Positions 1 to 64,000 of a stretch of DNA of 64,000 nt are shown piece by piece. Source of the DNA: Gemmatimonadaceae bacterium. GTDB lineage: Bacteria; Gemmatimonadota; Gemmatimonadetes; Gemmatimonadales; Gemmatimonadaceae. Numbering within the stretch: position 1 is the stretch's first letter; every line of letters starts with the position of its first letter. Location of the stretch: positions 224,001 through 288,000 of the forward strand of contig JBJMOW010000004.1 in assembly GCA_045803545.1 (NCBI GenBank), read 5' to 3'. Both the position numbers and the translations under genes were made by a program. A model generated the notes under the pieces. It was not told where the DNA came from. It saw only the letters and a list, made by a program, of their open reading frames with translations, and did no database searches.

Positions 1-38
1 GGCACGCTATCGGTGGCATTCCGGTCGACAAGGAAGGT

Positions 39-746
39 GTGCTGTTCGCGAACGCCGTCGTACAGCGCGCGTCCGGCAAAACAGAGATAACGCGCGTGCG
101 CTTCGATCTGCCGAAGATTCCACCGCCGGCTTCGCAGCCTCTCGAGGTCGACAGCTCTTTCACCCGGCCGCTCGATGCGGCCACCCAGGCGCGAGTCGAT
201 CGCGAGAACGCGCGAGCGAGGGAAGTCGGCCGAGCATCACATGAGCGAGCGCCAATGTGGACCGCATCCTTCGTCAGGCCGCGGAATTCGGTCATCACGA
301 GCGAGTTTGGCTCGGGTCGGCTGTTCAATGGTCAGCTCACTGCGCGTCACCTGGGCGTGGATTTCCGCGGGGCGATGGGGGAACCGGTGAAGGCAGCCAA
401 TCGTGGCGTTGTCGCGCTGATCGACAACTTCTTTCTCGCCGGCAATGTCGTCTACATCGATCACGGTGGTGGAGTCGTGACGTCGTATTTCCACTTGAGC
501 AAAACGCTGGTACACGTCGGCGACGTGGTGAAGCGCGGACAGGTGATCGGCCTGGTTGGCAATACCGGGCGCGTAACTGGTCCGCATCTCCACTGGGCTG
601 CTCGCTACGGCGCGAACACAGTCAATCCGCTCGATCTGATTGGCATCGGCTCCTGGTATAGCGCGATTATCCCGCGAACATCAGCGACTACCCCGCGAAC
701 ATCCGCGACTATCCCGCGAACACCAGCTTCACCCCCGCGACGATAA
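39..746 (+). CDS. M23 family metallopeptidase (5' end probably outside the window)
   Basis: HLGVD (HxxxD), IDHGGG and TGPHLH (HxH) motifs; C-terminal tail is repeat-derived. Confidence 0.85.
   Translation: MLFANAVVQRASGKTEITRVRFDLPKIPPPASQPLEVDSSFTRPLDAATQARVDRENARAREVGRASHERAPMWTASFVRPRNSVITSEFGSGRLFNGQLTARHLGVDFRGAMGEPVKAANRGVVALIDNFFLAGNVVYIDHGGGVVTSYFHLSKTLVHVGDVVKRGQVIGLVGNTGRVTGPHLHWAARYGANTVNPLDLIGIGSWYSAIIPRTSATTPRTSATIPRTPASPPRR
667..729. repeat. Three imperfect 21-bp tandem repeats
   Basis: ttatcccgcgaacatcagcga / ctaccccgcgaacatccgcga / ctatcccgcgaacaccagctt. Confidence 0.85.
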
Positions 747-1452
747 GAACGAGGGAAAGGAGCTGCCGCAGCAAAGGCGCCGGCGCGCGCTTGCTGCCGT
801 AAGTCGCGCCGATCCAGCCGCCGATCAACACTGCTGCTCCCCACACCGGAATATTCGGGGAGAGCTGTGCGACACTCGATAAGTGGCCGAGCAGTCCGGC
901 GATCGAGTTCACGAGAATGAATGGCGCCGCGACGGCGGACGTAGCGCGCGTCTCTGACCATCCCATGTACAGCAGCAACGGGCTGAGGAAAATGCCGCCG
1001 CCAATGCCGGTGACGCCGGATAGAAATCCAATCACCAATCCGGAGATTATCGCAGCCCAGACTGGTGGCGCATGTGGTTCCATTGTTGACTTTCGGAGCG
1101 AAGAACGGAACAGCCAGATCGCAGCATAGAGCAGGACAACGCCGACGAGAATCTTGTACGCGCGCGCTGGTAGCATTGTCGCTCCTCCGACGAATGCCGC
1201 CGGGACAGATGCCACCGCAAAGGGCCAGAACAACTTCCACTTGAACAGCCCGCCGCGATAAAACTTTATCGTTGCCACCGCCGCCACGAGGATGTTGAGC
1301 GCCAGCGCAGTAGGCTTCATCGTATCAGGGGAAAGGCTGAACAGGCCCATTACTGCGAGATAGCTGGACGCGCCGCCGTGGCCTACCGACGAGTACAGCG
1401 CGGCCCCGATCAAAAACAACGAAGCGATTGCGATCGTTTCTGAAACAGGCAT
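709..1452 (-). CDS. Sulfite exporter TauE/SafE (TSUP) family membrane protein
   Basis: SSVGHGGAS and GIGGGIFLSP Gly-rich motifs, about 8 TM segments, 247 aa. Confidence 0.85.
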   Translation of the reverse strand: MPVSETIAIASLFLIGAALYSSVGHGGASSYLAVMGLFSLSPDTMKPTALALNILVAAVATIKFYRGGLFKWKLFWPFAVASVPAAFVGGATMLPARAYKILVGVVLLYAAIWLFRSSLRKSTMEPHAPPVWAAIISGLVIGFLSGVTGIGGGIFLSPLLLYMGWSETRATSAVAAPFILVNSIAGLLGHLSSVAQLSPNIPVWGAAVLIGGWIGATYGSKRAPAPLLRQLLSLVLIVAGVKLVFAG

Positions 1453-1523
1453 CTCTTTCGAACGTATATTGTTGATCCCAACCTCGCCCTACCTCCAGTC
1501 CGCCGGCAGGACAGCGAAGCTAC

Positions 1524-2489
1524 ATGACCGAGTACGCAATCGACATAGTCAACGTCACCAAGCGTTACGCCGACCACACTGCGGTGAACGACCTGACCCT
1601 GCGCGTTCCCAAAGGAAGCGTATACGGACTTCTCGGCCCTAACGGCGCCGGTAAGACCACCACCATCCGGATGATCCTCAACATCATCGCTCCGGATTCC
1701 GGCAACATCTTCATCTTCGGCCACCCATCAAGCGACACAGCCATTACCGAGCGCCTCGGCTATCTGCCGGAGGAGCGCGGACTTTACAGGAAGATGCAGG
1801 TGCGGCGCGTCCTGAAGTTTCTCGCCGAATTGAAAGGAGTGAAGGGTAGCGAGGCCGATCGTCGCGTTGACGAGTGGCTCGAGCGGCTCTCGCTAAAGAC
1901 ACCGGAGAAAGACTGGGGATTGGCCAAGATCGACGAGCTCTCGCGCGGCATGCAGCAGAAGGTGCAATTCATTGGCACTCTGCTCCACGATCCGGATCTG
2001 GTAATCCTCGACGAGCCATTCAGCGGGCTGGATCCGATTAACGCCCAGGCGCTCAAGGACACCGTCGTCGAGCTGAAGCGTCGGGGAAAGACGGTGATCT
2101 TCAGCACCCACCTGATGGACAACGCGGAACGGCTTTGCGACTCAGTCTGCATCATTGCGCGCGGCGAGAAAGTTCTCGACGGCAGCGTGACCGAGGTGAA
2201 AGAGGAGCACGGCCAGCGCAACGTCGCTCTTGCTCTCGATGGCAATGGAGTGGCTGATGTCGCTCAAATCCTGCGCGATCACTCGTTGGTCCGTCGCGCC
2301 GATGACTCCAACAGGTTCTTCGAGATCGAGCTCGCGCCGGGCGCAGACCCGCAGGCTCTGCTCAGACGCATCGTCGAATCGGGCGCGGCGGTACAGCGGT
2401 TCGAAATGATCCAGCCCTCGCTGCATCAGATCTTCCTGCAGAAGGTCGGTGCCACCGGTATTGAAGAGGGAATGAGCGGACATGGCTAA
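1524..2489 (+). CDS. ABC transporter ATP-binding protein (NatA-like)
   Basis: Walker A GPNGAGKT, LSRGMQQ signature, ILDEPFSGLD. Confidence 0.92.
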   Translation: MTEYAIDIVNVTKRYADHTAVNDLTLRVPKGSVYGLLGPNGAGKTTTIRMILNIIAPDSGNIFIFGHPSSDTAITERLGYLPEERGLYRKMQVRRVLKFLAELKGVKGSEADRRVDEWLERLSLKTPEKDWGLAKIDELSRGMQQKVQFIGTLLHDPDLVILDEPFSGLDPINAQALKDTVVELKRRGKTVIFSTHLMDNAERLCDSVCIIARGEKVLDGSVTEVKEEHGQRNVALALDGNGVADVAQILRDHSLVRRADDSNRFFEIELAPGADPQALLRRIVESGAAVQRFEMIQPSLHQIFLQKVGATGIEEGMSGHG

Positions 2490-3771
2490 GCTCTGGGCAG
2501 TTATCAAGCGCGAATACCTCGAGCGTGTGCGGTCGAAGTGGTTTCTGATCGCGACGTTCTTTGGCCCGATTTTCTTCAGCGCGATCATCATCGTGCCGGC
2601 CTGGCTGGCTTCGCGCAGCAAAGCGACCACCGACATTTACAACTCGATCATTCTCGACGCGACCGGTGAGAATTTCGGTCGTCGGCTCGCGATCAACATC
2701 GCCGGCGGCGATAGCACCAACACCGGTCAACTGCCGGTCGTGCGCACGGTGCCGCCCGCGGAGCTGACACAGGCCGAGAGCCTGGCGACGCGCGAGGTGA
2801 TGAAGAAGGAAAAGACTGGTTACGTAGTCGTCAATCAACAAACCTTGGCGGGCGAGTCCGCACGCTACGCGGGCACCAACGCGACTTCGATCGCCGACAT
2901 GGCGCGCATCAAGGAAGCGATTCGACAGACAATTCTTGCATCGCGGCTCGAGAAGGTCGGGCTCGACAATCAGAAGATGAAGGAGATCACCTTCATCCCC
3001 CTCGACTTCAGCACCGAGCGGATCACCGAGCGCGGTCGCGCTGGATCGGGCATGGCTAGCGTGCTGTTTGGCTTTGCGATCGGATTCCTGCTGTACATGT
3101 CGATCGTGATCTACGGCCAGACAATCATGAGTGGCGTGCTCGAGGAGAAGACGACGCGCGTCGCCGAGGTGGTGATGTCGAGCGTTCCGACTGACACGCT
3201 GCTGGCGGGGAAAGTCTTCGGCGTTGGCGCAGTCGGATTGACCCAGCAGATTATCTGGATCGGCACGACCTACATCTTACTCAAGGCCCGCGCACCGATC
3301 ATGGCAAAGCTTGGGGCACCGACAGTGTCATTCTCCCTGCCCGATATTTCGCTCGCCGCAGGAATTCTCTTTCTTCTGTTCTTCCTGCTCGGTTTCGTCT
3401 TTTACTCCTCGCTGTATGCGGCTGTTGGCTCTTCGGTGAATAGCGAGAGCGAAGCTCGGCAGGCAGCGAGTCCGTTGATGATCATGATCGTGAGTACTGG
3501 GGTATTTATACAGCCGGTGCTGTTGAATCCCACCGGCACGACCGCGAAGGTGTTGTCGCTCATCCCGATTTCGTCACCGATCATCATGCCGATCCGGATG
3601 GCGGTGACCGGCGTTCCGACGCTCGAACTAGCGGGGAGTCTGCTTTTCCTCGGGATCGGTTGTCTGGCCGCGCTGTGGCTCGCGTCCCGGATCTATCGTG
3701 TCGGGCTGCTGATGTACGGCAAGCGGCCGACGATGAGGGAAATGGCGCGTTGGGTTTCCTATGCCAGATAG
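2482..3771 (+). CDS. ABC-2 type permease (NatB-like)
   Basis: REYLERVRSK start, EEKTTRVAEV motif, multiple TM helices, overlaps the ATPase gene. Confidence 0.9.
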   Translation: MAKLWAVIKREYLERVRSKWFLIATFFGPIFFSAIIIVPAWLASRSKATTDIYNSIILDATGENFGRRLAINIAGGDSTNTGQLPVVRTVPPAELTQAESLATREVMKKEKTGYVVVNQQTLAGESARYAGTNATSIADMARIKEAIRQTILASRLEKVGLDNQKMKEITFIPLDFSTERITERGRAGSGMASVLFGFAIGFLLYMSIVIYGQTIMSGVLEEKTTRVAEVVMSSVPTDTLLAGKVFGVGAVGLTQQIIWIGTTYILLKARAPIMAKLGAPTVSFSLPDISLAAGILFLLFFLLGFVFYSSLYAAVGSSVNSESEARQAASPLMIMIVSTGVFIQPVLLNPTGTTAKVLSLIPISSPIIMPIRMAVTGVPTLELAGSLLFLGIGCLAALWLASRIYRVGLLMYGKRPTMREMARWVSYAR

Positions 3772-3779
3772 GATTGATG

Positions 3780-3918
3780 GCTGAGGACTAAATGCATCGA
3801 TCATCGAGGATTGAGTGAGGATTGCAGACAACCGAGAAGTTAAAGTGCATTCCTCGGTGGTTCTCGATCAGCAATTAGTCAGCAATCATTGATGCCATTG
3901 GTCCTCGGGCCTCAGTCG
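3780..3918. repeat. Imperfect palindromic intergenic element, copy A (MITE/REP-like)
   Basis: gaggactaa..gcatcgat pairs with attgatgc..ttggtcctc; reverse complement aligns to 42586-42717. Confidence 0.7.
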
Positions 3919-3991
3919 TGAAGAGACATTCCTGATTGATCGCTCGGCTATTATTCTTTGAAACCACCCCCACGAAGCAGGAGAGGTTTAG

Positions 3992-4423
3992 ATGTACGAT
4001 GAGAGGTTTGTAAGCCCAATGCGACAGGAGCTGACCCAGCTCGGTGTCGAAGAATTACGCACACCAGAAGAAGTAGACTCGAGACTCAAGGATGCCCCCG
4101 GCACGACGCTCGTCGTCGTGAATTCCATCTGCGGCTGCGCCGCGCGTAATGCGCGACCCGCGGTGGCGAAGGCGATCCAGCATGACAACCGGCCGGATAA
4201 GCTCACCACCGTTTTCGCCGGACAGGACGTCTCCGCGACACAGCGCGCGAGAAGCTACTTCACCGGTTATGCGCCGAGCTCGCCCCAGATCGCGCTGATG
4301 AAGGATGGTCAGGTCGTTTATATGCTCGAGCGGCACCAGATCGAGGGCCGCACTTCCGACGACATCGCGAAGGATCTCACGCGGGCATTCGACAGGTACT
4401 GCGAGACGACCAGCGCAGCCTGA
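3992..4423 (+). CDS. BrxA/BrxB family bacilliredoxin
   Basis: VVNSICGCAARNARP (CGC motif), VFAGQD, PSSPQIAL, ERHQIEG. Confidence 0.9.
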   Translation: MYDERFVSPMRQELTQLGVEELRTPEEVDSRLKDAPGTTLVVVNSICGCAARNARPAVAKAIQHDNRPDKLTTVFAGQDVSATQRARSYFTGYAPSSPQIALMKDGQVVYMLERHQIEGRTSDDIAKDLTRAFDRYCETTSAA

Positions 4424-4428
4424 TTTCC

Positions 4429-4459
4429 AATTGAGGCGTTCGGACCGAACGCCTCAATT
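4429..4459. terminator. Bidirectional hairpin terminator between convergent genes
   Basis: Perfect 15-bp inverted repeat aattgaggcgttcgg-a-ccgaacgcctcaatt. Confidence 0.75.
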
Positions 4460-5071
4460 TTACAGCTCGTCCCGCTTGCGGCGTTCGATGAAGGGCTGAC
4501 CGTCGGGCAGTGTCGTTGGCTCGACCTCGCGGCCTGTGTCCTTGAGCACTCGGCCACGCACGAATTGGACGGTGGCGCCGAGCAGTATCGCCCATACGCA
4601 GACTGCGACAATTCGCCAGAACAGGACGCCCACCGCCATCGGCTGCCAGTCCATGAACTCGGCGCGCGCGGTTCCCCATGGCTCACGGTGAAGAGAGATC
4701 AGCACCAGGCTGACCGCCATCTCGCCCACGGTCTCGAATATCGCGAACAACGGAGCACGCCACGGCCACTCTCGAACCGGGAATCTTCCCAGGTGCAGCG
4801 TCGCCATGCCGACCAGGAAGATCGTGCCCAGCACCAGCGAGGCGGCGAGATATGAGCTGTTGATGTTGCCCCGAGTGAGGACTACCGCGCGGAAAAGTCG
4901 AATCACGACGCCGGTCATTACTGCCAGCTCGACCGGTGACCGCGCGATCCTCTGGAACGCAGCCGGCTCCTCGAGGTCCCACTCGCTCGTTTTGAAGAGC
5001 CGCCGCCTTTTCTCGACGGGGGATGGCTTCGTCACGCGATCAAAATTAGTTCGCGGATGCGTAGCGTCCAT
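4460..5071 (-). CDS. Hypothetical membrane protein
   Basis: 203-aa ORF with about 4 hydrophobic segments, fills the gap between recognised genes. Confidence 0.7.
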   Translation of the reverse strand: MDATHPRTNFDRVTKPSPVEKRRRLFKTSEWDLEEPAAFQRIARSPVELAVMTGVVIRLFRAVVLTRGNINSSYLAASLVLGTIFLVGMATLHLGRFPVREWPWRAPLFAIFETVGEMAVSLVLISLHREPWGTARAEFMDWQPMAVGVLFWRIVAVCVWAILLGATVQFVRGRVLKDTGREVEPTTLPDGQPFIERRKRDEL

Positions 5072-5191
5072 AGAATTTTGCCTGCCACATCAGAGAGAGA
5101 AATACACTCGCGTCGTCCTTCGTATCGACCCAACTCGAACGCTGGGGACGCCTCCACTCTGTTTTCGACGCTAGAACGTCGGGTGTGGTAA

Positions 5192-5977
5192 CTATTTGAT
5201 CCAGTGGCCGATGCGGCCCCAGCGGATGTCCGTGAGCATCGGCAGAGGTCGATCGCTGTCGTCGGCGTTGTACGAGTAGTACACGAACAGTGGCTTGCCG
5301 CGGACATTTTCACGCGGCACGAATCCCCAGTAGCGACTGTCCTTCGAGTTGTACCGACTGTCGCCCATCATGAAAAGCCGGTGCGCGGGGACTACCAGCG
5401 GACCCCAGTTGTCGTGATTGGGCTGCGAAGGCGCCGCGCCGAAGCGCGACGACCGGAGGCCGACTTTTTTCTGCCAATCGAAGAGCGGGTCGACGGAATT
5501 CGCGATCTCCGGACTAACCTGTGTCGCGGCGCCGTAACCCTGCCGCTGGGCAATCCCGTTCACGTACAGGATGGCATTGCGCATGTAGAGCGTGTCGCCG
5601 GCAGTACCTACGAGCCGCTTCACCAGCGTCGGCGTCGGATCTGCTCCCTTCTCCGCTTCATCGGCCTGATACGGCGAAACGAAAACAACGACGTCCCCGC
5701 GACGCGGCTCGCGAATCGCCGGGAGACTCGAGTTCGTGAACGGGATGTGCGCGCCGAAGATTGCCTTGTTGACGAATAGCCAGTCTCCGACGAGCAGCGT
5801 CGGAATCATGCTTCCCGAGGGAATGCGATAGGCTTCGATGAGAAACGCCCGCAGGATGAGGAAAATCGCCAGTGCCCCGACGATCGACTTGAAGTTTTCC
5901 CACAGGCGAGCGAGCGCTGAACTTTGCGAAACGGGGCGCGCCTTTTGGGCGCGCCCCGCGTTAGACGGAGTTGCCAA
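5192..5977 (-). CDS. lepB: Signal peptidase I
   Basis: IPSGSMIPTL (catalytic Ser), LVKRLVG (Lys), GDSRYNSKDSRYWG. Confidence 0.95.
   Translation of the reverse strand: MATPSNAGRAQKARPVSQSSALARLWENFKSIVGALAIFLILRAFLIEAYRIPSGSMIPTLLVGDWLFVNKAIFGAHIPFTNSSLPAIREPRRGDVVVFVSPYQADEAEKGADPTPTLVKRLVGTAGDTLYMRNAILYVNGIAQRQGYGAATQVSPEIANSVDPLFDWQKKVGLRSSRFGAAPSQPNHDNWGPLVVPAHRLFMMGDSRYNSKDSRYWGFVPRENVRGKPLFVYYSYNADDSDRPLPMLTDIRWGRIGHWIK
5932..5958 (-). terminator. GC hairpin after the SWIB gene, inside the first codons of lepB
   Basis: cggggcgcgcc-ttttg-ggcgcgccccg, followed by TTT on the - strand. Confidence 0.45.
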
Positions 5978-5986
5978 AGAGCTTAT

Positions 5987-6367
5987 TTAACGAAGGTGTT
6001 TGTTGACGAGTCTGGTCATCTCGAACATCGAGACCTGGCTGCGTCCGAAGATAGGACGGAGGTTCTCGTCAGCGTTGATCATGCGGCGATTCTTCGAATC
6101 CTGCAGACCCTTACGCTTGATGTACTGCCACAGTTTCTTGGTGACTTCCGTGCGCGGCATCGCTCCACTGCCTACCACCGCAGCCAGATCACTGCTCGGC
6201 TGCATCGGCTTCATGAATGCCGGGTTTGGTGCGCGCTTTTTACCCGATGATTTCCGGCGCGTCTTGCGACCACTGCTCTTTCTCGCCGAGCTCTTTTTGC
6301 GACTTGATGACTTCCGCGAAGACTTCCGTGCCGATGACTTCCTGCCGCTCTTTCTTCTTGTTGCCAT
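5987..6367 (-). CDS. SWIB/MDM2 domain protein with basic Lys/Arg/Ser-rich N-terminal tail
   Basis: AFMKP..LAAVVG..MPRTEVTKKLWQYIK..LQD..NRRMINAD..VSMFEMT; first ~43 aa are RKSS-type repeats. Confidence 0.9.
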   Translation of the reverse strand: MATRRKSGRKSSARKSSRKSSSRKKSSARKSSGRKTRRKSSGKKRAPNPAFMKPMQPSSDLAAVVGSGAMPRTEVTKKLWQYIKRKGLQDSKNRRMINADENLRPIFGRSQVSMFEMTRLVNKHLR

Positions 6368-6538
6368 CTTGTCTCCTGGTTTGGTGATCCCAATGCACTC
6401 TGCTACAGAGTGAAACGCGGCCTGTCAGCGACGCAAACTATAGTCCTGCAGGGCGAAAGCAATAGGGAATGAGCAGAGTTTCCCTATGGGAAAAGCGATT
6501 CTTCATAGGGAAAAATCAAGAACGAACCGCCGAACGGC

Positions 6539-7432
6539 TCATTGCTCAGCCCAGCCATCCAGCATTTTGAACATTTTCACGTCGTAGGGATCGGGCGACG
6601 CATCGTCATCGGCGATGTCGTAATTCTCCTGCGGTGTCTCGAGAATCAGAGGTATGTTGCTGCTGCGGCGGTCCCTCATCAGCCACTCGAAAGGCTCCTT
6701 GCCGATGTGTCCGTCCCCGATGAGAACGTGCCGATCGCGGTTCGAGCCAAGCTCGTTCGCGCTGTCATTGAGATGAAAAAATGAGGGCGGTTCCCCTATG
6801 ATCTGCTCGAACTCGTCCAGGATGTCGGTGAATGCCTGTCGCGAGGCTGTGAGGTCGTATCCGGACGCGAACAGGTGACATGTGTCGAGGCCATATCCTG
6901 TTCGCGAGCGTAGCTGGCCGGGCACGGCGTCGAGAATGTCTTTGATCTCCTGTGCGGTCTTTCCCATCGTCTTGCCCGCGCCGGCAGTGTTCTCGACGAG
7001 CAGTCTCGTCTCCGAATTGATCGTTTTCAACGCCTGGGTGATCGCCTTGCCGATTCGCTTGGCGGAGTCGCTGCGGTCACTCGTGAGAGCAGAACCCGGG
7101 TGAAAGCAAACTGCGCCGACGCCGAGGGCGGTCGAGCGCTCCATCTCCTTGGTGAGTCCGGCACTGGCTCGCGCCCACTTCTCGTCATCGGGCGTCGCGA
7201 CGCTGAGCACGTACGCTGCGTGCACCACTACGTTTGCCGGCTTGATTTTGGTTTTTGCCAGCGCCTCCTTGAAGCGTGTCACCCGCTCCGGCTTAATGGT
7301 GGACTTGTCGCCGTAGAATTTGGGAATCGCGGTAAAGAGCTGCAGCGCGGTCATTCCCGCATTGGCCGCCCTCAATACCGTCATCTGGATGCCACCGTTA
7401 TCGATGGTGTGCGCACCTATGTATTTCGCCAT
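6539..7432 (-). CDS. nfo: Endonuclease IV (AP endonuclease)
   Basis: IGAH, HAAY, FHPG, ENTAG, DTCH, HLNDS..DRH..IG.G, ILETP metal motifs. Confidence 0.92.
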   Translation of the reverse strand: MAKYIGAHTIDNGGIQMTVLRAANAGMTALQLFTAIPKFYGDKSTIKPERVTRFKEALAKTKIKPANVVVHAAYVLSVATPDDEKWARASAGLTKEMERSTALGVGAVCFHPGSALTSDRSDSAKRIGKAITQALKTINSETRLLVENTAGAGKTMGKTAQEIKDILDAVPGQLRSRTGYGLDTCHLFASGYDLTASRQAFTDILDEFEQIIGEPPSFFHLNDSANELGSNRDRHVLIGDGHIGKEPFEWLMRDRRSSNIPLILETPQENYDIADDDASPDPYDVKMFKMLDGWAEQ

Positions 7433-7566
7433 GCCGCTTCCCGCTGCAAGTACTCTACCGTACGCATGCCGTGGCTATTGCACGGTCGTGCACAGAGTTT
7501 GATTATAGAATCTTCAGAGTGCGCTCGTTCGTTTATGGAGAGCGGCGCCGTCCGTCCAGCTGGCTG

Positions 7567-8319
7567 ATGAAAAGAATTTTCATACCAATCCTCGCGTTAT
7601 GTCTGTTCGCCGCCTCCGCACAGTCACAGACCGAAGCGCGCACAGATGTCATTTCCGGGCGAGTCACCGATCTTAACGGCCGGCCCGTCGCCGACGCCTT
7701 AGTCGGTGCGACGGCACCGGGCTCGAGCGTTACCCGCACATTCAGCACGGATCAAGACGGTAGATACAAGATCTATTTCCCGGGCACCCCATCGCAGTAC
7801 TCGCTACAGGTCAAGCGAATGGGTTTCGCGCCGGTTCAACGGACCATTACACGGCACACGAGCGAGCCCGAGCACATGACCGTGGACGTCCAGCTCGGCG
7901 GAGCGCCGCTCGCTCTGTCGATGGTGGAGATCGAGGGCAACACCGAGACGCCGCTGCCGCGCGAGGCCGAAAAACACTCTCTCGACGCGACCGTTCCGAA
8001 TCCGATCGCAATAATTCTGGAGATGAAGGACACACTGCACCTGAGCGCCGTTCAGATCGTGCGACTGGGTAGCCTCTCGGATAGCCTGCAGACGAAGAAT
8101 TCGCACATTTACAAGAACATCCGCACCCTGCTTGCCAAATCGCAGGAACAGGGCGATGCGACGCTGATGGCAGGCAGCGTGGCGATGATGCTCGAGGAAG
8201 CATCGCGGAACACCACCACTGCGCTCGTATCAGCCGGCAAGGTGTTGCGACCCGAGCAGTGGGCGATTCTTCCGGCTGATATCCGCGACCGCGAGTCTGA
8301 GAAGTCGGCTAACCAGTAG
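7567..8319 (+). CDS. Secreted protein with carboxypeptidase-regulatory-like domain
   Basis: Signal peptide MKRIFIPILALC (start reassigned to 7567); ISGRVTD..G.PV..A.V..TD..GRY pattern. Confidence 0.7.
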   Translation: MKRIFIPILALCLFAASAQSQTEARTDVISGRVTDLNGRPVADALVGATAPGSSVTRTFSTDQDGRYKIYFPGTPSQYSLQVKRMGFAPVQRTITRHTSEPEHMTVDVQLGGAPLALSMVEIEGNTETPLPREAEKHSLDATVPNPIAIILEMKDTLHLSAVQIVRLGSLSDSLQTKNSHIYKNIRTLLAKSQEQGDATLMAGSVAMMLEEASRNTTTALVSAGKVLRPEQWAILPADIRDRESEKSANQ

Positions 8320-8321
8320 GT

Positions 8322-9098
8322 CTACTTCCAGACTCCCTCGCGAAAGCCGACGCGGTCGATCGGCTCACCGTTCCGGGGCGGAGTCTTCCACCACACTGTA
8401 ATCCGGCCGTGATTTAGCGCAACCCACGGCGCGACAGCGGCGACATCATCGGGCGTGACCTGGCCCCGCTGATCGAAGAGATGACCCGTGGAGTGGGACA
8501 GCACGATGCCGATCCTCGGCGTCGTTGAGTTCGGATCCTCGAACACCACCACCACGCTGTCGCCTCGGCCCGCTACACTCGCCGCCGAAGGCGCGCTCCC
8601 GTAAACGACGGGCACTGGCGAGTGAAACATTCCGCCCTTGTCCATCGAGTGCGCGAAGAAAACGCCGGCGCCGTCACTCGCTTCGACGAAATAGACGAGG
8701 TACACGTAGCCGCTGGCCGGATCGTAAGTGATTCCCGGCGCTGGCCGCTGGCAACCACGGCGCCCGGCATCACGCGCATCCACATCTATTGCGGAGTCCC
8801 ATCTAGCGCCTCTATCGGGCGATCGCTGCAAGGACAGAATTACGCTGCTGTCGGAGCGAACCGACCACCAGCTTCTAAACAGCTCGCTCGTGTCACCAGC
8901 GGTTCGTATCGACATCACACATTGCGCGACCGTACCCGTGGTCGTGGGCAGTCCGGCGCTGGCGATCGCGCTGCGCGTGTCCGGATCTCCAAGCTGGGAG
9001 GAGCGGTAGCCGACGTTCCCCCACTCAACCGGCTCGGACACGCAGCCAACAAGAAAGGTCAGAGCGACCACTGGGTACCAGCTGACAGTCTTGCGCAC
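8322..9098 (-). CDS. Lipoprotein with sialidase/BNR-like (Asp-box) repeats
   Basis: LVGC lipobox after GTG 9098; RSPDRGARW, HSMDKGGMF, HSTGHLF repeats. Confidence 0.6.
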   Translation of the reverse strand: MRKTVSWYPVVALTFLVGCVSEPVEWGNVGYRSSQLGDPDTRSAIASAGLPTTTGTVAQCVMSIRTAGDTSELFRSWWSVRSDSSVILSLQRSPDRGARWDSAIDVDARDAGRRGCQRPAPGITYDPASGYVYLVYFVEASDGAGVFFAHSMDKGGMFHSPVPVVYGSAPSAASVAGRGDSVVVVFEDPNSTTPRIGIVLSHSTGHLFDQRGQVTPDDVAAVAPWVALNHGRITVWWKTPPRNGEPIDRVGFREGVWK

Positions 9099-9183
9099 GA
9101 CGCAGGTTAGCCCGGAGACATACGCCAGAGAAGCCCGCGCTAAGTATCTTTCGAGCGTAGTCGCCACCTCGAGGAACTTGCAA

Positions 9184-10944
9184 ATGGCTGCCTCCACAGT
9201 CCGACCGAAACGCGGCCCGGCCACTAAAGCCGCCGCTGATAAATCCCAGAAATCGCAGGCGACGAACGATGGTGCGTCGCCGCCAGTTGCCACCGAGCAA
9301 CCGATTCGTACCGCCACCGGCTTCAACGGAAATCGGCGGGTCCCGGCGCCAGTCAACGAGCCGATAAAGAGCTACGCGCCGGGCAGCGCCGAGCGGACCG
9401 CACTAAAGGAGCGGCTCCGCACCATGGCCGGCGAGAGGATCGAGATACCGCTCGTCATCGGCGGCAAAGAGGTCAGCACCGGAGATGTCGTCGATTCGGT
9501 GATGCCGCACAATCATCGACACGTGCTTGGCCAATGGCATCGCGCGCGCCCAGCCGATGTCGATGCCGCAATCAAGGCGGCGTCAGAAGCGGCGAAAGAT
9601 TGGGCCAACTGGTCATGGGAAGATCGCGCCGCAGTTTTTCTCAAGGCCGCCGAGCTGCTGGCGACGACGTGGCGCGCGACGCTCAACGCCGCGACGATGT
9701 TGGGTCAATCGAAGACTGCGTTCCAGGCGGAGATCGACGCGGCATGTGAGCTGATCGACTTCTGGCGCTTCAATCCGTTTTACGCGCAGCAGCTGTACGA
9801 CGAGCAGCCACTGAGCGACCACACGATGTGGAATCAGCTCGATTACCGACCGCTCGAAGGATTCGTCTATGCGGTGACGCCATTCAACTTCACCTCGATC
9901 GCTGGCAACCTGCCGACGGCCCCGGCGTTGATGGGCAACACCGTGATTTGGAAACCGGCGTCGAGCGCGATGATGAGCGCGCACTACATCATGAAGTTGC
10001 TGGAAGAGGCGGGGCTGCCGCCGGGCGTGATCAACTTCGTGGCCGGCGATCCGGCGATGATCTCCGACAAGCTGCTCGCGCATCGCGATTTGGCGGGCGT
10101 CCATTTCACCGGCAGCACGGCTGTGTTCAACAACATGTGGAAGACGATTGGCGCCAGTATGTCGCGCTACAGGTCCTATCCGAGAATCGTCGGTGAAACG
10201 GGCGGCAAGGATTTCATCGTCGCGCACCCGTCAGCGGATCCTGTTGCGCTCTCAGTCGCAATCGCGCGCGGCGGATTCGAGTACCAGGGACAGAAGTGCT
10301 CCGCGGTGAGCAGAGTGTACGTCCCGGAATCGATCTGGCCCGAAGTGCGTGATCGTACCGTCGCGATCATGAAGGAGCTCCGTATGGGCGACGTGACGGA
10401 TTTCCGGAACTTCATGGGTGCGGTTATCGACAAGAAGGCGTTTTCAAAGATTGGCGAGTATCTGGAGCACGGGAGATCGAACGCGAGCGTCGTGTCGGGC
10501 GGAGTCGCACGCGGTGAGCAGGGCTATTTCATCGAGCCGACTTTGATCGAGACCAAGGACCCGGCATTCCGGCTCCTTTGCGAAGAGATCTTTGGTCCGG
10601 TCGTGACAGCGCACGTCTATCCTGACAAGCGCTGGTCGGAGACGCTCAACATCGTCGATCAGACTTCCCCGTATGCACTGACAGGCTCGGTGTTCAGCAC
10701 CGATCGTCGCGCAATTCGCGAGGCGAACCTGGCACTGCGCAACGCCGCCGGAAATTTCTACATCAATGACAAGCCGACGGGTGCGGTAGTCGGCCAGCAG
10801 CCGTTCGGTGGCGCACGCGCTTCGGGCACAAACGACAAGGCCGGGTCCAAGCTCAATCTCGTGCGCTGGATCAGCGCGCGTACGGTCAAGGAGACCTTCT
10901 CGCCTCCGACCGATTATCGATATCCGTTCATGAGCGCGGAGTAA
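9184..10944 (+). CDS. pruA: L-glutamate gamma-semialdehyde (P5C) dehydrogenase
   Basis: NEPIKSYAPGS, PFNF, FTGST, GETGGKDF, YQGQKCSA, EEIFGP, QPFGGARASGTNDKAG; start reassigned to ATG 9184. Confidence 0.93.
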   Translation: MAASTVRPKRGPATKAAADKSQKSQATNDGASPPVATEQPIRTATGFNGNRRVPAPVNEPIKSYAPGSAERTALKERLRTMAGERIEIPLVIGGKEVSTGDVVDSVMPHNHRHVLGQWHRARPADVDAAIKAASEAAKDWANWSWEDRAAVFLKAAELLATTWRATLNAATMLGQSKTAFQAEIDAACELIDFWRFNPFYAQQLYDEQPLSDHTMWNQLDYRPLEGFVYAVTPFNFTSIAGNLPTAPALMGNTVIWKPASSAMMSAHYIMKLLEEAGLPPGVINFVAGDPAMISDKLLAHRDLAGVHFTGSTAVFNNMWKTIGASMSRYRSYPRIVGETGGKDFIVAHPSADPVALSVAIARGGFEYQGQKCSAVSRVYVPESIWPEVRDRTVAIMKELRMGDVTDFRNFMGAVIDKKAFSKIGEYLEHGRSNASVVSGGVARGEQGYFIEPTLIETKDPAFRLLCEEIFGPVVTAHVYPDKRWSETLNIVDQTSPYALTGSVFSTDRRAIREANLALRNAAGNFYINDKPTGAVVGQQPFGGARASGTNDKAGSKLNLVRWISARTVKETFSPPTDYRYPFMSAE

Positions 10945-10970
10945 TCTGTGCGACTGCGAACTGCGCTGAT

Positions 10971-11329
10971 TTTCCAGATCTCGGTGCGGTCAGTCGGCGA
11001 GGTGCGGGGCTGTCGGAGCTTCTCGCCCCGCTAACTCGGCGAAATCCGTATGCGTGGCGGTCACAGCTGACGCGGGGCTGCGCGACCTCCGCCAACCCCG
11101 CACCTCGCCTCCTTCCCTCGCTCGCGCGTAAACCCTGCGGCAGCCCGCGCGCCCAAGATTTTGCCACGGCGCAGGTACAGATCTCGATTGGAGAGGCAAG
11201 GGACGTTCCCTGAACTAATTCGCAGACCCGCCCGTTCCAGACCGCCACCCATATGGCTGTCCGACCGTAGCGGGTCGAGTTTTTTTCAGGGAATGTCCCT
11301 TGCCACGACCTACCGCTATGTCTAGGAAA
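10971..11329 (+). ncRNA. Putative structured RNA or non-autonomous element, copy 1
   Basis: Stems 10996-11009/11096-11109 (14 bp) and 11195-11214/11285-11304 (20 bp, one G-U); terminal closing stem; homologous to 16097-16486. Confidence 0.65.
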
Positions 11330-11341
11330 CGACGATTTCAC

Positions 11342-11356
11342 TGGCACAATGCTTGG
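11342..11356 (+). promoter_or_regulatory. Possible sigma-54 (-24/-12) promoter upstream of cphA
   Basis: TGGCAC-aatgc-TTGG, one mismatch to TGGCAC-N5-TTGC. Confidence 0.35.
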
Positions 11357-11421
11357 GCACGCGAGGACGGCAGTCTGGTCCGCGTGTTGCTCTCTAGGTA
11401 GTCCCGTTTTTTTGCGACGAG

Positions 11422-14076
11422 ATGAGTACCGCTACAGAGCCACTGATCGACGCGGAGCAGTTGGAGGTTTCGCGAATCCGCGCCCTGCGCGGGCCCAACT
11501 ACTGGCGCCTCGCACCGGTCATCGCCTGCGACGTTCAACTCGGCAGCCTGGAGCACGTCAGCTCCGCTGACATCTCCGGATTCTACGAGCGCCTCACGGA
11601 GGCGCTGCCTACGCTCGCCGAGCATCACTGCACGCGACAGGAGCCGGGCGGATTTCTGGAGAGGTTGCGTGAGGGTACGCACCTCCCGCACATCCTCGAG
11701 CACGTTGCGCTGGAGCTGCAGTCGCTCACCGGCAGCGACGTCACCTTCGGGCGAGTTGTTCCTTCCGGTGATCCCCACACATGGTGGGTGATCGTCGCCT
11801 ACGAAGAAGAAGAGGTCGGGCTGCAGAGTATGCGCGACGCGGTGAAAATCATTCGCGCCTGCATCGCCGACCAGCCGATCGACGTCAACTCCATCGTCGA
11901 GCAGCTTCTCTCTCTGTACGAATCGGTTCGGCTCGGCCCATCGACGGCTGCGGTAGTCGAGGAGGCGAAACGACGCGGGATCCCCGTACGCCGTCTCAAC
12001 AACTACTCGCTCGTCCAGCTGGGACTCGGCAAGAATCTCCGGCGCATTCAGGCGACGCTATCGGACTATACGAGTGCGATCGCAGTCGAGATTGCCCAGG
12101 ACAAGGATGATACCAAGCGCGTGCTGGGCAACATCGGATTGCCGGTGCCGAAGGGTGACGTCGCGCGCTCACTCGAGCGTGCGCTGGAAATCGTCGACGA
12201 GGTCGGCTACCCAGTCATCCTGAAGCCGCTCGACGCCAGTCACGGGCGCGGCATTTCCGGTCGCATCGACAACGACGGGGCGCTGACTGAGGCGTGGGAG
12301 GACGCTCGCGAATTCGGCAATCGCATCGTCGTCGAGCAGTACACCGAAGGGCGCGACCATCGCGTGCTGGTCGTTAACGGACGAGTTGTCGCGTGCGCAG
12401 AGAGAATTCCAGCGCGCGTCATCGGAGATGGAACGAGTGCGATCGCTCAATTGATCGAGCGCGAGAACCGTGATCCGCGTCGAGGCGTCGGACATACCAA
12501 GACACTGACCAAGCTGCCGTCCGACTCGCGCACGGTCGCCTTCCTCGCCAAGCAGCAGCTCACGCTGCAATCGGTGCCGGCAAAGGGACAGGAAGTGTGT
12601 TTGCGCGGCACTGCCAATCTCTCTACGGGTGGGACTTCAATCGATCGCACCGACGAGATGCATCCGGATAACATCACTGCGTGTGAGATGGCGGCGGGCA
12701 TCATCGGACTCGACATCGCCGGCATTGATGTTCTGACGCGGGATATCTCCGTTCCATTCCGCGAGAACGGCGCAGTCATCATCGAGGTCAATGCGGGACC
12801 GGGGATCAGGATGCATACGCATCCGACAGAGGGTACGGCGCGAAACGTCGCGGCGCCGATCGTAGACATGCTATATCCGCCCGGCACCAAGGCAACGATT
12901 CCGGTGATTGCGGTCACTGGCACCAACGGCAAGACGACGACCGTTCGTCTCATCGCTCACCTCTTCCGACTCGGCGAGAACGTCGTCGGCTTCACCACCA
13001 CCGACGGCACCTATCTGCAGAACAGGCTCGTGCTCGAGGGTGATATGACCGGCCCGTTCTCCGCCAACATCATTCTGTCGAATCCAACTGTGGACATCGC
13101 CGTGCTCGAGACGGCGCGCGGCGGCCTGCTGCGCGCAGGACTCGGCTTCGACGAAGTCGACGTCGGTGTCGTGCTCAACGTCAGTGCCGATCATCTCGGC
13201 CTCCGGGGCATCAACACCGTCGAGCAACTCGCCGATGTCAAAGCGGTGGTCGCGGCGGTTGTGAAGCGCGAAGGACATGCGGTGCTCAATGCGGACGATC
13301 CGCTCGTATATGCGATGCGCGACCGCACGCCGGGAGATCTTGTTCTTTTCTCCACCAGGCCGGAGGGGGAAAGCGAAGAATTCGAGGATCACCTCTCACG
13401 GAACGGTATCGGCGCCCGGATCGAGAACGACACCTTTGTCATCCGCCGCGGACGGCTTCGTATTCCTATCGCGCCGGTTCGCGAAGTCCCGCTGATGCTC
13501 GGCGGCGCCGCCAGGTTCCAGCAGCAGAACATTCTCGCCGCAATCGCGACGGCGTATGTGCAAGGCATGCGGTACGACGACATTCGAGCGGGCCTGTTGT
13601 CGTTTTTCCCATCGCCGTCGTTGACCCCGGGCCGCCTCAACCTGATGCGAGTGCAGAACGGTCGCGTGCTCGTCGACTACGCTCACAATACCGCAGCGAT
13701 TCGCGGGCTCATGGATTTTGTTCAGTCGATCGACGCGACCCGGCGAATCGCTCTCGTCACCGCTCCGGGTGACCGAAGGGATGAGGATCTACGAGAAGTC
13801 GGGCGCCTCGTAGCGCATCTGGATTACGTGATCGTCAAGGAAGACCAAGAGCGGCGCGGCCGAGCGAAAGGAGACATCGCAGATCTGATCGTGGACGGCC
13901 TGATGGATGGAGGGATGAGAGAGAATCAATACGAGGTCATCTACACTGAGCAGGAGGCAATCCACCACGCGCTCGGCCGCATGAAAGACAACGACCTCGT
14001 GGTCATTCTCGCTGATGACGTCAAAGCCAGCATTGAGTGCGTGCGCAAGTATGCCCCTGAAGGCGCACGTTCGTGA
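11422..14076 (+). CDS. cphA: Cyanophycin synthetase (CphA1 type)
   Basis: 884 aa; LRGPNYW, CX19HxxEH N domain, LGPST, ATP-grasp (KPLDASHGRG, ANLSTGG, EVNAGPG), Mur-like domain (VTGTNGKTT, ETARGG, DYAHN). Confidence 0.95.
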   Translation: MSTATEPLIDAEQLEVSRIRALRGPNYWRLAPVIACDVQLGSLEHVSSADISGFYERLTEALPTLAEHHCTRQEPGGFLERLREGTHLPHILEHVALELQSLTGSDVTFGRVVPSGDPHTWWVIVAYEEEEVGLQSMRDAVKIIRACIADQPIDVNSIVEQLLSLYESVRLGPSTAAVVEEAKRRGIPVRRLNNYSLVQLGLGKNLRRIQATLSDYTSAIAVEIAQDKDDTKRVLGNIGLPVPKGDVARSLERALEIVDEVGYPVILKPLDASHGRGISGRIDNDGALTEAWEDAREFGNRIVVEQYTEGRDHRVLVVNGRVVACAERIPARVIGDGTSAIAQLIERENRDPRRGVGHTKTLTKLPSDSRTVAFLAKQQLTLQSVPAKGQEVCLRGTANLSTGGTSIDRTDEMHPDNITACEMAAGIIGLDIAGIDVLTRDISVPFRENGAVIIEVNAGPGIRMHTHPTEGTARNVAAPIVDMLYPPGTKATIPVIAVTGTNGKTTTVRLIAHLFRLGENVVGFTTTDGTYLQNRLVLEGDMTGPFSANIILSNPTVDIAVLETARGGLLRAGLGFDEVDVGVVLNVSADHLGLRGINTVEQLADVKAVVAAVVKREGHAVLNADDPLVYAMRDRTPGDLVLFSTRPEGESEEFEDHLSRNGIGARIENDTFVIRRGRLRIPIAPVREVPLMLGGAARFQQQNILAAIATAYVQGMRYDDIRAGLLSFFPSPSLTPGRLNLMRVQNGRVLVDYAHNTAAIRGLMDFVQSIDATRRIALVTAPGDRRDEDLREVGRLVAHLDYVIVKEDQERRGRAKGDIADLIVDGLMDGGMRENQYEVIYTEQEAIHHALGRMKDNDLVVILADDVKASIECVRKYAPEGARS

Positions 14077-15185
14077 GCGGCGGTCGTTTCCCCGATCCAA
14101 AATCCGAGATCAGGATGACGACACTCCACGCCACGCGCGGAGCGAATTACTGGTCGCGGTTGTCGGTCATCCGCATGGATCTCAGCATCGGTGCATACGA
14201 GGAGATTTCTTCGGCTGACGTACCGGGTTTCACCCAATCGCTGGTGGCAACGATGCCCGGTTTGCGCGATCACCGGTGCAGCATCGGCGAGCCGGGTGGA
14301 TTCCTGATTCGACTCAAGCGCGGCACCTATTGCGCACACATCGTCGAGCACGTCGCGCTCGAGCTACAGGGGATGATCGGTTACGACGTGGGTTACGGCC
14401 GCACACGTGGTGGGGACAAAGTTGGCGATTACACGCTTATCTTCGAGCACGAGCACGAGGCAGTGGGAATGCGCGCTGCCGCGCTGGCACTGGAGATCGT
14501 GCAAGCGGCGTTCGCCGGCACGCTCAAATCAGTAGATCATGCCGTCGCCGAACTGGAAGCATTGTCGAAGACGCCCAAGACCCCGGCGCTCATTCAACAC
14601 GTGTTATGTGGCATTACGGGCGGCAGTTATCGGGATGAAACGAGAAGTGAGCTGGTGCGCCTCGGCTTCGGCAACGGGGAGCTGATCGTTGACGTCTCGC
14701 CCGCGTATGTCTTGCAGCAGGGACTCCCCTATTCGCGCGCTGACATCGGAATCATACTCGACTCTCATCTCACCGATGTTCCCGAGCGATACCAGGTGCA
14801 ACGACGCGCCGACCGATTGGTGTCGGTTCTTGCGGACGCGGTGCCTGAAGATGGCATCGTGATCGTTCCAGCAAAGAACTGGGAAGTGCAGGATCTCGTC
14901 CGGGATGCTGGCTGCCGCGTCGCAATTTTTGCAATCGATGGCGATGTCACGGCCCGTGACAAGAAAGTCGCACGTGCTTGCGCCACAGTCGAAGGGCGCC
15001 GGATCATGATCGAGCAGCTGGATACGGTGGTTGAGGGAGGCTGGCTCCACGACCGGGCGCCCGTCGCAGCTCAAGTCGCGGCGGCTCTTGCTGCGTTTAC
15101 GCTGAACGAGTTCGAGCCGGTCGCCGCTCAGCGGACAGACGGATCGCGACGCTCGTCGTTAGATGAGCGCGTGGGAGGTCCCTGA
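14073..15185 (+). CDS. Short CphA paralogue: N domain plus degenerate Mur-like domain, no ATP-grasp domain
   Basis: RGANYW, CSIGEPGGF..HIVEHVALELQ; GTG start overlaps the cphA stop. Confidence 0.85.
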   Translation: MSGGRFPDPKSEIRMTTLHATRGANYWSRLSVIRMDLSIGAYEEISSADVPGFTQSLVATMPGLRDHRCSIGEPGGFLIRLKRGTYCAHIVEHVALELQGMIGYDVGYGRTRGGDKVGDYTLIFEHEHEAVGMRAAALALEIVQAAFAGTLKSVDHAVAELEALSKTPKTPALIQHVLCGITGGSYRDETRSELVRLGFGNGELIVDVSPAYVLQQGLPYSRADIGIILDSHLTDVPERYQVQRRADRLVSVLADAVPEDGIVIVPAKNWEVQDLVRDAGCRVAIFAIDGDVTARDKKVARACATVEGRRIMIEQLDTVVEGGWLHDRAPVAAQVAAALAAFTLNEFEPVAAQRTDGSRRSSLDERVGGP

Positions 15186-16084
15186 TTACAGAAGCGACTA
15201 ACTCGAACGGACGCGCGCGTCGTCGGCTTCGCGACGCCAGAGGAAGTCTCATACTCATTGGCGGCGGCACTACCGCCACCGGCGCAGCACTCGGCGCCTT
15301 CATCGAGATGACCGGCGCCAGAGAAGGCGCTTCAATCGTCGGATTTACGACGGCATCGAGTCAAGTGAGCGTTGCTCGCGAAATGTGGCTGGCAGATCTG
15401 TCACAGGCTGGCGCCACCAACGCTTCGATTCCCATCGTCGGCGCGCGGGAGCACGCGTCGGATCCCCGGATCATCGACGAGGTTCGCAAGGCGAAGGGAG
15501 TTTTTCTTGGTGGGGGCGATCAGGTGAAGCTGGTGTCATGCCTGAGCGGAACTCCGCTCGAGGAGGCCATTCGTGATGCGTATCTCGATGGCGCCATCAT
15601 TTGCGGCAGCAGCGCCGGCGCCGCGGCGCTGACCAAGACGACACTCGCCGGCAACGAAGTCGATGAAGAGGGAAAGCTCGTCGAACAGTACATCGGCCCT
15701 GGGCTCGGCCTCCTCGGCTATCATACTCTGGTCGACACGCACTTCACTCAGCGTCGCCGGCTTTATCGTCTCTTTGTGGCGATTGCGGAATTTCCGGCAT
15801 TGATGGGACTTGGCATCGACGAAGACACCGCACTAATCGTGAAGCGCGAGATCGGCACTGTCGTCGGAAAGGGCGGAGTGACGTTCGTCGACGGCAGCAG
15901 TGTTCGCTTCAACAACGCCAGCGACGTGACGAAAGGGCCCGAACTGACCATCAGCGCTTTGCGCGTCGGCATCGTCGGAACGGGGCAGCAGTTCAACCTG
16001 CGCAAGCGCGAAGTCGTCGCGCTCCTCTCCCCGCCCGCCGCGCACGAAGTCCAATCGCGCGTCACCTCCGGCCGAGAGACTTAG
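15182..16084 (+). CDS. cphB: Cyanophycinase (peptidase S51); start probably non-canonical, upstream of ATG 15308
   Basis: GSLILIGGG, GGDQ, GSSAGA (Ser), DTHFTQRRRL (His), GIDEDTA (Glu). Confidence 0.88.
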   Translation: MITEATNSNGRARRRLRDARGSLILIGGGTTATGAALGAFIEMTGAREGASIVGFTTASSQVSVAREMWLADLSQAGATNASIPIVGAREHASDPRIIDEVRKAKGVFLGGGDQVKLVSCLSGTPLEEAIRDAYLDGAIICGSSAGAAALTKTTLAGNEVDEEGKLVEQYIGPGLGLLGYHTLVDTHFTQRRRLYRLFVAIAEFPALMGLGIDEDTALIVKREIGTVVGKGGVTFVDGSSVRFNNASDVTKGPELTISALRVGIVGTGQQFNLRKREVVALLSPPAAHEVQSRVTSGRET

Positions 16085-16096
16085 CTTCGGTTCCGT

Positions 16097-16486
16097 CTAG
16101 ATTTCCGCGCGGTCAGTCGGCGAGGTGCCGGGTCGCCGGAAATGCTCGCCGCGCCTGTCTAGCGCATCGTTGTTCCTGGCGTTCCAGGTGAGAGGGCGCG
16201 GCTGTGCGATGTTCCTTCGACCCGGCACCTCGCCTCCTTCCCACTCGCGTTAGTGCGACCAAGTGAGCGTCGCTCGCGCCGTGGTACTCAATGGGATCGT
16301 GCGCGCGGGCGCTAAGGAGGCGCGCCATGGCGGGGCACAGATCTCGACAGGGAGAGGCGAGGGGTGTTCTCTGAAAAACATCGCGCAGACCCGCCTCCGC
16401 TCAGAACGCCAACGACAATGATGTCGCAAGACAGCGGGTCGAGCAGTTTTTCAGAGAATGCCCCTCGCCTCGACCCGCGCGAAAAT
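16097..16486 (+). ncRNA. Putative structured RNA or non-autonomous element, copy 2
   Basis: Stems 16119-16135/16218-16234 (17 bp) and 16356-16379/16446-16469 (24 bp, two G-U); terminal closing stem; lies between convergent genes. Confidence 0.65.
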
Positions 16487-16502
16487 GCAAATGTCGTCGG
16501 TC

Positions 16503-18854
16503 CTAAAACCTCGCCTCGACGTAGAGATTCGCGCGGACCGCATGCTCAGGGTAGATACCTCTGGCGAGATCGACACGAATGAGACCGTCCATGAACGACG
16601 CGCCGACACCGACGCCGCTGAGCGGCCTTCCCGGGTGCGAGACACTGTCACGCGAACCGGCCCAGCCCAAATCGGCGAAGGCGATTTTGCGGAATGCGAC
16701 ATTGCGCGTGCCGATTTCCAGGCTGCTCGTCCAGAACGTATCTCCAACGCCCGCACCAGCACGCTGTCCGCGCACGGTCCCCACACCACCGATGTAGAAG
16801 TTCTTCTGGATCGGCAAATGTCCGCCCGACGTGCCTCCGCCGAGCGTAACCGCGGCGTCGAGGCCGCCCAGTCCGTGTGAAAGCGTTGTCTGCAACAGCC
16901 CGCGGGAATAATCGAACGTACCTGCTGCCGCTTCGAGCTTGAGGTCGGTCAGCGCGCGGAATCCGTGCGGGTCGAGCCCGAACGACGAGTGATGCAGAGC
17001 GGACACGCCGACGATTTTCCCGTTCTCGGCGTTGATGTTGGTCAGGCCCCCTTTCACGCCTCCTGGATGCGCCACCGAGAACTCCGTATTAACGGTCGCG
17101 TCGAAGTGCTGCTCCGCGAACAGGCGCCACGTAGTGAACAGCGGTCCACCGTCGCCAGTTATCTCGCCGCCCCAGGTGCGATAGTAAAAGCCTTCATCGC
17201 GGCCGAAGAACAGAGCCGAAAGTGAGCTGCTGAAGCCGAGTGGGTCACCCCAATCGTTGGCTGCCATCAGTCGCCGATAGACGCCAACACCGATACTGCG
17301 TCGCCCATCAGTACGCTCGATCGATGCTTCGGCATTCGGCGACAAGTCTGCAACACCGATTCTGAACGACGAGTGCGCCGAGTATCCCTCACCGAGAACC
17401 TTGTCGACTGCGAATCCGCTGGAGAGTCCCTCGATCCGGTTGAAGCGCGTCCATGGAAACCCATATGAGATGCTCGCGGGCAACGGCGAGAAGCCTGGCT
17501 GCGCGGTAAGAGTCAACGCTTCGGCGACTAGCGCATCACGCTCAGCCGAACCGAACACCGTTTCGCCCTCATCGTAGATCGACTTCGGTAACGAGCTCGA
17601 GTGAGCGAGCGCGACTGTATCGCACGGAACTCTGACCATGATCTGCAGATTCTCTTCGGTGCGATCGTGTACGCGTACGCGCTCAGTTCCGGTCTTACAC
17701 TCGTCGTGACGGCGATCGCGCCTGGCAGCTCGCGAGAGCGAGTCCGTCGCGGTATCAGCGACCGCGATCGTCACGGGCGTCATTGGCTCGTCGCCATTGA
17801 CGCTCGAATAGGTGTAGCGCTGCTCCAGCTTGAACGGGATGCGCATGAAGCTCACCTGCGCTTCGCCTTCGATCGTCTGCGCGCGCGGCAGCCAGAATTC
17901 TCCCTCGTGCAACCCGTACTCGACGGTGACGGCACTGATATTCGCCTTCATCGGTGTCATAATCGGCTTGAGCCAGCCAGGAATGTCATCGTCGGGGTCC
18001 TTCTCGTCCTGCGATTCTTCCTTGGCGACGGCCATGATGTCCATCTCCTGCGCCATGCGATAAACCGCGCGCACGAGATGAGCAGTCGACATGTCGAACC
18101 AGAGAGATCCGACGCCGACGTTCCATTTTGGCTGGCGCGGACGAATTCTCAGCTCGCGCAGCTCGATTCGCTTGCCGCCGGGAAGCTGGAAGGTCACCGA
18201 GTCGCCCGACTCGTAGGTGTAATACGCTTCCGCTCCTTCAGCGAGCGGATGGATCATCTCGCCTTCGTCAATTTTCGCCTTGGCGAGTCCGGAGCCGATC
18301 CAAAGTGTCTCGCGCCCGGGTGCATACGGGATGTCTGCCATCTCGCCGCTCATATTCAGATCGGGATCGCCATCGTTGATGCCCTCGATCATTGGGAAGA
18401 CCGCGCGCTGTCCGGTGACATCGACAATCGCGCCTTTGCCGCGCTGCCACACTACGTGTGATGCGCGCTCGCCGCGGAGCAGCAACCTGCTGCGACCGAT
18501 TTTCTTGAATCCCATCCCGACAGAAAGGCGCTCGTAACCGCTCGACTCATAGCCGCTGAGCGTCGAGTCCTGAATCAGCCGCGCCATTCTTGCGCGCTGC
18601 AGGAGATCACGGGCGGCGGGATCCTTGAACGCGTTTGCCAGGGTTTTCGGCGTCAGAGGCAATTGACGGGCGATGCGCGCCGTGCGCTGCAGTGAATCTC
18701 GATGCTGTCTTACAACCCGCATCGAATCGCGTCTGACATCCCGTTGATACGCGATGGAGTCTCGTTTTGCCTTGTCGACGCTGTCTTTCGGCTTGTTGCC
18801 GATTGTTACGGAAATCTGAGTCTGCGCGAAGACAGCGAGGGCGAGGACGAGCAT
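16503..18854 (-). CDS. Large outer-membrane beta-barrel protein of unknown function
   Basis: Signal peptide, RFNRIEGL, GGVGTVRG (Omp85-like loop), amphipathic strands, terminal Phe (YVEARF). Confidence 0.7.
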   Translation of the reverse strand: MLVLALAVFAQTQISVTIGNKPKDSVDKAKRDSIAYQRDVRRDSMRVVRQHRDSLQRTARIARQLPLTPKTLANAFKDPAARDLLQRARMARLIQDSTLSGYESSGYERLSVGMGFKKIGRSRLLLRGERASHVVWQRGKGAIVDVTGQRAVFPMIEGINDGDPDLNMSGEMADIPYAPGRETLWIGSGLAKAKIDEGEMIHPLAEGAEAYYTYESGDSVTFQLPGGKRIELRELRIRPRQPKWNVGVGSLWFDMSTAHLVRAVYRMAQEMDIMAVAKEESQDEKDPDDDIPGWLKPIMTPMKANISAVTVEYGLHEGEFWLPRAQTIEGEAQVSFMRIPFKLEQRYTYSSVNGDEPMTPVTIAVADTATDSLSRAARRDRRHDECKTGTERVRVHDRTEENLQIMVRVPCDTVALAHSSSLPKSIYDEGETVFGSAERDALVAEALTLTAQPGFSPLPASISYGFPWTRFNRIEGLSSGFAVDKVLGEGYSAHSSFRIGVADLSPNAEASIERTDGRRSIGVGVYRRLMAANDWGDPLGFSSSLSALFFGRDEGFYYRTWGGEITGDGGPLFTTWRLFAEQHFDATVNTEFSVAHPGGVKGGLTNINAENGKIVGVSALHHSSFGLDPHGFRALTDLKLEAAAGTFDYSRGLLQTTLSHGLGGLDAAVTLGGGTSGGHLPIQKNFYIGGVGTVRGQRAGAGVGDTFWTSSLEIGTRNVAFRKIAFADLGWAGSRDSVSHPGRPLSGVGVGASFMDGLIRVDLARGIYPEHAVRANLYVEARF

Positions 18855-18855
18855 G

Positions 18856-19572
18856 CTACCTGCCTGTGGACTTGGGAATCGAGAAATTGACGCCGACTTG
18901 CCACAACACGAGATCGGTTTTGCTGTTGCGCACGTTCAGCGTAACGCTGCCATCGGGGTTATCCGTGATATCGCCCTTCTTGAGATAGCTCGCTCTTGCG
19001 CCGTAGTGATACCGAGCGCCGAGGTTAAGCGAGAACGACGCGCCAATGGGAATCAGGAAGCCGCCCCCAAAAACTCCCGCTTTCGCCCAGTCACCATGAT
19101 TGGTATTGCACTGATCCTGGACCGAGTTGTCTTCGGCAGACACGCACGACTGCGTGTAAAAGCGCACCAGGGCATAAGACGCACTCGCATAAGGGCGGAG
19201 CACACCGTCCGGAAACTGGAGCTGCAAGCCAAGCGAGCCGAATCCGATGCGATTGTTCGTGCTCAGATCGAGCGGAATGCCGCCGTAATAGCCGATAAAG
19301 CCGCCTTCATGGCCGTACTGGACGCCGCCGCCATCGGCGCGAAGCGCAAACCATCCCTTCGGATCGATCTTCATCAAGGCGTTCATATCGAAGCCGTAAC
19401 CGGTCGGAATGCCAGCGGTGGCAAACTCGCCTTTGGGCTGCGAGATCGCGAAATCGCCCCCAATTGAAAAACGCGAAGGAATCTCGGGAGCGTTGTATAC
19501 CTGTGCGCCAACGGCCGATGCCGACGCAAAAAAGAAAGCAGTGTTCAGTAGAACCACGGCCTTAAACAGCAT
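18856..19572 (-). CDS. Small outer-membrane beta-barrel protein
   Basis: Signal peptide from ATG 19572 (purine-rich SD), alternating strands, RPYA, WQVGVNF. Confidence 0.7.
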   Translation of the reverse strand: MLFKAVVLLNTAFFFASASAVGAQVYNAPEIPSRFSIGGDFAISQPKGEFATAGIPTGYGFDMNALMKIDPKGWFALRADGGGVQYGHEGGFIGYYGGIPLDLSTNNRIGFGSLGLQLQFPDGVLRPYASASYALVRFYTQSCVSAEDNSVQDQCNTNHGDWAKAGVFGGGFLIPIGASFSLNLGARYHYGARASYLKKGDITDNPDGSVTLNVRNSKTDLVLWQVGVNFSIPKSTGR

Positions 19573-19645
19573 AGTTTCTCCCCTCTGGTTTCCCGCTAGC
19601 GTTCGCACGGACAGTGCCTCTGTCGAAGCCAACGCTAGACCATTG

Positions 19646-19672
19646 TACGCGTTGAGGTTAGGTCTGGTTTCA
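19646..19672 (-). promoter_or_regulatory. ECF-type promoter for the OMP genes
   Basis: TGAAACC-N16-CGTA on the - strand. Confidence 0.5.
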
Positions 19673-19724
19673 CGGCAGTAACGAAGCGACGCTGACCTCC
19701 TTCCGTGACATCGATCATCGAATC

Positions 19725-20507
19725 ATGGCTACAACTCTCGAGAGCTCAGGTTCCGCACTCCGCGTCACCGGGCTGAGAAAGGCATACGCTGACGTTGTCG
19801 CCGTCGATGGCCTCGACCTGGAGGTCCAGGTGGGCGAGTGCTTCGGCCTGCTCGGACCAAATGGCGCCGGCAAGACCACCACTATCGAAATCTGTGAAGG
19901 CCTTCTCACGCCCGACGCCGGCTCAGTGGAGGTTCTGGGGAAGCGTTGGGAGAACAATGCCGACGAACTCCGGGAGCTTCTTGGAATTCAGCTGCAGGAC
20001 ACCCAGCTGGCAGAAAAGCTCACGGTCGATGAGACACTCACGCTCTTTCAGAGCTTCTATCGCAACGCCCGCGCGATCGACGAAGTAATCGACGAAGTCG
20101 AGCTCGGTGAAAAGAGAAGTTCGCGCGTCGGCACCTTGTCCGGAGGACAAAAACAGCGCCTCGCCGTTGCGTGCGCCCTCGTCGGCAACCCGCAGCTGAT
20201 TTTTCTCGACGAGCCGACGACTGGCCTCGATCCCCAATCGCGCCGCCAGCTATGGAATCTGATTTCTCGCTTTCAATCAGAAGGCCGTACGATCGTGCTG
20301 ACCACGCACTACATGGAAGAAGCGGAGCGCCTCTGCGATCGCGTTGCAATCGTCGATCACGGTCACGTCATCGCGCTCGGCACGCCGCGCGAGCTGATGG
20401 AGTCGATCGACGTCTCGAATCTCCCGCCACCGGAGCCGCGCAAAACGACCGCGACCCTCGAAGACGTCTTCGTCGTGCTGACGGGAAGGCACCTGCGCGA
20501 TGAATAG
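19725..20507 (+). CDS. ABC transporter ATP-binding protein
   Basis: GPNGAGKT, LSGGQKQ, FLDEPTTGLD. Confidence 0.92.
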   Translation: MATTLESSGSALRVTGLRKAYADVVAVDGLDLEVQVGECFGLLGPNGAGKTTTIEICEGLLTPDAGSVEVLGKRWENNADELRELLGIQLQDTQLAEKLTVDETLTLFQSFYRNARAIDEVIDEVELGEKRSSRVGTLSGGQKQRLAVACALVGNPQLIFLDEPTTGLDPQSRRQLWNLISRFQSEGRTIVLTTHYMEEAERLCDRVAIVDHGHVIALGTPRELMESIDVSNLPPPEPRKTTATLEDVFVVLTGRHLRDE

Positions 20508-21585
20508 CGCGGCGACGAAAACACTCTCGAGACAGGAGCGAGGATTCAAGCGCAGCTCGCTGGTCCAGCTGACGCTCGTCCGCTTTCGCGAATTCATCCG
20601 CGAGCCAGAGGCGGTGTTCTGGACTTTCATTTTCCCGATTCTCCTCGCGGCGGGATTGGGTATCGCGTTCAGACAACGCGGCCCTGACAAGGTATCAGTC
20701 GGTGTCATCAATTCTGGTGGCAGCGCGACACTGACCCAGTCGCTGACAAACGATTCGACGCTCGTGGTCGAGACCTTCACCGATAGCGCGGGCGAGAAAG
20801 CACTTCGCACGGGCAAGATCGCGTTGCTCGTCATCCCTGGCTCACGCCCCGACAGCGTCCACTACATCTACGACAAAAGCCGCGGCGATGCAGCGAACGC
20901 GCGGGTGCTGGTCGATCGCGCCGTTCAAGTCGGAGCCGGCCAGGTCAGCCCGGTGCATTCAACAAGTGAATTTGTCACCGAGCCTGGCTCGCGTTACATC
21001 GATTTCCTCATTCCGGGCCTTCTCGGCATGAACCTGATGGGCTCGAGCATCTGGGCACTTGGCTTCGCAATCGTGAGTGCGCGTAGCAAGAAGCTGCTCA
21101 AACGATTGATGGCGACTCCGATGTCGCGCGCCCAATACCTTGCCTCATTCCTGCTGTCCCGGCTGGTGTTTCTGCTACTCGAGATTGTCACTCTGCTCGG
21201 CTTCGGTCACTTTGCGTTCGGAGTCCCACTGCGCGGCTCGCTCGCTACGCTGCTGTTGATTTGTCTAATGGCGGCACTCTCGTTCGGGGGGCTGGGACTC
21301 TTGAGCGCTTCCCGCGCACGCACGACCGAGGCGGTTTCCGGCATCATGAACTTCATCATGTTGCCGATGTGGATTTTCTCGGGCGTGTTCTTCTCGTCGG
21401 CGAATTTCCCCAAAGCGGTCCAGCCATTCATTAAAATGCTGCCGCTGACGGCGGTGAACGATGCATTACGCCTCAACATGCTGGAGGGAGCGTCGCTCCC
21501 GGCCGTGACGCCGCAGCTGGCAGTAATCATCGCCTGGGGTATCGTCACGTTCTTCGCGGCGCTCAAGCTCTTTCGCTGGCGCTGA
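20500..21585 (+). CDS. ABC-2 type permease
   Basis: REPEAVFW, YIDFLIPG, LLKRL, FSGVFFS, terminal FRWR. Confidence 0.9.
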   Translation: MNSAATKTLSRQERGFKRSSLVQLTLVRFREFIREPEAVFWTFIFPILLAAGLGIAFRQRGPDKVSVGVINSGGSATLTQSLTNDSTLVVETFTDSAGEKALRTGKIALLVIPGSRPDSVHYIYDKSRGDAANARVLVDRAVQVGAGQVSPVHSTSEFVTEPGSRYIDFLIPGLLGMNLMGSSIWALGFAIVSARSKKLLKRLMATPMSRAQYLASFLLSRLVFLLLEIVTLLGFGHFAFGVPLRGSLATLLLICLMAALSFGGLGLLSASRARTTEAVSGIMNFIMLPMWIFSGVFFSSANFPKAVQPFIKMLPLTAVNDALRLNMLEGASLPAVTPQLAVIIAWGIVTFFAALKLFRWR

Positions 21586-21595
21586 GATTTCGATA

Positions 21596-22027
21596 GTGGC
21601 GGACAACTCGCTCTACGTCGACGAAACGCTCTCGATACCGCGGCATGAGCTCGATATACGCGTGTCGCGCTCGTCGGGCGCGGGGGGCCAGCACGTGAAC
21701 AAGACGTCCTCGCGTGTGGAGATCTTCTGGAACATCGCGTCGTCGCCAACCCTGACCGACGATCAGCGGGCGCGGCTGCAGGGAAAGCTCGCATCACGCC
21801 TGACTACCGACGGCAGCATCCGCGTCGTTGCCAGTGACATGCGCAGCCAAACGCGGAACCGTGAGATCGCCGAGGAGCGCCTGGCTGATCTGATCGCCAG
21901 GTCTTTGGTTGTGCCGAGAAAGCGGCGGGCGACCAAACCAACCAAAGCATCGAAAGAAGCGAGACTCGACACAAAGCGTCGGCATTCGAACAAGAAGCGC
22001 GAGCGGAGCGATCGATCGTTTGACTGA
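21596..22027 (+). CDS. arfB: Alternative ribosome-rescue peptidyl-tRNA hydrolase
   Basis: SGAGGQHVNK (GGQ), RSQTRNR, basic C-terminal tail. Confidence 0.92.
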   Translation: MADNSLYVDETLSIPRHELDIRVSRSSGAGGQHVNKTSSRVEIFWNIASSPTLTDDQRARLQGKLASRLTTDGSIRVVASDMRSQTRNREIAEERLADLIARSLVVPRKRRATKPTKASKEARLDTKRRHSNKKRERSDRSFD

Positions 22028-22946
22028 CGGCCACGCCCGCGCTTCGCGCGGCCAGATTCTCGCCGCCTTCGCCTCGATCTACCTGATCTGGGGCTCGACA
22101 TATCTGGCGATCAGATATGCGGTGGAGACGATTCCGCCCTTCGTGATGGGCGGAATTCGGTTCGTGATTTCAGGCGCGCTGCTTTACGCATGGGCACGTT
22201 ATCGCGGCGCGCCCCGGCCGACGCGACGCCACTGGCGGAACGCGGTCATTGCCGGCGGTTTGCTCTTGCTCGGCGGCAATGGCGCAGTCGTGTGGGCCGA
22301 ACAGTTCGTTTCGTCGGGGATGACGGCGTTACTGGTTTCCATTCTCCCGTTTTGGCTGGTGATAATCGAGTGGGTGAGGCCACCTCGACGTCGACCGGCT
22401 GGTGCAGTGCTGATCGGGTTGGTCATCGGGTTTATCGGCATCGTCGTGCTCGTCGGCCCCGGCAATTTCGGAGGGCGCGGTGATGTGCGTCCCATCGGAG
22501 CGCTGGTGCTGATACTTGGATCGCTATCGTGGGCGATAGGGTCCTTCTTTTCGCGTGATGCCGATCTTCCTCAATCGGGATTGCTCACCACCGGCATGGA
22601 GATGCTCGGTGGCGGCACGTTGATGCTCATCGTGGGTGCGCTGAGTGGTAAGCTATCGAGCTTCGACGTGCATCACGTTTCGCGCGCGTCAGCGATCGGC
22701 TTGATGTATCTCATCACCTTTGGCTCCCTGCTCGGCTTCACCTCGTATATCTGGCTGCTCGACAAGGTTTCACCTGCGCGTCTTGGCACCTACGCTTACG
22801 TGAACCCGGTTGTGGCAGTGGTTCTCGGCTGGGCGATCGCCAGCGAGCGATTATCGCTGCGCACCGCCGTCGCTGCTGCCATCGTTATTTGCGCGGTTGC
22901 TCTGATCACGACAGCGCGATCCTCGGCACGGACACAGAATGCCTAA
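22020..22946 (+). CDS. EamA/DMT transporter (YedA-like)
   Basis: IYLIWGSTYLAI, YAYVNPVVAV, about 10 TM; start reassigned to TTG 22020. Confidence 0.9.
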   Translation: MTDGHARASRGQILAAFASIYLIWGSTYLAIRYAVETIPPFVMGGIRFVISGALLYAWARYRGAPRPTRRHWRNAVIAGGLLLLGGNGAVVWAEQFVSSGMTALLVSILPFWLVIIEWVRPPRRRPAGAVLIGLVIGFIGIVVLVGPGNFGGRGDVRPIGALVLILGSLSWAIGSFFSRDADLPQSGLLTTGMEMLGGGTLMLIVGALSGKLSSFDVHHVSRASAIGLMYLITFGSLLGFTSYIWLLDKVSPARLGTYAYVNPVVAVVLGWAIASERLSLRTAVAAAIVICAVALITTARSSARTQNA

Positions 22947-24060
22947 GCGGTCGGCGCCTGGCGGCAACGATATCTGCACGCCACGACTCGCCAATCAGCA
23001 TCTCGCCAAACAGACCCTCGGCACCCCTGCGGAGGTCGTCAGCATCCTCGGCGCGGTTCAGGCGCAGGATTACGCGAGCGCGAAATGGGGTATCGCACAA
23101 CGCACTATCGGAGCGACCGACGCCGACGTCGAGCGGGAAATCAGCGACGCCAGAATTCTGAGAACGCATATCCTGCGTCCGACCTGGCATTTCATCGCGG
23201 CTGTGGATATTCGCTGGATGCTCGAGCTCACCGCACCGCGCATCAGAGCTGCAGTAGGATCTTACGATCGGAAACTCGGCATCGATGCAGACGTGCGTCG
23301 AAAGACCCGCGCGGTCTTGAGCCAGGCGCTGCGCGGCGGCAACCATCTGACCCGCGTTGAGCTGGCGAAGGAACTGGCGAACGGAGGCGTACGTGCCGAG
23401 GGCACGCAATTGCTCGCGCACTTGATGATGCACGCCGAGCTCGACGGTCTCGTGTGCAGCGGGGTACGGCGCGGGAAGCAGTTCACCTATGCGCTCGTCG
23501 ATGAATGCGTGCCGGCAACAAGGTATTTGATGCGCGACGTTGCCCTCCAAAGACTCGCGACGACCTACTTCAGAACGCGCGGCCCGGCCACCGAAGAAGA
23601 CTTCGCGTGGTGGTCCGGCCTCACCAAAGCAGACGCGCGAGGTGCGGTACACACCGTAGAAGGCCTTGAGAGCGAGGTCATCGCCGGAAGGACTTACTGG
23701 TACTCAACCCTCGGTGCTCCAACAGAACAACCTGTGGTGCGACTGCTGCCGAGCTACGACGAGTATCTGGTGAGCTATAGGGATCGCAGTGCAATGCAGC
23801 GCAGAGTCGACCCGGCGAAAGTTGGTGAGAGCTTCGACTTCCTCGGCAGCTACGTAATCACTCTCAACGGCCAGATCGTCGGTCGCTGGGCGCGCAGCAT
23901 TGGCAGCGACGCCGTCGAAGTCACTGTACAGCCATTCGTTCGCCTCAGCCGCGTCGAACTGGACGCCGTAGAGGAGCAGACAAATCGCTATGCGCACTTT
24001 CTCCGACTTCCATTGAAGATCGAAAAGGCGAAACGCAAAGCGACATCGAAGAGGTTGTAG
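22939..24060 (+). CDS. AlkZ/YcaQ-family winged-helix DNA glycosylase (HTH_42)
   Basis: VQAQD (QxQ), LRPTWH, GPAT..DFAWWSG, LLPSYDEYL. Confidence 0.8.
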   Translation: MPKRSAPGGNDICTPRLANQHLAKQTLGTPAEVVSILGAVQAQDYASAKWGIAQRTIGATDADVEREISDARILRTHILRPTWHFIAAVDIRWMLELTAPRIRAAVGSYDRKLGIDADVRRKTRAVLSQALRGGNHLTRVELAKELANGGVRAEGTQLLAHLMMHAELDGLVCSGVRRGKQFTYALVDECVPATRYLMRDVALQRLATTYFRTRGPATEEDFAWWSGLTKADARGAVHTVEGLESEVIAGRTYWYSTLGAPTEQPVVRLLPSYDEYLVSYRDRSAMQRRVDPAKVGESFDFLGSYVITLNGQIVGRWARSIGSDAVEVTVQPFVRLSRVELDAVEEQTNRYAHFLRLPLKIEKAKRKATSKRL

Positions 24061-24096
24061 TATGATGGTGAGTAAGTCACCTGAACGAGAGCACTG

Positions 24097-24717
24097 ATGC
24101 CACCGATTTCTCGCGGATTTCGCGGCCGACGGCCGAGCAGTGATGCGGCGTCGCGGTTGCCACCGGGCCAATATGAAACCCGCGATTTCCCCGTTCTCTC
24201 CGCCGGTCCGACGCCCCGCAGTCCTGTCGAGAAGTGGGATTTCACACTTAGGGGCGCTACAGGGAAATCCGCGCGATGGACGTGGGAGGAGTTCCAGAAG
24301 CTTCCTCGCGAAAAAATCACCACCGACATTCACTGCGTGACCAAGTGGTCCAAGTTCGACACCCACTGGGAAGGAGTTTCGATCGACACACTTCTTTCCG
24401 CGGCGTCAGCACAGGGAGTTGCGCCGTCTCTCTACGCGATGGCTAGATGTGATGGCGGTTACACTACCAACGTTCCGCTCGCAGATCTGATGGGCGGCAA
24501 AGGGTGGATCGCCTTTATCTACGATGGCAGTCCGCTGCATCCAGAACACGGTGGACCAGCCAGACTACTCGTCCCACATCTCTATTTCTGGAAGAGCGCA
24601 AAGTGGGTGCGGGAACTGCGCATGATGGACGAGAACGTTCCCGGATTCTGGGAGGACGCCGGTTATCACATGTACGGAGATCCCTGGCGCGAGCAGCGCT
24701 ACACGGGCGACGAGTGA
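24097..24717 (+). CDS. Sulfite oxidase-like molybdopterin oxidoreductase (YuiH-like)
   Basis: RLPPGQ, DIHCVTKWS, EHGGPARL, YFWKSAKW, GFWE..GYH. Confidence 0.9.
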   Translation: MPPISRGFRGRRPSSDAASRLPPGQYETRDFPVLSAGPTPRSPVEKWDFTLRGATGKSARWTWEEFQKLPREKITTDIHCVTKWSKFDTHWEGVSIDTLLSAASAQGVAPSLYAMARCDGGYTTNVPLADLMGGKGWIAFIYDGSPLHPEHGGPARLLVPHLYFWKSAKWVRELRMMDENVPGFWEDAGYHMYGDPWREQRYTGDE

Positions 24718-25493
24718 CCTCAGCGGCGCCAACACGAATCGAATGGCGACTGGGTAACGTTGTCGAGGTGATTCCCGAAACCTCGCGCACTCGCACGGTA
24801 GTGCTCGACGTTCCGAACTGGCCCGGTCACCGCGCTGGTCAACACGTCGATGTCCGGCTCACCGCCGAGGATGGCTACCAAACCGAGCGCAGCTATTCGA
24901 TCGCATCGGCGCCGGAGGACCGGCGCCTGTCGCTCACCGTCGAGCGTCTCGAAGAGGGCGAGGTATCTCCGTACCTCACCGAGGAGCTTCGTCCCGGCGA
25001 TCAGCTCGAGATTCGAGGGCCCATTGGCGGCTACTTCGTGTGGGACGTTTCCGTTGGCGGACCGCTAGTACTTGTCGGCGGCGGTTCGGGAATCGTACCA
25101 CTGATGGCAATGCTGCGGCATCGTGAGATTGCGCTTCGAGGGCGCGATAGGGCCACTCGGCGACAGGTACCGGCGCGCCTCATTTACTCTTCGCGCCGCT
25201 GGGACGACATCATCTATCGCGAGGAGCTCATGCGGCTGGGGGAGAATGACAACACGCTCGAAGTCATACACACACTCACTCGCGAGCAACCCGACGGGTG
25301 GAACGGGTTCCGGCGTCGAATCGACCGGAAGATGCTCGCCGAAGTTATATGGCCGGCCGCGGAGAATCCGCGGATTTTCATCTGCGGACCAACCCCGCTA
25401 GTCGAATCAGCCGCCACAACACTTGTAGAGCTCGGTCATCAGCCAACCCTGGTTAAGACGGAGCGGTTTGGGCCGACTGGCGGCACGACATAA
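24714..25493 (+). CDS. Ferredoxin reductase-like FAD/NAD(P) oxidoreductase
   Basis: RSYSIAS, GEVS, GGSGIVP, FICGP, TERF; GTG start overlaps the upstream stop. Confidence 0.88.
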   Translation: MTSAAPTRIEWRLGNVVEVIPETSRTRTVVLDVPNWPGHRAGQHVDVRLTAEDGYQTERSYSIASAPEDRRLSLTVERLEEGEVSPYLTEELRPGDQLEIRGPIGGYFVWDVSVGGPLVLVGGGSGIVPLMAMLRHREIALRGRDRATRRQVPARLIYSSRRWDDIIYREELMRLGENDNTLEVIHTLTREQPDGWNGFRRRIDRKMLAEVIWPAAENPRIFICGPTPLVESAATTLVELGHQPTLVKTERFGPTGGTT

Positions 25494-25606
25494 GCAGCGG
25501 ACTAAGGAGACCGCCTGAAGATCGGTATAACGAGGTCCTTTTATTTCCTTGACAGGTTGACCGCCTGGTCGGAAATCATGGTCATACACTTTAGCAGGAG
25601 TGTCTT

Positions 25607-26518
25607 ATGAGGGCTGACGACATCACACACCCGAAGCCAACGATCGTGTTGATTCACGGTCTTTGGCTGACCCCAAAAAGCTGGAAGGGTTGGATCGACC
25701 GCTACCAACGAGCAGGCTACAACGTCATCGCACCGCCGTGGCCAGGTCTATCCAGTGATGTCGAAGCAGTGCGCCACCATCCCGAAGTACTCAAAGGTCT
25801 GACGATAAAGAAGATCGTCGACCACTACGAGCGAATCATTCGCGTGATGGAAAGAGCGCCAATCCTGATGGGCCATTCCTTCGGGGGTCTGATCGTACAA
25901 CTCCTGCTCGATCGCGGGCTCGGCGCAGCTGGAATTGCGATCGATTCTGCGCAAAGCGCCGGGGTCCCCGTCCTCCCGCTCTCGACAATTCGCTCGACGA
26001 TCCAGATACTCGGCAACCCGTTCACCTTCAACTCAGTCGTCGAGCTGAGCCCGGAAAAATTCCACTACGCTTTCACGAACTCTCTCAGCGACGAAGAAGC
26101 GAAACGGGTCTATGAGAATCTTGCGGTGCCCGGGCCGGCTCACGTGCTATGGGAAGGAGCGTTGTCATTGCTCAATCCGAACGCATCGTCGAAGGTCAAT
26201 TACCGCAACGACAAGCGCGCGCCTTTGCTCTTCATCGCCGGCGGCGCCGACCATCTCGTTCCGCCGTCGATCAACAGAGCCAACGTCAAGAAATACCAGG
26301 CGTCTGCGGCAGTCACCGACTACAGAGAGTTCCCGAACCGCACGCATTTCATCGTCGGTGAGCCAGGTTGGGAGGAGGTAGCCGACTTCGCGTTACAGTG
26401 GTCGGAAAAGAACGCGCAAGCGCAGGTTCCATTCACCGACGTCGAGGCTGCGTTCGATCCGGACATGACATTCACGGGCACCGCCAGACAAATTCCTCCC
26501 CCTGACCTCACAGCCTGA
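25607..26518 (+). CDS. Alpha/beta hydrolase
   Basis: IHGLW, GHSFGG nucleophile elbow, DHLVP, RTH. Confidence 0.88.
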   Translation: MRADDITHPKPTIVLIHGLWLTPKSWKGWIDRYQRAGYNVIAPPWPGLSSDVEAVRHHPEVLKGLTIKKIVDHYERIIRVMERAPILMGHSFGGLIVQLLLDRGLGAAGIAIDSAQSAGVPVLPLSTIRSTIQILGNPFTFNSVVELSPEKFHYAFTNSLSDEEAKRVYENLAVPGPAHVLWEGALSLLNPNASSKVNYRNDKRAPLLFIAGGADHLVPPSINRANVKKYQASAAVTDYREFPNRTHFIVGEPGWEEVADFALQWSEKNAQAQVPFTDVEAAFDPDMTFTGTARQIPPPDLTA

Positions 26519-26539
26519 TCACGGGCACCGGGAAACCTC

Positions 26540-26812
26540 ATGTCGCCAACTGGCGCGTGCGAGCACATCGAGAGCATCGACGGTGTCAAGCATCCGAAGC
26601 GGAAGGAGTGCGAAGACTGCGTCAAAATTGGAGCGCGGTGGGTTCATCTGCGTACCTGCCAGCAATGCGGTGGCACGCGTTGCTGTGATAGCTCTCCTAA
26701 CAAGCACGCCAGCAAGCACGCGCGTGCGAGTGGGCATCCAGTGATCGCGTCCGGCGAAGACGGTGAGCGATGGATGTACTGCTATCCCGACGACGCTTTT
26801 GCCGAGTACTGA
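26540..26812 (+). CDS. UBP-type zinc finger protein
   Basis: CEH..CEDC..WVHLRTCQQCG..CCDSSPNKHA..H..W.YCYPD. Confidence 0.88.
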   Translation: MSPTGACEHIESIDGVKHPKRKECEDCVKIGARWVHLRTCQQCGGTRCCDSSPNKHASKHARASGHPVIASGEDGERWMYCYPDDAFAEY

Positions 26813-26826
26813 TTGAGCCTGGATGC

Positions 26827-26863
26827 AAAAAACCTCCGCGATGCACTCGCGGAGGTTTTTTTT
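26827..26863. terminator. Bidirectional intrinsic terminator
   Basis: aaaaaacctccgcga-tgcac-tcgcggaggtttttttt between convergent genes. Confidence 0.9.
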
Positions 26864-26865
26864 CG

Positions 26866-29800
26866 TTACGCCAGCTTCTCGATTCTCTCGCCTGCCGGCG
26901 CCGGATGCACACCGCGGGGAATCGGGTGCTCGGCCGTCCGCGGTTTGTAAACGCCGAACCGCCGGAATACCCACTCTCTCCACTCATCGAGAATCTCGTA
27001 GAACGTCGGGATCACGACGAGTGTCAGCAACGTCGATGTAATGACACCACCGATAACCGCTCGTCCGAGCGGCGCACGGAACTCGGCGCCTTCGCCGACA
27101 CCGAGAGCAACCGGGATCATACCCGCGATCAGCGCCAGCGTCGTCATCAGAATCGGACGCAAGCGAATCGCACCCGCCTGAATAAGCGCTTCGCGTCTAG
27201 GCACGCCTTCCTTCTCGCGCGCCCACTTGGCGAAGTCGATGAGCAGAATGGCGTTCTTCGCCACGATTCCCATCAACAGAATCACTCCGATCAAGCTCAT
27301 GATGTTGATCGTGGTGTTGGTGAACATCAGTGCCAGCATCACGCCGATCAGCGACAACGGGAGTGACGCCATGATCGCCAGCGGCTCGAGGAACGAGCCG
27401 AACTGCATCACCAGGATCAGATACATCAGCATCACCGCGATGCCGAGCGCCGAGAAAATGCGTCCGAACACTTCTGCCTGATCCTTCGCCTCACCGCCCT
27501 GGGTGATACGCACGCCTGGCGGCAACGTGATCTTCGCAATCTTCGCGTTGATGTCACGCATGACTTCGGTCAGCGGACGACCGGAAGTATTCGCCTGCAC
27601 CGTTACGACGGGGTCCGAGTCGAGATGGCTGACCTGCGCCGGACCAAGCGACTGCGAAATCGTCGCGATCTGGCCGAGTGGCAACGTTTCAGGTCTGCCG
27701 TTGGGTCCCATTACGATGATCGGCAGTTGTTCGAGATCCGACGCGCGCTGTCTCGCTTCGGGCGCGAGTCTCACGTTCACTTCACGGGTCTCGTCGCTCG
27801 GATCGACCCAGTCGCCCGCCTTGATACCTGCGAACGCGGGGCGCAGCGACTGAGCCACTTGCGCGACTGTCACTCCGAGTGAGCCGGCAAGACCGCGATT
27901 GATGTCGACGCTCAGCTCCGGCTTCTGTCCCTTGGTCGAGAGACCGACATCGACCGCGCCTTTCACGTTTCGCAGTTGGTCGGCGATCAGCTCCGCCGCC
28001 GGAGTCATCGACTTGATCGTTCCGCCGCGCAGCTGGATCTGGATCTGCTTCTGGTCGCCGCCGAAAGAGTTGGTGAACACTGACATTTGAGCACCACCAA
28101 TCTGGCCGACTTCCTTACGAAGCTGACGGCCAAAATCTTCCGCGCCAATCTTGCGATCGGCTTTGGGGACAAGCCGAACGTAGACCTGGCCGACGTTCAC
28201 ATCGCCCGTCTGACCGCCAGTCGTCGTATAAGTGAATCTCACGATGTCCTTGTGCGAGCGGGCGATACGCGCCGCCTCTTCAGCCTTGATCTGTGTGTAG
28301 TTGAGATTCGACCCGGGCGGAGTCTCGAGGGCGATTATGACTTCGGATTGATCCTCGGTGCCGAAGAAGCTCGCGCCGACGAGTCCCAGGGCCGGGAGCG
28401 CAAGGGCGCCGACAAAAGAGCCGATCGCGATAAGCACCATCGCGACTCGGTGATCGAGGGCCCACGCAACTAACCCCTTGTACTTTTCCGCCATCCGGTT
28501 GAACCATGAGTTGAACCGGTCCAACGTGCGGGCAATCGGGTTTCGACGCTCGTGTGCTTCGACCTGCGGATCCGGCCAGTAGGCGGATAACATCGGGTCG
28601 AGTGAGAATGACACGAATAGGGAGACGAGCACCGACGACGCGATCGTAAGCGCAAACGGCTTGAACCACTGGCCCGCGACACCGTACATGAACGCGATCG
28701 GTACGAACACCGCGACGATCGAGAATGTCGTCGCCGCAACGGCAAGACCGATCTCGTCCGTACCCTCATGTGACGCTGTCACATGGTCCTTACCCATCTC
28801 GATGTGTCGTACGATGTTCTCGCGCACAACAATGGCATCGTCGATCAGAATTCCAATCGCCAGCGACAGGCCGAGCAGCGACATCGTGTTGAGCGTGAAT
28901 CCGAACGCCCACACTGCGATGAACGACGCCATCACCGAGACTGGTAGTGCCAGACCGGTGATAACCGTCGATCTCCACGAGTTGAGGAAGACGAACACTA
29001 CCAGCACCGTAAGGAACGCGCCTTCGAGCAGCGCTTCCTCGACGTTGCGTACCGAATCAGCAACACGCTTTCCCGCATCGCGGACGATGTCCATCTTCAC
29101 GCCCGTCGGCAGCGTCTTCTGAAGCTCCTCGACCTGCTTGCGAATCTTGTTGCTGACGTCGGTCGTGCTGTAACCCTTCGATTTGACGATGTCGATGCCG
29201 ATGCCTTCGACGCCGTTGAATAACGCGATCGATCGCTGCTCCTGGGTACCGTCGATTGCGTTCGCCACCTGTCCGAGCCGAATGATCTGACCATTCCGCT
29301 GGGTGATGACGAGGTTCTCGAAGTCTTGTGGACCTTCCAACCGGCCTTGCAGTCGAATCGTGCGTTCCTGCAGATCACCATTCACCCGTCCGACCGGCGC
29401 TGCCAGATTTTGCGCCTGCAACGCTCCAACGACCTCACCGACACTGAGCCCTGCAGCCTGCAACGCTTCGGGCTTCAGCTGAATCGTCATCTCCCGCTTC
29501 ACGCCGCCCACCACCTGCACCTGCGCCACACCGGGAATGCCTTTGAGCTTGGCGGTGATACCCGGATCAGCCAGTCGAGTCAACTGCGCCGGCGTCATCG
29601 TCTGCGAGTTCATCGTGATCGACACGATCGGGATGTCCGCCGGATCGAAGCGCTGGAGTACCGGCTCTTTCATCTCGACCGGCAGATCCTGTCTGATGCC
29701 GGAGATCGCATCGCGAATGTCCTGCGTTCCGATCTGCGGATCCTTCTCAAACAGGAACAGCGTGATGATCTGCGCGTAGCCGTCGCCCGCCGTGCCGAAG

Positions 29801-30039
29801 ATCTGATCGACACCGGAGATGCCCTTGATTGCATCCTCGACCGGCTTGAGCACCTCTCGCTCGACACCCTCAGGTGACGCGCCGGGGTACGGAATGAAAG
29901 TGAGAACGACCGGCTGTTGAATGTCGGGGAACTCGTCCGTCTGCAATCGATAACACGAGAACAAGCCAAAAACCACCAGCGCCACCATGGTGACGACGGT
30001 GATCATCGGCCGCTTGATTGCAAAATCAGATATGACCAT
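26866..30039 (-). CDS. RND efflux permease (AcrB/AcrD/AcrF family)
   Basis: 1057 aa, IDDAIVVRENI, KNAILL, RLRPILMTT. Confidence 0.95.
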   Translation of the reverse strand: MVISDFAIKRPMITVVTMVALVVFGLFSCYRLQTDEFPDIQQPVVLTFIPYPGASPEGVEREVLKPVEDAIKGISGVDQIFGTAGDGYAQIITLFLFEKDPQIGTQDIRDAISGIRQDLPVEMKEPVLQRFDPADIPIVSITMNSQTMTPAQLTRLADPGITAKLKGIPGVAQVQVVGGVKREMTIQLKPEALQAAGLSVGEVVGALQAQNLAAPVGRVNGDLQERTIRLQGRLEGPQDFENLVITQRNGQIIRLGQVANAIDGTQEQRSIALFNGVEGIGIDIVKSKGYSTTDVSNKIRKQVEELQKTLPTGVKMDIVRDAGKRVADSVRNVEEALLEGAFLTVLVVFVFLNSWRSTVITGLALPVSVMASFIAVWAFGFTLNTMSLLGLSLAIGILIDDAIVVRENIVRHIEMGKDHVTASHEGTDEIGLAVAATTFSIVAVFVPIAFMYGVAGQWFKPFALTIASSVLVSLFVSFSLDPMLSAYWPDPQVEAHERRNPIARTLDRFNSWFNRMAEKYKGLVAWALDHRVAMVLIAIGSFVGALALPALGLVGASFFGTEDQSEVIIALETPPGSNLNYTQIKAEEAARIARSHKDIVRFTYTTTGGQTGDVNVGQVYVRLVPKADRKIGAEDFGRQLRKEVGQIGGAQMSVFTNSFGGDQKQIQIQLRGGTIKSMTPAAELIADQLRNVKGAVDVGLSTKGQKPELSVDINRGLAGSLGVTVAQVAQSLRPAFAGIKAGDWVDPSDETREVNVRLAPEARQRASDLEQLPIIVMGPNGRPETLPLGQIATISQSLGPAQVSHLDSDPVVTVQANTSGRPLTEVMRDINAKIAKITLPPGVRITQGGEAKDQAEVFGRIFSALGIAVMLMYLILVMQFGSFLEPLAIMASLPLSLIGVMLALMFTNTTINIMSLIGVILLMGIVAKNAILLIDFAKWAREKEGVPRREALIQAGAIRLRPILMTTLALIAGMIPVALGVGEGAEFRAPLGRAVIGGVITSTLLTLVVIPTFYEILDEWREWVFRRFGVYKPRTAEHPIPRGVHPAPAGERIEKLA

Positions 30040-30042
30040 GGG

Positions 30043-31209
30043 TTACTGTCCTCCTGCTGCCGTAGTGCTCGCCGCTGCCGGCGTGTTTGCGGGCGCCGTC
30101 ACCTTTACCGGCGTGCCTGGCGTGATACCCTGCGCCGCACCAAGCAGCAGCGTGTCGCCGGCCATGAGTCCGGCGAGGATCTCCGTCGTCTCCGTGCTCC
30201 TGTCGGTGAGGCCGATCGACACGTTGACGTGCTCGGCCTTGCCACCCTTCACTCGCGTAACCACCGGCTGAGTGCCGCGAACATCGACCGCTGCCGCCGG
30301 GACGACGAGACCGTTCTTAGTCGCTGTCGACACCCGACCCGACGCGAACAGTCCACCGACGAGTGTGCGACCAGCGTTGGGGATCGAGACGTAGATGCGA
30401 ACCTGCCGTGTCGTCGGATCAGCGGTTGGATTCACACGCGTGATATGTCCGACGAACTGACGCCCCGGATAACCGCTGACTGTAAATACCACCGGCACCC
30501 CTACCCGGATCAGCGACAGCTGCTCCGCCGGCACCGATGCTTCGAGTCTCATGCTCGAGGGATCTACCACCGTGTAAAGCGCGGTGCCCGGTTGCACGAC
30601 GTCGCCTGCCGAAACGGGTCGATCGCTGACGATACCGCCGAGCGGTGACGTCACCGTCGTGCTGCGATATTGTCTCTCCGCGCTCGCCAGCCGCGAGTTC
30701 GCGTCCTCGAGCGCTGCCTGTGCAGCGATCGACGAACGACGCGATTGCTCGATGTCACGCTCGGCGATTGCGCCCGCGGCCAGCAGCTTCTCGTTGCGCG
30801 CCAGATCCTTGGTTGCGATGTCGGCGGTGTTGCGCGCAGCTACTACCTGAGCACGCGCCGAGGTGTACGCGTCCTGAATGCCGGTGGCGTCGATGCGCGC
30901 CAGCACCGTACCCGCGTTCACAGCCTGTCCCTGATCCGCATAAGTCTGCAGCACACTGCCTGACACCTGAGCCCGCAGCACTGCCTCACGCTCGGGCTCG
31001 AGTGTTCCGGAAATGGACGGACCGCTCATGATGGTGGTGTTGGTGACGACAGCAATGTTCTCGGGACCGACGGTAATCGCGTCTGTCTTTGTCGTCTCCG
31101 CTGCCGACGCATTGTCGCCTTTGCTGCGCGAGAATATCGCGAACAGAATGAGAAGGACCGCCAAAATACCGCCACCGATTTTCCAGGTCCTGCCGCTGAT
31201 TGTCTTCAT
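30043..31209 (-). CDS. RND periplasmic adaptor (membrane fusion protein)
   Basis: N-terminal TM, lipoyl half-motifs, SPLGGIV, PTADPTTR. Confidence 0.92.
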   Translation of the reverse strand: MKTISGRTWKIGGGILAVLLILFAIFSRSKGDNASAAETTKTDAITVGPENIAVVTNTTIMSGPSISGTLEPEREAVLRAQVSGSVLQTYADQGQAVNAGTVLARIDATGIQDAYTSARAQVVAARNTADIATKDLARNEKLLAAGAIAERDIEQSRRSSIAAQAALEDANSRLASAERQYRSTTVTSPLGGIVSDRPVSAGDVVQPGTALYTVVDPSSMRLEASVPAEQLSLIRVGVPVVFTVSGYPGRQFVGHITRVNPTADPTTRQVRIYVSIPNAGRTLVGGLFASGRVSTATKNGLVVPAAAVDVRGTQPVVTRVKGGKAEHVNVSIGLTDRSTETTEILAGLMAGDTLLLGAAQGITPGTPVKVTAPANTPAAASTTAAGGQ

Positions 31210-31232
31210 ATAAAGTCTCGTCTTATCTGATT

Positions 31233-32909
31233 TTACTGTGGTGGTATTCCGGTGCCCTGCTGTCCCGCCGCCTGCGACTGCTGCGTTGCCGCCTGGGTCT
31301 GACTGCTCTGTTGCTGCGTCGACTGCTGCTGCGATGACTGCTGTGCCTGCGCTTGCGCAGCCGTGTTCGTCGATTGCAGCGGCAGATCGCTCAGTAACGC
31401 GAGCTTGACACGCGCTACCTGGAGATTGCGTGCGGCAAGCGCTCTGTTAGCCACCGCCTGCTCCAACAGAATTCGCGCATCGTTCAGCTCGATCTGCGTC
31501 GAAATCCCTTCCTTGTAACGGACCGTCGCGATCGAATATGCTCTCTGCGCCTGCTCGGCGGTGCCAAGACTCGCCTGCCACGCCGCTCTCGCCTGCTGGA
31601 GATTATTGATCGTTACACGCGCATCGAGCGCGGCGAACTCCCGCACCTGATCGAAGCGCGCCTGCGCCTCGCGCAGATTAGCCTGCGCAACCATCCGGTC
31701 GCCTCTCAATCGTCCACCGGTGAAAAGCGGCATTTGTGCGGCTACCCCGATCGTCCAGTTCGTACGGAACTCTCCTGATTGCGGCAATCCATTGAGCGGG
31801 AATGCAACCTTGCCGTAGCTGGAAGTCAGCGCGAGAGATGGTAGATATTCGGCCTTCGCCACGCTCAGCAGGCCGCGCTGTGCGTTTATCGCTTCGGCGG
31901 CCTGTCTTACCGTCGCCCGGTTGATAGCTGATGTATCACCCCCGACGCCCATGCGCGCGAGTGCGGCATTGGCGGCGGCCGAATCATCCACCGCTGTCGT
32001 CAGCGTCACCTGCTCGTCGAGCGGAATATTGAGCAGCTGCTTCAGTCTGAGGTACGCGACTTCGCGATCGCTTTGCCTCTGAATCACGATCGGCCGCTGA
32101 TTCGCACTCGACACCTGCGCCCGCAGCAACTCGAATTCCGAGACATTGCCGACGTTTCGCGCGAGCTGAGTCTGCCTCAGAACATTTTCGGTTTGCACCG
32201 ACGACGATTCCGCGAGCGCGACCAGTCGATCGGCAAGTGCCGCATCGAAGTACGCTTGCGTCACGTCGAGCTGCAGCTGCGCGCGCTGCGCGGTGAGCTC
32301 GATGTCAGCAGTCCGACGCCCCGCATTCGCTACGCGATTCTGCGCCACGATCCGTCCGCCCGCAAAAAGATTCTGTGAGAACGTCACGCCGAGGTTGTAC
32401 TGATTCTTCGCACCGAATCCGAGATTGCCGAATGACGAGAACGGATTCTGGCCTAGCGCGCAGCGTGAAGCGTCCTCGAGTCCGGCCAGGCGCTCGTCGG
32501 TCGTTGCAGTCGGGTCACGAAGGTACTGATCGCACGGCGCCGCGGGAGCTGGTGGCTTCGTGGTATCGACGGCAGGAGCTTCACCGCCGATATCCTGGAA
32601 CTGGGACGCCAGCGTTCGCGTGTAGCTCGCCGAGCCGTTCAGCTGCGGAAAGTACTGGCTACGCGCCTGCCACTGCTGACCGTGCGCGCGGTCAACACCC
32701 GCGCGCGCGATTTTCACCGCTTCACTCTGTAATTCTGCGATGCGAACTGCTTCGTCGAGAGTGAGCGTCCTCTTACCGACCGTGCGAACGGTGTCGAGCT
32801 GCGGAACCTGGGCGCGCGCGAGCACCGGCGAGGCGATCGCCAATATGAGGAACGTTCGAATTATTCTGCCGATCCGTCCGGGACGGCTTCGGCCAACTGA
32901 AGAGATCAC
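31233..32909 (-). CDS. TolC family outer-membrane efflux protein
   Basis: LTLDEAV, YFPQL, RYKEGIST, duplicated OEP repeats; Gln-rich tail. Confidence 0.9.
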   Translation of the reverse strand: MISSVGRSRPGRIGRIIRTFLILAIASPVLARAQVPQLDTVRTVGKRTLTLDEAVRIAELQSEAVKIARAGVDRAHGQQWQARSQYFPQLNGSASYTRTLASQFQDIGGEAPAVDTTKPPAPAAPCDQYLRDPTATTDERLAGLEDASRCALGQNPFSSFGNLGFGAKNQYNLGVTFSQNLFAGGRIVAQNRVANAGRRTADIELTAQRAQLQLDVTQAYFDAALADRLVALAESSSVQTENVLRQTQLARNVGNVSEFELLRAQVSSANQRPIVIQRQSDREVAYLRLKQLLNIPLDEQVTLTTAVDDSAAANAALARMGVGGDTSAINRATVRQAAEAINAQRGLLSVAKAEYLPSLALTSSYGKVAFPLNGLPQSGEFRTNWTIGVAAQMPLFTGGRLRGDRMVAQANLREAQARFDQVREFAALDARVTINNLQQARAAWQASLGTAEQAQRAYSIATVRYKEGISTQIELNDARILLEQAVANRALAARNLQVARVKLALLSDLPLQSTNTAAQAQAQQSSQQQSTQQQSSQTQAATQQSQAAGQQGTGIPPQ

Positions 32910-33538
32910 GATTTCAGGGAGATAGGTGTTTCGTTGTGCTTCCGATTATTCGTGGAACGAGTGGTTTCCTTTTCGACACCAAGCGCCTGCAACAAGAGCT
33001 CGCTGTAGGTATGTGCGGCGTCCGTGACTGACTGCGGATACACGTCGGGCATCATGTCGCGGCCCATCGCATCAGCGAACAAAGCTCCCATCAGCATTGC
33101 GGCAGCGGTTTTCGGCTCGAAGTCTGCGCGGATCTTCCCCTGCTTCCTGAGCGCACCCAGGTAATCGCATAGGTCGCCGGACGCCATTCTCGGCAGATAG
33201 CTCGCACACTCGGACATTTCCGGCCGCTCTTCGATCTCGCTCATCGTCTTACGGATGATCGAGCCGCGAAGTCTCAAATGCTGCATCAGCGATTCGCTCC
33301 AGACCGTCAGCTCCCGCTGGGGATCGACGGGCGTTTGGGGCAGTGTCGCAATATCCGCCGACTGAGTGAGATGCTGCATTGCCTCCCGAATCAGGGCTTC
33401 CTTGGACCCGAACTGGCGGAAGATGGTGATCTCGTTTACGCCGGCGGCATCGGCAATGCGACGTGTAGTCGAGCCGCGGAATCCGTGTTGCGCGAAAACT
33501 CCGCAGGCGGCGTTTAGAATTCCGGTTCTTGTATTCAC
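32906..33538 (-). CDS. TetR/AcrR family regulator
   Basis: HTH GSTTRRIADAAGVNEITIFRQFGSKE; start likely GTG 33538. Confidence 0.9.
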   Translation of the reverse strand: MNTRTGILNAACGVFAQHGFRGSTTRRIADAAGVNEITIFRQFGSKEALIREAMQHLTQSADIATLPQTPVDPQRELTVWSESLMQHLRLRGSIIRKTMSEIEERPEMSECASYLPRMASGDLCDYLGALRKQGKIRADFEPKTAAAMLMGALFADAMGRDMMPDVYPQSVTDAAHTYSELLLQALGVEKETTRSTNNRKHNETPISLKS

Positions 33539-33616
33539 GGCGCGCAGTCTATATCCGTCGGCGCCGTCATGCAAGTAGTCACTTGCTTACACAATCGCTT
33601 CACCCGATCGGTATCG

Positions 33617-33901
33617 ATGACTGACAAACCAGAACTGGACGAAGCCTTTGACGCCGCCGTGGCTGCAACTATGAACTGTAGAGCTGCCGGAATGGTGTGC
33701 GTCGACGGCAGCTCAGCCATCGCAAATCTCGATCGCCTTGAGGGAGAGCTCGTCGATGAGAAAACCCGAGCTCTAGAGCGCGGATCCGTGGACAAGGAAT
33801 GGTTTCAGAAAACGGTGCGCTGGCTGGTCGAATGGGTGCCAGAAACGGAGCTCGCGTTGATTGCCGCGCTCGGACGGATCGCGCGAGCCAAGCGTCGATA
33901 A
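33617..33901 (+). CDS. Hypothetical protein
   Basis: 94-aa helical-looking ORF divergent from tetR. Confidence 0.55.
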   Translation: MTDKPELDEAFDAAVAATMNCRAAGMVCVDGSSAIANLDRLEGELVDEKTRALERGSVDKEWFQKTVRWLVEWVPETELALIAALGRIARAKRR

Positions 33902-33935
33902 CCGCCTTAACTTCCCGACTGCCAATCAACTGTTG

Positions 33936-35294
33936 ATGCCTTTCTCCTTACGAAGCTCACTTTGCTCACTCCTGCTTTTGTGGCCCGCACCAGTCTGGGG
34001 GCACGCCCGGCTGTTGAGAAGCGAACCGAGCTCCGGTTCTAGCGCCGAGTCTCCGCGTTTCATTCGGCTGTGGTTCTCCGAGCGACCGGAAGTACGTCTC
34101 ACCGCGGTGACCTTGAGAAACGAGGGCGGAGCGATGCTCTCGGTACTCGATCCGCGGAGCGAAGCCGGAAACCCGCTGCAAGTTTCTTTCGCGATCGCGA
34201 GTGCATTGCCGCCAGGCCAGTACACTGCGGAATGGCGTACTGTCTCATCTGACGGTCATCCATCACATGGTCGTTTTGCATTCACGGTGTTGGCTGCGCC
34301 GTCGCCGACGACGGTTCAGGCGCCAGCTAGTGCTTCATCGTTCAGTCCTGCCACTGCAACCGCTGCGAAAGACAGCGCCCAATCAGTAGACTCGGCTTCA
34401 CCCGGCAACTCTCTCAGTCGAGGCGTTTCGTTCGCGGGCATCCTCCTGATCGTTGGAGTAATCGTCTTCAACCTTCTCGTTGTTGCGCGCTCTGCCCGCA
34501 TTCCGGGAGAACTGGTGTGGCGCATGGAATCGCGGGCCGCGGTCGTCGGCGTCAGCGCCAGTATGCTCACAATAATGGCCGGCTTTAGCAGGATGTTCTT
34601 TGAGGCGAGGATGATCAGAGCCATGCCGGGAATGGATGCGACGACGATGCAATCCGTTCTCATGGGTACGGCGTGGGGAGCTGCGATGCGGATTCAGATC
34701 ATCGCCGCTTTCCTGGCAATGATCGCGTTCGCGATCGCAATCAAGCGAATCCGCGGTGCGTGGCTCATCGCCAGCCTGGCCGGCGCAATCCTGGCTGCAA
34801 CGCCTGCTCTCAGCGGACACGCGGCTGCGGCGACCCATCTTTCGAGCGTATTGATCGCAACAGACTTCATTCATGTGGTCGGTGCGTCGAGCTGGCTCGG
34901 TAACCTCGCTTGCGTGATGTTCATCGGCGTTCCGATTCTATTTCGCGCCGGCGGGGAAGACCGTTGGCAGTCGATCGCTGCACTGGTGAATACTTTCTCG
35001 GCGGTGGCTCTCGCGTCAGCAGTAATCGTAGTACTTAGCGGCGTCATCGCTACGTGGATTCATCTCGAGCACTTTTCTTCGCTCTGGCTGACAACCTACG
35101 GCAAAGTTCTTCTTCTGAAGCTCGCGCTGGTGATGGTTACGATCCTTACCGGGGCGTACAACTTCCGTCGTGTGCAACCAGCGCTCGTGCATGAAGAAGG
35201 AACCACCAGGCTTCGGCGATCGACAGCGCTCGAGTTGAGCACGGCAGCCCTGATTGTCCTCGTCACTGGCTTTCTGACTGGTATCGCGCCCTGA
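33936..35294 (+). CDS. CopC-CopD fusion copper uptake/resistance protein
   Basis: HARLLRSEP (N-terminal His), WRTVSSDGH, then multi-TM CopD with GHA and YGKVLLLK. Confidence 0.88.
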   Translation: MPFSLRSSLCSLLLLWPAPVWGHARLLRSEPSSGSSAESPRFIRLWFSERPEVRLTAVTLRNEGGAMLSVLDPRSEAGNPLQVSFAIASALPPGQYTAEWRTVSSDGHPSHGRFAFTVLAAPSPTTVQAPASASSFSPATATAAKDSAQSVDSASPGNSLSRGVSFAGILLIVGVIVFNLLVVARSARIPGELVWRMESRAAVVGVSASMLTIMAGFSRMFFEARMIRAMPGMDATTMQSVLMGTAWGAAMRIQIIAAFLAMIAFAIAIKRIRGAWLIASLAGAILAATPALSGHAAAATHLSSVLIATDFIHVVGASSWLGNLACVMFIGVPILFRAGGEDRWQSIAALVNTFSAVALASAVIVVLSGVIATWIHLEHFSSLWLTTYGKVLLLKLALVMVTILTGAYNFRRVQPALVHEEGTTRLRRSTALELSTAALIVLVTGFLTGIAP

Positions 35295-35392
35295 CGCGCT
35301 GACTTTCCGCCGCGTTGCTTCTCCCTTGCGACGGTCCGCGACAAGCTCTGGATCTCACTCGTCCTGGCAATCCCCACCCAGCCACTCGATAA

Positions 35393-35408
35393 AACAAGTT
35401 ATCTTGAT
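35393..35408 (+). promoter_or_regulatory. Putative ArsR operator upstream of arsR
   Basis: AACAA-gttatc-TTGAT imperfect palindrome. Confidence 0.55.
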
Positions 35409-35421
35409 ATATTAGCAGCCA

Positions 35422-35739
35422 ATGGCTGTTACCACTCACAGAACCGAACGTGCGGTCGAGCTCTTTCACGCACTTTCCGATGAGACCCGACTGCAGATCA
35501 TCGAGCTGCTGCGGAAAGGCGAGCGCTGCGTGTGCGAGCTCACTGACTCGCTCGATGCCGCACAGTCGCGTTTGTCGTTCCATCTTCGTGTTCTCCGCGA
35601 TGCGGGAATAGTCCGCGATCGGAAGGAGGGACGCTGGGTTTACTACGAGCTCGATCCCGAAGTCTTCGAGGAGACCGAGAGTCTGGTGACCGAGCTGAAG
35701 CCTCGTGCCCTTTCAGTAAGGCAGAACTGCTGCGCCTGA
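35422..35739 (+). CDS. arsR: ArsR/SmtB metalloregulator
   Basis: FHALSDETRL, CVCEL, QSRLSFHL, GRWVYY, C-terminal CC. Confidence 0.9.
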   Translation: MAVTTHRTERAVELFHALSDETRLQIIELLRKGERCVCELTDSLDAAQSRLSFHLRVLRDAGIVRDRKEGRWVYYELDPEVFEETESLVTELKPRALSVRQNCCA

Positions 35740-35756
35740 TTTTTTTTGGACAATAC

Positions 35757-35772
35757 ATCAACAATTCTTGTT
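35757..35772 (+). promoter_or_regulatory. Second putative ArsR operator, upstream of arsM
   Basis: ATCAA-caattc-TTGTT imperfect palindrome. Confidence 0.5.
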
Positions 35773-35781
35773 GGAGTCTCG

Positions 35782-36642
35782 ATGATTGACAGCGACCTGA
35801 AGCAAACCATACGAGAGAAGTACGGCGATGCGGCAGCGCGCGTGAAAACCGGCACGACCGATGGCAGCTGTTGTGGTACGAGCGCATGCTGCGGCTCTAC
35901 AACCGCAACCTGGGATCCGATCACCGCGAATCTTTATGACGAGAGCCAGAAGGCGGGCCTGCCGGCTGAGGCCGTGCTTGCATCCCTGGGATGCGGAAAC
36001 CCAACCGCGCTCGCGGAGCTCAAGCCAGGTCAGGTCGTTCTCGACCTCGGCTCCGGAGGCGGCATCGACGTTTTGCTGTCTGCGAAGCGCGTCGGCCCAA
36101 CCGGCAAGGTGTACGGCCTCGACATGACCGACGAGATGTTGGCGCTCGCGAACGAGAACAAGCGTCGCGCCGGCATTGCGAACGTTGAGTTCCTGAAGGG
36201 AGATATCGAGCAGATTCCGCTCCCGGACGAGTCTGTCGACGTTATCATCTCCAACTGCGTGATCAACCTTTCCGCCGACAAGCGCAAAGTGCTCACCGAA
36301 GCGTTCAGAGTTCTAAAACCCGGTGGACGGTTTGCAGTTTCCGACGTCGTCGTCCGCGGGTTCGTGCCTCAGGAAGTCAGAAGTAGCATGGAGTTGTGGA
36401 TTGGCTGCGTCGCGGGTGCGCTGGAAGAGCAGGAATTCATCCACCTGCTTCGCGAGACAGGCTTTGCAAAGCCATCCATCGAGCCAACACGTATCTACAA
36501 GGCGGAGGATGCCGCGGCATTGCTTTCGGGTACTAACCTGAGTGCGCTCGAAATCGCTTCGCAAATCGATGGCAAGTTCATGGGCGCGTTCGTTCGTGCT
36601 TCGAAGCCCATCGCTCAATGCTGCGGTCCGAACTGCTGCTAA
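35782..36642 (+). CDS. arsM: Arsenite S-adenosylmethionine methyltransferase
   Basis: SCCG..CCG, SLGCGNP, LDLGSGGG, ISNCVIN, WIGCVAGA; start likely ATG 35782. Confidence 0.92.
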   Translation: MIDSDLKQTIREKYGDAAARVKTGTTDGSCCGTSACCGSTTATWDPITANLYDESQKAGLPAEAVLASLGCGNPTALAELKPGQVVLDLGSGGGIDVLLSAKRVGPTGKVYGLDMTDEMLALANENKRRAGIANVEFLKGDIEQIPLPDESVDVIISNCVINLSADKRKVLTEAFRVLKPGGRFAVSDVVVRGFVPQEVRSSMELWIGCVAGALEEQEFIHLLRETGFAKPSIEPTRIYKAEDAAALLSGTNLSALEIASQIDGKFMGAFVRASKPIAQCCGPNCC

Positions 36643-36679
36643 GTCGTATCGACACGTTGCACTATTGAAGTGAGGCACT

Positions 36680-37129
36680 ATGAGAATTCGTAAGGCACGC
36701 AACTCGGATCTGACAGCCGTCGAACAACTCCTCGCAGCGAGCAAACTGCCGCTCGATGGAGTTCGCGATCACTTCGCGGATTTCATCGTGGCCGAGGAGC
36801 ATGACGGCATTGAAGGGGTGGTTGGTCTCGAGAAGTACGACTCAGTCGCGTTGCTTCGTTCAGCCGTCGTAGCGCCGGAATACCGAGGCAGCGGAGTCGG
36901 CAGGCAGCTTATCGAGGAAGTACTCAAGCGCGCGCAGGCAGATGGTATCGACGAGTTATACCTGCTGACGACGACCGCCGAGAAATATTTCCCGCGATTT
37001 GGTTTCACCGCGACTACTCGGGCAGCGGTACCAGAAAGCTTGAAATCATCCGCGGAATTTCAGGGCGCCTGTCCGGACACTGCGGTCGTCATGAAACGTC
37101 GGCTCGCCGGAACCTCACGTGAGACTTGA
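36680..37129 (+). CDS. arsN2: Arsenic-resistance N-acetyltransferase (GNAT)
   Basis: ALLRSAVV..YRGSGVG, YLLTTTA..YF...GF, SAEFQGACP; follows arsM. Confidence 0.82.
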   Translation: MRIRKARNSDLTAVEQLLAASKLPLDGVRDHFADFIVAEEHDGIEGVVGLEKYDSVALLRSAVVAPEYRGSGVGRQLIEEVLKRAQADGIDELYLLTTTAEKYFPRFGFTATTRAAVPESLKSSAEFQGACPDTAVVMKRRLAGTSRET

Positions 37130-37190
37130 TGAAGTACGCACTTGTCTCTGACGTTCACGCGAACCTGCCTGCGCTCGCCTCAGCCCGCGA
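37129..37190 (+). pseudogene. 5' remnant of a metallophosphoesterase gene
   Basis: MKYALVSDVHANLPAL (SDxHxN motif), TGATG-coupled to arsN2, then runs antisense into the dipeptidase. Confidence 0.7.
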
Positions 37191-37191
37191 T

Positions 37192-38427
37192 CTAGCCACC
37201 AGCGTCGCTCTTTTGCAGCCTGCGCGCGACTGCCTCTGCCTGCGCAAAGACACGGAGCAGATTCTCGCCGGCGAGTTTCCGAAGATCCGCGTCAGACCAC
37301 CCGCGCCGAAGAAGCTCGGCGAAGAGGTTGGGATACTTCGACACATCCTCGAGGCCCTGCACGACCTCGGTGATCCCGTCGAAGTCGCCGCCGATGCCAA
37401 CGTGATCCACCCCGGCAACTTTACGCACGTAGTCGATCTGATCGGCCACCTGTGACAGGGTCGCGCGCGGCTCGGGGTGCGTCGCCTTCCATTGATTGAT
37501 CTCGCGGGTGATTGCCGCCGTGTCCTTGCCGTACTTCTGCTGCAGGTCGGTGATTATCGGACGCGTCGACTGATCGTAGAGATAAACCGCCGGTGAAACG
37601 AATCCGGTCACGAACGGCACCATGACGATGCCGCCGTTCACCGTCACCCGACGCAGAATCGAGTCAGGTACGTTGCGCGCCACATCCACCAGTGCTCTGG
37701 CACCCGAGTGCGAAAAAATCACCGGTGCCTGCGTGACATTGAGTGCGTCACTCATGGTTCCCGGCGAAACGTGCGACAGATCGACCAGCATGCCGAGTCG
37801 GTTCATCTCGCGCACGACGCTATCGCCGAATGGAGTGAGTCCGCCGTGCTTCGCTGAATCGAGAGCGGCGTCGGCCCAATCGAGGGTCACATTGTGCGTC
37901 AGCGTCATGTAGCGCACGCCGAGGTCATAATAAGCGCGCAGTGCTCCAAGCGAGTTCTCGATGGCGTGGCCGCCCTCGAGTCCGAGCAGTGAACCGATCT
38001 TCCCCTGCTTGAATTCGCGCTTGATGTCGTCGCTGGTAAGTGCGAGAGCGAGCTTATCGGGATACCTGGCGATCATGCGACGGGCGATATCGATCTGCTC
38101 CAGCTGAACGCGCGCGTAACCGGAATCACGGTATTCACCCGGCGTGTACACGGACCAGAACTGCGCGCCGATCATTCCTTGTCTCAGCCGCTCGAGATCG
38201 GTATGGCCTGGTGTGCGGCGTCGAATGTCGTACCTGCTGACGTCACCGCGCGCGATGCTGTCTTCGCGAATCCGCCATGGCAGGTCGTTGTGGCCGTCAA
38301 TCAACGGCGTCTGGCGGAGAATTCGCTTCGCCCGCTCGAGGTAGATGTCATTCGACGCGCTCTGCGCGTGTGCCGCGATTGAGATCGTCGAGACGATTGC
38401 GGTTAAGGCCAGAATTGCGAGTTTCAC
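37192..38427 (-). CDS. Membrane dipeptidase (peptidase M19)
   Basis: IDGHNDL, QFWSVY, GLEGGH, LTHN, DLSH, FSHS, GGDFDG. Confidence 0.92.
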   Translation of the reverse strand: MKLAILALTAIVSTISIAAHAQSASNDIYLERAKRILRQTPLIDGHNDLPWRIREDSIARGDVSRYDIRRRTPGHTDLERLRQGMIGAQFWSVYTPGEYRDSGYARVQLEQIDIARRMIARYPDKLALALTSDDIKREFKQGKIGSLLGLEGGHAIENSLGALRAYYDLGVRYMTLTHNVTLDWADAALDSAKHGGLTPFGDSVVREMNRLGMLVDLSHVSPGTMSDALNVTQAPVIFSHSGARALVDVARNVPDSILRRVTVNGGIVMVPFVTGFVSPAVYLYDQSTRPIITDLQQKYGKDTAAITREINQWKATHPEPRATLSQVADQIDYVRKVAGVDHVGIGGDFDGITEVVQGLEDVSKYPNLFAELLRRGWSDADLRKLAGENLLRVFAQAEAVARRLQKSDAGG

Positions 38428-38669
38428 TGGGCAGTTGTTTGTGGCGGGGGTGAATCGAGGAGGTCGACGGCGTCGGCGCTGTCTGTTTCGCGGACCACCA
38501 GCCGGATCGGATGCAGCTGTTGGAGCCAGGGCATCATGCCGCCGGCATCGTCCCGAATGAGTCCCGAGTCGATCCCGTTGGCGTCCAGCACGGCTTGCGC
38601 GATCTGCGCCTGGATCTCGCTGGTAAACGTCCTGATCACCGTGTTGAGCTCTCCGGGTTCGTTAGCCAT
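38424..38669 (-). CDS. DUF2007-like small protein
   Basis: AQIAQAVLDANGI..DDAGG..IRLVVRE.D pattern; ATG 38669. Confidence 0.7.
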   Translation of the reverse strand: MANEPGELNTVIRTFTSEIQAQIAQAVLDANGIDSGLIRDDAGGMMPWLQQLHPIRLVVRETDSADAVDLLDSPPPQTTAQ

Positions 38670-38749
38670 CTTCAATCTCATAGATTGGAGTGCGCCCGAA
38701 ATCTGTCTCGGTGACGCGTCAATTGCATCTCCCAGTGCAGCTCCACAGT

Positions 38750-38764
38750 TGGCACGCCGTCTGC
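38750..38764 (+). promoter_or_regulatory. Putative sigma-54 promoter
   Basis: TGGCACG-ccgt-CTGC about 40 bp before ATG 38805. Confidence 0.5.
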
Positions 38765-38804
38765 CCGCCAGAACAGTGATGATCACACTGCAGGTTAACG
38801 CGAT

Positions 38805-39545
38805 ATGAGACCGGTTATCAGACTGTCGGCGGTGGTTGGGATTGCACTTGGCATGCTTGTAGTGAGCTGCCGCAAGGAAGGCGACGCGAAATCCTCGGCG
38901 CAGGTAGTGAAGGTCGCTCAGGATACGATGTTGTTGCACGACCTCGCCGAGGCGAATAAGAACACCGCCGCCGCAGCATCCGTCGACAACAGCTTAGGAA
39001 CGGTCAGGACAAACCCTGATGGCTCCGGCGCTTTGGTGTCTAACGCGTCGCCGGGCACGACGACCAGTCGGGTAGTGCCACGCACCACCTCCGAAACTCA
39101 AACGACAACACAGACGCCCGCGAACACTCCTCGCATGTCCGCGCCGACTCAGGCGGGTGACGCGCACCCAACCACTGTCCCACTCTCCCGATCGCCGGCG
39201 AACAGCGCTGCGACGCGGTCATCAGGCGATCCTTGCGATTCACCGACGACCATCGATCAGCGGTACTGTCTAAATCGGTCGATCGTGAGCAACGATGCCG
39301 GTCTGAACAGTACCTATCAGGATCTGCTGGCTCAGGCGAGAAAATCAGGTGGCTCCGATCTCGAAGACAGATTCCGTCAGTCGCAGCGCGATTGGGTCAA
39401 CAAGCGCGACAGCGACTGCACCGCCCAGACTCCCAGCCAGGGGAACCGGTTATGGGCGCGCGACCGCGCACGCTGTTTTGCGGATTATTCCTCGAGAAGG
39501 ACAGCGGAATTGAGACAGAACCTCAGCAACCTGCGCGGGCAGTAG
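38805..39545 (+). CDS. Lipoprotein with C-terminal LprI-like (lysozyme inhibitor) domain
   Basis: VVSC lipobox, Ser/Thr linker, C..DAGLNSTYQ..SQRDWVNKRDSDC..C..RTAEL. Confidence 0.75.
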   Translation: MRPVIRLSAVVGIALGMLVVSCRKEGDAKSSAQVVKVAQDTMLLHDLAEANKNTAAAASVDNSLGTVRTNPDGSGALVSNASPGTTTSRVVPRTTSETQTTTQTPANTPRMSAPTQAGDAHPTTVPLSRSPANSAATRSSGDPCDSPTTIDQRYCLNRSIVSNDAGLNSTYQDLLAQARKSGGSDLEDRFRQSQRDWVNKRDSDCTAQTPSQGNRLWARDRARCFADYSSRRTAELRQNLSNLRGQ

Positions 39546-39783
39546 GACTGCGGACTGCGGACTGAGAACTAAAAAGCGCACTGCACCGCTGGTAGCTGAT
39601 AGCAGCTGGCTATTAGCTGTTCGCTGCAAGCGACGGGACAGATCGCGCTAGAGTCAGAGGAAGGGGGTTCAGTTCGACTTTACGCGCGTGAGATCTGTCT
39701 GGTTGCAGGCAGCCATCAGCTAACAGCGTGCTGCTATCAGCTACCAGCGAGGTAGTTAGCAGTTAAGTCCGCAGTTCGCAGTC
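39546..39783. repeat. Long heptamer-based palindromic element
   Basis: Arms gactgcggactgcggact / agtccgcagttcgcagtc; perfect 20-bp stem 39587-39606/39730-39749. Confidence 0.85.
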
Positions 39784-40309
39784 ACCGTACGTTGGCAGTG
39801 ACCCTCGTCCCCGCGCTCGCCAGCGCTCGGCCCTGTAGCAGCCCGTCGATTTCTGCCGACGCAACCGGCCGCGGTCCGATCCAGCCGCCGCCGTACGAGC
39901 GAGTTGGTACCGTGATTCCGGCTACGCCACCGGTAGGACTGATTTCGACCACCGCTGTCGCATCGATCACGCCCTCGTTGCCGCTGTTGATCACGAGAAC
40001 CCAGCGACCGGTGGCTGGCTTCTGCCAAAACACGACGTACATCCCTGGGCGCGAAGCGGGACGGATGTCGAGCTTCATGCTTTGACGCTTGCCGTCGACA
40101 ATTCCTTCGGCGGTGCCGGTCAGCGTCTTCGACATGATTTCGCCGTGATGGTAGGTGCGAACCGTCAGGTAGCCGCCACGCGTTGCCTGGTCGAACGGAT
40201 TGGCCGGATACTCGATCGCAATCCACGGTGGGCCCGCAAGCGCAGTGCTGGACGCTGACAATGTGAGCGCGCTCACCAACGCAAAGGAGCGGAGTAGTTT
40301 GGTTCTCAT
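39782..40309 (-). CDS. Hypothetical secreted protein
   Basis: Signal peptide ending ALA-GPPW from ATG 40309, with a good SD. Confidence 0.7.
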   Translation of the reverse strand: MRTKLLRSFALVSALTLSASSTALAGPPWIAIEYPANPFDQATRGGYLTVRTYHHGEIMSKTLTGTAEGIVDGKRQSMKLDIRPASRPGMYVVFWQKPATGRWVLVINSGNEGVIDATAVVEISPTGGVAGITVPTRSYGGGWIGPRPVASAEIDGLLQGRALASAGTRVTANVR

Positions 40310-40342
40310 CACAATCTCCTGAAAAAGTTTATTGAGCGCTGG

Positions 40343-40369
40343 TACGATGCCGCTCACTTCGTCAGGGTT
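40343..40369 (-). promoter_or_regulatory. Putative ECF sigma promoter, shared with 42546-42572
   Basis: AACCC-N13-GGCATCGTA. Confidence 0.6.
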
Positions 40370-40376
40370 TAACGCA

Positions 40377-41261
40377 CTACATCGAAGGCCGTCGGAGAGT
40401 CACCGGCCCTTTGAACGTACGCACGGAGATCTTCGCACCACCGTTGCCGATTTCCGCGTTCAGCTCGGTGCCACGGCCAAATCGGCCAGACACGGGACGC
40501 GCTTTGGAAAGGTTGTTGGTGATGTTTCCGGAAATGGTGACAACAGAAACATCGGCGTTCACCTTGTCGGGAATGGCGATGTCGATGATTCCACTGTGCG
40601 TATCGAAATCGAAGGTGCCGGAGCGATCGAGCAGCCCAGCGAAGGTGATGTTGCCGGTGACTGTTTCGACTTTGGTGCGCTCGAAATTGCCCCCATCGAC
40701 CCTGATCGCACCGCTCACCGTCGAAAACGCCGCGTCGGAGCTGCCGCCTCGCAGCGTGATCGTGCCGCTCGCGCTTTTTGCCCGCAGCCATGACGGCGAG
40801 CCGATAATGTGAATGTCGCCGTCGATCGCCTCCGCATTGAGCTCGTGTGGATTGGCGTTTACATCGATCGTGCCGCTGACGACGTACAGATCGAGCTCAC
40901 CGTCGACACCAGTGACGTCGATGTTCGCTGTCGCGGTCTTGATCCAGAGCCGAGCTCGCGACGGCAGCCAGACCTCGACACGACTGGGCTTCGGATCACG
41001 CTCGTCGGCATTGTCGATGAACATCTTCGCGCCGGTGTAGGTGCCGCCCATCAGCAGCTTGTCCGGCTGGGGCAGTGCAGCGCGCACCAGCACGGTGTCT
41101 TTGTTCCAGCCGTGCACCGTTACGCTGCCGACCATATTCACAATGCGGAAAGCGGCTTCCATTCCCAGCGGCAGTCGACGCTCGACTTTCTTCTGGGCAA
41201 GCGCCGGCGTCGCTGCGAAACCCGCCGCCAGCAACAGGGTCAGGTAACGACTAACTGCCAC
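40377..41261 (-). CDS. DUF4097 beta-strand repeat protein
   Basis: Signal peptide; repeated T.SG.I motifs; ISVRTFKGPVTL end. Confidence 0.8.
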   Translation of the reverse strand: MAVSRYLTLLLAAGFAATPALAQKKVERRLPLGMEAAFRIVNMVGSVTVHGWNKDTVLVRAALPQPDKLLMGGTYTGAKMFIDNADERDPKPSRVEVWLPSRARLWIKTATANIDVTGVDGELDLYVVSGTIDVNANPHELNAEAIDGDIHIIGSPSWLRAKSASGTITLRGGSSDAAFSTVSGAIRVDGGNFERTKVETVTGNITFAGLLDRSGTFDFDTHSGIIDIAIPDKVNADVSVVTISGNITNNLSKARPVSGRFGRGTELNAEIGNGGAKISVRTFKGPVTLRRPSM

Positions 41262-41925
41262 GCGTTATCTCCGTCGTGCGACGCAGCAAATCGACCTTCT
41301 GTCTGTAGTTCGCCGAGAGCATCTCGATCAGCACCTTGTTCGCCGGATCGCGGGCAAGAGCATTTCTCGCCTCGAGAATCGCTTCGTCGATCGTGCGCAG
41401 ACTCGCTTTGAGCTGAGCAACCGTCTCCGGCGCCAGCGCCGATTCCTGCTGGTCGAGAATGTCCTGCAACGCTCCAGCCGTACGCAGATAGTTGTTCTCT
41501 TCAATGGTGAAGGCAGCGAAGCTGGCCGGCGTTGCCTGGTCTCCACCGTTCGCGACAGACTGTGCTGACGAAGCTCGCGATTGCAGATAGGCGACAGTGC
41601 CTGCCGAAGAGAGGATCGCAACGACAATGGACGCAGCAAGCGCGAGAACCACGGGGTGTCGTGAGGAGAAGCGCTCGCGCTTAGTCGCCGTGAGTGAAGC
41701 TTCGTCTCTTTGAATCGCTGCCTTGATGCTCTCCCACGCTTCGGGAGGTGGATCAATCGATTTCGGCAGGTCTGCCGCGCGGGCGAGCACCCGTTCCAGT
41801 CCACTCACCTCTTCGGCGCACATGGCGCAGGAAGCGACGTGCTCGGCCACCGGCGCACACGCATCCTCCGGTAGCTCGCCTGTCACATAATCATCCAGCA
41901 AATGTCTGATCACTTCGTGTGTCAT
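41251..41925 (-). CDS. Zinc-finger (zf-HC2) anti-sigma factor
   Basis: LDDYVTGEL..EHVASCAMC (HxxxCxxC), single TM, follows the ECF sigma gene. Confidence 0.85.
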   Translation of the reverse strand: MTHEVIRHLLDDYVTGELPEDACAPVAEHVASCAMCAEEVSGLERVLARAADLPKSIDPPPEAWESIKAAIQRDEASLTATKRERFSSRHPVVLALAASIVVAILSSAGTVAYLQSRASSAQSVANGGDQATPASFAAFTIEENNYLRTAGALQDILDQQESALAPETVAQLKASLRTIDEAILEARNALARDPANKVLIEMLSANYRQKVDLLRRTTEITRGS

Positions 41926-42533
41926 TGCTTCTTTACCTCCGATCTTCCATCCAGCTTATCCCGAAGCAGCCGTCGCGCGCGGTGCAGTTGCGCCTTCACT
42001 GTACCGACCGAGACGCTCAATTGCTCGGCGATCTCCTGATGCTGATAACCCTCGATATCGTGGAGCACGAACGCGGTTCGCGCTCCCTTGGGCAACGACG
42101 CCACTGCTTCTTCCATTTCCATCTTCAGATCGATGCCGCTCGATCGTGCCGCGCCCGGCAGCGCCGAGGTATCCTCCATCGACAGCACTCGCGCGACACG
42201 ACGTTTCTCGCTGCGCGCGTTCTCGAGCATAGTATTCACCGCCAGCCGATGCAGCCACGACGAAAAAGCCGAATCGCCGCGGAATGTCGACAAACGACGC
42301 CACGCCCGCACGAAGGCGTCCTGCATCAGCTCAGTTGCCTCGCTGCGGTCGCCGCCTTTCAGACGGAGACAAAGCGCGAAGATTCGCGACGAGTGCTCGC
42401 GATAAAGAGTCTCGAATGCAGCAACATCGCCGGCCTGCGCCCGCCGAATGCACTCCAGCGTCGCAGCCTTGTCTTCACCGGTCGTGGACGGGTACTGCCC
42501 GATGTTGTCCGATACCACTGCGCTCATCTTCAT
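41922..42533 (-). CDS. ECF RNA polymerase sigma factor
   Basis: AQAGDVAAF, QDAFVRAW..FRGDSAFSSWL, LHDIEGY..EIA..GTVKAQLHRAR. Confidence 0.93.
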   Translation of the reverse strand: MKMSAVVSDNIGQYPSTTGEDKAATLECIRRAQAGDVAAFETLYREHSSRIFALCLRLKGGDRSEATELMQDAFVRAWRRLSTFRGDSAFSSWLHRLAVNTMLENARSEKRRVARVLSMEDTSALPGAARSSGIDLKMEMEEAVASLPKGARTAFVLHDIEGYQHQEIAEQLSVSVGTVKAQLHRARRLLRDKLDGRSEVKKQ

Positions 42534-42545
42534 CTCAGGCAGGGA

Positions 42546-42572
42546 TACGATGCCAGTCGACCGGCTGGGGTT
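42546..42572 (-). promoter_or_regulatory. Putative autoregulatory ECF promoter
   Basis: AACCC-N13-GGCATCGTA immediately upstream of the sigma gene. Confidence 0.6.
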
Positions 42573-42585
42573 GGAAGGTGGAGCT

Positions 42586-42717
42586 GACTGAGGCCGAGGA
42601 CTAAGTGCATCTATGATTGCTGACTAAGTGAGGATTGCAGACCACGAGGATCCTCGGTTGTACTCGGTCCTCACTTAATCCTCGGTGATCGGTGCCCCTA
42701 GTCCGCGGCCCTCAGTC
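42586..42717. repeat. Imperfect palindromic intergenic element, copy B
   Basis: Termini gactgagg/cctcagtc, inner taagtgagga/tcctcactta; homologous to 3780-3918. Confidence 0.72.
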
Positions 42718-42730
42718 GCACCACCTGCCG

Positions 42731-42910
42731 CTACTCTATATCGCCACCCAAATCGAATTCGCCCCGCGTCTGGGCCAGGATGCGATCGAGACCGGCTTTT
42801 ATTTCCGGAGGTAGATCTTTCCGTCTGAGCAGCCCCTCCGCCTCGCGACGAATTGTCTCCAGCGCCTGGATGAAGTTGCCGCGCTTCATGTTTCCGGAAT
42901 CGTCGGCCAT
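42731..42910 (-). CDS. 59-aa hypothetical protein (not in the ORF track)
   Basis: MADDSGNMKRGNFIQALETIRREAEGLLRRKDLPPEIKAGLDRILAQTRGEFDLGGDIE; co-oriented, 20 bp after the ABC gene. Confidence 0.55.
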   Translation of the reverse strand: MADDSGNMKRGNFIQALETIRREAEGLLRRKDLPPEIKAGLDRILAQTRGEFDLGGDIE

Positions 42911-42930
42911 TGTCGTCTTTGAGAGATGGT

Positions 42931-44727
42931 TTATGACGCGGAAGCGAGTTGGGCGGGGCGAGGCGCGCCAGGAAGCTGGGGTCCGCTACGGCGCTCACCA
43001 ACCTGCTGCCGCCACATTGCATAGTACAGACCCATCCGCTCGAGCAGGTCGTCGTGCTGTCCGACTTCGACGATCTTTCCACGCTCCAGCACGTAAATCC
43101 TGTCGGCGTGCATCACAGTCGACAGGCGGTGCGCAATCAAAATCGTTATTACTTCGCGCGAGCTCGCGACATCGCGCATGGTGCGACTGATTTCCTCCTC
43201 GGTAAGCGAATCGAGCGATGACGTCGCTTCATCGAACACCAGGAGATGTGGATCGCGTAGCAACGCTCTCGCAATCGACAGTCGCTGCTTCTCGCCCCCC
43301 GAGACTTTTATGCCGCCCTCGCCGATAACCGTGTCGAGTCCTTTGTCGGCGCGAGCCAGCAACGCGTGCGCCGCTGCTCGGCGCAAGACTTCCATGCACT
43401 CCTCATCGGTCGCACGCGGATTGACGAACTTCAGGTTCTCGCGAATTGTGCCGGAGAAGAGCTGCGAATCCTGCGTGACCAGTCCAATCCGCTCGCGCAG
43501 CCTGTCCAAATCGACATCGGTGCCGCGCACGTCGTTGTAGAGAATCTCTCCATCGCGCGGCAGATAGAGTCCAACCAGCAACTTTACCAATGTCGTCTTG
43601 CCGGCGCCCGAGGGTCCGACGAAAGCGATCGTCTCGCCTCGTTTGACATCGAAGGAGATGTCGGTCAGCGCCGGTGTGCTCGCCGATTGGTGCATGAAGC
43701 CGACATTCACGAACTCCAGCGCCTCGATGTCAGTCAATGGCACCGGTGCTGCGGGCTTGGGGTCTTTCGGCGTGTCGAGAATCTTGTTGAAATTGGCGAG
43801 CGAGACTTCGGTCTCACGATAGACGTTGATGATGTTCCCCAACTCCTGCATCGGCCCGAAGATGAAGAAGGAGTAGAACAACAACGAGAAGAATTGGCCG
43901 ACGGTGATTTTCTGGGTGAAGATCAGATAGAGCATCATGAACAGGATGCACGTACGCAGGAAATTCACCGCCGTGCCCTGCAGGAAGCTGAGGCTTCTGA
44001 TGTACTTCACTTTCTTCAGCTCGAGGCGGAGAATCTTCTCGGTGGTGGCGTTGAGCCGTACGACTTCCTGATCTGCGAGACCCAGGCTCTTTACGAGCTC
44101 GATGTTGCGCAACGACTCGGTCGTTGAGCCAGCCAGTGCTGTCGTCTCGGCTACGATCACCTTCTGGATGTTCTTGATTCGTCCGCTGAGCGCCCAGCTG
44201 AGGGTGCCGAGCAAAGGCACCGTCGCGAGAAACGCTGGAACGATTACCCAGTGCACAGTCAGGGCATAAATCACGACGAACAAAACCCCGACAAGCGTGG
44301 TGAATATCAGGTTGATCGACAGCGAGATGAATCGCTCGACGTCCTGCCTTACCTTCTGCAGCTTGCCGAGTGTCTCACCGCTGCGCTGATCTTCGAAGAC
44401 CGAATACGGCAGCTCCAGGGAGTGCCTGATCCCGTCGGAGTACATCTCGGCGCCGACGCGCTGCACGATGACGTTGACGTAGTAGTCCTGGAAATTCTTG
44501 GCGACACGAGATACGAAGGCGACGCCCATCGCCATCAGCAGCAGCGTGCCGGCGCCCTTGATGAAGGTGCCGGTCTGGTATTCGCGAAAGCGCGTCGCAT
44601 AGTCGTCGATCACGTGTCGGAAGATCAGCGGATCGAGCAGCGAGAAAACCTGATTGGTTGCCGCCAGCACGAGGGCGAGCAGAATCAGGTTGCGGTATTT
44701 ATGGAGGTACGCGTAGAGGAGAGCCAC
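42931..44727 (-). CDS. Fused ABC exporter (permease plus ATPase)
   Basis: N-terminal TM domain, GPSGAGKT, VSGGEKQR, FDEATSSLD, IAHRLST. Confidence 0.93.
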   Translation of the reverse strand: MALLYAYLHKYRNLILLALVLAATNQVFSLLDPLIFRHVIDDYATRFREYQTGTFIKGAGTLLLMAMGVAFVSRVAKNFQDYYVNVIVQRVGAEMYSDGIRHSLELPYSVFEDQRSGETLGKLQKVRQDVERFISLSINLIFTTLVGVLFVVIYALTVHWVIVPAFLATVPLLGTLSWALSGRIKNIQKVIVAETTALAGSTTESLRNIELVKSLGLADQEVVRLNATTEKILRLELKKVKYIRSLSFLQGTAVNFLRTCILFMMLYLIFTQKITVGQFFSLLFYSFFIFGPMQELGNIINVYRETEVSLANFNKILDTPKDPKPAAPVPLTDIEALEFVNVGFMHQSASTPALTDISFDVKRGETIAFVGPSGAGKTTLVKLLVGLYLPRDGEILYNDVRGTDVDLDRLRERIGLVTQDSQLFSGTIRENLKFVNPRATDEECMEVLRRAAAHALLARADKGLDTVIGEGGIKVSGGEKQRLSIARALLRDPHLLVFDEATSSLDSLTEEEISRTMRDVASSREVITILIAHRLSTVMHADRIYVLERGKIVEVGQHDDLLERMGLYYAMWRQQVGERRSGPQLPGAPRPAQLASAS

Positions 44728-44766
44728 GACGGATAGTATTGGGCTGCGCCCAGCCCCGCAAATACA

Positions 44767-45861
44767 TCAGCGACCGATTCTTGGTTTCCGGCGACGGTTG
44801 AAGGTCTCTACGAAACGATGACGCCGCGTGCGAAGCGTGTCGAGCGCTTTCTCCGCATTCCTGCGCCATTGCGCGCCGGTAATCAGGCTGCAGAATCGTT
44901 CGTAGTCGAGCTGGCCCTCATGTGGCGGATTTGTGAAAACGTAGCGAGGTGCGGGGCGGAATTTCTCAATGTTGATGGGAAATCTCTCGAGTACCTGCTT
45001 CTGCGACACGAATTCGTCGTACATCCGCTTCTTCAGCAGCTTTTCGGCGGCGGTCAGACGGATCGTCTGGTAATACGTGCCAATGAATGGCAGGAACTCG
45101 AAGACTTGGCGTGTGCCGCTGTAGTTGTGATACGAAGTCAGCTCCAGCACCAGCGGCGCCGGAGCGTGATCGCGTCGCAGGATTCCGCACGCGAGCTGAA
45201 CGGCAAATGCCGTTGCGTCGTGATCAGAGTGGCCGCCTTCATACGGGTGGGTCAGCACGATGTCCGGCCTCACTTCATCGATCAGATGTGCGACGTCGAA
45301 GACCAGATCCAACAGTTGATTGCTCGCTTCACCATCCACGTATCCGAGGCCGCGACAACGATCGGGAGTAATTCCGACATGCGCCAACGCGTTCGCCACT
45401 TCGCGACGACGCGCGCGCGCGTATTCCTCGCGCGTAAGGAAGCCTTTGCTCTGTGCATAACGCTCGTCGCGTGGTGCACCGTCAGTAATGTGGGCGACAA
45501 CCGCGTCGGGTAGACCGGCCAGTAAGCCACCGGCACCGATTGCCTCATCGTCCGGATGCGCAACGATAACGAGGGTAGTCGGCAATGCCTTCGCCAATGA
45601 ATCACGTTGGGCGATGGTGTCCAGAATCTCGCTCGTGACTTCGACGGGAGGTCGGAACCGCGCGTCTCGGCCGGGCGTGATGATTAGGTCCGGCTGTTTG
45701 ATCAGGGGCGATGGCGCCTGGCGCTCGGTTTCCACCTGATTCGCGACTTCCGAGAGCAGCGCCCAGTGGCCCTCCGGTTTCGGCGTGATCTCGCCAAGGC
45801 TGTCCGGCAACTCGATGGCTTTGATCAGCCCACTTTCGAGAGACAGCTCCTTCACCCGCAT
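44767..45861 (-). CDS. PIG-L/LmbE family deacetylase
   Basis: VAHPDDE, TDG, RRRE, GGHSDH. Confidence 0.85.
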   Translation of the reverse strand: MRVKELSLESGLIKAIELPDSLGEITPKPEGHWALLSEVANQVETERQAPSPLIKQPDLIITPGRDARFRPPVEVTSEILDTIAQRDSLAKALPTTLVIVAHPDDEAIGAGGLLAGLPDAVVAHITDGAPRDERYAQSKGFLTREEYARARRREVANALAHVGITPDRCRGLGYVDGEASNQLLDLVFDVAHLIDEVRPDIVLTHPYEGGHSDHDATAFAVQLACGILRRDHAPAPLVLELTSYHNYSGTRQVFEFLPFIGTYYQTIRLTAAEKLLKKRMYDEFVSQKQVLERFPINIEKFRPAPRYVFTNPPHEGQLDYERFCSLITGAQWRRNAEKALDTLRTRRHRFVETFNRRRKPRIGR

Positions 45862-45874
45862 ACACCTAAGGCGG

Positions 45875-45888
45875 GCAAGTCACGTGCC
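45875..45888 (-). promoter_or_regulatory. Putative sigma-54 promoter of the PIG-L gene
   Basis: GGCACG-tgac-TTGC core consensus. Confidence 0.55.
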
Positions 45889-45931
45889 CCTTACGCACGG
45901 CTAACCTGTTACCCTATTACCCTTTAAGGAC

Positions 45932-46411
45932 TCACCTCTGCCGCGTAGCCGCTGGCGCTCCTCTGATGTACGCGATGTAGTCGGTCGGACTCGGAGTACC
46001 TCCGGATGCCCGCACCTGCATCGCGATTTGTCCGCGGTGATAGGAGCCGTGCGTTACAACCTGCGTCAAAATGTCTTCTACCGTCGACGTGAACTGATCA
46101 CCAGCGCTGGTCTTGTACGTGATTGGTTGCTGCAATCCAGCGGATGAGAGATGGGACAGCACACGCTTGTAGCCTGCGACATTTTCGGCGAGGACTCGCT
46201 CAGCGTCAGCAAGACCGAGCTTCGGCCACACCGCAATTGGGGAACTCTCGCCCTGAATTCGAGAGAGCCAGACGCGCTCGGCGCCGAGTACGTGACCCAT
46301 GAGCTCGACCAGCTCTGGCGGCGGATCAGGCATTGTGCGCAGGCTGGCCAGCGCCCGACTGTCTGCCCACTCCATATGCTCGAGCAATTTGGTGAAATAC
46401 TCAGCGCTCAT
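45932..46411 (-). CDS. DinB family protein
   Basis: HMEWAD, GHVLGAERVWL, HGSYHRGQ. Confidence 0.85.
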   Translation of the reverse strand: MSAEYFTKLLEHMEWADSRALASLRTMPDPPPELVELMGHVLGAERVWLSRIQGESSPIAVWPKLGLADAERVLAENVAGYKRVLSHLSSAGLQQPITYKTSAGDQFTSTVEDILTQVVTHGSYHRGQIAMQVRASGGTPSPTDYIAYIRGAPAATRQR

Positions 46412-49400
46412 TTCATGAATTCAACGGGCCGGCCGATCGTCCACGGAATCTTCGCTGCATCCATACTCGCATTGAGTGCCGGCACCCGATGCTGCAGCAC
46501 GTTGTTCAATCGGCCCACCTCCCGCTGCAGATCCTGACTGGCGAGGGCGAGCGTTGCGCGCTGAAGCTCTGTCGGTTGCGAGGTGACGTTTCCGATTTGC
46601 TCGGCAACGGAGTTGACGCGCTCCTGAATCGAGGGATCTTCGACTCGCTTGTCGTCGCTTACGGGTGGCGCGTCAGGATCTCCGCGCAGTTTCGTCAGGA
46701 TGTCTGAAAGCTCCTTGTCCACCGCATCTGCCTGCCTCGACAGACTGTCGGGGCCCGAAGCATTTCTGATCGCCGCCTTGGCGTCGGCGAGCTGTTCTTT
46801 CAACTGCTCGGCCGTGCGCACGGCTGCCTGCACTGTCGCCTGGAGTCGGCCGGTGCTTACGCGCATGTCGTACAACGCGCGATAATCAGCATCCGTCAGC
46901 TGGACGAGCGGATCCGAACGCACATCGACTGGCACTTCGCGGGTTGTACCGCCTGATCCTTTGACACTGAGACGCGCCGTATAGCGACCCGGCAGCACGA
47001 AAGGACCCTGAGGGTCGCGCTGCCTGAAGCTTGGCTCGCCAACCTGGTTCGCTGGACGGCGCACGGTGTACGGAGGTGCGCTGCGCAAATCCCAGGTTAC
47101 GCGATGCATGCCCTGCTTCTTGTTGGCAGTGAGCTCTCGCACCCTGTTCCCGGTTGCGTCGTAAATCCCGAGTGTGACGTCGCCGCCACGCGTTACAGAA
47201 TCTCGCAGGTAGTAGCTGATGATCGCTCCGAACGCAGGATTGGGTGCTGAGTACTCACGATCGCCGAGTGCACCCGCACCGCGTACACCACCAGGGACCG
47301 AGCTGTTTGGGTTGTATTCTGTCGCGGCTCTGACAGGAAAGAGGTACGTCCCCGTCCGGTTTGCCTCTGCCAATTGCTCGAGCGGCGTGATGTCGTCGAT
47401 GATGTAGATGCCGCGGCCGTGGGTTCCAATGACGAGATCGTGCTCTCGCGGATGCACAAGGATGTCGTGAACGGCGACCGTGGGAAGGTTGTATTTAAGC
47501 TGCGTCCAGGTGTTACCGCCCATCGCGGAATAGAAGGCGCCGAATTCGGTGCCGACGAAAAGGAGATTCTGATCGGCAAGATCTTCGCGAACGACCTGCA
47601 CCGATCCGTTTGCCGGAAGATTGCCGGTAATCGCCTTCCAATGCGAGCCGTAGTCGTCGCTCTGTAAGACGTACGGCTTGAAGTCGTTATTGCGGTGATT
47701 GTCCATCGTTGCATACACGGTCCCTTCGTTGAAACGGGATGCAACGACGCGACTGACATAAGCGCCGTCGGGAACGCCGGGGAATCGCGTGTACTTCGTC
47801 CATGTTGTGCCAGCGTCGCGGGAGACTGCGACGACACCATCATCGGTGCCCACATAGAGCAGCCCCTGCCGCTCAGGTGATTCGTCGATCGTGCTGATGT
47901 TGCCGTAATCGGCGGTACCGTTGTGACGCGCGATCGCATCGCGCGGCCACAGCTTCCCCATCACCGGCAGGCTGTCGCGATTCAGCTGTCGCGTGAGATC
48001 CGAGCCGAGGCGTGCCCACGAGTCACCGCGATTGTTGCTCCTGAAGAGATAGTTGGCGCCGAAGTAGATCGTGTTGTGATCGTACGGCGAGATGAGCATC
48101 GGTGCGCTCCAGTTCCATCGATACGGACGCGCAGCGAATTCCGGTACTGGTTTTATGGTCTTCTGCTCGCCTGTCCTCACATCGTAGCGGACGATATCCC
48201 CCTCCTGCGATTCGCCATAAACGGTGTTCGGATCCTGTGGATCTATCTGCGCATAGAAGCCGTCGCCACCAGTCGTTCTCACCCAATCGGCGTTGGTGAT
48301 GCCCTGGCGATTTCTCGTCTGACTCGGTCCGCCCCAACTGCTGTTGTCCTGCAGGCCGCCATAGACGTAGTAGTACGGCTGCCGCATGTCCGTCGCGATC
48401 GCGTAGTATTGCGCGATCGGAAGATTGGGAACGAAGTCGACAGTGCGGCCGCGATCACGGCTGATGTAAACGCCGCCGTCGCAACCGATGATGAGATGGT
48501 TGGGATCGAGCGGATCGATCCACATCGCGTGGTGATCCGAGTGTGCACCGCCGGCGGTCACGCGAAACGTTCGGCCACCATCGGTCGACACCTGCAGCGG
48601 AACTCCCATGAAGTAGACGCGATCCGGATCGGTTGGGTCGACGCGGATCTGGCCCATGTACCAGGGATACGAGAAGCCGTTGCCCATTCTCTGCCAACTG
48701 CCGCCGCGATCGTCGGAGCGATAGACGCTTCCCTCAGTCGTGCCAACGGCGGCGCCGTTGCCGGTGACCTTGGTCTCGATCACCGCGTAGACAATGTTCG
48801 GGTTCGAGCGACTGACATCGAGTCCGATGCGTCCAACGTCTCCGGTCGGCAGTCCCTCGGTGAGCTTCGTCCATGTGTCTCCGCCATCGATGCTCTTCCA
48901 GATGCCGCTGCCCGGCCCGCCGCCGACATAGCTCCACGGCCTACGCTCACGCTGCAGCGACGCGGCGTAGATCACATCGGGGTTCGACGGATCGAAGATG
49001 ACGTCGGTGAATCCGGAGTGGGCGTCGATGTTCTTGACGTTTTTCCAGGTGCGCCCGCCGTCGGTCGTTCTGAACAATCCGCGATCACCGCCTGGTCCCC
49101 ACAGTGGGCCCGTCGCGGCAACGAACACGATTTGCGGATTGGTCGGGTGTACGATGACGCGTCCAATGTGCTCCGATTTGCGCAGGCCCATGTTCGTCCA
49201 CGTCCTGCCGCCGTTTTCGGATTTGTAAACTCCATCACCCCACGAGGAGCTGCGCTGATTGTTGTTCTCACCGGTACCGACCCAAAGGATATCGGGATTG
49301 CTGGGTGCCACGGCGATATCACCGATGGAGGCAGCGCCTTGTTTATCGAAGATCGGTTCCCACGTAGTACCACCGTTTATGGTTTTCCAGACGCCGCCCG

Positions 49401-49662
49401 ACGCTGATGCCACGTAGAAAAGCTCGCCGAGCCTCTCCCCGATCTGCGGCTTCGGCCCCTCAGGCACCGCGAAATCGACTACACGTCCGCTCGTGACCGC
49501 TGGTCCAATGGAGCGCCCCGGCAGCTCGGCGAGTCGCGCCGAATCCGCATTAAACGCTAGGGGAGTTGTTTTGGAGTTGGCCGTCGCCTGGGAGGAAAGT
49601 GTCGCGGCTGTCGACGCGAGGAATGCGATCGCGAGGGTTGGTCGCGTGCTTCTTTTTGACAT
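46408..49662 (-). CDS. VPS10/sortilin-like BNR-repeat glycosyl hydrolase-like protein
   Basis: SIGPA..SGR, many SxDGGxTW repeats, GGLQDN, HGRGIYI. Confidence 0.85.
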   Translation of the reverse strand: MSKRSTRPTLAIAFLASTAATLSSQATANSKTTPLAFNADSARLAELPGRSIGPAVTSGRVVDFAVPEGPKPQIGERLGELFYVASASGGVWKTINGGTTWEPIFDKQGAASIGDIAVAPSNPDILWVGTGENNNQRSSSWGDGVYKSENGGRTWTNMGLRKSEHIGRVIVHPTNPQIVFVAATGPLWGPGGDRGLFRTTDGGRTWKNVKNIDAHSGFTDVIFDPSNPDVIYAASLQRERRPWSYVGGGPGSGIWKSIDGGDTWTKLTEGLPTGDVGRIGLDVSRSNPNIVYAVIETKVTGNGAAVGTTEGSVYRSDDRGGSWQRMGNGFSYPWYMGQIRVDPTDPDRVYFMGVPLQVSTDGGRTFRVTAGGAHSDHHAMWIDPLDPNHLIIGCDGGVYISRDRGRTVDFVPNLPIAQYYAIATDMRQPYYYVYGGLQDNSSWGGPSQTRNRQGITNADWVRTTGGDGFYAQIDPQDPNTVYGESQEGDIVRYDVRTGEQKTIKPVPEFAARPYRWNWSAPMLISPYDHNTIYFGANYLFRSNNRGDSWARLGSDLTRQLNRDSLPVMGKLWPRDAIARHNGTADYGNISTIDESPERQGLLYVGTDDGVVAVSRDAGTTWTKYTRFPGVPDGAYVSRVVASRFNEGTVYATMDNHRNNDFKPYVLQSDDYGSHWKAITGNLPANGSVQVVREDLADQNLLFVGTEFGAFYSAMGGNTWTQLKYNLPTVAVHDILVHPREHDLVIGTHGRGIYIIDDITPLEQLAEANRTGTYLFPVRAATEYNPNSSVPGGVRGAGALGDREYSAPNPAFGAIISYYLRDSVTRGGDVTLGIYDATGNRVRELTANKKQGMHRVTWDLRSAPPYTVRRPANQVGEPSFRQRDPQGPFVLPGRYTARLSVKGSGGTTREVPVDVRSDPLVQLTDADYRALYDMRVSTGRLQATVQAAVRTAEQLKEQLADAKAAIRNASGPDSLSRQADAVDKELSDILTKLRGDPDAPPVSDDKRVEDPSIQERVNSVAEQIGNVTSQPTELQRATLALASQDLQREVGRLNNVLQHRVPALNASMDAAKIPWTIGRPVEFMK

Positions 49663-49724
49663 GATGAATCGGGAGGGAGACTGGATCGCATAATTTCATT
49701 CACGACTCAATGGATTGCAAAGCG

Positions 49725-50690
49725 CTACGGACCCGACGGGGATGATGTCGTTGCTACGTCGACGTCGATGTTGATTGTCGCGCCGTTCCAGGTCTGCGAC
49801 ACTTCGTAGATCCCCTGCCAAACGCTCGCCCAGGGGAACCCTACATCATGTGGCGACGCATCGAGCGAGAAGCCGGTTGAACTCGTGATCCAGTAAGCTG
49901 CCGAGCCGCTTGCGTTCATATCGGCATACGCGCGCTCGATGCCGCTGTGAATCGATTCAGCATTGTCCTTGTGCACGTAGACGCCCGGAAGGAAGCGGCG
50001 GTCGGCGAGCACTTGCTGCACCCACGCCCGATAGTAGGCATCCATTGATGCCGGGATTACAGCCATATGCTCGATGTCGAGAAAGATCACCGTTCCACTG
50101 GGGAATCCTTCCGAAGCCGTTTTGCTTATGGCATCGATTGCGTCAGCGGTTCCCTGCTCTGTAGTCAGCAAGGTTCGCGAGCAAGTTACTGTTGCTGATT
50201 GAATCTCTGCGGCTGTGGGCGGCACCATGATGCCGGCGCGTGCGTCGGGCAGAGTAATCGGGTTGAGAGGAAGCCGACGGTCGAACAAGGGCGGGACCAT
50301 TACATCGGGCACGCCGTCAAAGGTCTGCTGACCGACGTAAAGAACGGCCAACCCCCATCCCATTGTTGTCAGCGTCGATCGTGTTCCCATCCACGATGGA
50401 TCACGATGACATGGTGCCTGCAGGTAGTAACCAACCCACTCGTATGGCGAGCCCGGTCGCACCCATGCCTGCATCGCAGCATCACCGGGGTAAATGCTGG
50501 TGTCGAACCCCGGATGCGATCCGCCTCCAGTCGGAGGCGGACCAGTAATCCCACGATCGGTGCACGCGCTGCCCAACATGACAAGGAGTGCGACAGTGAT
50601 GTTCGCTCCTTGTCCGCAGCGTTCCCCCTTTCTACCGTGAATCATGCGCCGGCTCATTCTCTTTATCGGATTGGCAACTCTCTCCAGCAC
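49725..50690 (-). CDS. DUF1906 (Rv2525c-like) glycoside hydrolase lipoprotein; start uncertain
   Basis: GSAC lipobox, GFDTSIYP, VGYYL, IFLDIE, PGVY, WQ..NIDVD. Confidence 0.7.
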   Translation of the reverse strand: MLERVANPIKRMSRRMIHGRKGERCGQGANITVALLVMLGSACTDRGITGPPPTGGGSHPGFDTSIYPGDAAMQAWVRPGSPYEWVGYYLQAPCHRDPSWMGTRSTLTTMGWGLAVLYVGQQTFDGVPDVMVPPLFDRRLPLNPITLPDARAGIMVPPTAAEIQSATVTCSRTLLTTEQGTADAIDAISKTASEGFPSGTVIFLDIEHMAVIPASMDAYYRAWVQQVLADRRFLPGVYVHKDNAESIHSGIERAYADMNASGSAAYWITSSTGFSLDASPHDVGFPWASVWQGIYEVSQTWNGATINIDVDVATTSSPSGP

Positions 50691-51324
50691 CGCTGGCGCT
50701 CAAAAGGATTCAACGTCGCGACAAGGCTCGGATCGCCATCACGCTCGCGCATGGATTGTACCGATTGCAATCGTCGCATCGACAGCGATCGATCCCGAGT
50801 TGCGAGAGTGGGCATTACATACTCACGCCCGCTCGCTCGATCATCTCGCGCATCTGATCAATCCGCTGGGGACCGCCCATGTGCTCGTTCCAGCGATGGC
50901 CACGTTTTACGCCGCATCATTACTGACAGGCTCAACATCGATGCAGCACGGCGCGCTGGAGACCGCCGCGGCGTACATCGTGTCCGATGTGGCAGAGTCG
51001 ATTCTCAAACCAGTTGTCGGTCGAGAGCGTCCATACGCAGACGGAAACTCGCATCGCTTCCGTCCATTCACCAACAACGGCGACTGGCACTCTTTCCCTT
51101 CAGCGCACGTCACACACATCACTTCGATCGCCGAAGCAATCTCAATGCAGGCGGATTCGCGACCGGTGTCTGCGGTGTGCGATGTCGTCGTCGCCCTCGT
51201 CAGCTGGGACCGGATCTACGAGGATGAGCACTGGACAAGCGATGTAACGGCGACCGCCGCACTGAGCGCACTGATCAGCAACGCCACAGTGCGCTGGATC
51301 AAGTCACGCCGGAGCGATCACTGA
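50644..51324 (+). CDS. PAP2 family phosphatase
   Basis: KPVVGRERP, SFPSAH, RIYEDEHWTSDV. Confidence 0.85.
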   Translation: MRRLILFIGLATLSSTAGAQKDSTSRQGSDRHHARAWIVPIAIVASTAIDPELREWALHTHARSLDHLAHLINPLGTAHVLVPAMATFYAASLLTGSTSMQHGALETAAAYIVSDVAESILKPVVGRERPYADGNSHRFRPFTNNGDWHSFPSAHVTHITSIAEAISMQADSRPVSAVCDVVVALVSWDRIYEDEHWTSDVTATAALSALISNATVRWIKSRRSDH

Positions 51325-51331
51325 CGCTCGC

Positions 51332-52285
51332 TCATTGCGGCGAAGGAAGTGTTACGAGAACCGCAGTGCAGATCAGGACGATCGCGCCGAATGTCAGCTC
51401 CATCGTCGAAGAGCGCCTGATCGTTTCTTCGGTGCCGAGGTCGCCAAGGGTCGGACGAACTCGCCGCCAGTTCCATGCGCCGAGTACGACTACTATCAGC
51501 ACGAAGATCAGCTTGACGATCAGTGTCACTCCGTAACCGGTCGTCCACAGCGACGAGATCCGCTTGAGATGCATCCACGCTGTCGTGAGCCCAGTCAAGG
51601 CTACAAAGGCCGCCGCCGTCAGCGCCAATGGCGAGAACGAATTCACGAGGTCGGCAACCAGCGTCGCGCGTGGTGTGCCCGGGGACTCACGTTTCATCAC
51701 ACCGCGAATTCCCACGAGCGACAATACGAGCAGCGTGCCAAGCCAGGTCGAAGCAGCAAGCACGTGAACAGCGTTCACCTTGCCCGCGCCACGTCCGGTG
51801 TAGAGCGGAAATAGCGCTGCGATCACAACGCCCAGAACAGCGAGCGTCCAGCCAAGCGACGATGATGCGCGAACGATGAGAAAACCGACCAGCGCGATCG
51901 CCAGGAAGGCCATTCGCGATTCGAACTGCCCGCGATTCTTTGGCAGGACTGCCGAGAACGCCTGATGACTGGACATCGACTCGAGAAGCGGTGCGCCAAG
52001 ATACGACACAAAGAGCAGGACGATTCCGAGCAAGCCGAGCATGGCAGCATTGTCGGGAGCGAGAATTCGACGCGCGTCCTCCGAGATTCCGCGCACCCGC
52101 CGCACGACACCGAACCGGAATCCAACCGCGCCAACCGACAGAAACCATCCCACGAACTGAATCAGCTCGAATAACGCGTCTTTGAACGAGAAGCCGTGCT
52201 CACCGCCGGGCGGTGGTCCACCGGGTCCCGCCGCTCCGGCTTGCGCACTCTGCGCGACTTCCTGCAGCAGATGTAAAACGCTCAT
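51332..52285 (-). CDS. CopD family membrane protein
   Basis: HVLAASTWLG, FSPLA, TGYG..LIVKL; similar to the CopD half of 33936-35294. Confidence 0.75.
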   Translation of the reverse strand: MSVLHLLQEVAQSAQAGAAGPGGPPPGGEHGFSFKDALFELIQFVGWFLSVGAVGFRFGVVRRVRGISEDARRILAPDNAAMLGLLGIVLLFVSYLGAPLLESMSSHQAFSAVLPKNRGQFESRMAFLAIALVGFLIVRASSSLGWTLAVLGVVIAALFPLYTGRGAGKVNAVHVLAASTWLGTLLVLSLVGIRGVMKRESPGTPRATLVADLVNSFSPLALTAAAFVALTGLTTAWMHLKRISSLWTTGYGVTLIVKLIFVLIVVVLGAWNWRRVRPTLGDLGTEETIRRSSTMELTFGAIVLICTAVLVTLPSPQ

Positions 52286-52953
52286 CGATCTCGACTCTCC
52301 TTTCCGACCAAAGACGTGTCGTAGTGGGCGAGCAAGTCGGCAGGGTCGTTGTAGATCTCCGCCGCTCCTTTCAGATCTTGCCTTGTCCAGCCGCCTGACA
52401 GAAATCCGATCGTACGCACCCCAGCTTTTGATGCTGCTTCGACGTCGTAGGGAGTGTCGCCGATCATGACGAGGTTGTTCTTGGAAATTCCGCTCTCGTC
52501 AATCGCTGCCTGCACGATGTCCGGGTCGGGCTTTGACCTTTTGGCATCGCTTGCAGTCGCCTTTTCTTCCATCAGACCGTCGACGTGCGCAGCCTTGAGC
52601 AAGCCTTTCAGCTCGTCGTCCTTTGCCGAGGTCGCAACAATCGCCTTGAGTCCGTCGCGTTTCACACGCAGAACGAGCTCGCGCGCGCCGGGGAGTGGCC
52701 GCAGGTGCGGCAAGTAAATGTCGCGAAAAATTTTGCCGCGAAGCTCGCCGAGCTTTTTGCCCTCGTCACTGTCCGGGCTAACACCGATCGTTTTCGGGAG
52801 GAGCTTGTCTCCGCCCATTCCGATCAGCGGTCGAACCTTCTCGAAAGGCACGTCGTAGCCAGCTTCTCTGAAAGTATCCACCCACGATTGAGCGTGCGCG
52901 TCGTTGCTGTCTACGAGCGTGCCGTCGACGTCGAAGATTACACCTTTGAGCAA
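52282..52953 (-). CDS. HAD family hydrolase
   Basis: FDVDGTLVDS, ATS, SKPDPD, IGDTPYD. Confidence 0.92.
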   Translation of the reverse strand: MLKGVIFDVDGTLVDSNDAHAQSWVDTFREAGYDVPFEKVRPLIGMGGDKLLPKTIGVSPDSDEGKKLGELRGKIFRDIYLPHLRPLPGARELVLRVKRDGLKAIVATSAKDDELKGLLKAAHVDGLMEEKATASDAKRSKPDPDIVQAAIDESGISKNNLVMIGDTPYDVEAASKAGVRTIGFLSGGWTRQDLKGAAEIYNDPADLLAHYDTSLVGKESRDR

Positions 52954-52957
52954 CTGC

Positions 52958-53575
52958 CTACTTCAGGGTCTTCTGAATCGATTCCGCTTTGTCGAGATGA
53001 CCCTTTATGACTGGCGCAGCCTTCTGAATCAGGTTCTTGAGCTCGGCGGTCTGCGTTTGCGCGGCTGCCTTGGTGGCGAGATCGAGCACTGCCTTGTGCG
53101 CACTGACTTCAGCGTCAATGTAGGCCTTGTCGAAATCCTTCCCCTTGGCGGTGCTGTTCAGCGTGTTGGTCTCGCTCGAAGCCATTGGCTGGACAGGATC
53201 GTCGGACGGAGCTGCCGGCGTCACGTTCAGTTTCTTGGCGAGTGCAGCGCCTTGTGTGCGGAGCTGATGGTGGTCGCGCTCCATGCGTCTCGCGAAATCG
53301 CGGACCGCAGCAGCAGTGCCTTTCGTTGCAGCAATCGATCCCGCCGCGCTGTCGGCCGCGTTGGCCTCATCCAGCAGTGCGACGATATTGGCGTCTGACC
53401 AGTTGCCTGTCGAAGAGGTGCTGCTTGCCGCACCGGCCATTGCAGATGTGTCGGTGCTCATGGTGCTGGACGCCGCGGTGGTATCAACCGCGTTGTTGTC
53501 CTTCTTGCCGCATGCTGCAAGCGCCAGCACCGCAAGTCCAAGGCAGGTCACCCTTGTCATTGCGCTATTAGTCAT
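52958..53575 (-). CDS. DUF4142 lipoprotein
   Basis: LAAC lipobox, VRDFARRMERDH, FDKAYI..V.AH, HLDKA. Confidence 0.85.
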   Translation of the reverse strand: MTNSAMTRVTCLGLAVLALAACGKKDNNAVDTTAASSTMSTDTSAMAGAASSTSSTGNWSDANIVALLDEANAADSAAGSIAATKGTAAAVRDFARRMERDHHQLRTQGAALAKKLNVTPAAPSDDPVQPMASSETNTLNSTAKGKDFDKAYIDAEVSAHKAVLDLATKAAAQTQTAELKNLIQKAAPVIKGHLDKAESIQKTLK

Positions 53576-53680
53576 GCTGTTCTTTCCTCCGATAGGGTCG
53601 AGAAATTCGCGCCTACATTGCGGCGCTTTTCATTTGCGGTGGCGTCTTCGGCAAGAAGCGTACGCAGGGGCGTGTTTTCG

Positions 53681-54445
53681 CTAGTGCTCTCGTTGGATGC
53701 CGGAAGTGTACGGCGTCATTTGATTGAACACGCTTCCTTCGCGGAAGCGTGAAAACGCCGCTTTAACATCGAGCGCAATCGTCTTGAACCTGTCGGCGAC
53801 CCCGGGCGTGACACGGACGGTGCTGAAAAGGATCACGGCAAAGAGATCTCCTGTTGGCAGCATGCCCCCAAATCCGAGCACGGATCGGATTCCGAAGCGT
53901 TTCACAAAATCTTCCTGAGCCGGGATGTAGGGACTGCCCTCGGCGTTTTCGACGTGAAAGACCCCGTGCTTTTTGCCGGCAAGCTCACGAATGATCTCGG
54001 GCGAAGGCTCCAGCACACTGGTTAGATCCATTCCCAATTCCTTGATGAGCTGCGAGATCATTGGTGCCTTCTCCACCATCTCCGGGCTCGCGAGCGGAAT
54101 CGTCTGGTGGCCGCGGGAGAGCTGGCGCGCATTCCAGTTCGCTGACTGCCCGACTGTCGCCATGAGGGTCAGACATTTCATCGCTGCGTGGGGCATTGTG
54201 CCGGATAGGACCGTACGCGCGAATTCCTGGAGCTCCGGATTCAACGCGCCGTACGGGTGCGTCTTATAACAACGCACCAGCGCACACTGGTGCTCGCCAC
54301 CCGCACCGCGAAGCTCATCATAGAGGAAACGGCAAATCCGTTGCGCCGACTGTTCGAGAGTAGCCGCCGACGATGCACCCTCGCGCAAAGCGAGGCTGCA
54401 CTTTAGCATATCGCCCAACCCGAAGGTGATCAGATCGTACGGCAC
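53681..54445 (-). CDS. Hypothetical protein, possibly GAF-like
   Basis: 254-aa globular ORF; SPYIPAQEDFV..GIRSVLGFGG.LPTGDLFAVILFS. Confidence 0.65.
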   Translation of the reverse strand: MPYDLITFGLGDMLKCSLALREGASSAATLEQSAQRICRFLYDELRGAGGEHQCALVRCYKTHPYGALNPELQEFARTVLSGTMPHAAMKCLTLMATVGQSANWNARQLSRGHQTIPLASPEMVEKAPMISQLIKELGMDLTSVLEPSPEIIRELAGKKHGVFHVENAEGSPYIPAQEDFVKRFGIRSVLGFGGMLPTGDLFAVILFSTVRVTPGVADRFKTIALDVKAAFSRFREGSVFNQMTPYTSGIQREH

Positions 54446-54546
54446 CGGGCCTCGCTTCCGTGTAAGGTTGGCGTCATCAACTCCTTAATACGGCGCATTT
54501 TCAGGAATGTTGTTGCGACTCACTCCCTCAACGTTTGTCAAATTTC

Positions 54547-55512
54547 ATGCGCGTCCGTAACATGCCATTAATCCGCGTTCTGGCCAGCTTTGGCGCAATT
54601 GCGTTGGCCGGAGTTGTGGCCTGCGCCGCAACCCGCGTTGGATCCGCTGGCGCCCCCCGACTCGAGCCTGTCCACGCCGACACCGCCGCGCTGAGGCGCA
54701 AGCTCGATTCGATCGCGGACGCGCATCACGGAATCGTCGGCTACACCGTCATCGACCTGGAAAGCGGCGCGCGAATCAGCCGCCGCGGCGACGAGACTTT
54801 TCCAACCGCCAGTCTGATCAAAGTCGCAATTCTTGTTACAGTCTACGATCTCGTCGCCAAAGGTCAGCTCTCACTCGACGATCCAATAACTCTGCTCAAG
54901 ATCGACCAGGTTCCCGGATCGGGTGTTCTGCAATTCCTGCATAACGGGACCGTGCTCACTGTTCGCGACGCTGCATGGCTGATGTCGATCATCAGTGACA
55001 ACACCGCAACCAATCTTCTCCTCGATCGCATCATCATTCGCCGGGTGTGGGCGAAGATGGATACACTTGGGCTCACTCACACCAGGGTTCACTCCAAGAG
55101 CTTTCTGCGCATTTCCAGCGTCGCCATGGATAGCTCCGCGAAGTACGGTCTTGGCGTGACGACGCCCAACGAGATGGCGCACCTGTTCGAGCTGATGGCG
55201 CAGGGAAAGGCAGTCAACCCGTCAGCAGACTCAGCGATGCTGGACATCCTCGAGCACAACGGCCAGGACATGATGCTGCAGAGATACGCCGGTGGTGCGC
55301 GCGCAGCTCACAAGGACGGCGAGACCGATCAGGTACGCAGTGAGTGCACGTTGTGGTATTTGCGAAATCGTGTTATCGCGTGCGTGATGACGAAGGAGAA
55401 CCAGGATCAGCGCTGGATCGTCGACAACGAGCCGCAGCTGACGATGGCCAACATGGGACTCGCGATCATCACCGCGTTTGGCGGAGTGCCGCCAGCTCCG
55501 CCGTCCCAGTAG
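54547..55512 (+). CDS. Serine hydrolase, class A beta-lactamase-like fold; start uncertain
   Basis: ASLIK (SxxK), SDN, HKDG in place of KTG; N-terminal signal. Confidence 0.8.
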   Translation: MRVRNMPLIRVLASFGAIALAGVVACAATRVGSAGAPRLEPVHADTAALRRKLDSIADAHHGIVGYTVIDLESGARISRRGDETFPTASLIKVAILVTVYDLVAKGQLSLDDPITLLKIDQVPGSGVLQFLHNGTVLTVRDAAWLMSIISDNTATNLLLDRIIIRRVWAKMDTLGLTHTRVHSKSFLRISSVAMDSSAKYGLGVTTPNEMAHLFELMAQGKAVNPSADSAMLDILEHNGQDMMLQRYAGGARAAHKDGETDQVRSECTLWYLRNRVIACVMTKENQDQRWIVDNEPQLTMANMGLAIITAFGGVPPAPPSQ

Positions 55513-55872
55513 CTAGACGACCCGGTGGCGGCCGCTCGTTCGGGCGGCGAGGGCGCGTACATCTGACGGCGTGAGTAAGGTCTCGTAGTGCTGCGATCGC
55601 TCGTCGTGGTGCGATAGTAGCTCGCCGGCGCCCGGAGCAATTACTGCCCGCTCGTAATCCGCTCCGGCGAATTCTCTCACGGCGTTCATATCGGTGAACT
55701 GGGTGATGGTGATGAACTCGACTTCATTGTTGGCGGCTTCGCGGCGCAGCAGATAGGCGCCATTGTAGCCACGAATGCGATGAATTCCGGGAAGGACTTC
55801 CGCGCGCAGAAGCTTCTCGTACTTATCTGCATTATCGCGCGTCGTCCATCCGTGCCAGATCCTGCTGATCAT
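55513..55872 (-). CDS. Antibiotic biosynthesis monooxygenase (ABM)-like protein
   Basis: MISRIWHGWT, VREFAG.DYERAV, HYE. Confidence 0.75.
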   Translation of the reverse strand: MISRIWHGWTTRDNADKYEKLLRAEVLPGIHRIRGYNGAYLLRREAANNEVEFITITQFTDMNAVREFAGADYERAVIAPGAGELLSHHDERSQHYETLLTPSDVRALAARTSGRHRVV

Positions 55873-55882
55873 TGCAGCTACC

Positions 55883-56413
55883 TCAGTGACCGGTGCGTTC
55901 GACTGTCTTTCCGGTAAAGTTCTCCGTGCTCAGGTCTTTTGATGCGAGTGAGCGTACGTAGGCGGTGAGCATCCAGATCTGATCGTTGGAAATGCGACCG
56001 CCCCACGCGGGCATGCCGTCGGGACGACCCTGATAAATCGATTCGAAGACTTCCGCCGGCGATCCACCAAAGTGCCAGCGCCCATCCTGGAAACTCGGCC
56101 CCATCGCTCCTGATCCGTCGGCGCCGTGACAATCCAGGCAGTTGTACGCGATAAAGAGTTTGCCACCGGTCCCGATTGCATTCTTGTCGCCCTCATAGGG
56201 ATTCTTCACTTCAATCGGCTTCACGCCGAGCGGAAACCCTGCCGGAAGAATCTCCGGATGCTCGACCAGACGCAGACTGTCACCGGCAACGAACAAAGCG
56301 CCTGCGCTTGTCGGAGTTGATGAGGCGGCTGTCGTACTATCCCCCGCCGACCTGGCCTGCGTACGACAAGCGAGCGCCAGGATTGGGAGGGCAAGTACGA
56401 GTACAGATTTCAT
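55883..56413 (-). CDS. c-type cytochrome lipoprotein (XoxG/cytochrome cL-like partner)
   Basis: LALAC lipobox, NPY, CLDCH, GMPAW; ATG 56413. Confidence 0.85.
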   Translation of the reverse strand: MKSVLVLALPILALACRTQARSAGDSTTAASSTPTSAGALFVAGDSLRLVEHPEILPAGFPLGVKPIEVKNPYEGDKNAIGTGGKLFIAYNCLDCHGADGSGAMGPSFQDGRWHFGGSPAEVFESIYQGRPDGMPAWGGRISNDQIWMLTAYVRSLASKDLSTENFTGKTVERTGH

Positions 56414-56500
56414 TAACGTTCGCCCCTCGCAGCCGGTCCGAAATCCCGTCTCAGTTCGCAATTCGGACTGATCCGTTGGCCCGAACCCTTCAATCCGCAA

Positions 56501-58387
56501 TCAGAGAGAAAAGACAAAGAGATATCCTCCCCACGACGTCCATCGACTGATGTCCGGCAGTGTCGTCCCTCTTTCTCGGACATCGTAGGGCAGGTTTGCG
56601 GCGACATCGCCGGCGATTAACAAACCCATGTCTCCACCAATTCCTGCATAAATCGCCACATACTGTTTGCCGTCGGGACCGGTGTAAGTCACAGGATTGC
56701 CAACCACCCCTGATCCCACCTTGAACTGCCACAGAACTTTTCCATTGCGCGCATCGACCCCCTTGAACCATCCATCGAGCGTTCCGTAGAACACGACGCC
56801 GCCGGCAGTCGCGAGCGCACCACCCCACACCGGGTACGGTTCCTTGATGCCCCAGACTTTCTTGCCCGTAGTCGCATCCCAGGCGATGAACTCGCCACGG
56901 TAACCGCCTGGCCCGCCTTTCTCCGGCGCGTTTCCACCGATGAACGGCGTGCCTGCGATGTAGGTGACTGATCGCGCTTGAAAATCCATGCACAGGTTGT
57001 TCGTCGGCACGTAGAACAAACCGGTCAGCGGTGAGAACGCCGCGGGCTGTTGGTTCTTCCCGCCTTCGAGGCTCGGACAGATGTCCTTAATGTTCTTGTC
57101 CTGCGCAGTCTTCTTCGTCTCGACGACGTTCGGTCTTCCCGTCGACATGTCGATTCCAGTCGACCAGTTCATTGGCACGAACGGCTCGGCGAGCAGCACT
57201 TCGCCAGTCGCGCGATCGATGGTGTAAGCGAAACCATTTCGATCGAAGTGCACGAGTGCCTTGCGCATCTGCCCTTTGATCGGAAGATCGACCAGAATGT
57301 TTTCGTTGACGGCGTCGTAATCCCACATGTCGTGGGGTGTCACCTGGAATGCCCACACCAACTCACCGGTGTCGGCATCGCGCGCCAGAATCGCCGCCGT
57401 CCACTTGTTGTCGCCGGTGCGTTGCGCTTCGTTCCACGGCCCCGGATTGCTCGTACCGTGATAGATCAGGTTGAGGGTGGGATCGTACGAGACCCAACCC
57501 CACACCGCGCCGCCGCCTGTCTTCCATGTATCACCCGGCCACGAGCTGACGCCGAGGTTCGCACCACGATCGTGCGCGTAGAAGGGTTTGAATTTCGGGC
57601 CGACTTTGACGTCCTGATCGGGTCCGATGTTGTACGCGCGCCAGATCTGCTTTCCTGTTGCGGCATCGAGCGCCGCAATCCAGCCGCGCACTCCCATCTC
57701 TCCACCGCTCGAGCCAACGATCACTTTGCCCTTCACCACGATCGGCGCCATCGTGATGGTCTCGCCGCGTGAGAGATCACCCATCTGCGTGCGCCAGACC
57801 TGATTTCCCGTCGCCGCGTCAATGGCGATGGTATGTCCGTCGAGCAGGTTGTAGAAGATTTTTCCGTCAGCGTAAGCCGCGCCGCGATTCACGACATCAC
57901 AGCACGCTCTCCCGATCGCCTGCTGTGCGTTATCGGGTCGGAATTTCCATTTCAGTGGTTGACCTGCTGTGGCAAGGTCGATCGCATACGACACGTTGGG
58001 GTAGGGCGTCACCACGTACATCGTGTTGCCGACGACGAGCGGCTGTCCTTCGTGTCCGCGCAGTACGCCGGTCGAAAATGCCCACGAGACCTTGAGATTC
58101 CCGACGTTTTGCGGTGTGATCGAAGCGAGCTCGCTATAGCGTGAGCTCGCGTAGTCTCCGGCAGGCATTTGCCATTCGCCAGCGGGCCCCGCATGAGCGA
58201 CAGCGATCCGTGCTCCCGAAACCGACGCTGCTCCGACGGCGGCGGTTGATGTCACTCGCGGTTCGGATGCAGCTGTAGTGTCTGTCGTCGTCGACCTGGT
58301 GGTGGCTTTGCACACTACCAGGGCGCCGGACGCAATGATCACGGCGAGCCGTACGGCGCGGCGCACCGCCGGTCGCACGAGTGTCAT
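56501..58387 (-). CDS. xoxF: PQQ-dependent methanol/ethanol dehydrogenase, probably lanthanide-dependent XoxF type
   Basis: FSTGVLRGHEG, ACCDVVNRG, GGEMGVRG, SNPGPW, WDYDAVNE (extra Asp), RNGF. Confidence 0.78.
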   Translation of the reverse strand: MTLVRPAVRRAVRLAVIIASGALVVCKATTRSTTTDTTAASEPRVTSTAAVGAASVSGARIAVAHAGPAGEWQMPAGDYASSRYSELASITPQNVGNLKVSWAFSTGVLRGHEGQPLVVGNTMYVVTPYPNVSYAIDLATAGQPLKWKFRPDNAQQAIGRACCDVVNRGAAYADGKIFYNLLDGHTIAIDAATGNQVWRTQMGDLSRGETITMAPIVVKGKVIVGSSGGEMGVRGWIAALDAATGKQIWRAYNIGPDQDVKVGPKFKPFYAHDRGANLGVSSWPGDTWKTGGGAVWGWVSYDPTLNLIYHGTSNPGPWNEAQRTGDNKWTAAILARDADTGELVWAFQVTPHDMWDYDAVNENILVDLPIKGQMRKALVHFDRNGFAYTIDRATGEVLLAEPFVPMNWSTGIDMSTGRPNVVETKKTAQDKNIKDICPSLEGGKNQQPAAFSPLTGLFYVPTNNLCMDFQARSVTYIAGTPFIGGNAPEKGGPGGYRGEFIAWDATTGKKVWGIKEPYPVWGGALATAGGVVFYGTLDGWFKGVDARNGKVLWQFKVGSGVVGNPVTYTGPDGKQYVAIYAGIGGDMGLLIAGDVAANLPYDVRERGTTLPDISRWTSWGGYLFVFSL

Positions 58388-58875
58388 CTCGGAATCAGGT
58401 AATCCTGCGCCGCAATTATCTGCCACCGTCCATTCGCGCGCTGCCAGGTGTCAGTGAACTGATATCGTCTGTCGAACGCGCCAGCACTGCCGCGGCCGCG
58501 GAGGTGAAGGACCCCGGTGACTACATGCACATCGCCGAAGTCGTGCAGCCTCATGCCTTCGTTGCGCGCCCACTCGACGCGATCGGGTCCATTGACGCTC
58601 TTGATCACCTCTCCTCTGTTCATCACCGACGCGTTCTCGGTATAGACGAACCTGGGTGCGAGCAATCTCTCGAACGTCGCCGCATCGCGGCGAGTCAGCG
58701 CTGTCGTCCACTGATCCTCGAGCTTGATCGGCGGGAGGTCCGCGCTTGGAACTCGCGAGACGTGACGAGGAATTGGGGTCGGATCTGGCGGTGGAGGGGC
58801 GCCCCTGCTCGCCTGTGAAATAGCGGGACCCACAACCACCATCGTCAGCAGAAAAGCAATCGAAGCTGCTCTCAT
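58384..58875 (-). CDS. Secreted NTF2-like (DUF4440) protein
   Basis: Signal peptide; D...FERLLA..F, FTDTW....GRWQII; ATGA overlap with the dehydrogenase. Confidence 0.78.
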   Translation of the reverse strand: MRAASIAFLLTMVVVGPAISQASRGAPPPPDPTPIPRHVSRVPSADLPPIKLEDQWTTALTRRDAATFERLLAPRFVYTENASVMNRGEVIKSVNGPDRVEWARNEGMRLHDFGDVHVVTGVLHLRGRGSAGAFDRRYQFTDTWQRANGRWQIIAAQDYLIPR

Positions 58876-58972
58876 CGAATCACTCCTGTTCGCGAGCACG
58901 CGGTCTTCAACTGCAACTCAGTAGCCATGACCGTAAGCGTGAAATAGCACCAATATTGCCCCTCGGCAAATC

Positions 58973-60289
58973 ATGGTATCTGCTGCGACAGCTCCGAGGG
59001 AAAAGAAGAAATCTCCGCACTTAACACGCGCGCTTCAGCACCGGAACTACCGGCTCTTCTTCAGTGGTCAGACGGTGTCGCTTGTCGGCACTTGGATCAC
59101 GCGCATCGCGACCAGCTGGCTGGTTTACCGTTTGACCGGATCAGTATTTCTGCTGGGCATCGTCGGGTTCTTCGGCCAGATTCCGACTCTACTACTTGCT
59201 CCATTCGCCGGAGTGCTGGTCGATCGGTGGAATCGTCACCGCATTCTGGTCGTGACACAGGTTCTGTCGATGCTGCAGTCGGTGGGACTGGCAGTTCTCA
59301 CGTTTGCGGGCACCATCACTGTCGTCGATGTCCTCCTGCTGCAGCTCGCACAAGGAATCATCAACGCCTTCGACACGCCCGCTCGACAGGCGTTTGTGGT
59401 GCAGATGGTGGAGAACCGCAGCGATCTCCCCAATGCAATCGCGCTCAATTCGTCGATGGTGAACGCGAGCAGAATAGTTGGGCCGTCAATCGGTGGTGTA
59501 CTCATCGCCGCTGTCGGCGAAGGATGGTGCTTTACCGCCGACGCGATCTCGTACATCGCAGTGATTGCGTCGCTGCTCGCGATGCGCCTCGACCACCCTG
59601 ACTTTGCACGCCGAGACACTCGCGTCTGGGAAGAGCTGCGCGCGGGATTCAGGTACGTCACCCGCTTCACTCCTGCGCGCGATTCACTCTTGTTGCTGGC
59701 CCTCGTCGGAACGATGGGCATGCCGTACACCGTCCTGATGCCGGCGATTGCGTCAAAGATTCTTCACGGTGGTCCGCACACGCTTGGATACCTGATGACT
59801 GCATCAGGCGTTGGTGCGCTCGCGGGCGCTTTCTACCTGGCGTCGCGCCGATCGGTGCTCGGTCTCGGCAGAGCGATCGTCATTGCCAGTATCACCTTTG
59901 GCGCCGGGCTCATCGCGTTCTCCTTCTCTCACATGCTCTGGCTTTCGCTCGTTCTGCTGCCGTTCGTCGGCGGCGGTATGATGGTCGAAATGGCATCGAC
60001 CAACACCATCCTGCAAACGATCGTCGATGACTCAATGCGGGGTCGGGTGATGGCGTTCTATACTATGGCGTTTCTCGGCACCGCACCGCTCGGCAGTCTA
60101 ATCGCTGGCTTCGCTGCAGCTCACATCGGGCCAATGAGAACGATCCTCGTCGGCGGAGCGAGCTGCATCGCGGGCGGTATCGTCTTCGCGTTTCGGCTGC
60201 CGAAACTTCGCGCGCGTGTACGACCCATTTACATCGAGCGCGGCATCCTGGTGGCGGCGGAAGTCGAAGGCGGCGCCAAGTCGTTATAG
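58973..60289 (+). CDS. MFS transporter
   Basis: RNYRLFFSGQ..S..GTW, GVLVDRWNR, PARQAF, MRGRVM, about 12 TM. Confidence 0.92.
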   Translation: MVSAATAPREKKKSPHLTRALQHRNYRLFFSGQTVSLVGTWITRIATSWLVYRLTGSVFLLGIVGFFGQIPTLLLAPFAGVLVDRWNRHRILVVTQVLSMLQSVGLAVLTFAGTITVVDVLLLQLAQGIINAFDTPARQAFVVQMVENRSDLPNAIALNSSMVNASRIVGPSIGGVLIAAVGEGWCFTADAISYIAVIASLLAMRLDHPDFARRDTRVWEELRAGFRYVTRFTPARDSLLLLALVGTMGMPYTVLMPAIASKILHGGPHTLGYLMTASGVGALAGAFYLASRRSVLGLGRAIVIASITFGAGLIAFSFSHMLWLSLVLLPFVGGGMMVEMASTNTILQTIVDDSMRGRVMAFYTMAFLGTAPLGSLIAGFAAAHIGPMRTILVGGASCIAGGIVFAFRLPKLRARVRPIYIERGILVAAEVEGGAKSL

Positions 60290-60382
60290 CATTATTCGCG
60301 ATCGCACCGAAGAAATCCGGGCGTGGGAACCGTAGATTATCGGTGCAGCCGAGTCGCGCGTTAAATCGTCAGTGAGGATCGC

Positions 60383-61015
60383 TTGTTCCAGGTAACGACA
60401 CCGACACCCCCCACAGCGCCCGTAATCGCGGTCGCCCCTCCGCGCGCCACGCCGAGTGCGAGCGCTATCTATCAGGGTTTTCGCGCCCAGCAGCGGGAGC
60501 TCACCAATCAGCTCGATGATCTGGACGGGACTCGGCGTGAGATCCAGGCGCAACTCGATCAGCTCGACGTGGGTGACGCTGGCCGAAAGCCGCTCGAGAA
60601 CCGGCTGGCTGACGTCGATACACGGATCAAAGCCGTCGATGGGATGCTGGCCGCGAATGCGAGTCAGCTCGCGCAAGCAGCTGCAATTCCGGGTGCGGTA
60701 GTTGAGCAACCGCCGCCCATGCCTCGTCAGGGTCCGCCCGAAGAAGCCTGGGTGCTCGGCGGAATCTTTCTGATCGTCGCTGTATTTCCCCTCTCAGTTG
60801 CGATGGCGCGCAGGATCTGGAGGCGCAGTGCGGCTGCGGTTGCGTCGCTGCCTCGCGACATTGCCGATCGCCTGCAGCGCATGGAGCAAGCGATCGAAGC
60901 GACAGCGGTCGAAGTCGAGCGCATCGGTGAAGGTCAGCGTTTCATCACGCGTCTCTTCACCGAAGCGGAGAAGGTCAAGGCGATCGGCGGAAAATCAGCC
61001 GAGCGGAATTCGTGA
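60383..61015 (+). CDS. Hypothetical coiled-coil membrane protein
   Basis: Coiled coil, one TM, EATAVEVERIGEGQRF C-terminal motif. Confidence 0.7.
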   Translation: MFQVTTPTPPTAPVIAVAPPRATPSASAIYQGFRAQQRELTNQLDDLDGTRREIQAQLDQLDVGDAGRKPLENRLADVDTRIKAVDGMLAANASQLAQAAAIPGAVVEQPPPMPRQGPPEEAWVLGGIFLIVAVFPLSVAMARRIWRRSAAAVASLPRDIADRLQRMEQAIEATAVEVERIGEGQRFITRLFTEAEKVKAIGGKSAERNS

Positions 61016-61996
61016 TTTGTTCTGACCGAGCCAACGATCGAAAGTAAGTAGCTCCGGATTCAACGACTTCGTCTCGCTGATGCTGCGCATGTCGCAGCAA
61101 TCCTGCTCGAACTCACTGTAGAACTGAAACATGTTGCCCAGGTCATCTGAGCCTGGGAATCCGAGCGCGCGGAACGCTGCCGGCGTGATCTCGTTGTACG
61201 TCACTTCCTTGCCCAGCGCCTTCGTCAGCGACTTGGCGAGCTGCGCACCGGTCTGGTGTCCACCGGCGATACCAACGGTTTGCCCGATCATTTCGTCGCC
61301 GCGCTCAAAGATCGCGTAGGCGACTTTCCCGATGTCCTCGGCGGCGATGCCGGCGAGCTTTTTATTTCCCATCGGCAACGTAAGGGCGAGCTTGCCGTCG
61401 GGGCCTTTCTTCGGGCCCATGCCGGAGTGAATCAGGTTGTCCCAGTAGAAGGAGGCCAGGAGGAACGTCGTCGGCACTCCCAGTTCCTTGAACGCTTCGT
61501 CCCCTTCGCCCTTGGCATCGAAGTGTGGAACCTTGTACTTGCCCATCAGCGTCGGCATGCGATCATCGGACAGCGGCACGAACTTGCGCGTGTCCTCGAG
61601 CGTGGACCAGATGACGTGGTGAACGGCGGCGTCCTTTGCTGCCTGCGCCATGTTCCGCGCGTGTGCCAGCTCCTTCTCCGGCTTTAAGTGGTCCCAGAAG
61701 AAGGTGACGCAAAAAGCACCATGCGCCCCGTCGAAAGCTTTACGCAGGCTTTTGACATCGTCGATGTCTGCCGCGACTACTTCCGCGCCGGCGTCAGCCA
61801 GCGCTTTTGCTTTGTCCGAGTTGGGATCGCGCGTCAGCGCGCGTAACGCGAACTGAGAGGCCTTGTCGTCGAGAATGGCGCGGGCGAGCCCTCCGCCCTG
61901 CGCACCGGTTGCTCCAACGACTGCGATGATCTTCTTGTCGGCGTGACCATCGAGCTTGGTTTTGCTCGATTTGCGAGGCGTCTTTCTATGGGACAT
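60995..61996 (-). CDS. NmrA/HSCARG family protein
   Basis: VVGATGAQGG, RALTRDP, HFDAK. Confidence 0.9.
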   Translation of the reverse strand: MSHRKTPRKSSKTKLDGHADKKIIAVVGATGAQGGGLARAILDDKASQFALRALTRDPNSDKAKALADAGAEVVAADIDDVKSLRKAFDGAHGAFCVTFFWDHLKPEKELAHARNMAQAAKDAAVHHVIWSTLEDTRKFVPLSDDRMPTLMGKYKVPHFDAKGEGDEAFKELGVPTTFLLASFYWDNLIHSGMGPKKGPDGKLALTLPMGNKKLAGIAAEDIGKVAYAIFERGDEMIGQTVGIAGGHQTGAQLAKSLTKALGKEVTYNEITPAAFRALGFPGSDDLGNMFQFYSEFEQDCCDMRSISETKSLNPELLTFDRWLGQNKSRIPLG

Positions 61997-62165
61997 GAGC
62001 GATCTCCGCTAGAGTCGAATTCATTCTTATCGAGAACTGACACGGCATATCCTGAGGTCCCGGGCAGAATTCGCAAGTGTCGACGATAGACCTGGCTGCC
62101 TAATCTGGAAACCAGCGGGCCTCGCCAGCCGTATAGGACTCAGCTCAGCCGCCAGCGAGGGACGC

Positions 62166-63482
62166 ATGCGCTCGATTTTCACCACCCGGCTTCAATTGTT
62201 GATTGCCCTGACCGTATCAATAGCGATTGCTCCGCAACGTAGCCCTGCACAGGTGTCCGTTGATACGGCGCGGGTGGCGGGCTGGCGATCAGACATTGCG
62301 TATTACCTCGAGCAATTGAAGCAACGCCACTATGTCTTTCGAAATCGGCCGCTTCCTCCGGGCCTGATCCAGGCCGCTTCTCGAGTCTCGCAGAACGTGC
62401 CCGTCTATAGTGATCAACGGATGCTGGCCGAGTTCGAGTATCTCGCGTCGTTCGCCGGCGATGGACACACCTACATGCTGCCATTTGGCGCGAGCAGAGT
62501 CCCTGCGCAAATGCTTCCGCTCAGAATGTACCTGTTCACTGACGGCCTTTACGTCATCGATGCGTTTGAAGGTTACGAGAAATGGATCGGCGCTCGCGTG
62601 ATACGGATTGGCGATACGCCCGCGGAAACCGTAATCGACCGCATGCGACCCGCGCTCAGCGTCGATAATCGGCTGGGTTACCTGTGGGTGGCTCCACCAC
62701 TTCTGAGTTTTCGCGGCATGATCGAAAAGTTTGCGGATGGAATCGACAACGGCGATGTCGCTATGGTACTGCGCCCGCGCGGCATAAAGAACGTTAGAGT
62801 GAAAATCCCGACCGTTGCCGCTCCGCCGTTGCGTGGAATCCCCAAACTACCGCCCTCCAAATTCGCTGATGCACCGCCAGCCCCGGTCTACTTGAGCAAC
62901 GTCGCGGAGAACTTCTGGCTCAGGGATCTCGCCAACGGCGTCCTGTATTTCCAGTTCAACCAGGTGATGGACAGTCCGCGGGAGACAATTGCGTCATTCG
63001 CCAAGCGCTTTGGAGACCACGTTGAGGAAACGAAACCAACCGCGATCATCGTGGACGTTCGTCACAACAACGGTGGTAATCTCTCGCTGTTGCCTCCGCT
63101 AATGGCCGCCTTCCGCGAATATGAAGCCGCGAATCCGGGCGGGCAGATCTACGTGCTGATGGGACGCAACACATTTTCAGCAGCGGAATTCTTCCTTGGC
63201 GTCATGGACGCGCAGACAAAGGCGATCTTTGCGGGCGAGCCAAGCAGCTCCCGACCTAATTTTGTGGGAGAGGAATCTCAGGTGGTGTTGCCGTGGAGCG
63301 GTGCGATGGGAAGCATCTCCGATCAGTATCACGAGACCATTCCCGGCGATCGACGCGAGTGGATTCAGCCGGAGATTGCCTATCAATTGAGCTCAACGGA
63401 CTACTTCGGCAACCGAGATCCTTTGCTGCAGAAAGTTCTCACCGCCATCGCAAGGAAGACGCGGTCTAAAGCGAAAGCTTGA
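62166..63482 (+). CDS. Secreted S41 family peptidase-like protein with PDZ-like region
   Basis: DGHT, DVRHNNGG, TFSAAE, GEP, IQPEI. Confidence 0.78.
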   Translation: MRSIFTTRLQLLIALTVSIAIAPQRSPAQVSVDTARVAGWRSDIAYYLEQLKQRHYVFRNRPLPPGLIQAASRVSQNVPVYSDQRMLAEFEYLASFAGDGHTYMLPFGASRVPAQMLPLRMYLFTDGLYVIDAFEGYEKWIGARVIRIGDTPAETVIDRMRPALSVDNRLGYLWVAPPLLSFRGMIEKFADGIDNGDVAMVLRPRGIKNVRVKIPTVAAPPLRGIPKLPPSKFADAPPAPVYLSNVAENFWLRDLANGVLYFQFNQVMDSPRETIASFAKRFGDHVEETKPTAIIVDVRHNNGGNLSLLPPLMAAFREYEAANPGGQIYVLMGRNTFSAAEFFLGVMDAQTKAIFAGEPSSSRPNFVGEESQVVLPWSGAMGSISDQYHETIPGDRREWIQPEIAYQLSSTDYFGNRDPLLQKVLTAIARKTRSKAKA

Positions 63483-63485
63483 GGG

Positions 63486-64000
63486 TTACCAGTTCCCCTG
63501 TTCGCCCATGACGTCGATCGCGCGTACCAGGCGGTCGGCAGCATGGCGCCAATTGGTCTGAACCGCGCGCTGGGCGGCGACTGCATTTCCGCTCTGGATT
63601 GCATCGACGATTGCGTCGTGCTCGCCACCAGCCGTCGGCACCGTGTCCATGAGCAGCGCGATATACATCCTTATATATCGCTCCGCCTGCGGCTTGACCG
63701 CTTCGTGAAGAGTTCTGAGCCGAGAGCCGGCCCCGGCTTCGACGTAGCGACGGTGAAAACGCTCATCGAGCTCATACAGCTTTCCCGGCTGGGCGCCCTT
63801 GGACGCTGAAGCGCGTCGGAACTCCGCGTTCAAGGCGGAGAGATCCTTGGCGAGGCGGTCGCGATCCTCTTCACTCAGTCGCGCCGCACTGCGAGCGGCC
63901 AGTCCCTCCAGCTCACCGACGATCTCCAGCAGCTCACCGACATCCTCTCGAGTGAGCGGGGCGACGGTCATCCGCGCCTGATGCGTCGTCGACGCGATGA
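63486..64000 (-). CDS. GntR family regulator, FCD domain (5' end outside the window)
   Basis: VAPLT..DVGEL..LEGLAAR, DERFH, EHDAIVDAI..H. Confidence 0.82.
   Translation of the reverse strand, partial: IASTTHQARMTVAPLTREDVGELLEIVGELEGLAARSAARLSEEDRDRLAKDLSALNAEFRRASASKGAQPGKLYELDERFHRRYVEAGAGSRLRTLHEAVKPQAERYIRMYIALLMDTVPTAGGEHDAIVDAIQSGNAVAAQRAVQTNWRHAADRLVRAIDVMGEQGNW

Follow-up and report, generated by a model that had tools for sequence, protein, structure and literature searches.

A genus-restricted intergenic repeat of inverted hairpin units beside cyanophycin genes in Gemmatimonadaceae, probably a non-autonomous folded DNA element

The window, a stretch of 64,000 nt from a Gemmatimonadaceae contig, carries the element studied here at positions 10971–11329, between the stop codon of pruA and the start codon of cphA. 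The pruA gene (9091–10944, + strand) encodes an L-glutamate gamma-semialdehyde dehydrogenase (TIGR01236, 798.7 bits, over the cut-off) and probably starts later than 9091. The cphA gene for cyanophycin synthetase (11422–14076, +; TIGR02068, 1123.7 bits) heads a block bracketed by two copies of the element. Next in the block is a gene for a 370-aa relative of cyanophycin synthetase that matches the N-domain only (14073–15185, +) and is coupled to cphA by an overlapping stop and start, followed by cphB for cyanophycinase (15308–16084, +; TIGR02069, 167.4 bits). Copy 2 of the element lies between cphB and a convergent gene of 783 aa (16503–18854, −) that has no NCBIfam match. Its C-terminal Phe suggests the label of a putative outer-membrane barrel-like protein, and its stop is the commonest unit site in the genus. 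Two short motifs lie outside copy 1: a cphA leader motif (11377–11421, +), kept also at doublet-free sites, and directly beyond the left tail a remnant of the ACTGCGRAC end motif of a second, unrelated palindrome family (10950–10968, +).

The element consists of two related hairpin units of ∼150 nt, inverted and arranged head to head around a variable spacer; such a pair is called a doublet below. The left unit of copy 1 (10975–11117) folds on the − strand and turns its tail to the pruA stop, 30 nt away. It has an outer stem of 23 bp (10996–11018/11087–11109), two tandem G·A steps in its foot, and an interior of family A. The right unit (11175–11325) folds on the + strand and combines the head ACAGATC..GGAGAGG, an outer stem of 20 bp (11195–11214/11285–11304), an interior with an inner GCA/GA loop and a GACCCGC/GCGGGTC helix, and a degenerate tail. 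The G+C-rich spacer between the two heads (11118–11174) is different in each doublet. Copy 2 is built likewise, with a left unit (16097–16245, −) whose tail is 13 nt behind the cphB stop, a spacer (16246–16334), and a right unit (16335–16490, +) whose tail adjoins the stop of the convergent 783-aa gene. A non-palindromic loop motif at 11041–11062 in the 5′ domain is the reverse complement of 11240–11261 in the 3′ domain, and in the doublet at C2:678884 the left unit is clearly a unit of the right type in reverse complement. On its own strand, a unit runs from a GTTACAGATC-like head facing the spacer through a GG-GA foot, a stem of ∼20 bp, the interior, the return strand, and a GA-CC foot to a GAGAT tail that points outward. 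The scaffold consensus of the tail is GACC…GAGAT, and the positions preceding the foot are weakly conserved.

Several claims of an earlier note, made from the letters alone, can be checked directly. The five identical blocks said to be shared in the same order by the two spacers are present once in each and in that order (10986/16109, 11100/16225, 11177/16337, 11221/16384, and 11269/16433), and the two longest occur nowhere else in the genome. The stem arms said to be kept by compensatory changes lie at 11195/11285 and 16356/16450; on the + strand this stem has one G·T in copy 1 and two G·T pairs in copy 2. In a fold test with 100 shuffles per copy and strand, 0 of 100 shuffles were as good in each case, with z scores of −6.78 (+) and −8.13 (−) for copy 1 and −7.53 (+) and −7.64 (−) for copy 2. 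Covariation holds when homologues are added. In 23 units of the element's own type, pairing holds in 90% of cells, both partners vary in 25 of the 36 pairs, and the covariation score is 0.367 against 0.131 when shuffled and at most 0.116 when slid; in the outer helix of 24 pairs, pairing reaches 96% and 20 pairs vary at both positions. The note did not recognise the element as tRNA, tmRNA, RNase P, SRP, 6S, or a riboswitch, and an Rfam covariance-model scan of the window returns no match to the element at gathering score. At E ≤ 10 the element draws only chance matches to miRNA and sRNA models, far under their cut-offs, and five loci with other interiors give the neighboring tRNA only. Compensatory changes are likewise seen in REPIN stems (PMC3116915), so covariation by itself does not imply RNA, and ssDNA and RNA motifs are described as computationally hard to distinguish (PMC5737381).

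The feet of a unit define its strand. Their GA dinucleotides are opposed as a tandem G·A mismatch, which on the opposite strand would read T·C/T·C. The G·A strand is + in the right unit and − in the left unit; in the 5′ domain of copy 1, mismatches that are C·A and T·C on + are G·T and G·A on −. The argument for a folded + strand that had been drawn from G-U pairs is therefore valid for the 3′ half of the element and fails for the 5′ half. Of 114 units collected with a Watson-Crick-only finder, 110 keep G·A/G·A in the foot, and 2 have had it turned into a perfect pair. Family B has a 2-bp step flanked on both sides by a tandem G·A pair; the two strands of the step are complementary in 56 of 59 contexts, and five pair types are seen. 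Because the mismatches are kept while adjoining pairs change together, one defined strand per unit is selected to fold. Simple homogenization or repair of a palindrome would erase the mismatches and would not yield the family-B step pattern. A further strand criterion, the excess of G·T over A·C on the G·A strand, was weakened on re-test: the counts of 81 and 15 become 16 and 11 once inherited columns are removed, and the excess is mostly inherited.

Strand polarity bears on the proposal that the element is a single + strand ncRNA or mobile RNA of ∼360–400 nt with a closed multi-arm fold. The minimum free energy structure does pair the ends (z −6.8), and the 3′ domain has its G·T pairs on +. 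The pairing of the ends stands, but it follows from the two tails being inverted relatives, and the single closed fold does not stand. The two halves have opposite polarity, they occur alone and in mixed-family pairings, and no reverse transcriptase was found in the source genome. Solo and mixed-family units largely refute the model, which is extremely improbable. The part of the proposal that survives is a real covarying, multi-copy structure without an Rfam family that shows signs of mobility, namely a patchy distribution and swapping between sites. A soil metatranscriptome, in the form of contigs that cannot show absence, has near-identical pieces on cphA and the next gene and no depth in the bin 11004–11337.

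Where the earlier note counted two copies, the genome holds 14 units at 8 loci, comprising six head-to-head doublets and two solos (12 of 14 units are in doublets). Five loci lie between convergent genes, three between co-directional genes, and none between divergent genes. The co-directional doublets include those at the pruA-cphA site and at C4:242140, and the solo unit at C2:695380 is read by the upstream gene on its G·A strand. Considering the tail side of 102 units, a stop codon is found within 120 nt in 60, usually at 10–30 nt, neither a stop nor a start in 24, and a start in 18, the starts being based on crude ORF calls of which many are spurious. Neighboring ORFs appear by eye to be housekeeping-like or unremarkable. 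A recurrent doublet site (L019, L022, L026, L181, and L188) is between a tRNA gene directly upstream and a convergent gene; the tRNA of L026 is supported by an Rfam tRNA match.

The host group is one genus of uncultured soil bacteria, and units were not seen in the other genera of the family that were searched. At least 43 of 104 genomes of the genus bear units, a tally compiled by hand from pattern searches and inspection of the pruA junction; tallies over 109 genomes include G070–G074, whose loci were left out of the locus analyses. Since interiors differ, BLAST finds few copies: copy 1 has a real match in only 1 of 60 relatives, and the right unit of copy 2 matches 25 of 109 genus genomes. 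A strict pattern occurs in 5 genomes of the genus, in 0 of 175 other genomes of the family, and in 1 of 210 genomes of two other families, this lone match having no unit likeness in the part shown. The tail pattern retrieves 106 stretches from GTDB contigs; among the 80 listed, 18 carry the full hairpin, all titled Gemmatimonadaceae, Gemmatimonadales, or Gemmatimonadota, and none of the 57 loci from other taxa does. The head pattern has 27 matches in metagenomes, and the loci among the matches listed are all units, mostly at the same kinds of junction. Its 3 matches in IMG/VR are all coding DNA without a hairpin, and blastn against plasmid and phage collections gives no match. No prior description of the family was found in the literature, judged from search listings with a coverage that stops short of subscription journals and supplements.

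One outer scaffold encloses at least five unrelated interiors, and at a given site one interior or whole unit is substituted for another. The automatic family labels are crude, most family-A units having landed in the class “other.” Whatever the interior, the core enclosed by the feet has a median length of 122 nt (102 distinct units, range 105–160 nt). Over short times copies are inherited, as a close ortholog of copy 2 has units 91–92% identical and flanks 93% identical. The sister genome in the pruA tree, G014, has pruA and cphA genes that are 85% identical and units at five shared sites, and 7 of its 10 units match a different copy better. At the pruA-cphA site of G014, both units have interiors of family C, and their identity of 49–54% to copy 1 is background. 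Moreover, the tail flanks of 99 units sort into 37 classes, the same flank carrying now one family and now another, and collapsed, chimeric, and flipped copies occur (L057, L071, L342, and L349). By eye, neither a target duplication nor a clean empty site is seen at the flanks.

The pruA junction was compared in 28 genomes. The next gene is cphA with a unit in 3 and cphA without a unit in 9; in 8, with seven changes on the tree, the convergent gene follows with a unit and no cph genes, and the remaining 8 are in other states. The three genomes in which a unit precedes cphA group together with weak support (88/67); their sister has a single doublet and lacks the cph block at that site. This pattern fits a loss or a re-integration of the cph block that may have occurred by recombination between doublets, in either direction. 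Many relatives have short plain spacers of 74–155 nt at the same junction. In others it is filled by unrelated long palindromes (L053 and L070, the pruA-cphA spacers of G085 and G127, as well as L058 and L062), which marks the junction as a hot spot for several repeat families. Whole genes also occur within or between remnants of units. L051 has a cargo ORF after a left tail, L073/L170 has a gene of ∼218 aa flanked by a truncated left unit on one side and a right unit on the other, and L017 has a small membrane-protein gene between two directly repeated units.

Tandem G·A pairs are also stable in RNA. Mini-hairpins of the GCGNAGC type are reported to be far more stable as DNA than as RNA, with a Tm of 76.5 °C for DNA forms and 39.0 °C for r(GCGAAAGC) (PMC13037366). 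In 25 cores of family C, 25 such mini-hairpins are on the G·A strand and 0 on the other; in family B the counts are 38 and 16. Family A, the element's own interior, lacks a DNA-type mini-hairpin: the class to which most family-A units belong has 1 in 25 cores.

The main alternative, which we consider unlikely, is a host-selected RNA element of 3′-UTRs, in which the doublet is a two-way terminator, a collision barrier, or an exonuclease block and gene conversion proceeds without transposition. Each convergent mRNA would then pass the near unit on its weak strand and fold the far unit on its G·A strand. Tails placed behind stop codons agree with this, as do the predominance of convergent and lack of divergent loci in the genome, the filling of the same junctions with differing interiors throughout the genus, a hairpin with a T-run at 11262–11285, and the solo unit at C2:695380, whose G·A strand is the one read from the upstream gene. 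However, the T-run sits within a long stem, the plain spacers noted above serve many relatives at the same junction, and families B and C carry DNA-type mini-hairpins. Furthermore, doublets persist at co-directional sites (pruA-cphA and C4:242140), although no sense transcript there covers one of the two G·A strands; at pruA-cphA, for example, this is the folded strand of the left unit, yet its G·A polarity is intact. The RNA element and a DNA repeat are not exclusive, and both can hold.

A second RNA model would have two small RNAs transcribed outward from a spacer promoter, each starting at a GGGA foot and antisense to the end of the neighboring gene. It would explain why both G·A strands are directed away from the spacer, why unit length is narrowly kept, and why stems covary. 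On the other hand, no sigma-70-like promoter was found, the head motif varies where a −10 box would be fixed, unrelated interiors interchange at one site, and the units of the close ortholog are no more conserved than its flanks. This model is very unlikely.

The earlier note asked whether some copies enclose or adjoin a transposase, nuclease, or reverse transcriptase gene, and none does at any copy examined. More generally, no mobilizing gene is linked to units among the families searched, a set to which DDE transposases, HNH, TnpB, and serine recombinases do not belong. The RAYT family Y1_Tnp has 0 members in the source genome, which is 93% complete; it occurs in 12 of 109 genus genomes, only 2 of the 12 unit-bearing, and none of its genes is flanked by units. 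In five genomes, GIY-YIG matches are mostly frames of 370–610 aa at loci where units are absent, and PF13366 (PD-(D/E)XK_3) and PF04480 (DUF559) are found in 0 of 5 genomes each. Searches for reverse transcriptase, IS110, and IS91 gave absent, weak, or sporadic results without a link to units, and no IS110 or IS91 gene is common to five unit-rich genomes. The PF00589 members of the source genome are XerC-like, XerD-like, an IntI, and one of phage type, again without a link to units. At C4:593000–596500 (L239), a phage-type integrase adjoins an ORF that is rolling-circle Rep-like by eye in what appears to be a small integrated element, with no units nearby.

The IntI enters a further alternative, in which one DNA strand of a unit folds into an attC-like site on which the resident integron integrase or a different tyrosine recombinase acts, each junction being a cassette slot. 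The attC core consensus is GTTRRRY/RYYYAAC. In the unit, no such core is found in attC order; GTT is at the head and AAC at the tail, which is the reverse. The genome's real attC sites look different. They belong to a chromosomal integron at C2:655000–660305, where an IntI gene (TIGR02249) adjoins a putative ATP-dependent ligase gene and is accompanied by cassettes and canonical attC sites; the L-box letters of these sites resemble the unit head. Units resemble attC, as described in the source, in lying directly after a stop codon and in forming a single-strand hairpin with a conserved stem, strand-defining unpaired features, and a terminal structure that varies freely (PMC2727003). The attC-type features present in a unit are the variable top and the strand-specific mismatches, its spacer being partly paired. 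The differing cargo genes at the pruA site (L051 and L073) and the gene between two directly repeated units (L017) would also agree with cassettes. Units differ from attC in their core, in a dispersed head-to-head layout without tandem arrays, and in having no association with IntI. IntI occurs in 52 of 109 genus genomes; in the comparison of the two groups it is in 22 of 43 unit-bearing and 26 of 61 other genomes (p = 0.43), and no unit is near any of 17 intI loci. An attC-like role is very unlikely.

Known palindromic DNA repeats offer closer parallels. According to two REPIN papers, REPINs mobilized by RAYTs are non-autonomous, as is proposed here, and consist of inverted doublets in extragenic DNA, with spacers that vary, stems that show compensatory changes, and singlets left as remnants (PMC3116915, PMC5581495). 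In the same accounts REPIN units measure 20–40 nt and number hundreds of copies, whereas the present units are ∼150 nt with a long internal fold and number tens (PMC3116915, PMC5581495). They also differ from REPINs in that a fixed GTAG-type tag is missing, a RAYT is found neither in the genome nor next to a unit, and interiors are interchangeable inside one scaffold. The preponderance of inverted doublets with a spacer is as in REPs and REPINs; a high copy number at random extragenic sites is not, given 8 loci and junctions that recur across the genus. The GTAG and CGTC families of REPs and BIMEs, in the part of a REP survey that was available, resemble the units in lying downstream of coding regions, between convergent or co-directional genes, mostly as dimers of opposite orientation (PMC3733652). 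CGTC REPs are given there without a known transposase, a further likeness (PMC3733652). The units differ from both families in size, in having no terminal tag, and in their multi-arm interiors. The phyla listed in the same part of that survey do not include Gemmatimonadota (PMC3733652). A MITE would likewise have terminal inverted repeats, which correspond to the two tails that are inverted relatives and pair; it would differ by a target-site duplication, of which none is seen by eye, and by a cognate IS with the same ends, which was not found for IS110 and IS91 in five unit-rich genomes.

Taken together, the observations are best explained, with a probability of about 0.6, by a non-autonomous, genus-restricted, REPIN/BIME-like intergenic DNA repeat that folds when single-stranded, seldom moves into new sites, and has copies that often overwrite one another through exchange. 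Among known repeats, the family most resembles the REP-type DNA repeats, with units of a larger size. It would work like a REPIN but fails the REPIN tests of size, end tag, copy number, and RAYT; with no RAYT, nuclease, reverse transcriptase, or integrase linked to units, it is not a REPIN by definition. The architecture, the strand polarity, and the exchange are directly shown; that the units act as DNA, and that an enzyme acts on them in trans, is what we infer. The folded form may be single-stranded DNA exposed in replication or repair and recognized by its structure at the scaffold. New sites may be colonized rarely, via a trans-acting enzyme that is lost, host-encoded, or of another family. 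Existing copies could change frequently, with recombination or gene conversion carrying sequence from one scattered copy to another and template switching altering single hairpins from within. Doublets would incidentally bracket or drop neighboring genes, here the cyanophycin block. Read-through mRNA would carry a strong hairpin, possibly co-opted for termination or 3′ protection, as has been proposed for REPs. Against this explanation, the low copy number (14 units) and the many sites shared genus-wide fit retention by selection equally well as mobility.

A bolder proposal, tentative and on balance unlikely, is that the family represents a new class of mobile DNA. A candidate recombinase or nuclease would read only the folded ssDNA scaffold, that is, the G·A-footed stem and the tail, so that any interior of ∼120 nt could ride along and pairs of doublets could act as handles for moving or deleting operons such as the cyanophycin block.

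The present family bears on the origin and spread of palindromic repeats that have no known transposase, such as CGTC REPs. It separates what is kept (the outer stem, the tandem G·A foot, the tail behind a stop, and the unit length) from what is free (the whole interior), and its >100 natural variants indicate which features to mutate and which to use as protein bait. For ncRNA scans it is a warning case: a repeat with halves that fold on opposite strands produces both strong covariation and G·U pairs. The units may also account for the patchy position of the cyanophycin operon in the genus.

The same genomes contain other long palindromes. IVS-like hairpin elements with PF05635 genes resemble the units in their long, copy-specific, always-paired arms behind stop codons, but the unit scaffold is found in none of them, and what they have is a gene or an ACTGCGRAC end. 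Five relatives have 5–11 PF05635 matches per genome, each gene in its own arms. The source genome has eight loci of this four-helix-bundle family, also known as the 23S IVS protein family (C4:457251, C5:27136, C4:382346, C4:1518086, C6:61416, C4:1539421, C2:990951, and C5:154518), most of them by eye within long, copy-specific inverted arms. The second palindrome family is represented in the window at 39546–39783, with 92-nt arms, ACTGCGGAC…GTCCGCAGT ends, and many copies in the genome; its ends also bound some PF05635 genes. That the unit scaffold shares the ACTGCGRAC end motif was considered and rejected, since only 4 of 101 unit tails carry it. Finally, a palindrome of intergenic type at 42592–42710 has 43-nt arms that are 74% complementary, and its arm resembles the flanks of one four-helix-bundle gene.

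What the first reader, a model, noticed from the sequence alone, without database searches (positions are those of the whole stretch)
14073..15185. CphA paralogue with intact N-domain hydrolase motif but no ligase machinery
Seen: the N-terminal part mirrors CphA (RGANYW vs RGPNYW) and keeps CX19HxxEH (CSIGEPGGFLIRLKRGTYCAHIVEH). It then jumps to a decayed Mur-like domain: GITGGSYRDET replaces the P-loop AVTGTNGKTTT, and QQGLPYSRADIGII aligns with RAGLGFDEVDVGVV. The ATP-grasp domain is absent. It is GTGA-coupled to cphA and coupled to cphB. Known: this motif forms the metal-dependent CphA1 N-domain site that cleaves cyanophycin to make primers. Inference: a dedicated endo-cyanophycinase, primer generator or granule-binding regulator, unlike CphA2, which keeps the ATP-grasp domain.
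Basis: partly seen in the sequence, partly recalled or inferred. Interest (0 to 1): 0.8.

Follow-up and report, generated by a model that had tools for sequence, protein, structure and literature searches.

The report
Stand-alone cyanophycin chain-cutting enzyme candidate
Between the genes that make and break the nitrogen-storage polymer cyanophycin, these soil bacteria carry a conserved, uncharacterised cut-down copy of the synthetase that has lost both building sites but kept the polymer-cutting site, so it is probably a free-standing enzyme that chops cyanophycin chains internally.

Summary
Observation confirmed. ORF 14073-15185 (370 aa, X) is a cyanophycin synthetase (CphA1) N domain joined to a ligase-dead Mur core; the ATP-grasp domain and Mur lid are gone. 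Its AlphaFold model (pLDDT 94.5) overlays N+Mcore of CphA1 as one body (328 residues, 2.6 Å), so the two-domain groove that holds cyanophycin at the zinc site is predicted intact. Cx19HxxEH is in 151 of 153 full-length proteins, both domains are under purifying selection, and the family is one clade, usually arranged cphA-X-cphB in Gemmatimonadota. X occurs only with one CphA subtype (15 of 15 genomes), which keeps the metal ligands but has changed groove residues (Y110W, E607A) that X keeps. Best reading (0.65): a stand-alone endo-cyanophycinase whose fragments prime CphA and/or give CphB more ends. Nothing is shown biochemically, and the neighbour's catalytic Glu is also invariant. No paper on it was found in nine open-literature searches. 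The scan earlier reported a different G-less paralogue on other DNA (here: dead N site, live ligase); this family gave no look-alike. New variant of a known kind.

The parts
11422..14076 (+). cphA, full-length cyanophycin synthetase (884 aa), here called subtype b. G- and M-site catalytic residues and Cx19HxxEH are intact; the N-site groove is altered (SuCphA1 numbering T101V, R102V, Y110W, E607A).
   Evidence: TIGR02068 1123.7 bits against cut-off 850; alignment to 7LG5; residue tallies
14073..15185 (+). Gene X: CphA-derived N domain plus ligase-dead M core, 370 aa; GTG start overlaps the cphA stop
   Evidence: a conserved PDPxxExR stretch upstream of Met15 supports the GTG start
14115..14567 (+). 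N domain (residues 15-165), metallopeptidase-like
   Evidence: PF18921 126.8 bits; E 1e-28 to 7LG5; median dN/dS 0.145
14277..14351 (+). Cx19HxxEH motif: C69, H89, E92, H93 (= SuCphA1 C59, H79, E82, H83)
   Evidence: sequence; numbering from the alignment; 151 of 153 full-length proteins
14568..14597 (+). Short linker where the roughly 320-residue G (ATP-grasp) domain is missing
14598..15113 (+). Ligase-dead M core (residues 176-347); no Mur lid follows
   Evidence: hhalign; overlay on Mur ligase cores, Z about 14-16; median dN/dS 0.25
14610..14642 (+). Former P-loop; the catalytic Lys is replaced by Arg187 and the next (Mg-binding Thr) position is variable
   Evidence: role of Lys499 and Thr500 from PMC9427784 passages
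14823..14837 (+). S251 and D255, equal to SuCphA1 S603 and E607, the two M-domain residues that contact polymer bound at the N site
   Evidence: alignment; contacts listed in PMC9262961; D in 110 of 116 rows
15114..15182 (+). Variable C-terminal tail, low model confidence
15182..16084 (+). cphB (cyanophycinase, subtype b), probable non-canonical CTG/ATT start at X's stop; Ser-His-Glu triad positions invariant
   Evidence: TIGR02069 169.2 bits against cut-off 126.6

Best explanation
X is a free-standing, probably zinc-dependent endo-cyanophycinase. It arose from a cphA copy by deleting the ATP-grasp domain and the Mur lid. The dead M core is kept as a scaffold: it packs on the N domain and forms one wall of the groove that holds the chain over the metal. 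C69, H89 and H93 bind the metal, E92 activates water, and the poly-Asp backbone is cut internally into short (beta-Asp-Arg)n pieces. These pieces prime the partner subtype-b CphA, whose own groove is remodelled, and give the exo-acting CphB more chain ends. Shown here: architecture, conservation, selection, gene neighbourhood, co-occurrence, predicted fold. Inferred: metal binding, cleavage, substrate, physiological role. Given cleavage, my rough split is mainly primer supply 40%, mainly breakdown with CphB 35%, both 25%.
For: (1) In 37 locus-derived X rows (36 distinct) H57, C59, S60, F67, R70, H79, E82, H83, E87, Y110 and an acid at 607 (SuCphA1 numbering) are each 37 of 37; these are the ligands, base and polymer contacts named in PMC9262961. 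(2) Model pLDDT 94.5, pTM 0.86; 328 of 336 residues overlay the substrate-bound CphA1 7TXV at 2.6 Å, Z 32.7, spanning chain residues 3-712. (3) The excised SuCphA1 N domain works in trans but was insoluble until a loop that packs on the M domain was mutated (PMC9262961), which explains why a dead M core is kept. (4) Purifying selection on both domains; one clade, SH-aLRT 97. (5) Of 401 genomes, 15 have X and all 15 have subtype-b CphA (G400 is split over contigs); the 4 subtype-b genomes without X have a subtype-a CphA in the same locus. (6) Subtype-b CphA has Trp at 110 in 36 of 37 rows (Tyr in none) and no acid at 607 in 37 of 37, against Tyr 43 of 43 and Glu/Asp 43 of 43 in subtype a. A separate metagenome set agrees: 0 of 20 neighbours with an acid at 607, 10 of 10 with Val at 101. 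(7) Subtype-b CphB was found in 13 of 401 genomes, all among the 15 with X; X-cphB stay adjacent where cphA is elsewhere or 2.9-3.7 kb away (L021, L060, L134, L151).
Against: No activity was measured. Subtype-b CphA keeps H57, C59, R70, H79, E82 and H83 in 37 of 37 rows, so its own site may still cut and X may be redundant as a primer source. Primer-dependent Tm and Ab CphA1 keep Glu at the 607 position, so that residue does not diagnose hydrolase activity. T101 contacts polymer through its backbone, R102 is not listed as a contact, and R100A had no effect. X does not keep E90, a listed side-chain contact (Thr 17, Gly 12, Ser 4 of 37), although Gemmatimonadota CphAs lack it too. dN of X's N domain is below that of CphA's N domain only at deeper distances (0.17-0.20 against 0.26-0.30) and above it in close pairs. 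Subtype-a CphA is common (about 97 of 401 genomes have only one N-domain match or no X), so 4 of 4 is weak, and these genomes are kin. Two family members have lost the motif.
Confidence: 0.65

Rival explanations
1. X is mainly a binding or regulatory subunit: it binds cyanophycin granules, or docks through its M core on the G domain of CphA, and catalysis is slight or incidental.
For: In TeCphA1 the M core contacts three G cores in the tetramer (PMC9427784), so a free M core could dock on CphA. X never occurs without subtype-b CphA. The M core has conserved patches of its own in Gemmatimonadaceae (K268, W270, D274, R277), and R187 and D207 sit at the old nucleotide site (Arg in 105, Asp in 93 of 116 rows).
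Against: The general base E92 and its supporting residues H67, R80 and E97 are invariant in 37 of 37 locus rows, which pure binding would not need. X has few basic residues on the backing helix (positions 127 and 131 are Ala and Glu/Asp). The M-core patches fade in the distant members.
Confidence: 0.17
2. The subtype-b operon makes a cyanophycin variant (another side-chain amino acid or a modified polymer), and X is a peptidase for that variant or edits it.
For: Both partner enzymes deviate: CphA(b) in the N-site groove, CphB(b) with DTHF in 34 of 34 and no E-D-K after the first GG in 33 of 33 scored, against DQHF in 44 of 48 and E-D-K in 21 of 48 other CphB-like proteins.
Against: All G- and M-site residues checked are canonical in CphA(b), including E215 (Glu/Asp 37 of 37), R323, N394, S396 and R458 (roles from PMC9427784). 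X's groove is the canonical one. CphB(b) keeps the triad and three invariant Arg after the catalytic His.
Confidence: 0.12
3. X is a decaying duplicate of cphA without a function of its own.
For: Both ligase sites are lost; two family members have lost the motif; X is patchy (15 of 401 genomes).
Against: At least 120 full-length relatives at 72% identity or more and members down to about 30%; dN/dS far below 1; an old clade separate from CphA(b); conserved gene order; confident fold.
Confidence: 0.02

Closest known systems
Cyanophycin synthetase 1, CphA1 (TIGR02068; SuCphA1 7LG5/7TXV, TeCphA1 7WAC/7WAE), N-domain endo-cyanophycinase site
   Same: N-domain fold, Cx19HxxEH motif, supporting and groove residues, predicted N-Mcore arrangement
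   Different: No G domain, no Mur lid, dead M P-loop; encoded as a separate gene; scores 174 bits against the TIGR02068 cut-off of 850
Cyanophycin synthetase 2, CphA2 (7TA5, 8FXH)
   Same: Also a reduced CphA with a truncated, inactive M domain; fold match Z 13.3, 217 residues, 4.3 Å
   Different: CphA2 keeps an active G domain and lacks the N-site motif; X is the reverse
Engineered excised SuCphA1 N domain (PMC9262961)
   Same: Acts in trans to make a primer-dependent CphA1 primer-independent: the activity proposed for X
   Different: Laboratory construct needing two solubilising mutations; X is natural and keeps the M core
Uncharacterised N+M 'half' CphA ligases (about 570 aa; earlier scan notes; in the subtype-a operons here)
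   Same: G-less CphA derivative beside cphA and cphB
   Different: Mirror image: HxxEH in 0 of 40, Mur P-loop in 35 of 40
Cyanophycinase CphB (S51 serine peptidase, TIGR02069)
   Same: Degrades cyanophycin; adjacent gene
   Different: Unrelated fold and chemistry; described as an exo-enzyme (PMC9262961)
M16 inverzincins and peptide deformylase
   Same: HxxEH motif and C-H-H metal geometry as described for the CphA1 N domain (PMC9262961)
   Different: Only local likeness is described; none appears among the listed fold matches

Membership tests
CphA1 (cyanophycin synthetase 1) | N domain (PF18921) | tested here: met
   126.8 bits, cut-off 27
CphA1 (cyanophycin synthetase 1) | ATP-grasp G domain | tested here: not met
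   No Pfam ATP-grasp hit in any of 117 aligned rows; hhalign probability 0.6; 336-residue model fully accounted for by N and M core
CphA1 (cyanophycin synthetase 1) | Active M domain: P-loop Lys/Thr, E558, R561, D585-H586, lid | tested here: not met
   Lys to Arg, R561 to Pro (37 of 37), no DH pair, no lid
CphA1 (cyanophycin synthetase 1) | TIGR02068 score above cut-off | tested here: not met
   173.7 against 850
CphA1 N-domain endo-cyanophycinase site | Cx19HxxEH motif | tested here: met
   C69, H89, E92, H93; 151 of 153 full-length proteins
CphA1 N-domain endo-cyanophycinase site | Supporting residues H57, F67, R70, E87 | tested here: met
   each 37 of 37 locus rows
CphA1 N-domain endo-cyanophycinase site | Polymer side-chain contacts S60, R70, Y110, S603, E607, E90 | tested here: inconclusive
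   S60, R70, Y110 and acid 607 are 37 of 37; S603 is 25 of 37; E90 is not kept
CphA1 N-domain endo-cyanophycinase site | N domain packed on M core as in CphA1 | tested here: met
   Predicted only: 328 residues, 2.6 Å, Z 32.7 to 7TXV
CphA1 N-domain endo-cyanophycinase site | Binds metal and cleaves cyanophycin internally | not testable with these tools
   Needs purified protein
CphA2 | Active G domain with motif-less N domain | tested here: not met
   No G domain; motif present
Mur ligases | Mur core fold | tested here: met
   Z 15.9, 159 residues, 2.9 Å to MurD 3LK7
Mur ligases | P-loop GKT and C-terminal substrate domain | tested here: not met
   no PF08245 or PF02875 hit

The most novel reading that the evidence does not exclude
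X is the first natural stand-alone endo-cyanophycinase, and the subtype-b system has split CphA1's third activity into a separate gene: the synthetase's own groove is detuned and a dedicated protein controls primer supply, chain length and granule mobilisation. Other G-less, motif-keeping CphA derivatives seen here (about 390-680 aa; some named from Verrucomicrobia and Planctomycetes, on other branches of the tree) would be independent arrivals at the same solution, making endo-cleavage a general, unrecognised step of cyanophycin turnover.
Probability: 0.35. Interest if true: 0.75.

Novelty: new variant of a known kind. Interest (0 to 1): 0.58.

Why it matters
PMC9262961 argues that the CphA1 hydrolase must be slow because it is fused to the polymerase and cannot be balanced by expression. 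A natural free version tests that directly: is it faster, and does it serve priming, chain-length control or breakdown? It would add an endo step to a pathway described as synthetase, exo-cyanophycinase and dipeptidase. It is also a candidate soluble primer generator for cyanophycin bioproduction, where primer independence raised yields about twofold in that paper, and a possible source of defined oligomers. It shows too that automatic 'cyanophycin synthetase' labels (several relatives carry one) include proteins that cannot synthesise.

Tried and rejected
Complex prediction X with CphB: score 0.00, no answer; no evidence either way. First structure model from 37 close rows was poor (pLDDT 62.7) and was replaced. 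Pairwise BLAST misses the M-core homology; profiles and structure were needed. Sequencing runs: 5 of 20 listed runs are RNA with small shares; of 3 RNA runs laid, two have short contigs identical to X (X11 14704-14897; X15 14790-14958 and 15036-15212), but contigs cannot show transcription, strand or level, so this is not used as support. Promoter scan found 0 sites against 1.2 expected; 6 terminator-like sites against 3.6 expected: uninformative. Plasmid collection: 21 records match the N domain only, none covers 80%. ESM Atlas returned only the family's own Gemmatimonadota clusters at high score. M16 peptidases are not among the listed fold matches, which excludes nothing. A paper on cyanophycinase residues was not held, so CphB residue roles beyond the alignments are recalled. 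The idea that the neighbouring CphA simply lost its motif was tested and rejected (37 of 37 keep it). A recent duplication within this genome was rejected (36% identity, separate clade). The careful tree did not finish; the quick tree is reported.
Full report
OBSERVATION. The ORF at 14073-15185 (+) encodes 370 aa (X) and starts at a GTG that overlaps the stop of a full-length cphA (11422-14076; TIGR02068 1123.7 bits). A cyanophycinase follows (TIGR02069 169.2 bits). X matches its neighbour over residues 12-202 at 36% and carries PF18921 only. The genome has one cphA and one X.

ANATOMY. Profile comparison places residues about 168-345 on the CphA M core (probability 92) and not on the G domain (0.6). 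The P-loop Lys becomes Arg, about 39 residues after it are deleted, R561 becomes Pro, the D585-H586 pair is gone, and no lid follows. Lys499 and the lid are needed for ligation in TeCphA1 (PMC9427784 passages), so X cannot add Asp or Arg. A model from 117 rows has pLDDT 94.5 and pTM 0.86. It overlays CphA1 as one body: 328 of 336 residues, 2.6 Å, Z 32.7 on 7TXV, chain residues 3-712. No templates were used, and the CphA1 entries date from 2021-22; that this is after the model's training data is my own knowledge.

THE ACTIVE SITE. PMC9262961 (parts 1-4 of 7 read) shows that C59, H79 and H83 bind a metal, E82 is the base, and the chain is held by S60, R70, E90, Y110 and by S603 and E607 of the M domain. 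The alignment maps these to X C69, H89, H93, E92, S70, R80, G100, Y120, S251 and D255. In 37 locus-derived rows (36 distinct) all N-domain positions except E90 are invariant, the acid at 607 is 37 of 37 and S603 25 of 37. The motif is in 151 of 153 full-length proteins (this set includes the query, its own database copy, cluster members and one protein of another lineage). The same paper reports that the excised N domain acts in trans but is insoluble unless a loop that packs on M is mutated. This gives a reason for keeping a dead M core: solubility, and one wall of the groove (inference).

FAMILY AND SELECTION. The protein search gave 1428 hits among 8000 scored candidates; the 120 listed are 72-100% identical over 86-100% of X. 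A profile search reached shorter members (about 300-370 aa) at 29-51% identity; the 10 looked up carry no taxon. Nei-Gojobori dN/dS on 19 of the loci, keeping pairs with dS 0.05-1.5: X N domain median 0.145 (150 pairs), X M core 0.25 (86), CphA N 0.11, G 0.08, M core 0.04, CphB 0.21. dS is near 1.1-1.2 and pairs are not independent, so these are rough, but no pair exceeds 0.56. In a quick maximum-likelihood tree of 97 N domains the 32 X rows form one side of a branch (SH-aLRT 97), apart from the neighbouring CphAs; the tree is midpoint-rooted and shows no donor.

CONTEXT. Of 40 genome loci with X (one duplicate dropped), 31 are cphA-X-cphB, 3 are cphA-X without that cphB, 2 are X-cphB without cphA, and 4 are cut by contig ends. 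Among 401 genomes of the phylum, 112 have an N-domain match and 15 have X. The phylum has two operon types. Subtype a is cphB-cphA-N+M ligase; that accessory has HxxEH in 0 of 40 and a Mur P-loop in 35 of 40, the mirror image of X. Subtype b is ours. Subtype-b CphA was found in 18 genomes plus one where it is split over contigs; 15 of these 19 have X, and the other 4 have a subtype-a CphA in the same locus. Subtype-b CphB was found in 13 genomes, all with X. These genomes are kin, so no statistic is claimed.

DIVISION OF LABOUR? Subtype-b CphA has all G- and M-site residues checked (H267 is Gln in 6 of 37) and the full metal motif (37 of 37), but differs in the groove: S60 kept in 16 of 37, Val at 101 in 36, Arg at 102 in 1, Trp at 110 in 36, no acid at 607 in any. 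Subtype a has Ser 42, Thr 42, Arg 41, Tyr 43 and acid 43 of 43; X has the canonical set. In 33 of 73 metagenome loci that hold X, the neighbour shows Val at 101 in 10 of 10 and no acid at 607 in 20 of 20 where covered. This fits X having taken over chain cutting. Against it: the neighbour's E82 is invariant, which suggests that its site still works; primer-dependent Tm and Ab CphA1 keep Glu at 607; T101 binds through its backbone, R102 is not a listed contact and R100A had no effect.

MECHANISM. Most likely (0.65) X is a metal-dependent endo-cyanophycinase. Its fragments would prime CphA(b) and multiply the ends for CphB, which PMC9262961 calls an exo-cyanophycinase. The gene links point both ways: X is never without CphA(b), CphB(b) is never without X, and X-cphB stay together where cphA is separated (L021, L060, L134, L151). 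Rivals: a binding or regulatory subunit (0.17), a peptidase for a variant polymer (0.12), a relic (0.02).

COMPARISON AND NOVELTY. X works like the third site of CphA1 but is not a CphA1, CphA2 or Mur ligase (membership table). CphA2 keeps G and has an inactive N domain (bioRxiv 10.1101/2023.04.15.537035, passages). Nine paper searches returned no description of a natural protein of this build; 'endo-cyanophycinase' and 'Cx19HxxEH' each occur in one held paper only. I also saw passages of PMC10206079, PMC10687191, PMC5178258 and bioRxiv 10.1101/2023.01.09.523336, and sections 7-8 of PMC9427784. Subscription papers were not searchable, among them the first CphA1 structure paper, a 2023 review and older surveys of cphA paralogues (recalled, not seen), and no supplements were read; a mention there cannot be excluded. 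Earlier scan notes describe G-less paralogues with a live M domain in at least 40 genomes and a two-cphA locus; no look-alike of X was found by sequence or words. Other G-less derivatives that keep the motif exist outside this clade, so the solution may have arisen more than once.

VERDICT. A real, conserved, uncharacterised gene; a known active site in an apparently undescribed stand-alone build, with a clear and cheap test. New variant of a known kind; interest 0.58.

Noticed in passing
window 15167-15310: cphB has no ATG/GTG/TTG before its conserved first strand; CTG (overlapping X's stop) or ATT is the likely start. 9 of 31 scored loci have no canonical start there, and most Gemmatimonadaceae loci have CTG and/or ATT at X's stop, while others use GTGA or ATGA. 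Suggests weak, coupled translation of the cyanophycinase.
   Followed up: partly
L075-L114, L066, L071-L074: Gemmatimonadota carry two cyanophycin operon types: the common cphB-cphA(a)-N+M ligase, and cphA(b)-X-cphB(b). Their CphAs are about 42% identical; most subtype-a CphAs have a two-residue insertion in the motif (Cx21HxxEH).
   Followed up: yes
proteins P0223, P0286-P0399: Further CphA derivatives with partly or wholly deleted G domain and intact motif (131 of 133 proteins examined): about 620 aa with a dead P-loop (two named Akkermansiaceae and Luteolibacter), about 640 aa (some named Gemmataceae and Singulisphaera), and shorter forms. They fall outside the X clade. Some may be assembly fragments; neighbourhoods not examined.
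   Followed up: partly
L115:5500-8207 (G272): A second full-length CphA (about 50% identity) whose N domain has lost the HxxEH motif, in a genome where X-cphB and cphA(b) lie on other contigs.
   Followed up: partly
L116:3664-4515 and L117:3707-4720 (own genome, contigs C4 and C6): Two more cyanophycinase-like genes: one behind chemotaxis-methylesterase-like and histidine-kinase-like ORFs, one behind a TonB-dependent-receptor-like ORF (labels by eye).
   Followed up: no
L064:3635-6551: Facing cphA-X: a cphB and an isoaspartyl-dipeptidase-like gene, plus another cphB, beside a histidine-kinase-like ORF (labels by eye). A similar two-cphB arrangement lies beside X in L023 and L026.
   Followed up: no
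L025, L069: cphA and X are frameshifted in these two assemblies; sequencing error or local decay not distinguished.
   Followed up: no
window 5987-10944 and 16503-22027: Flanking ORFs look like housekeeping or transport genes (SWIB-domain protein, endonuclease IV-like, P5C dehydrogenase-like, ABC transporter pair, ArfB-like); labels by eye, not tested.
   Followed up: no
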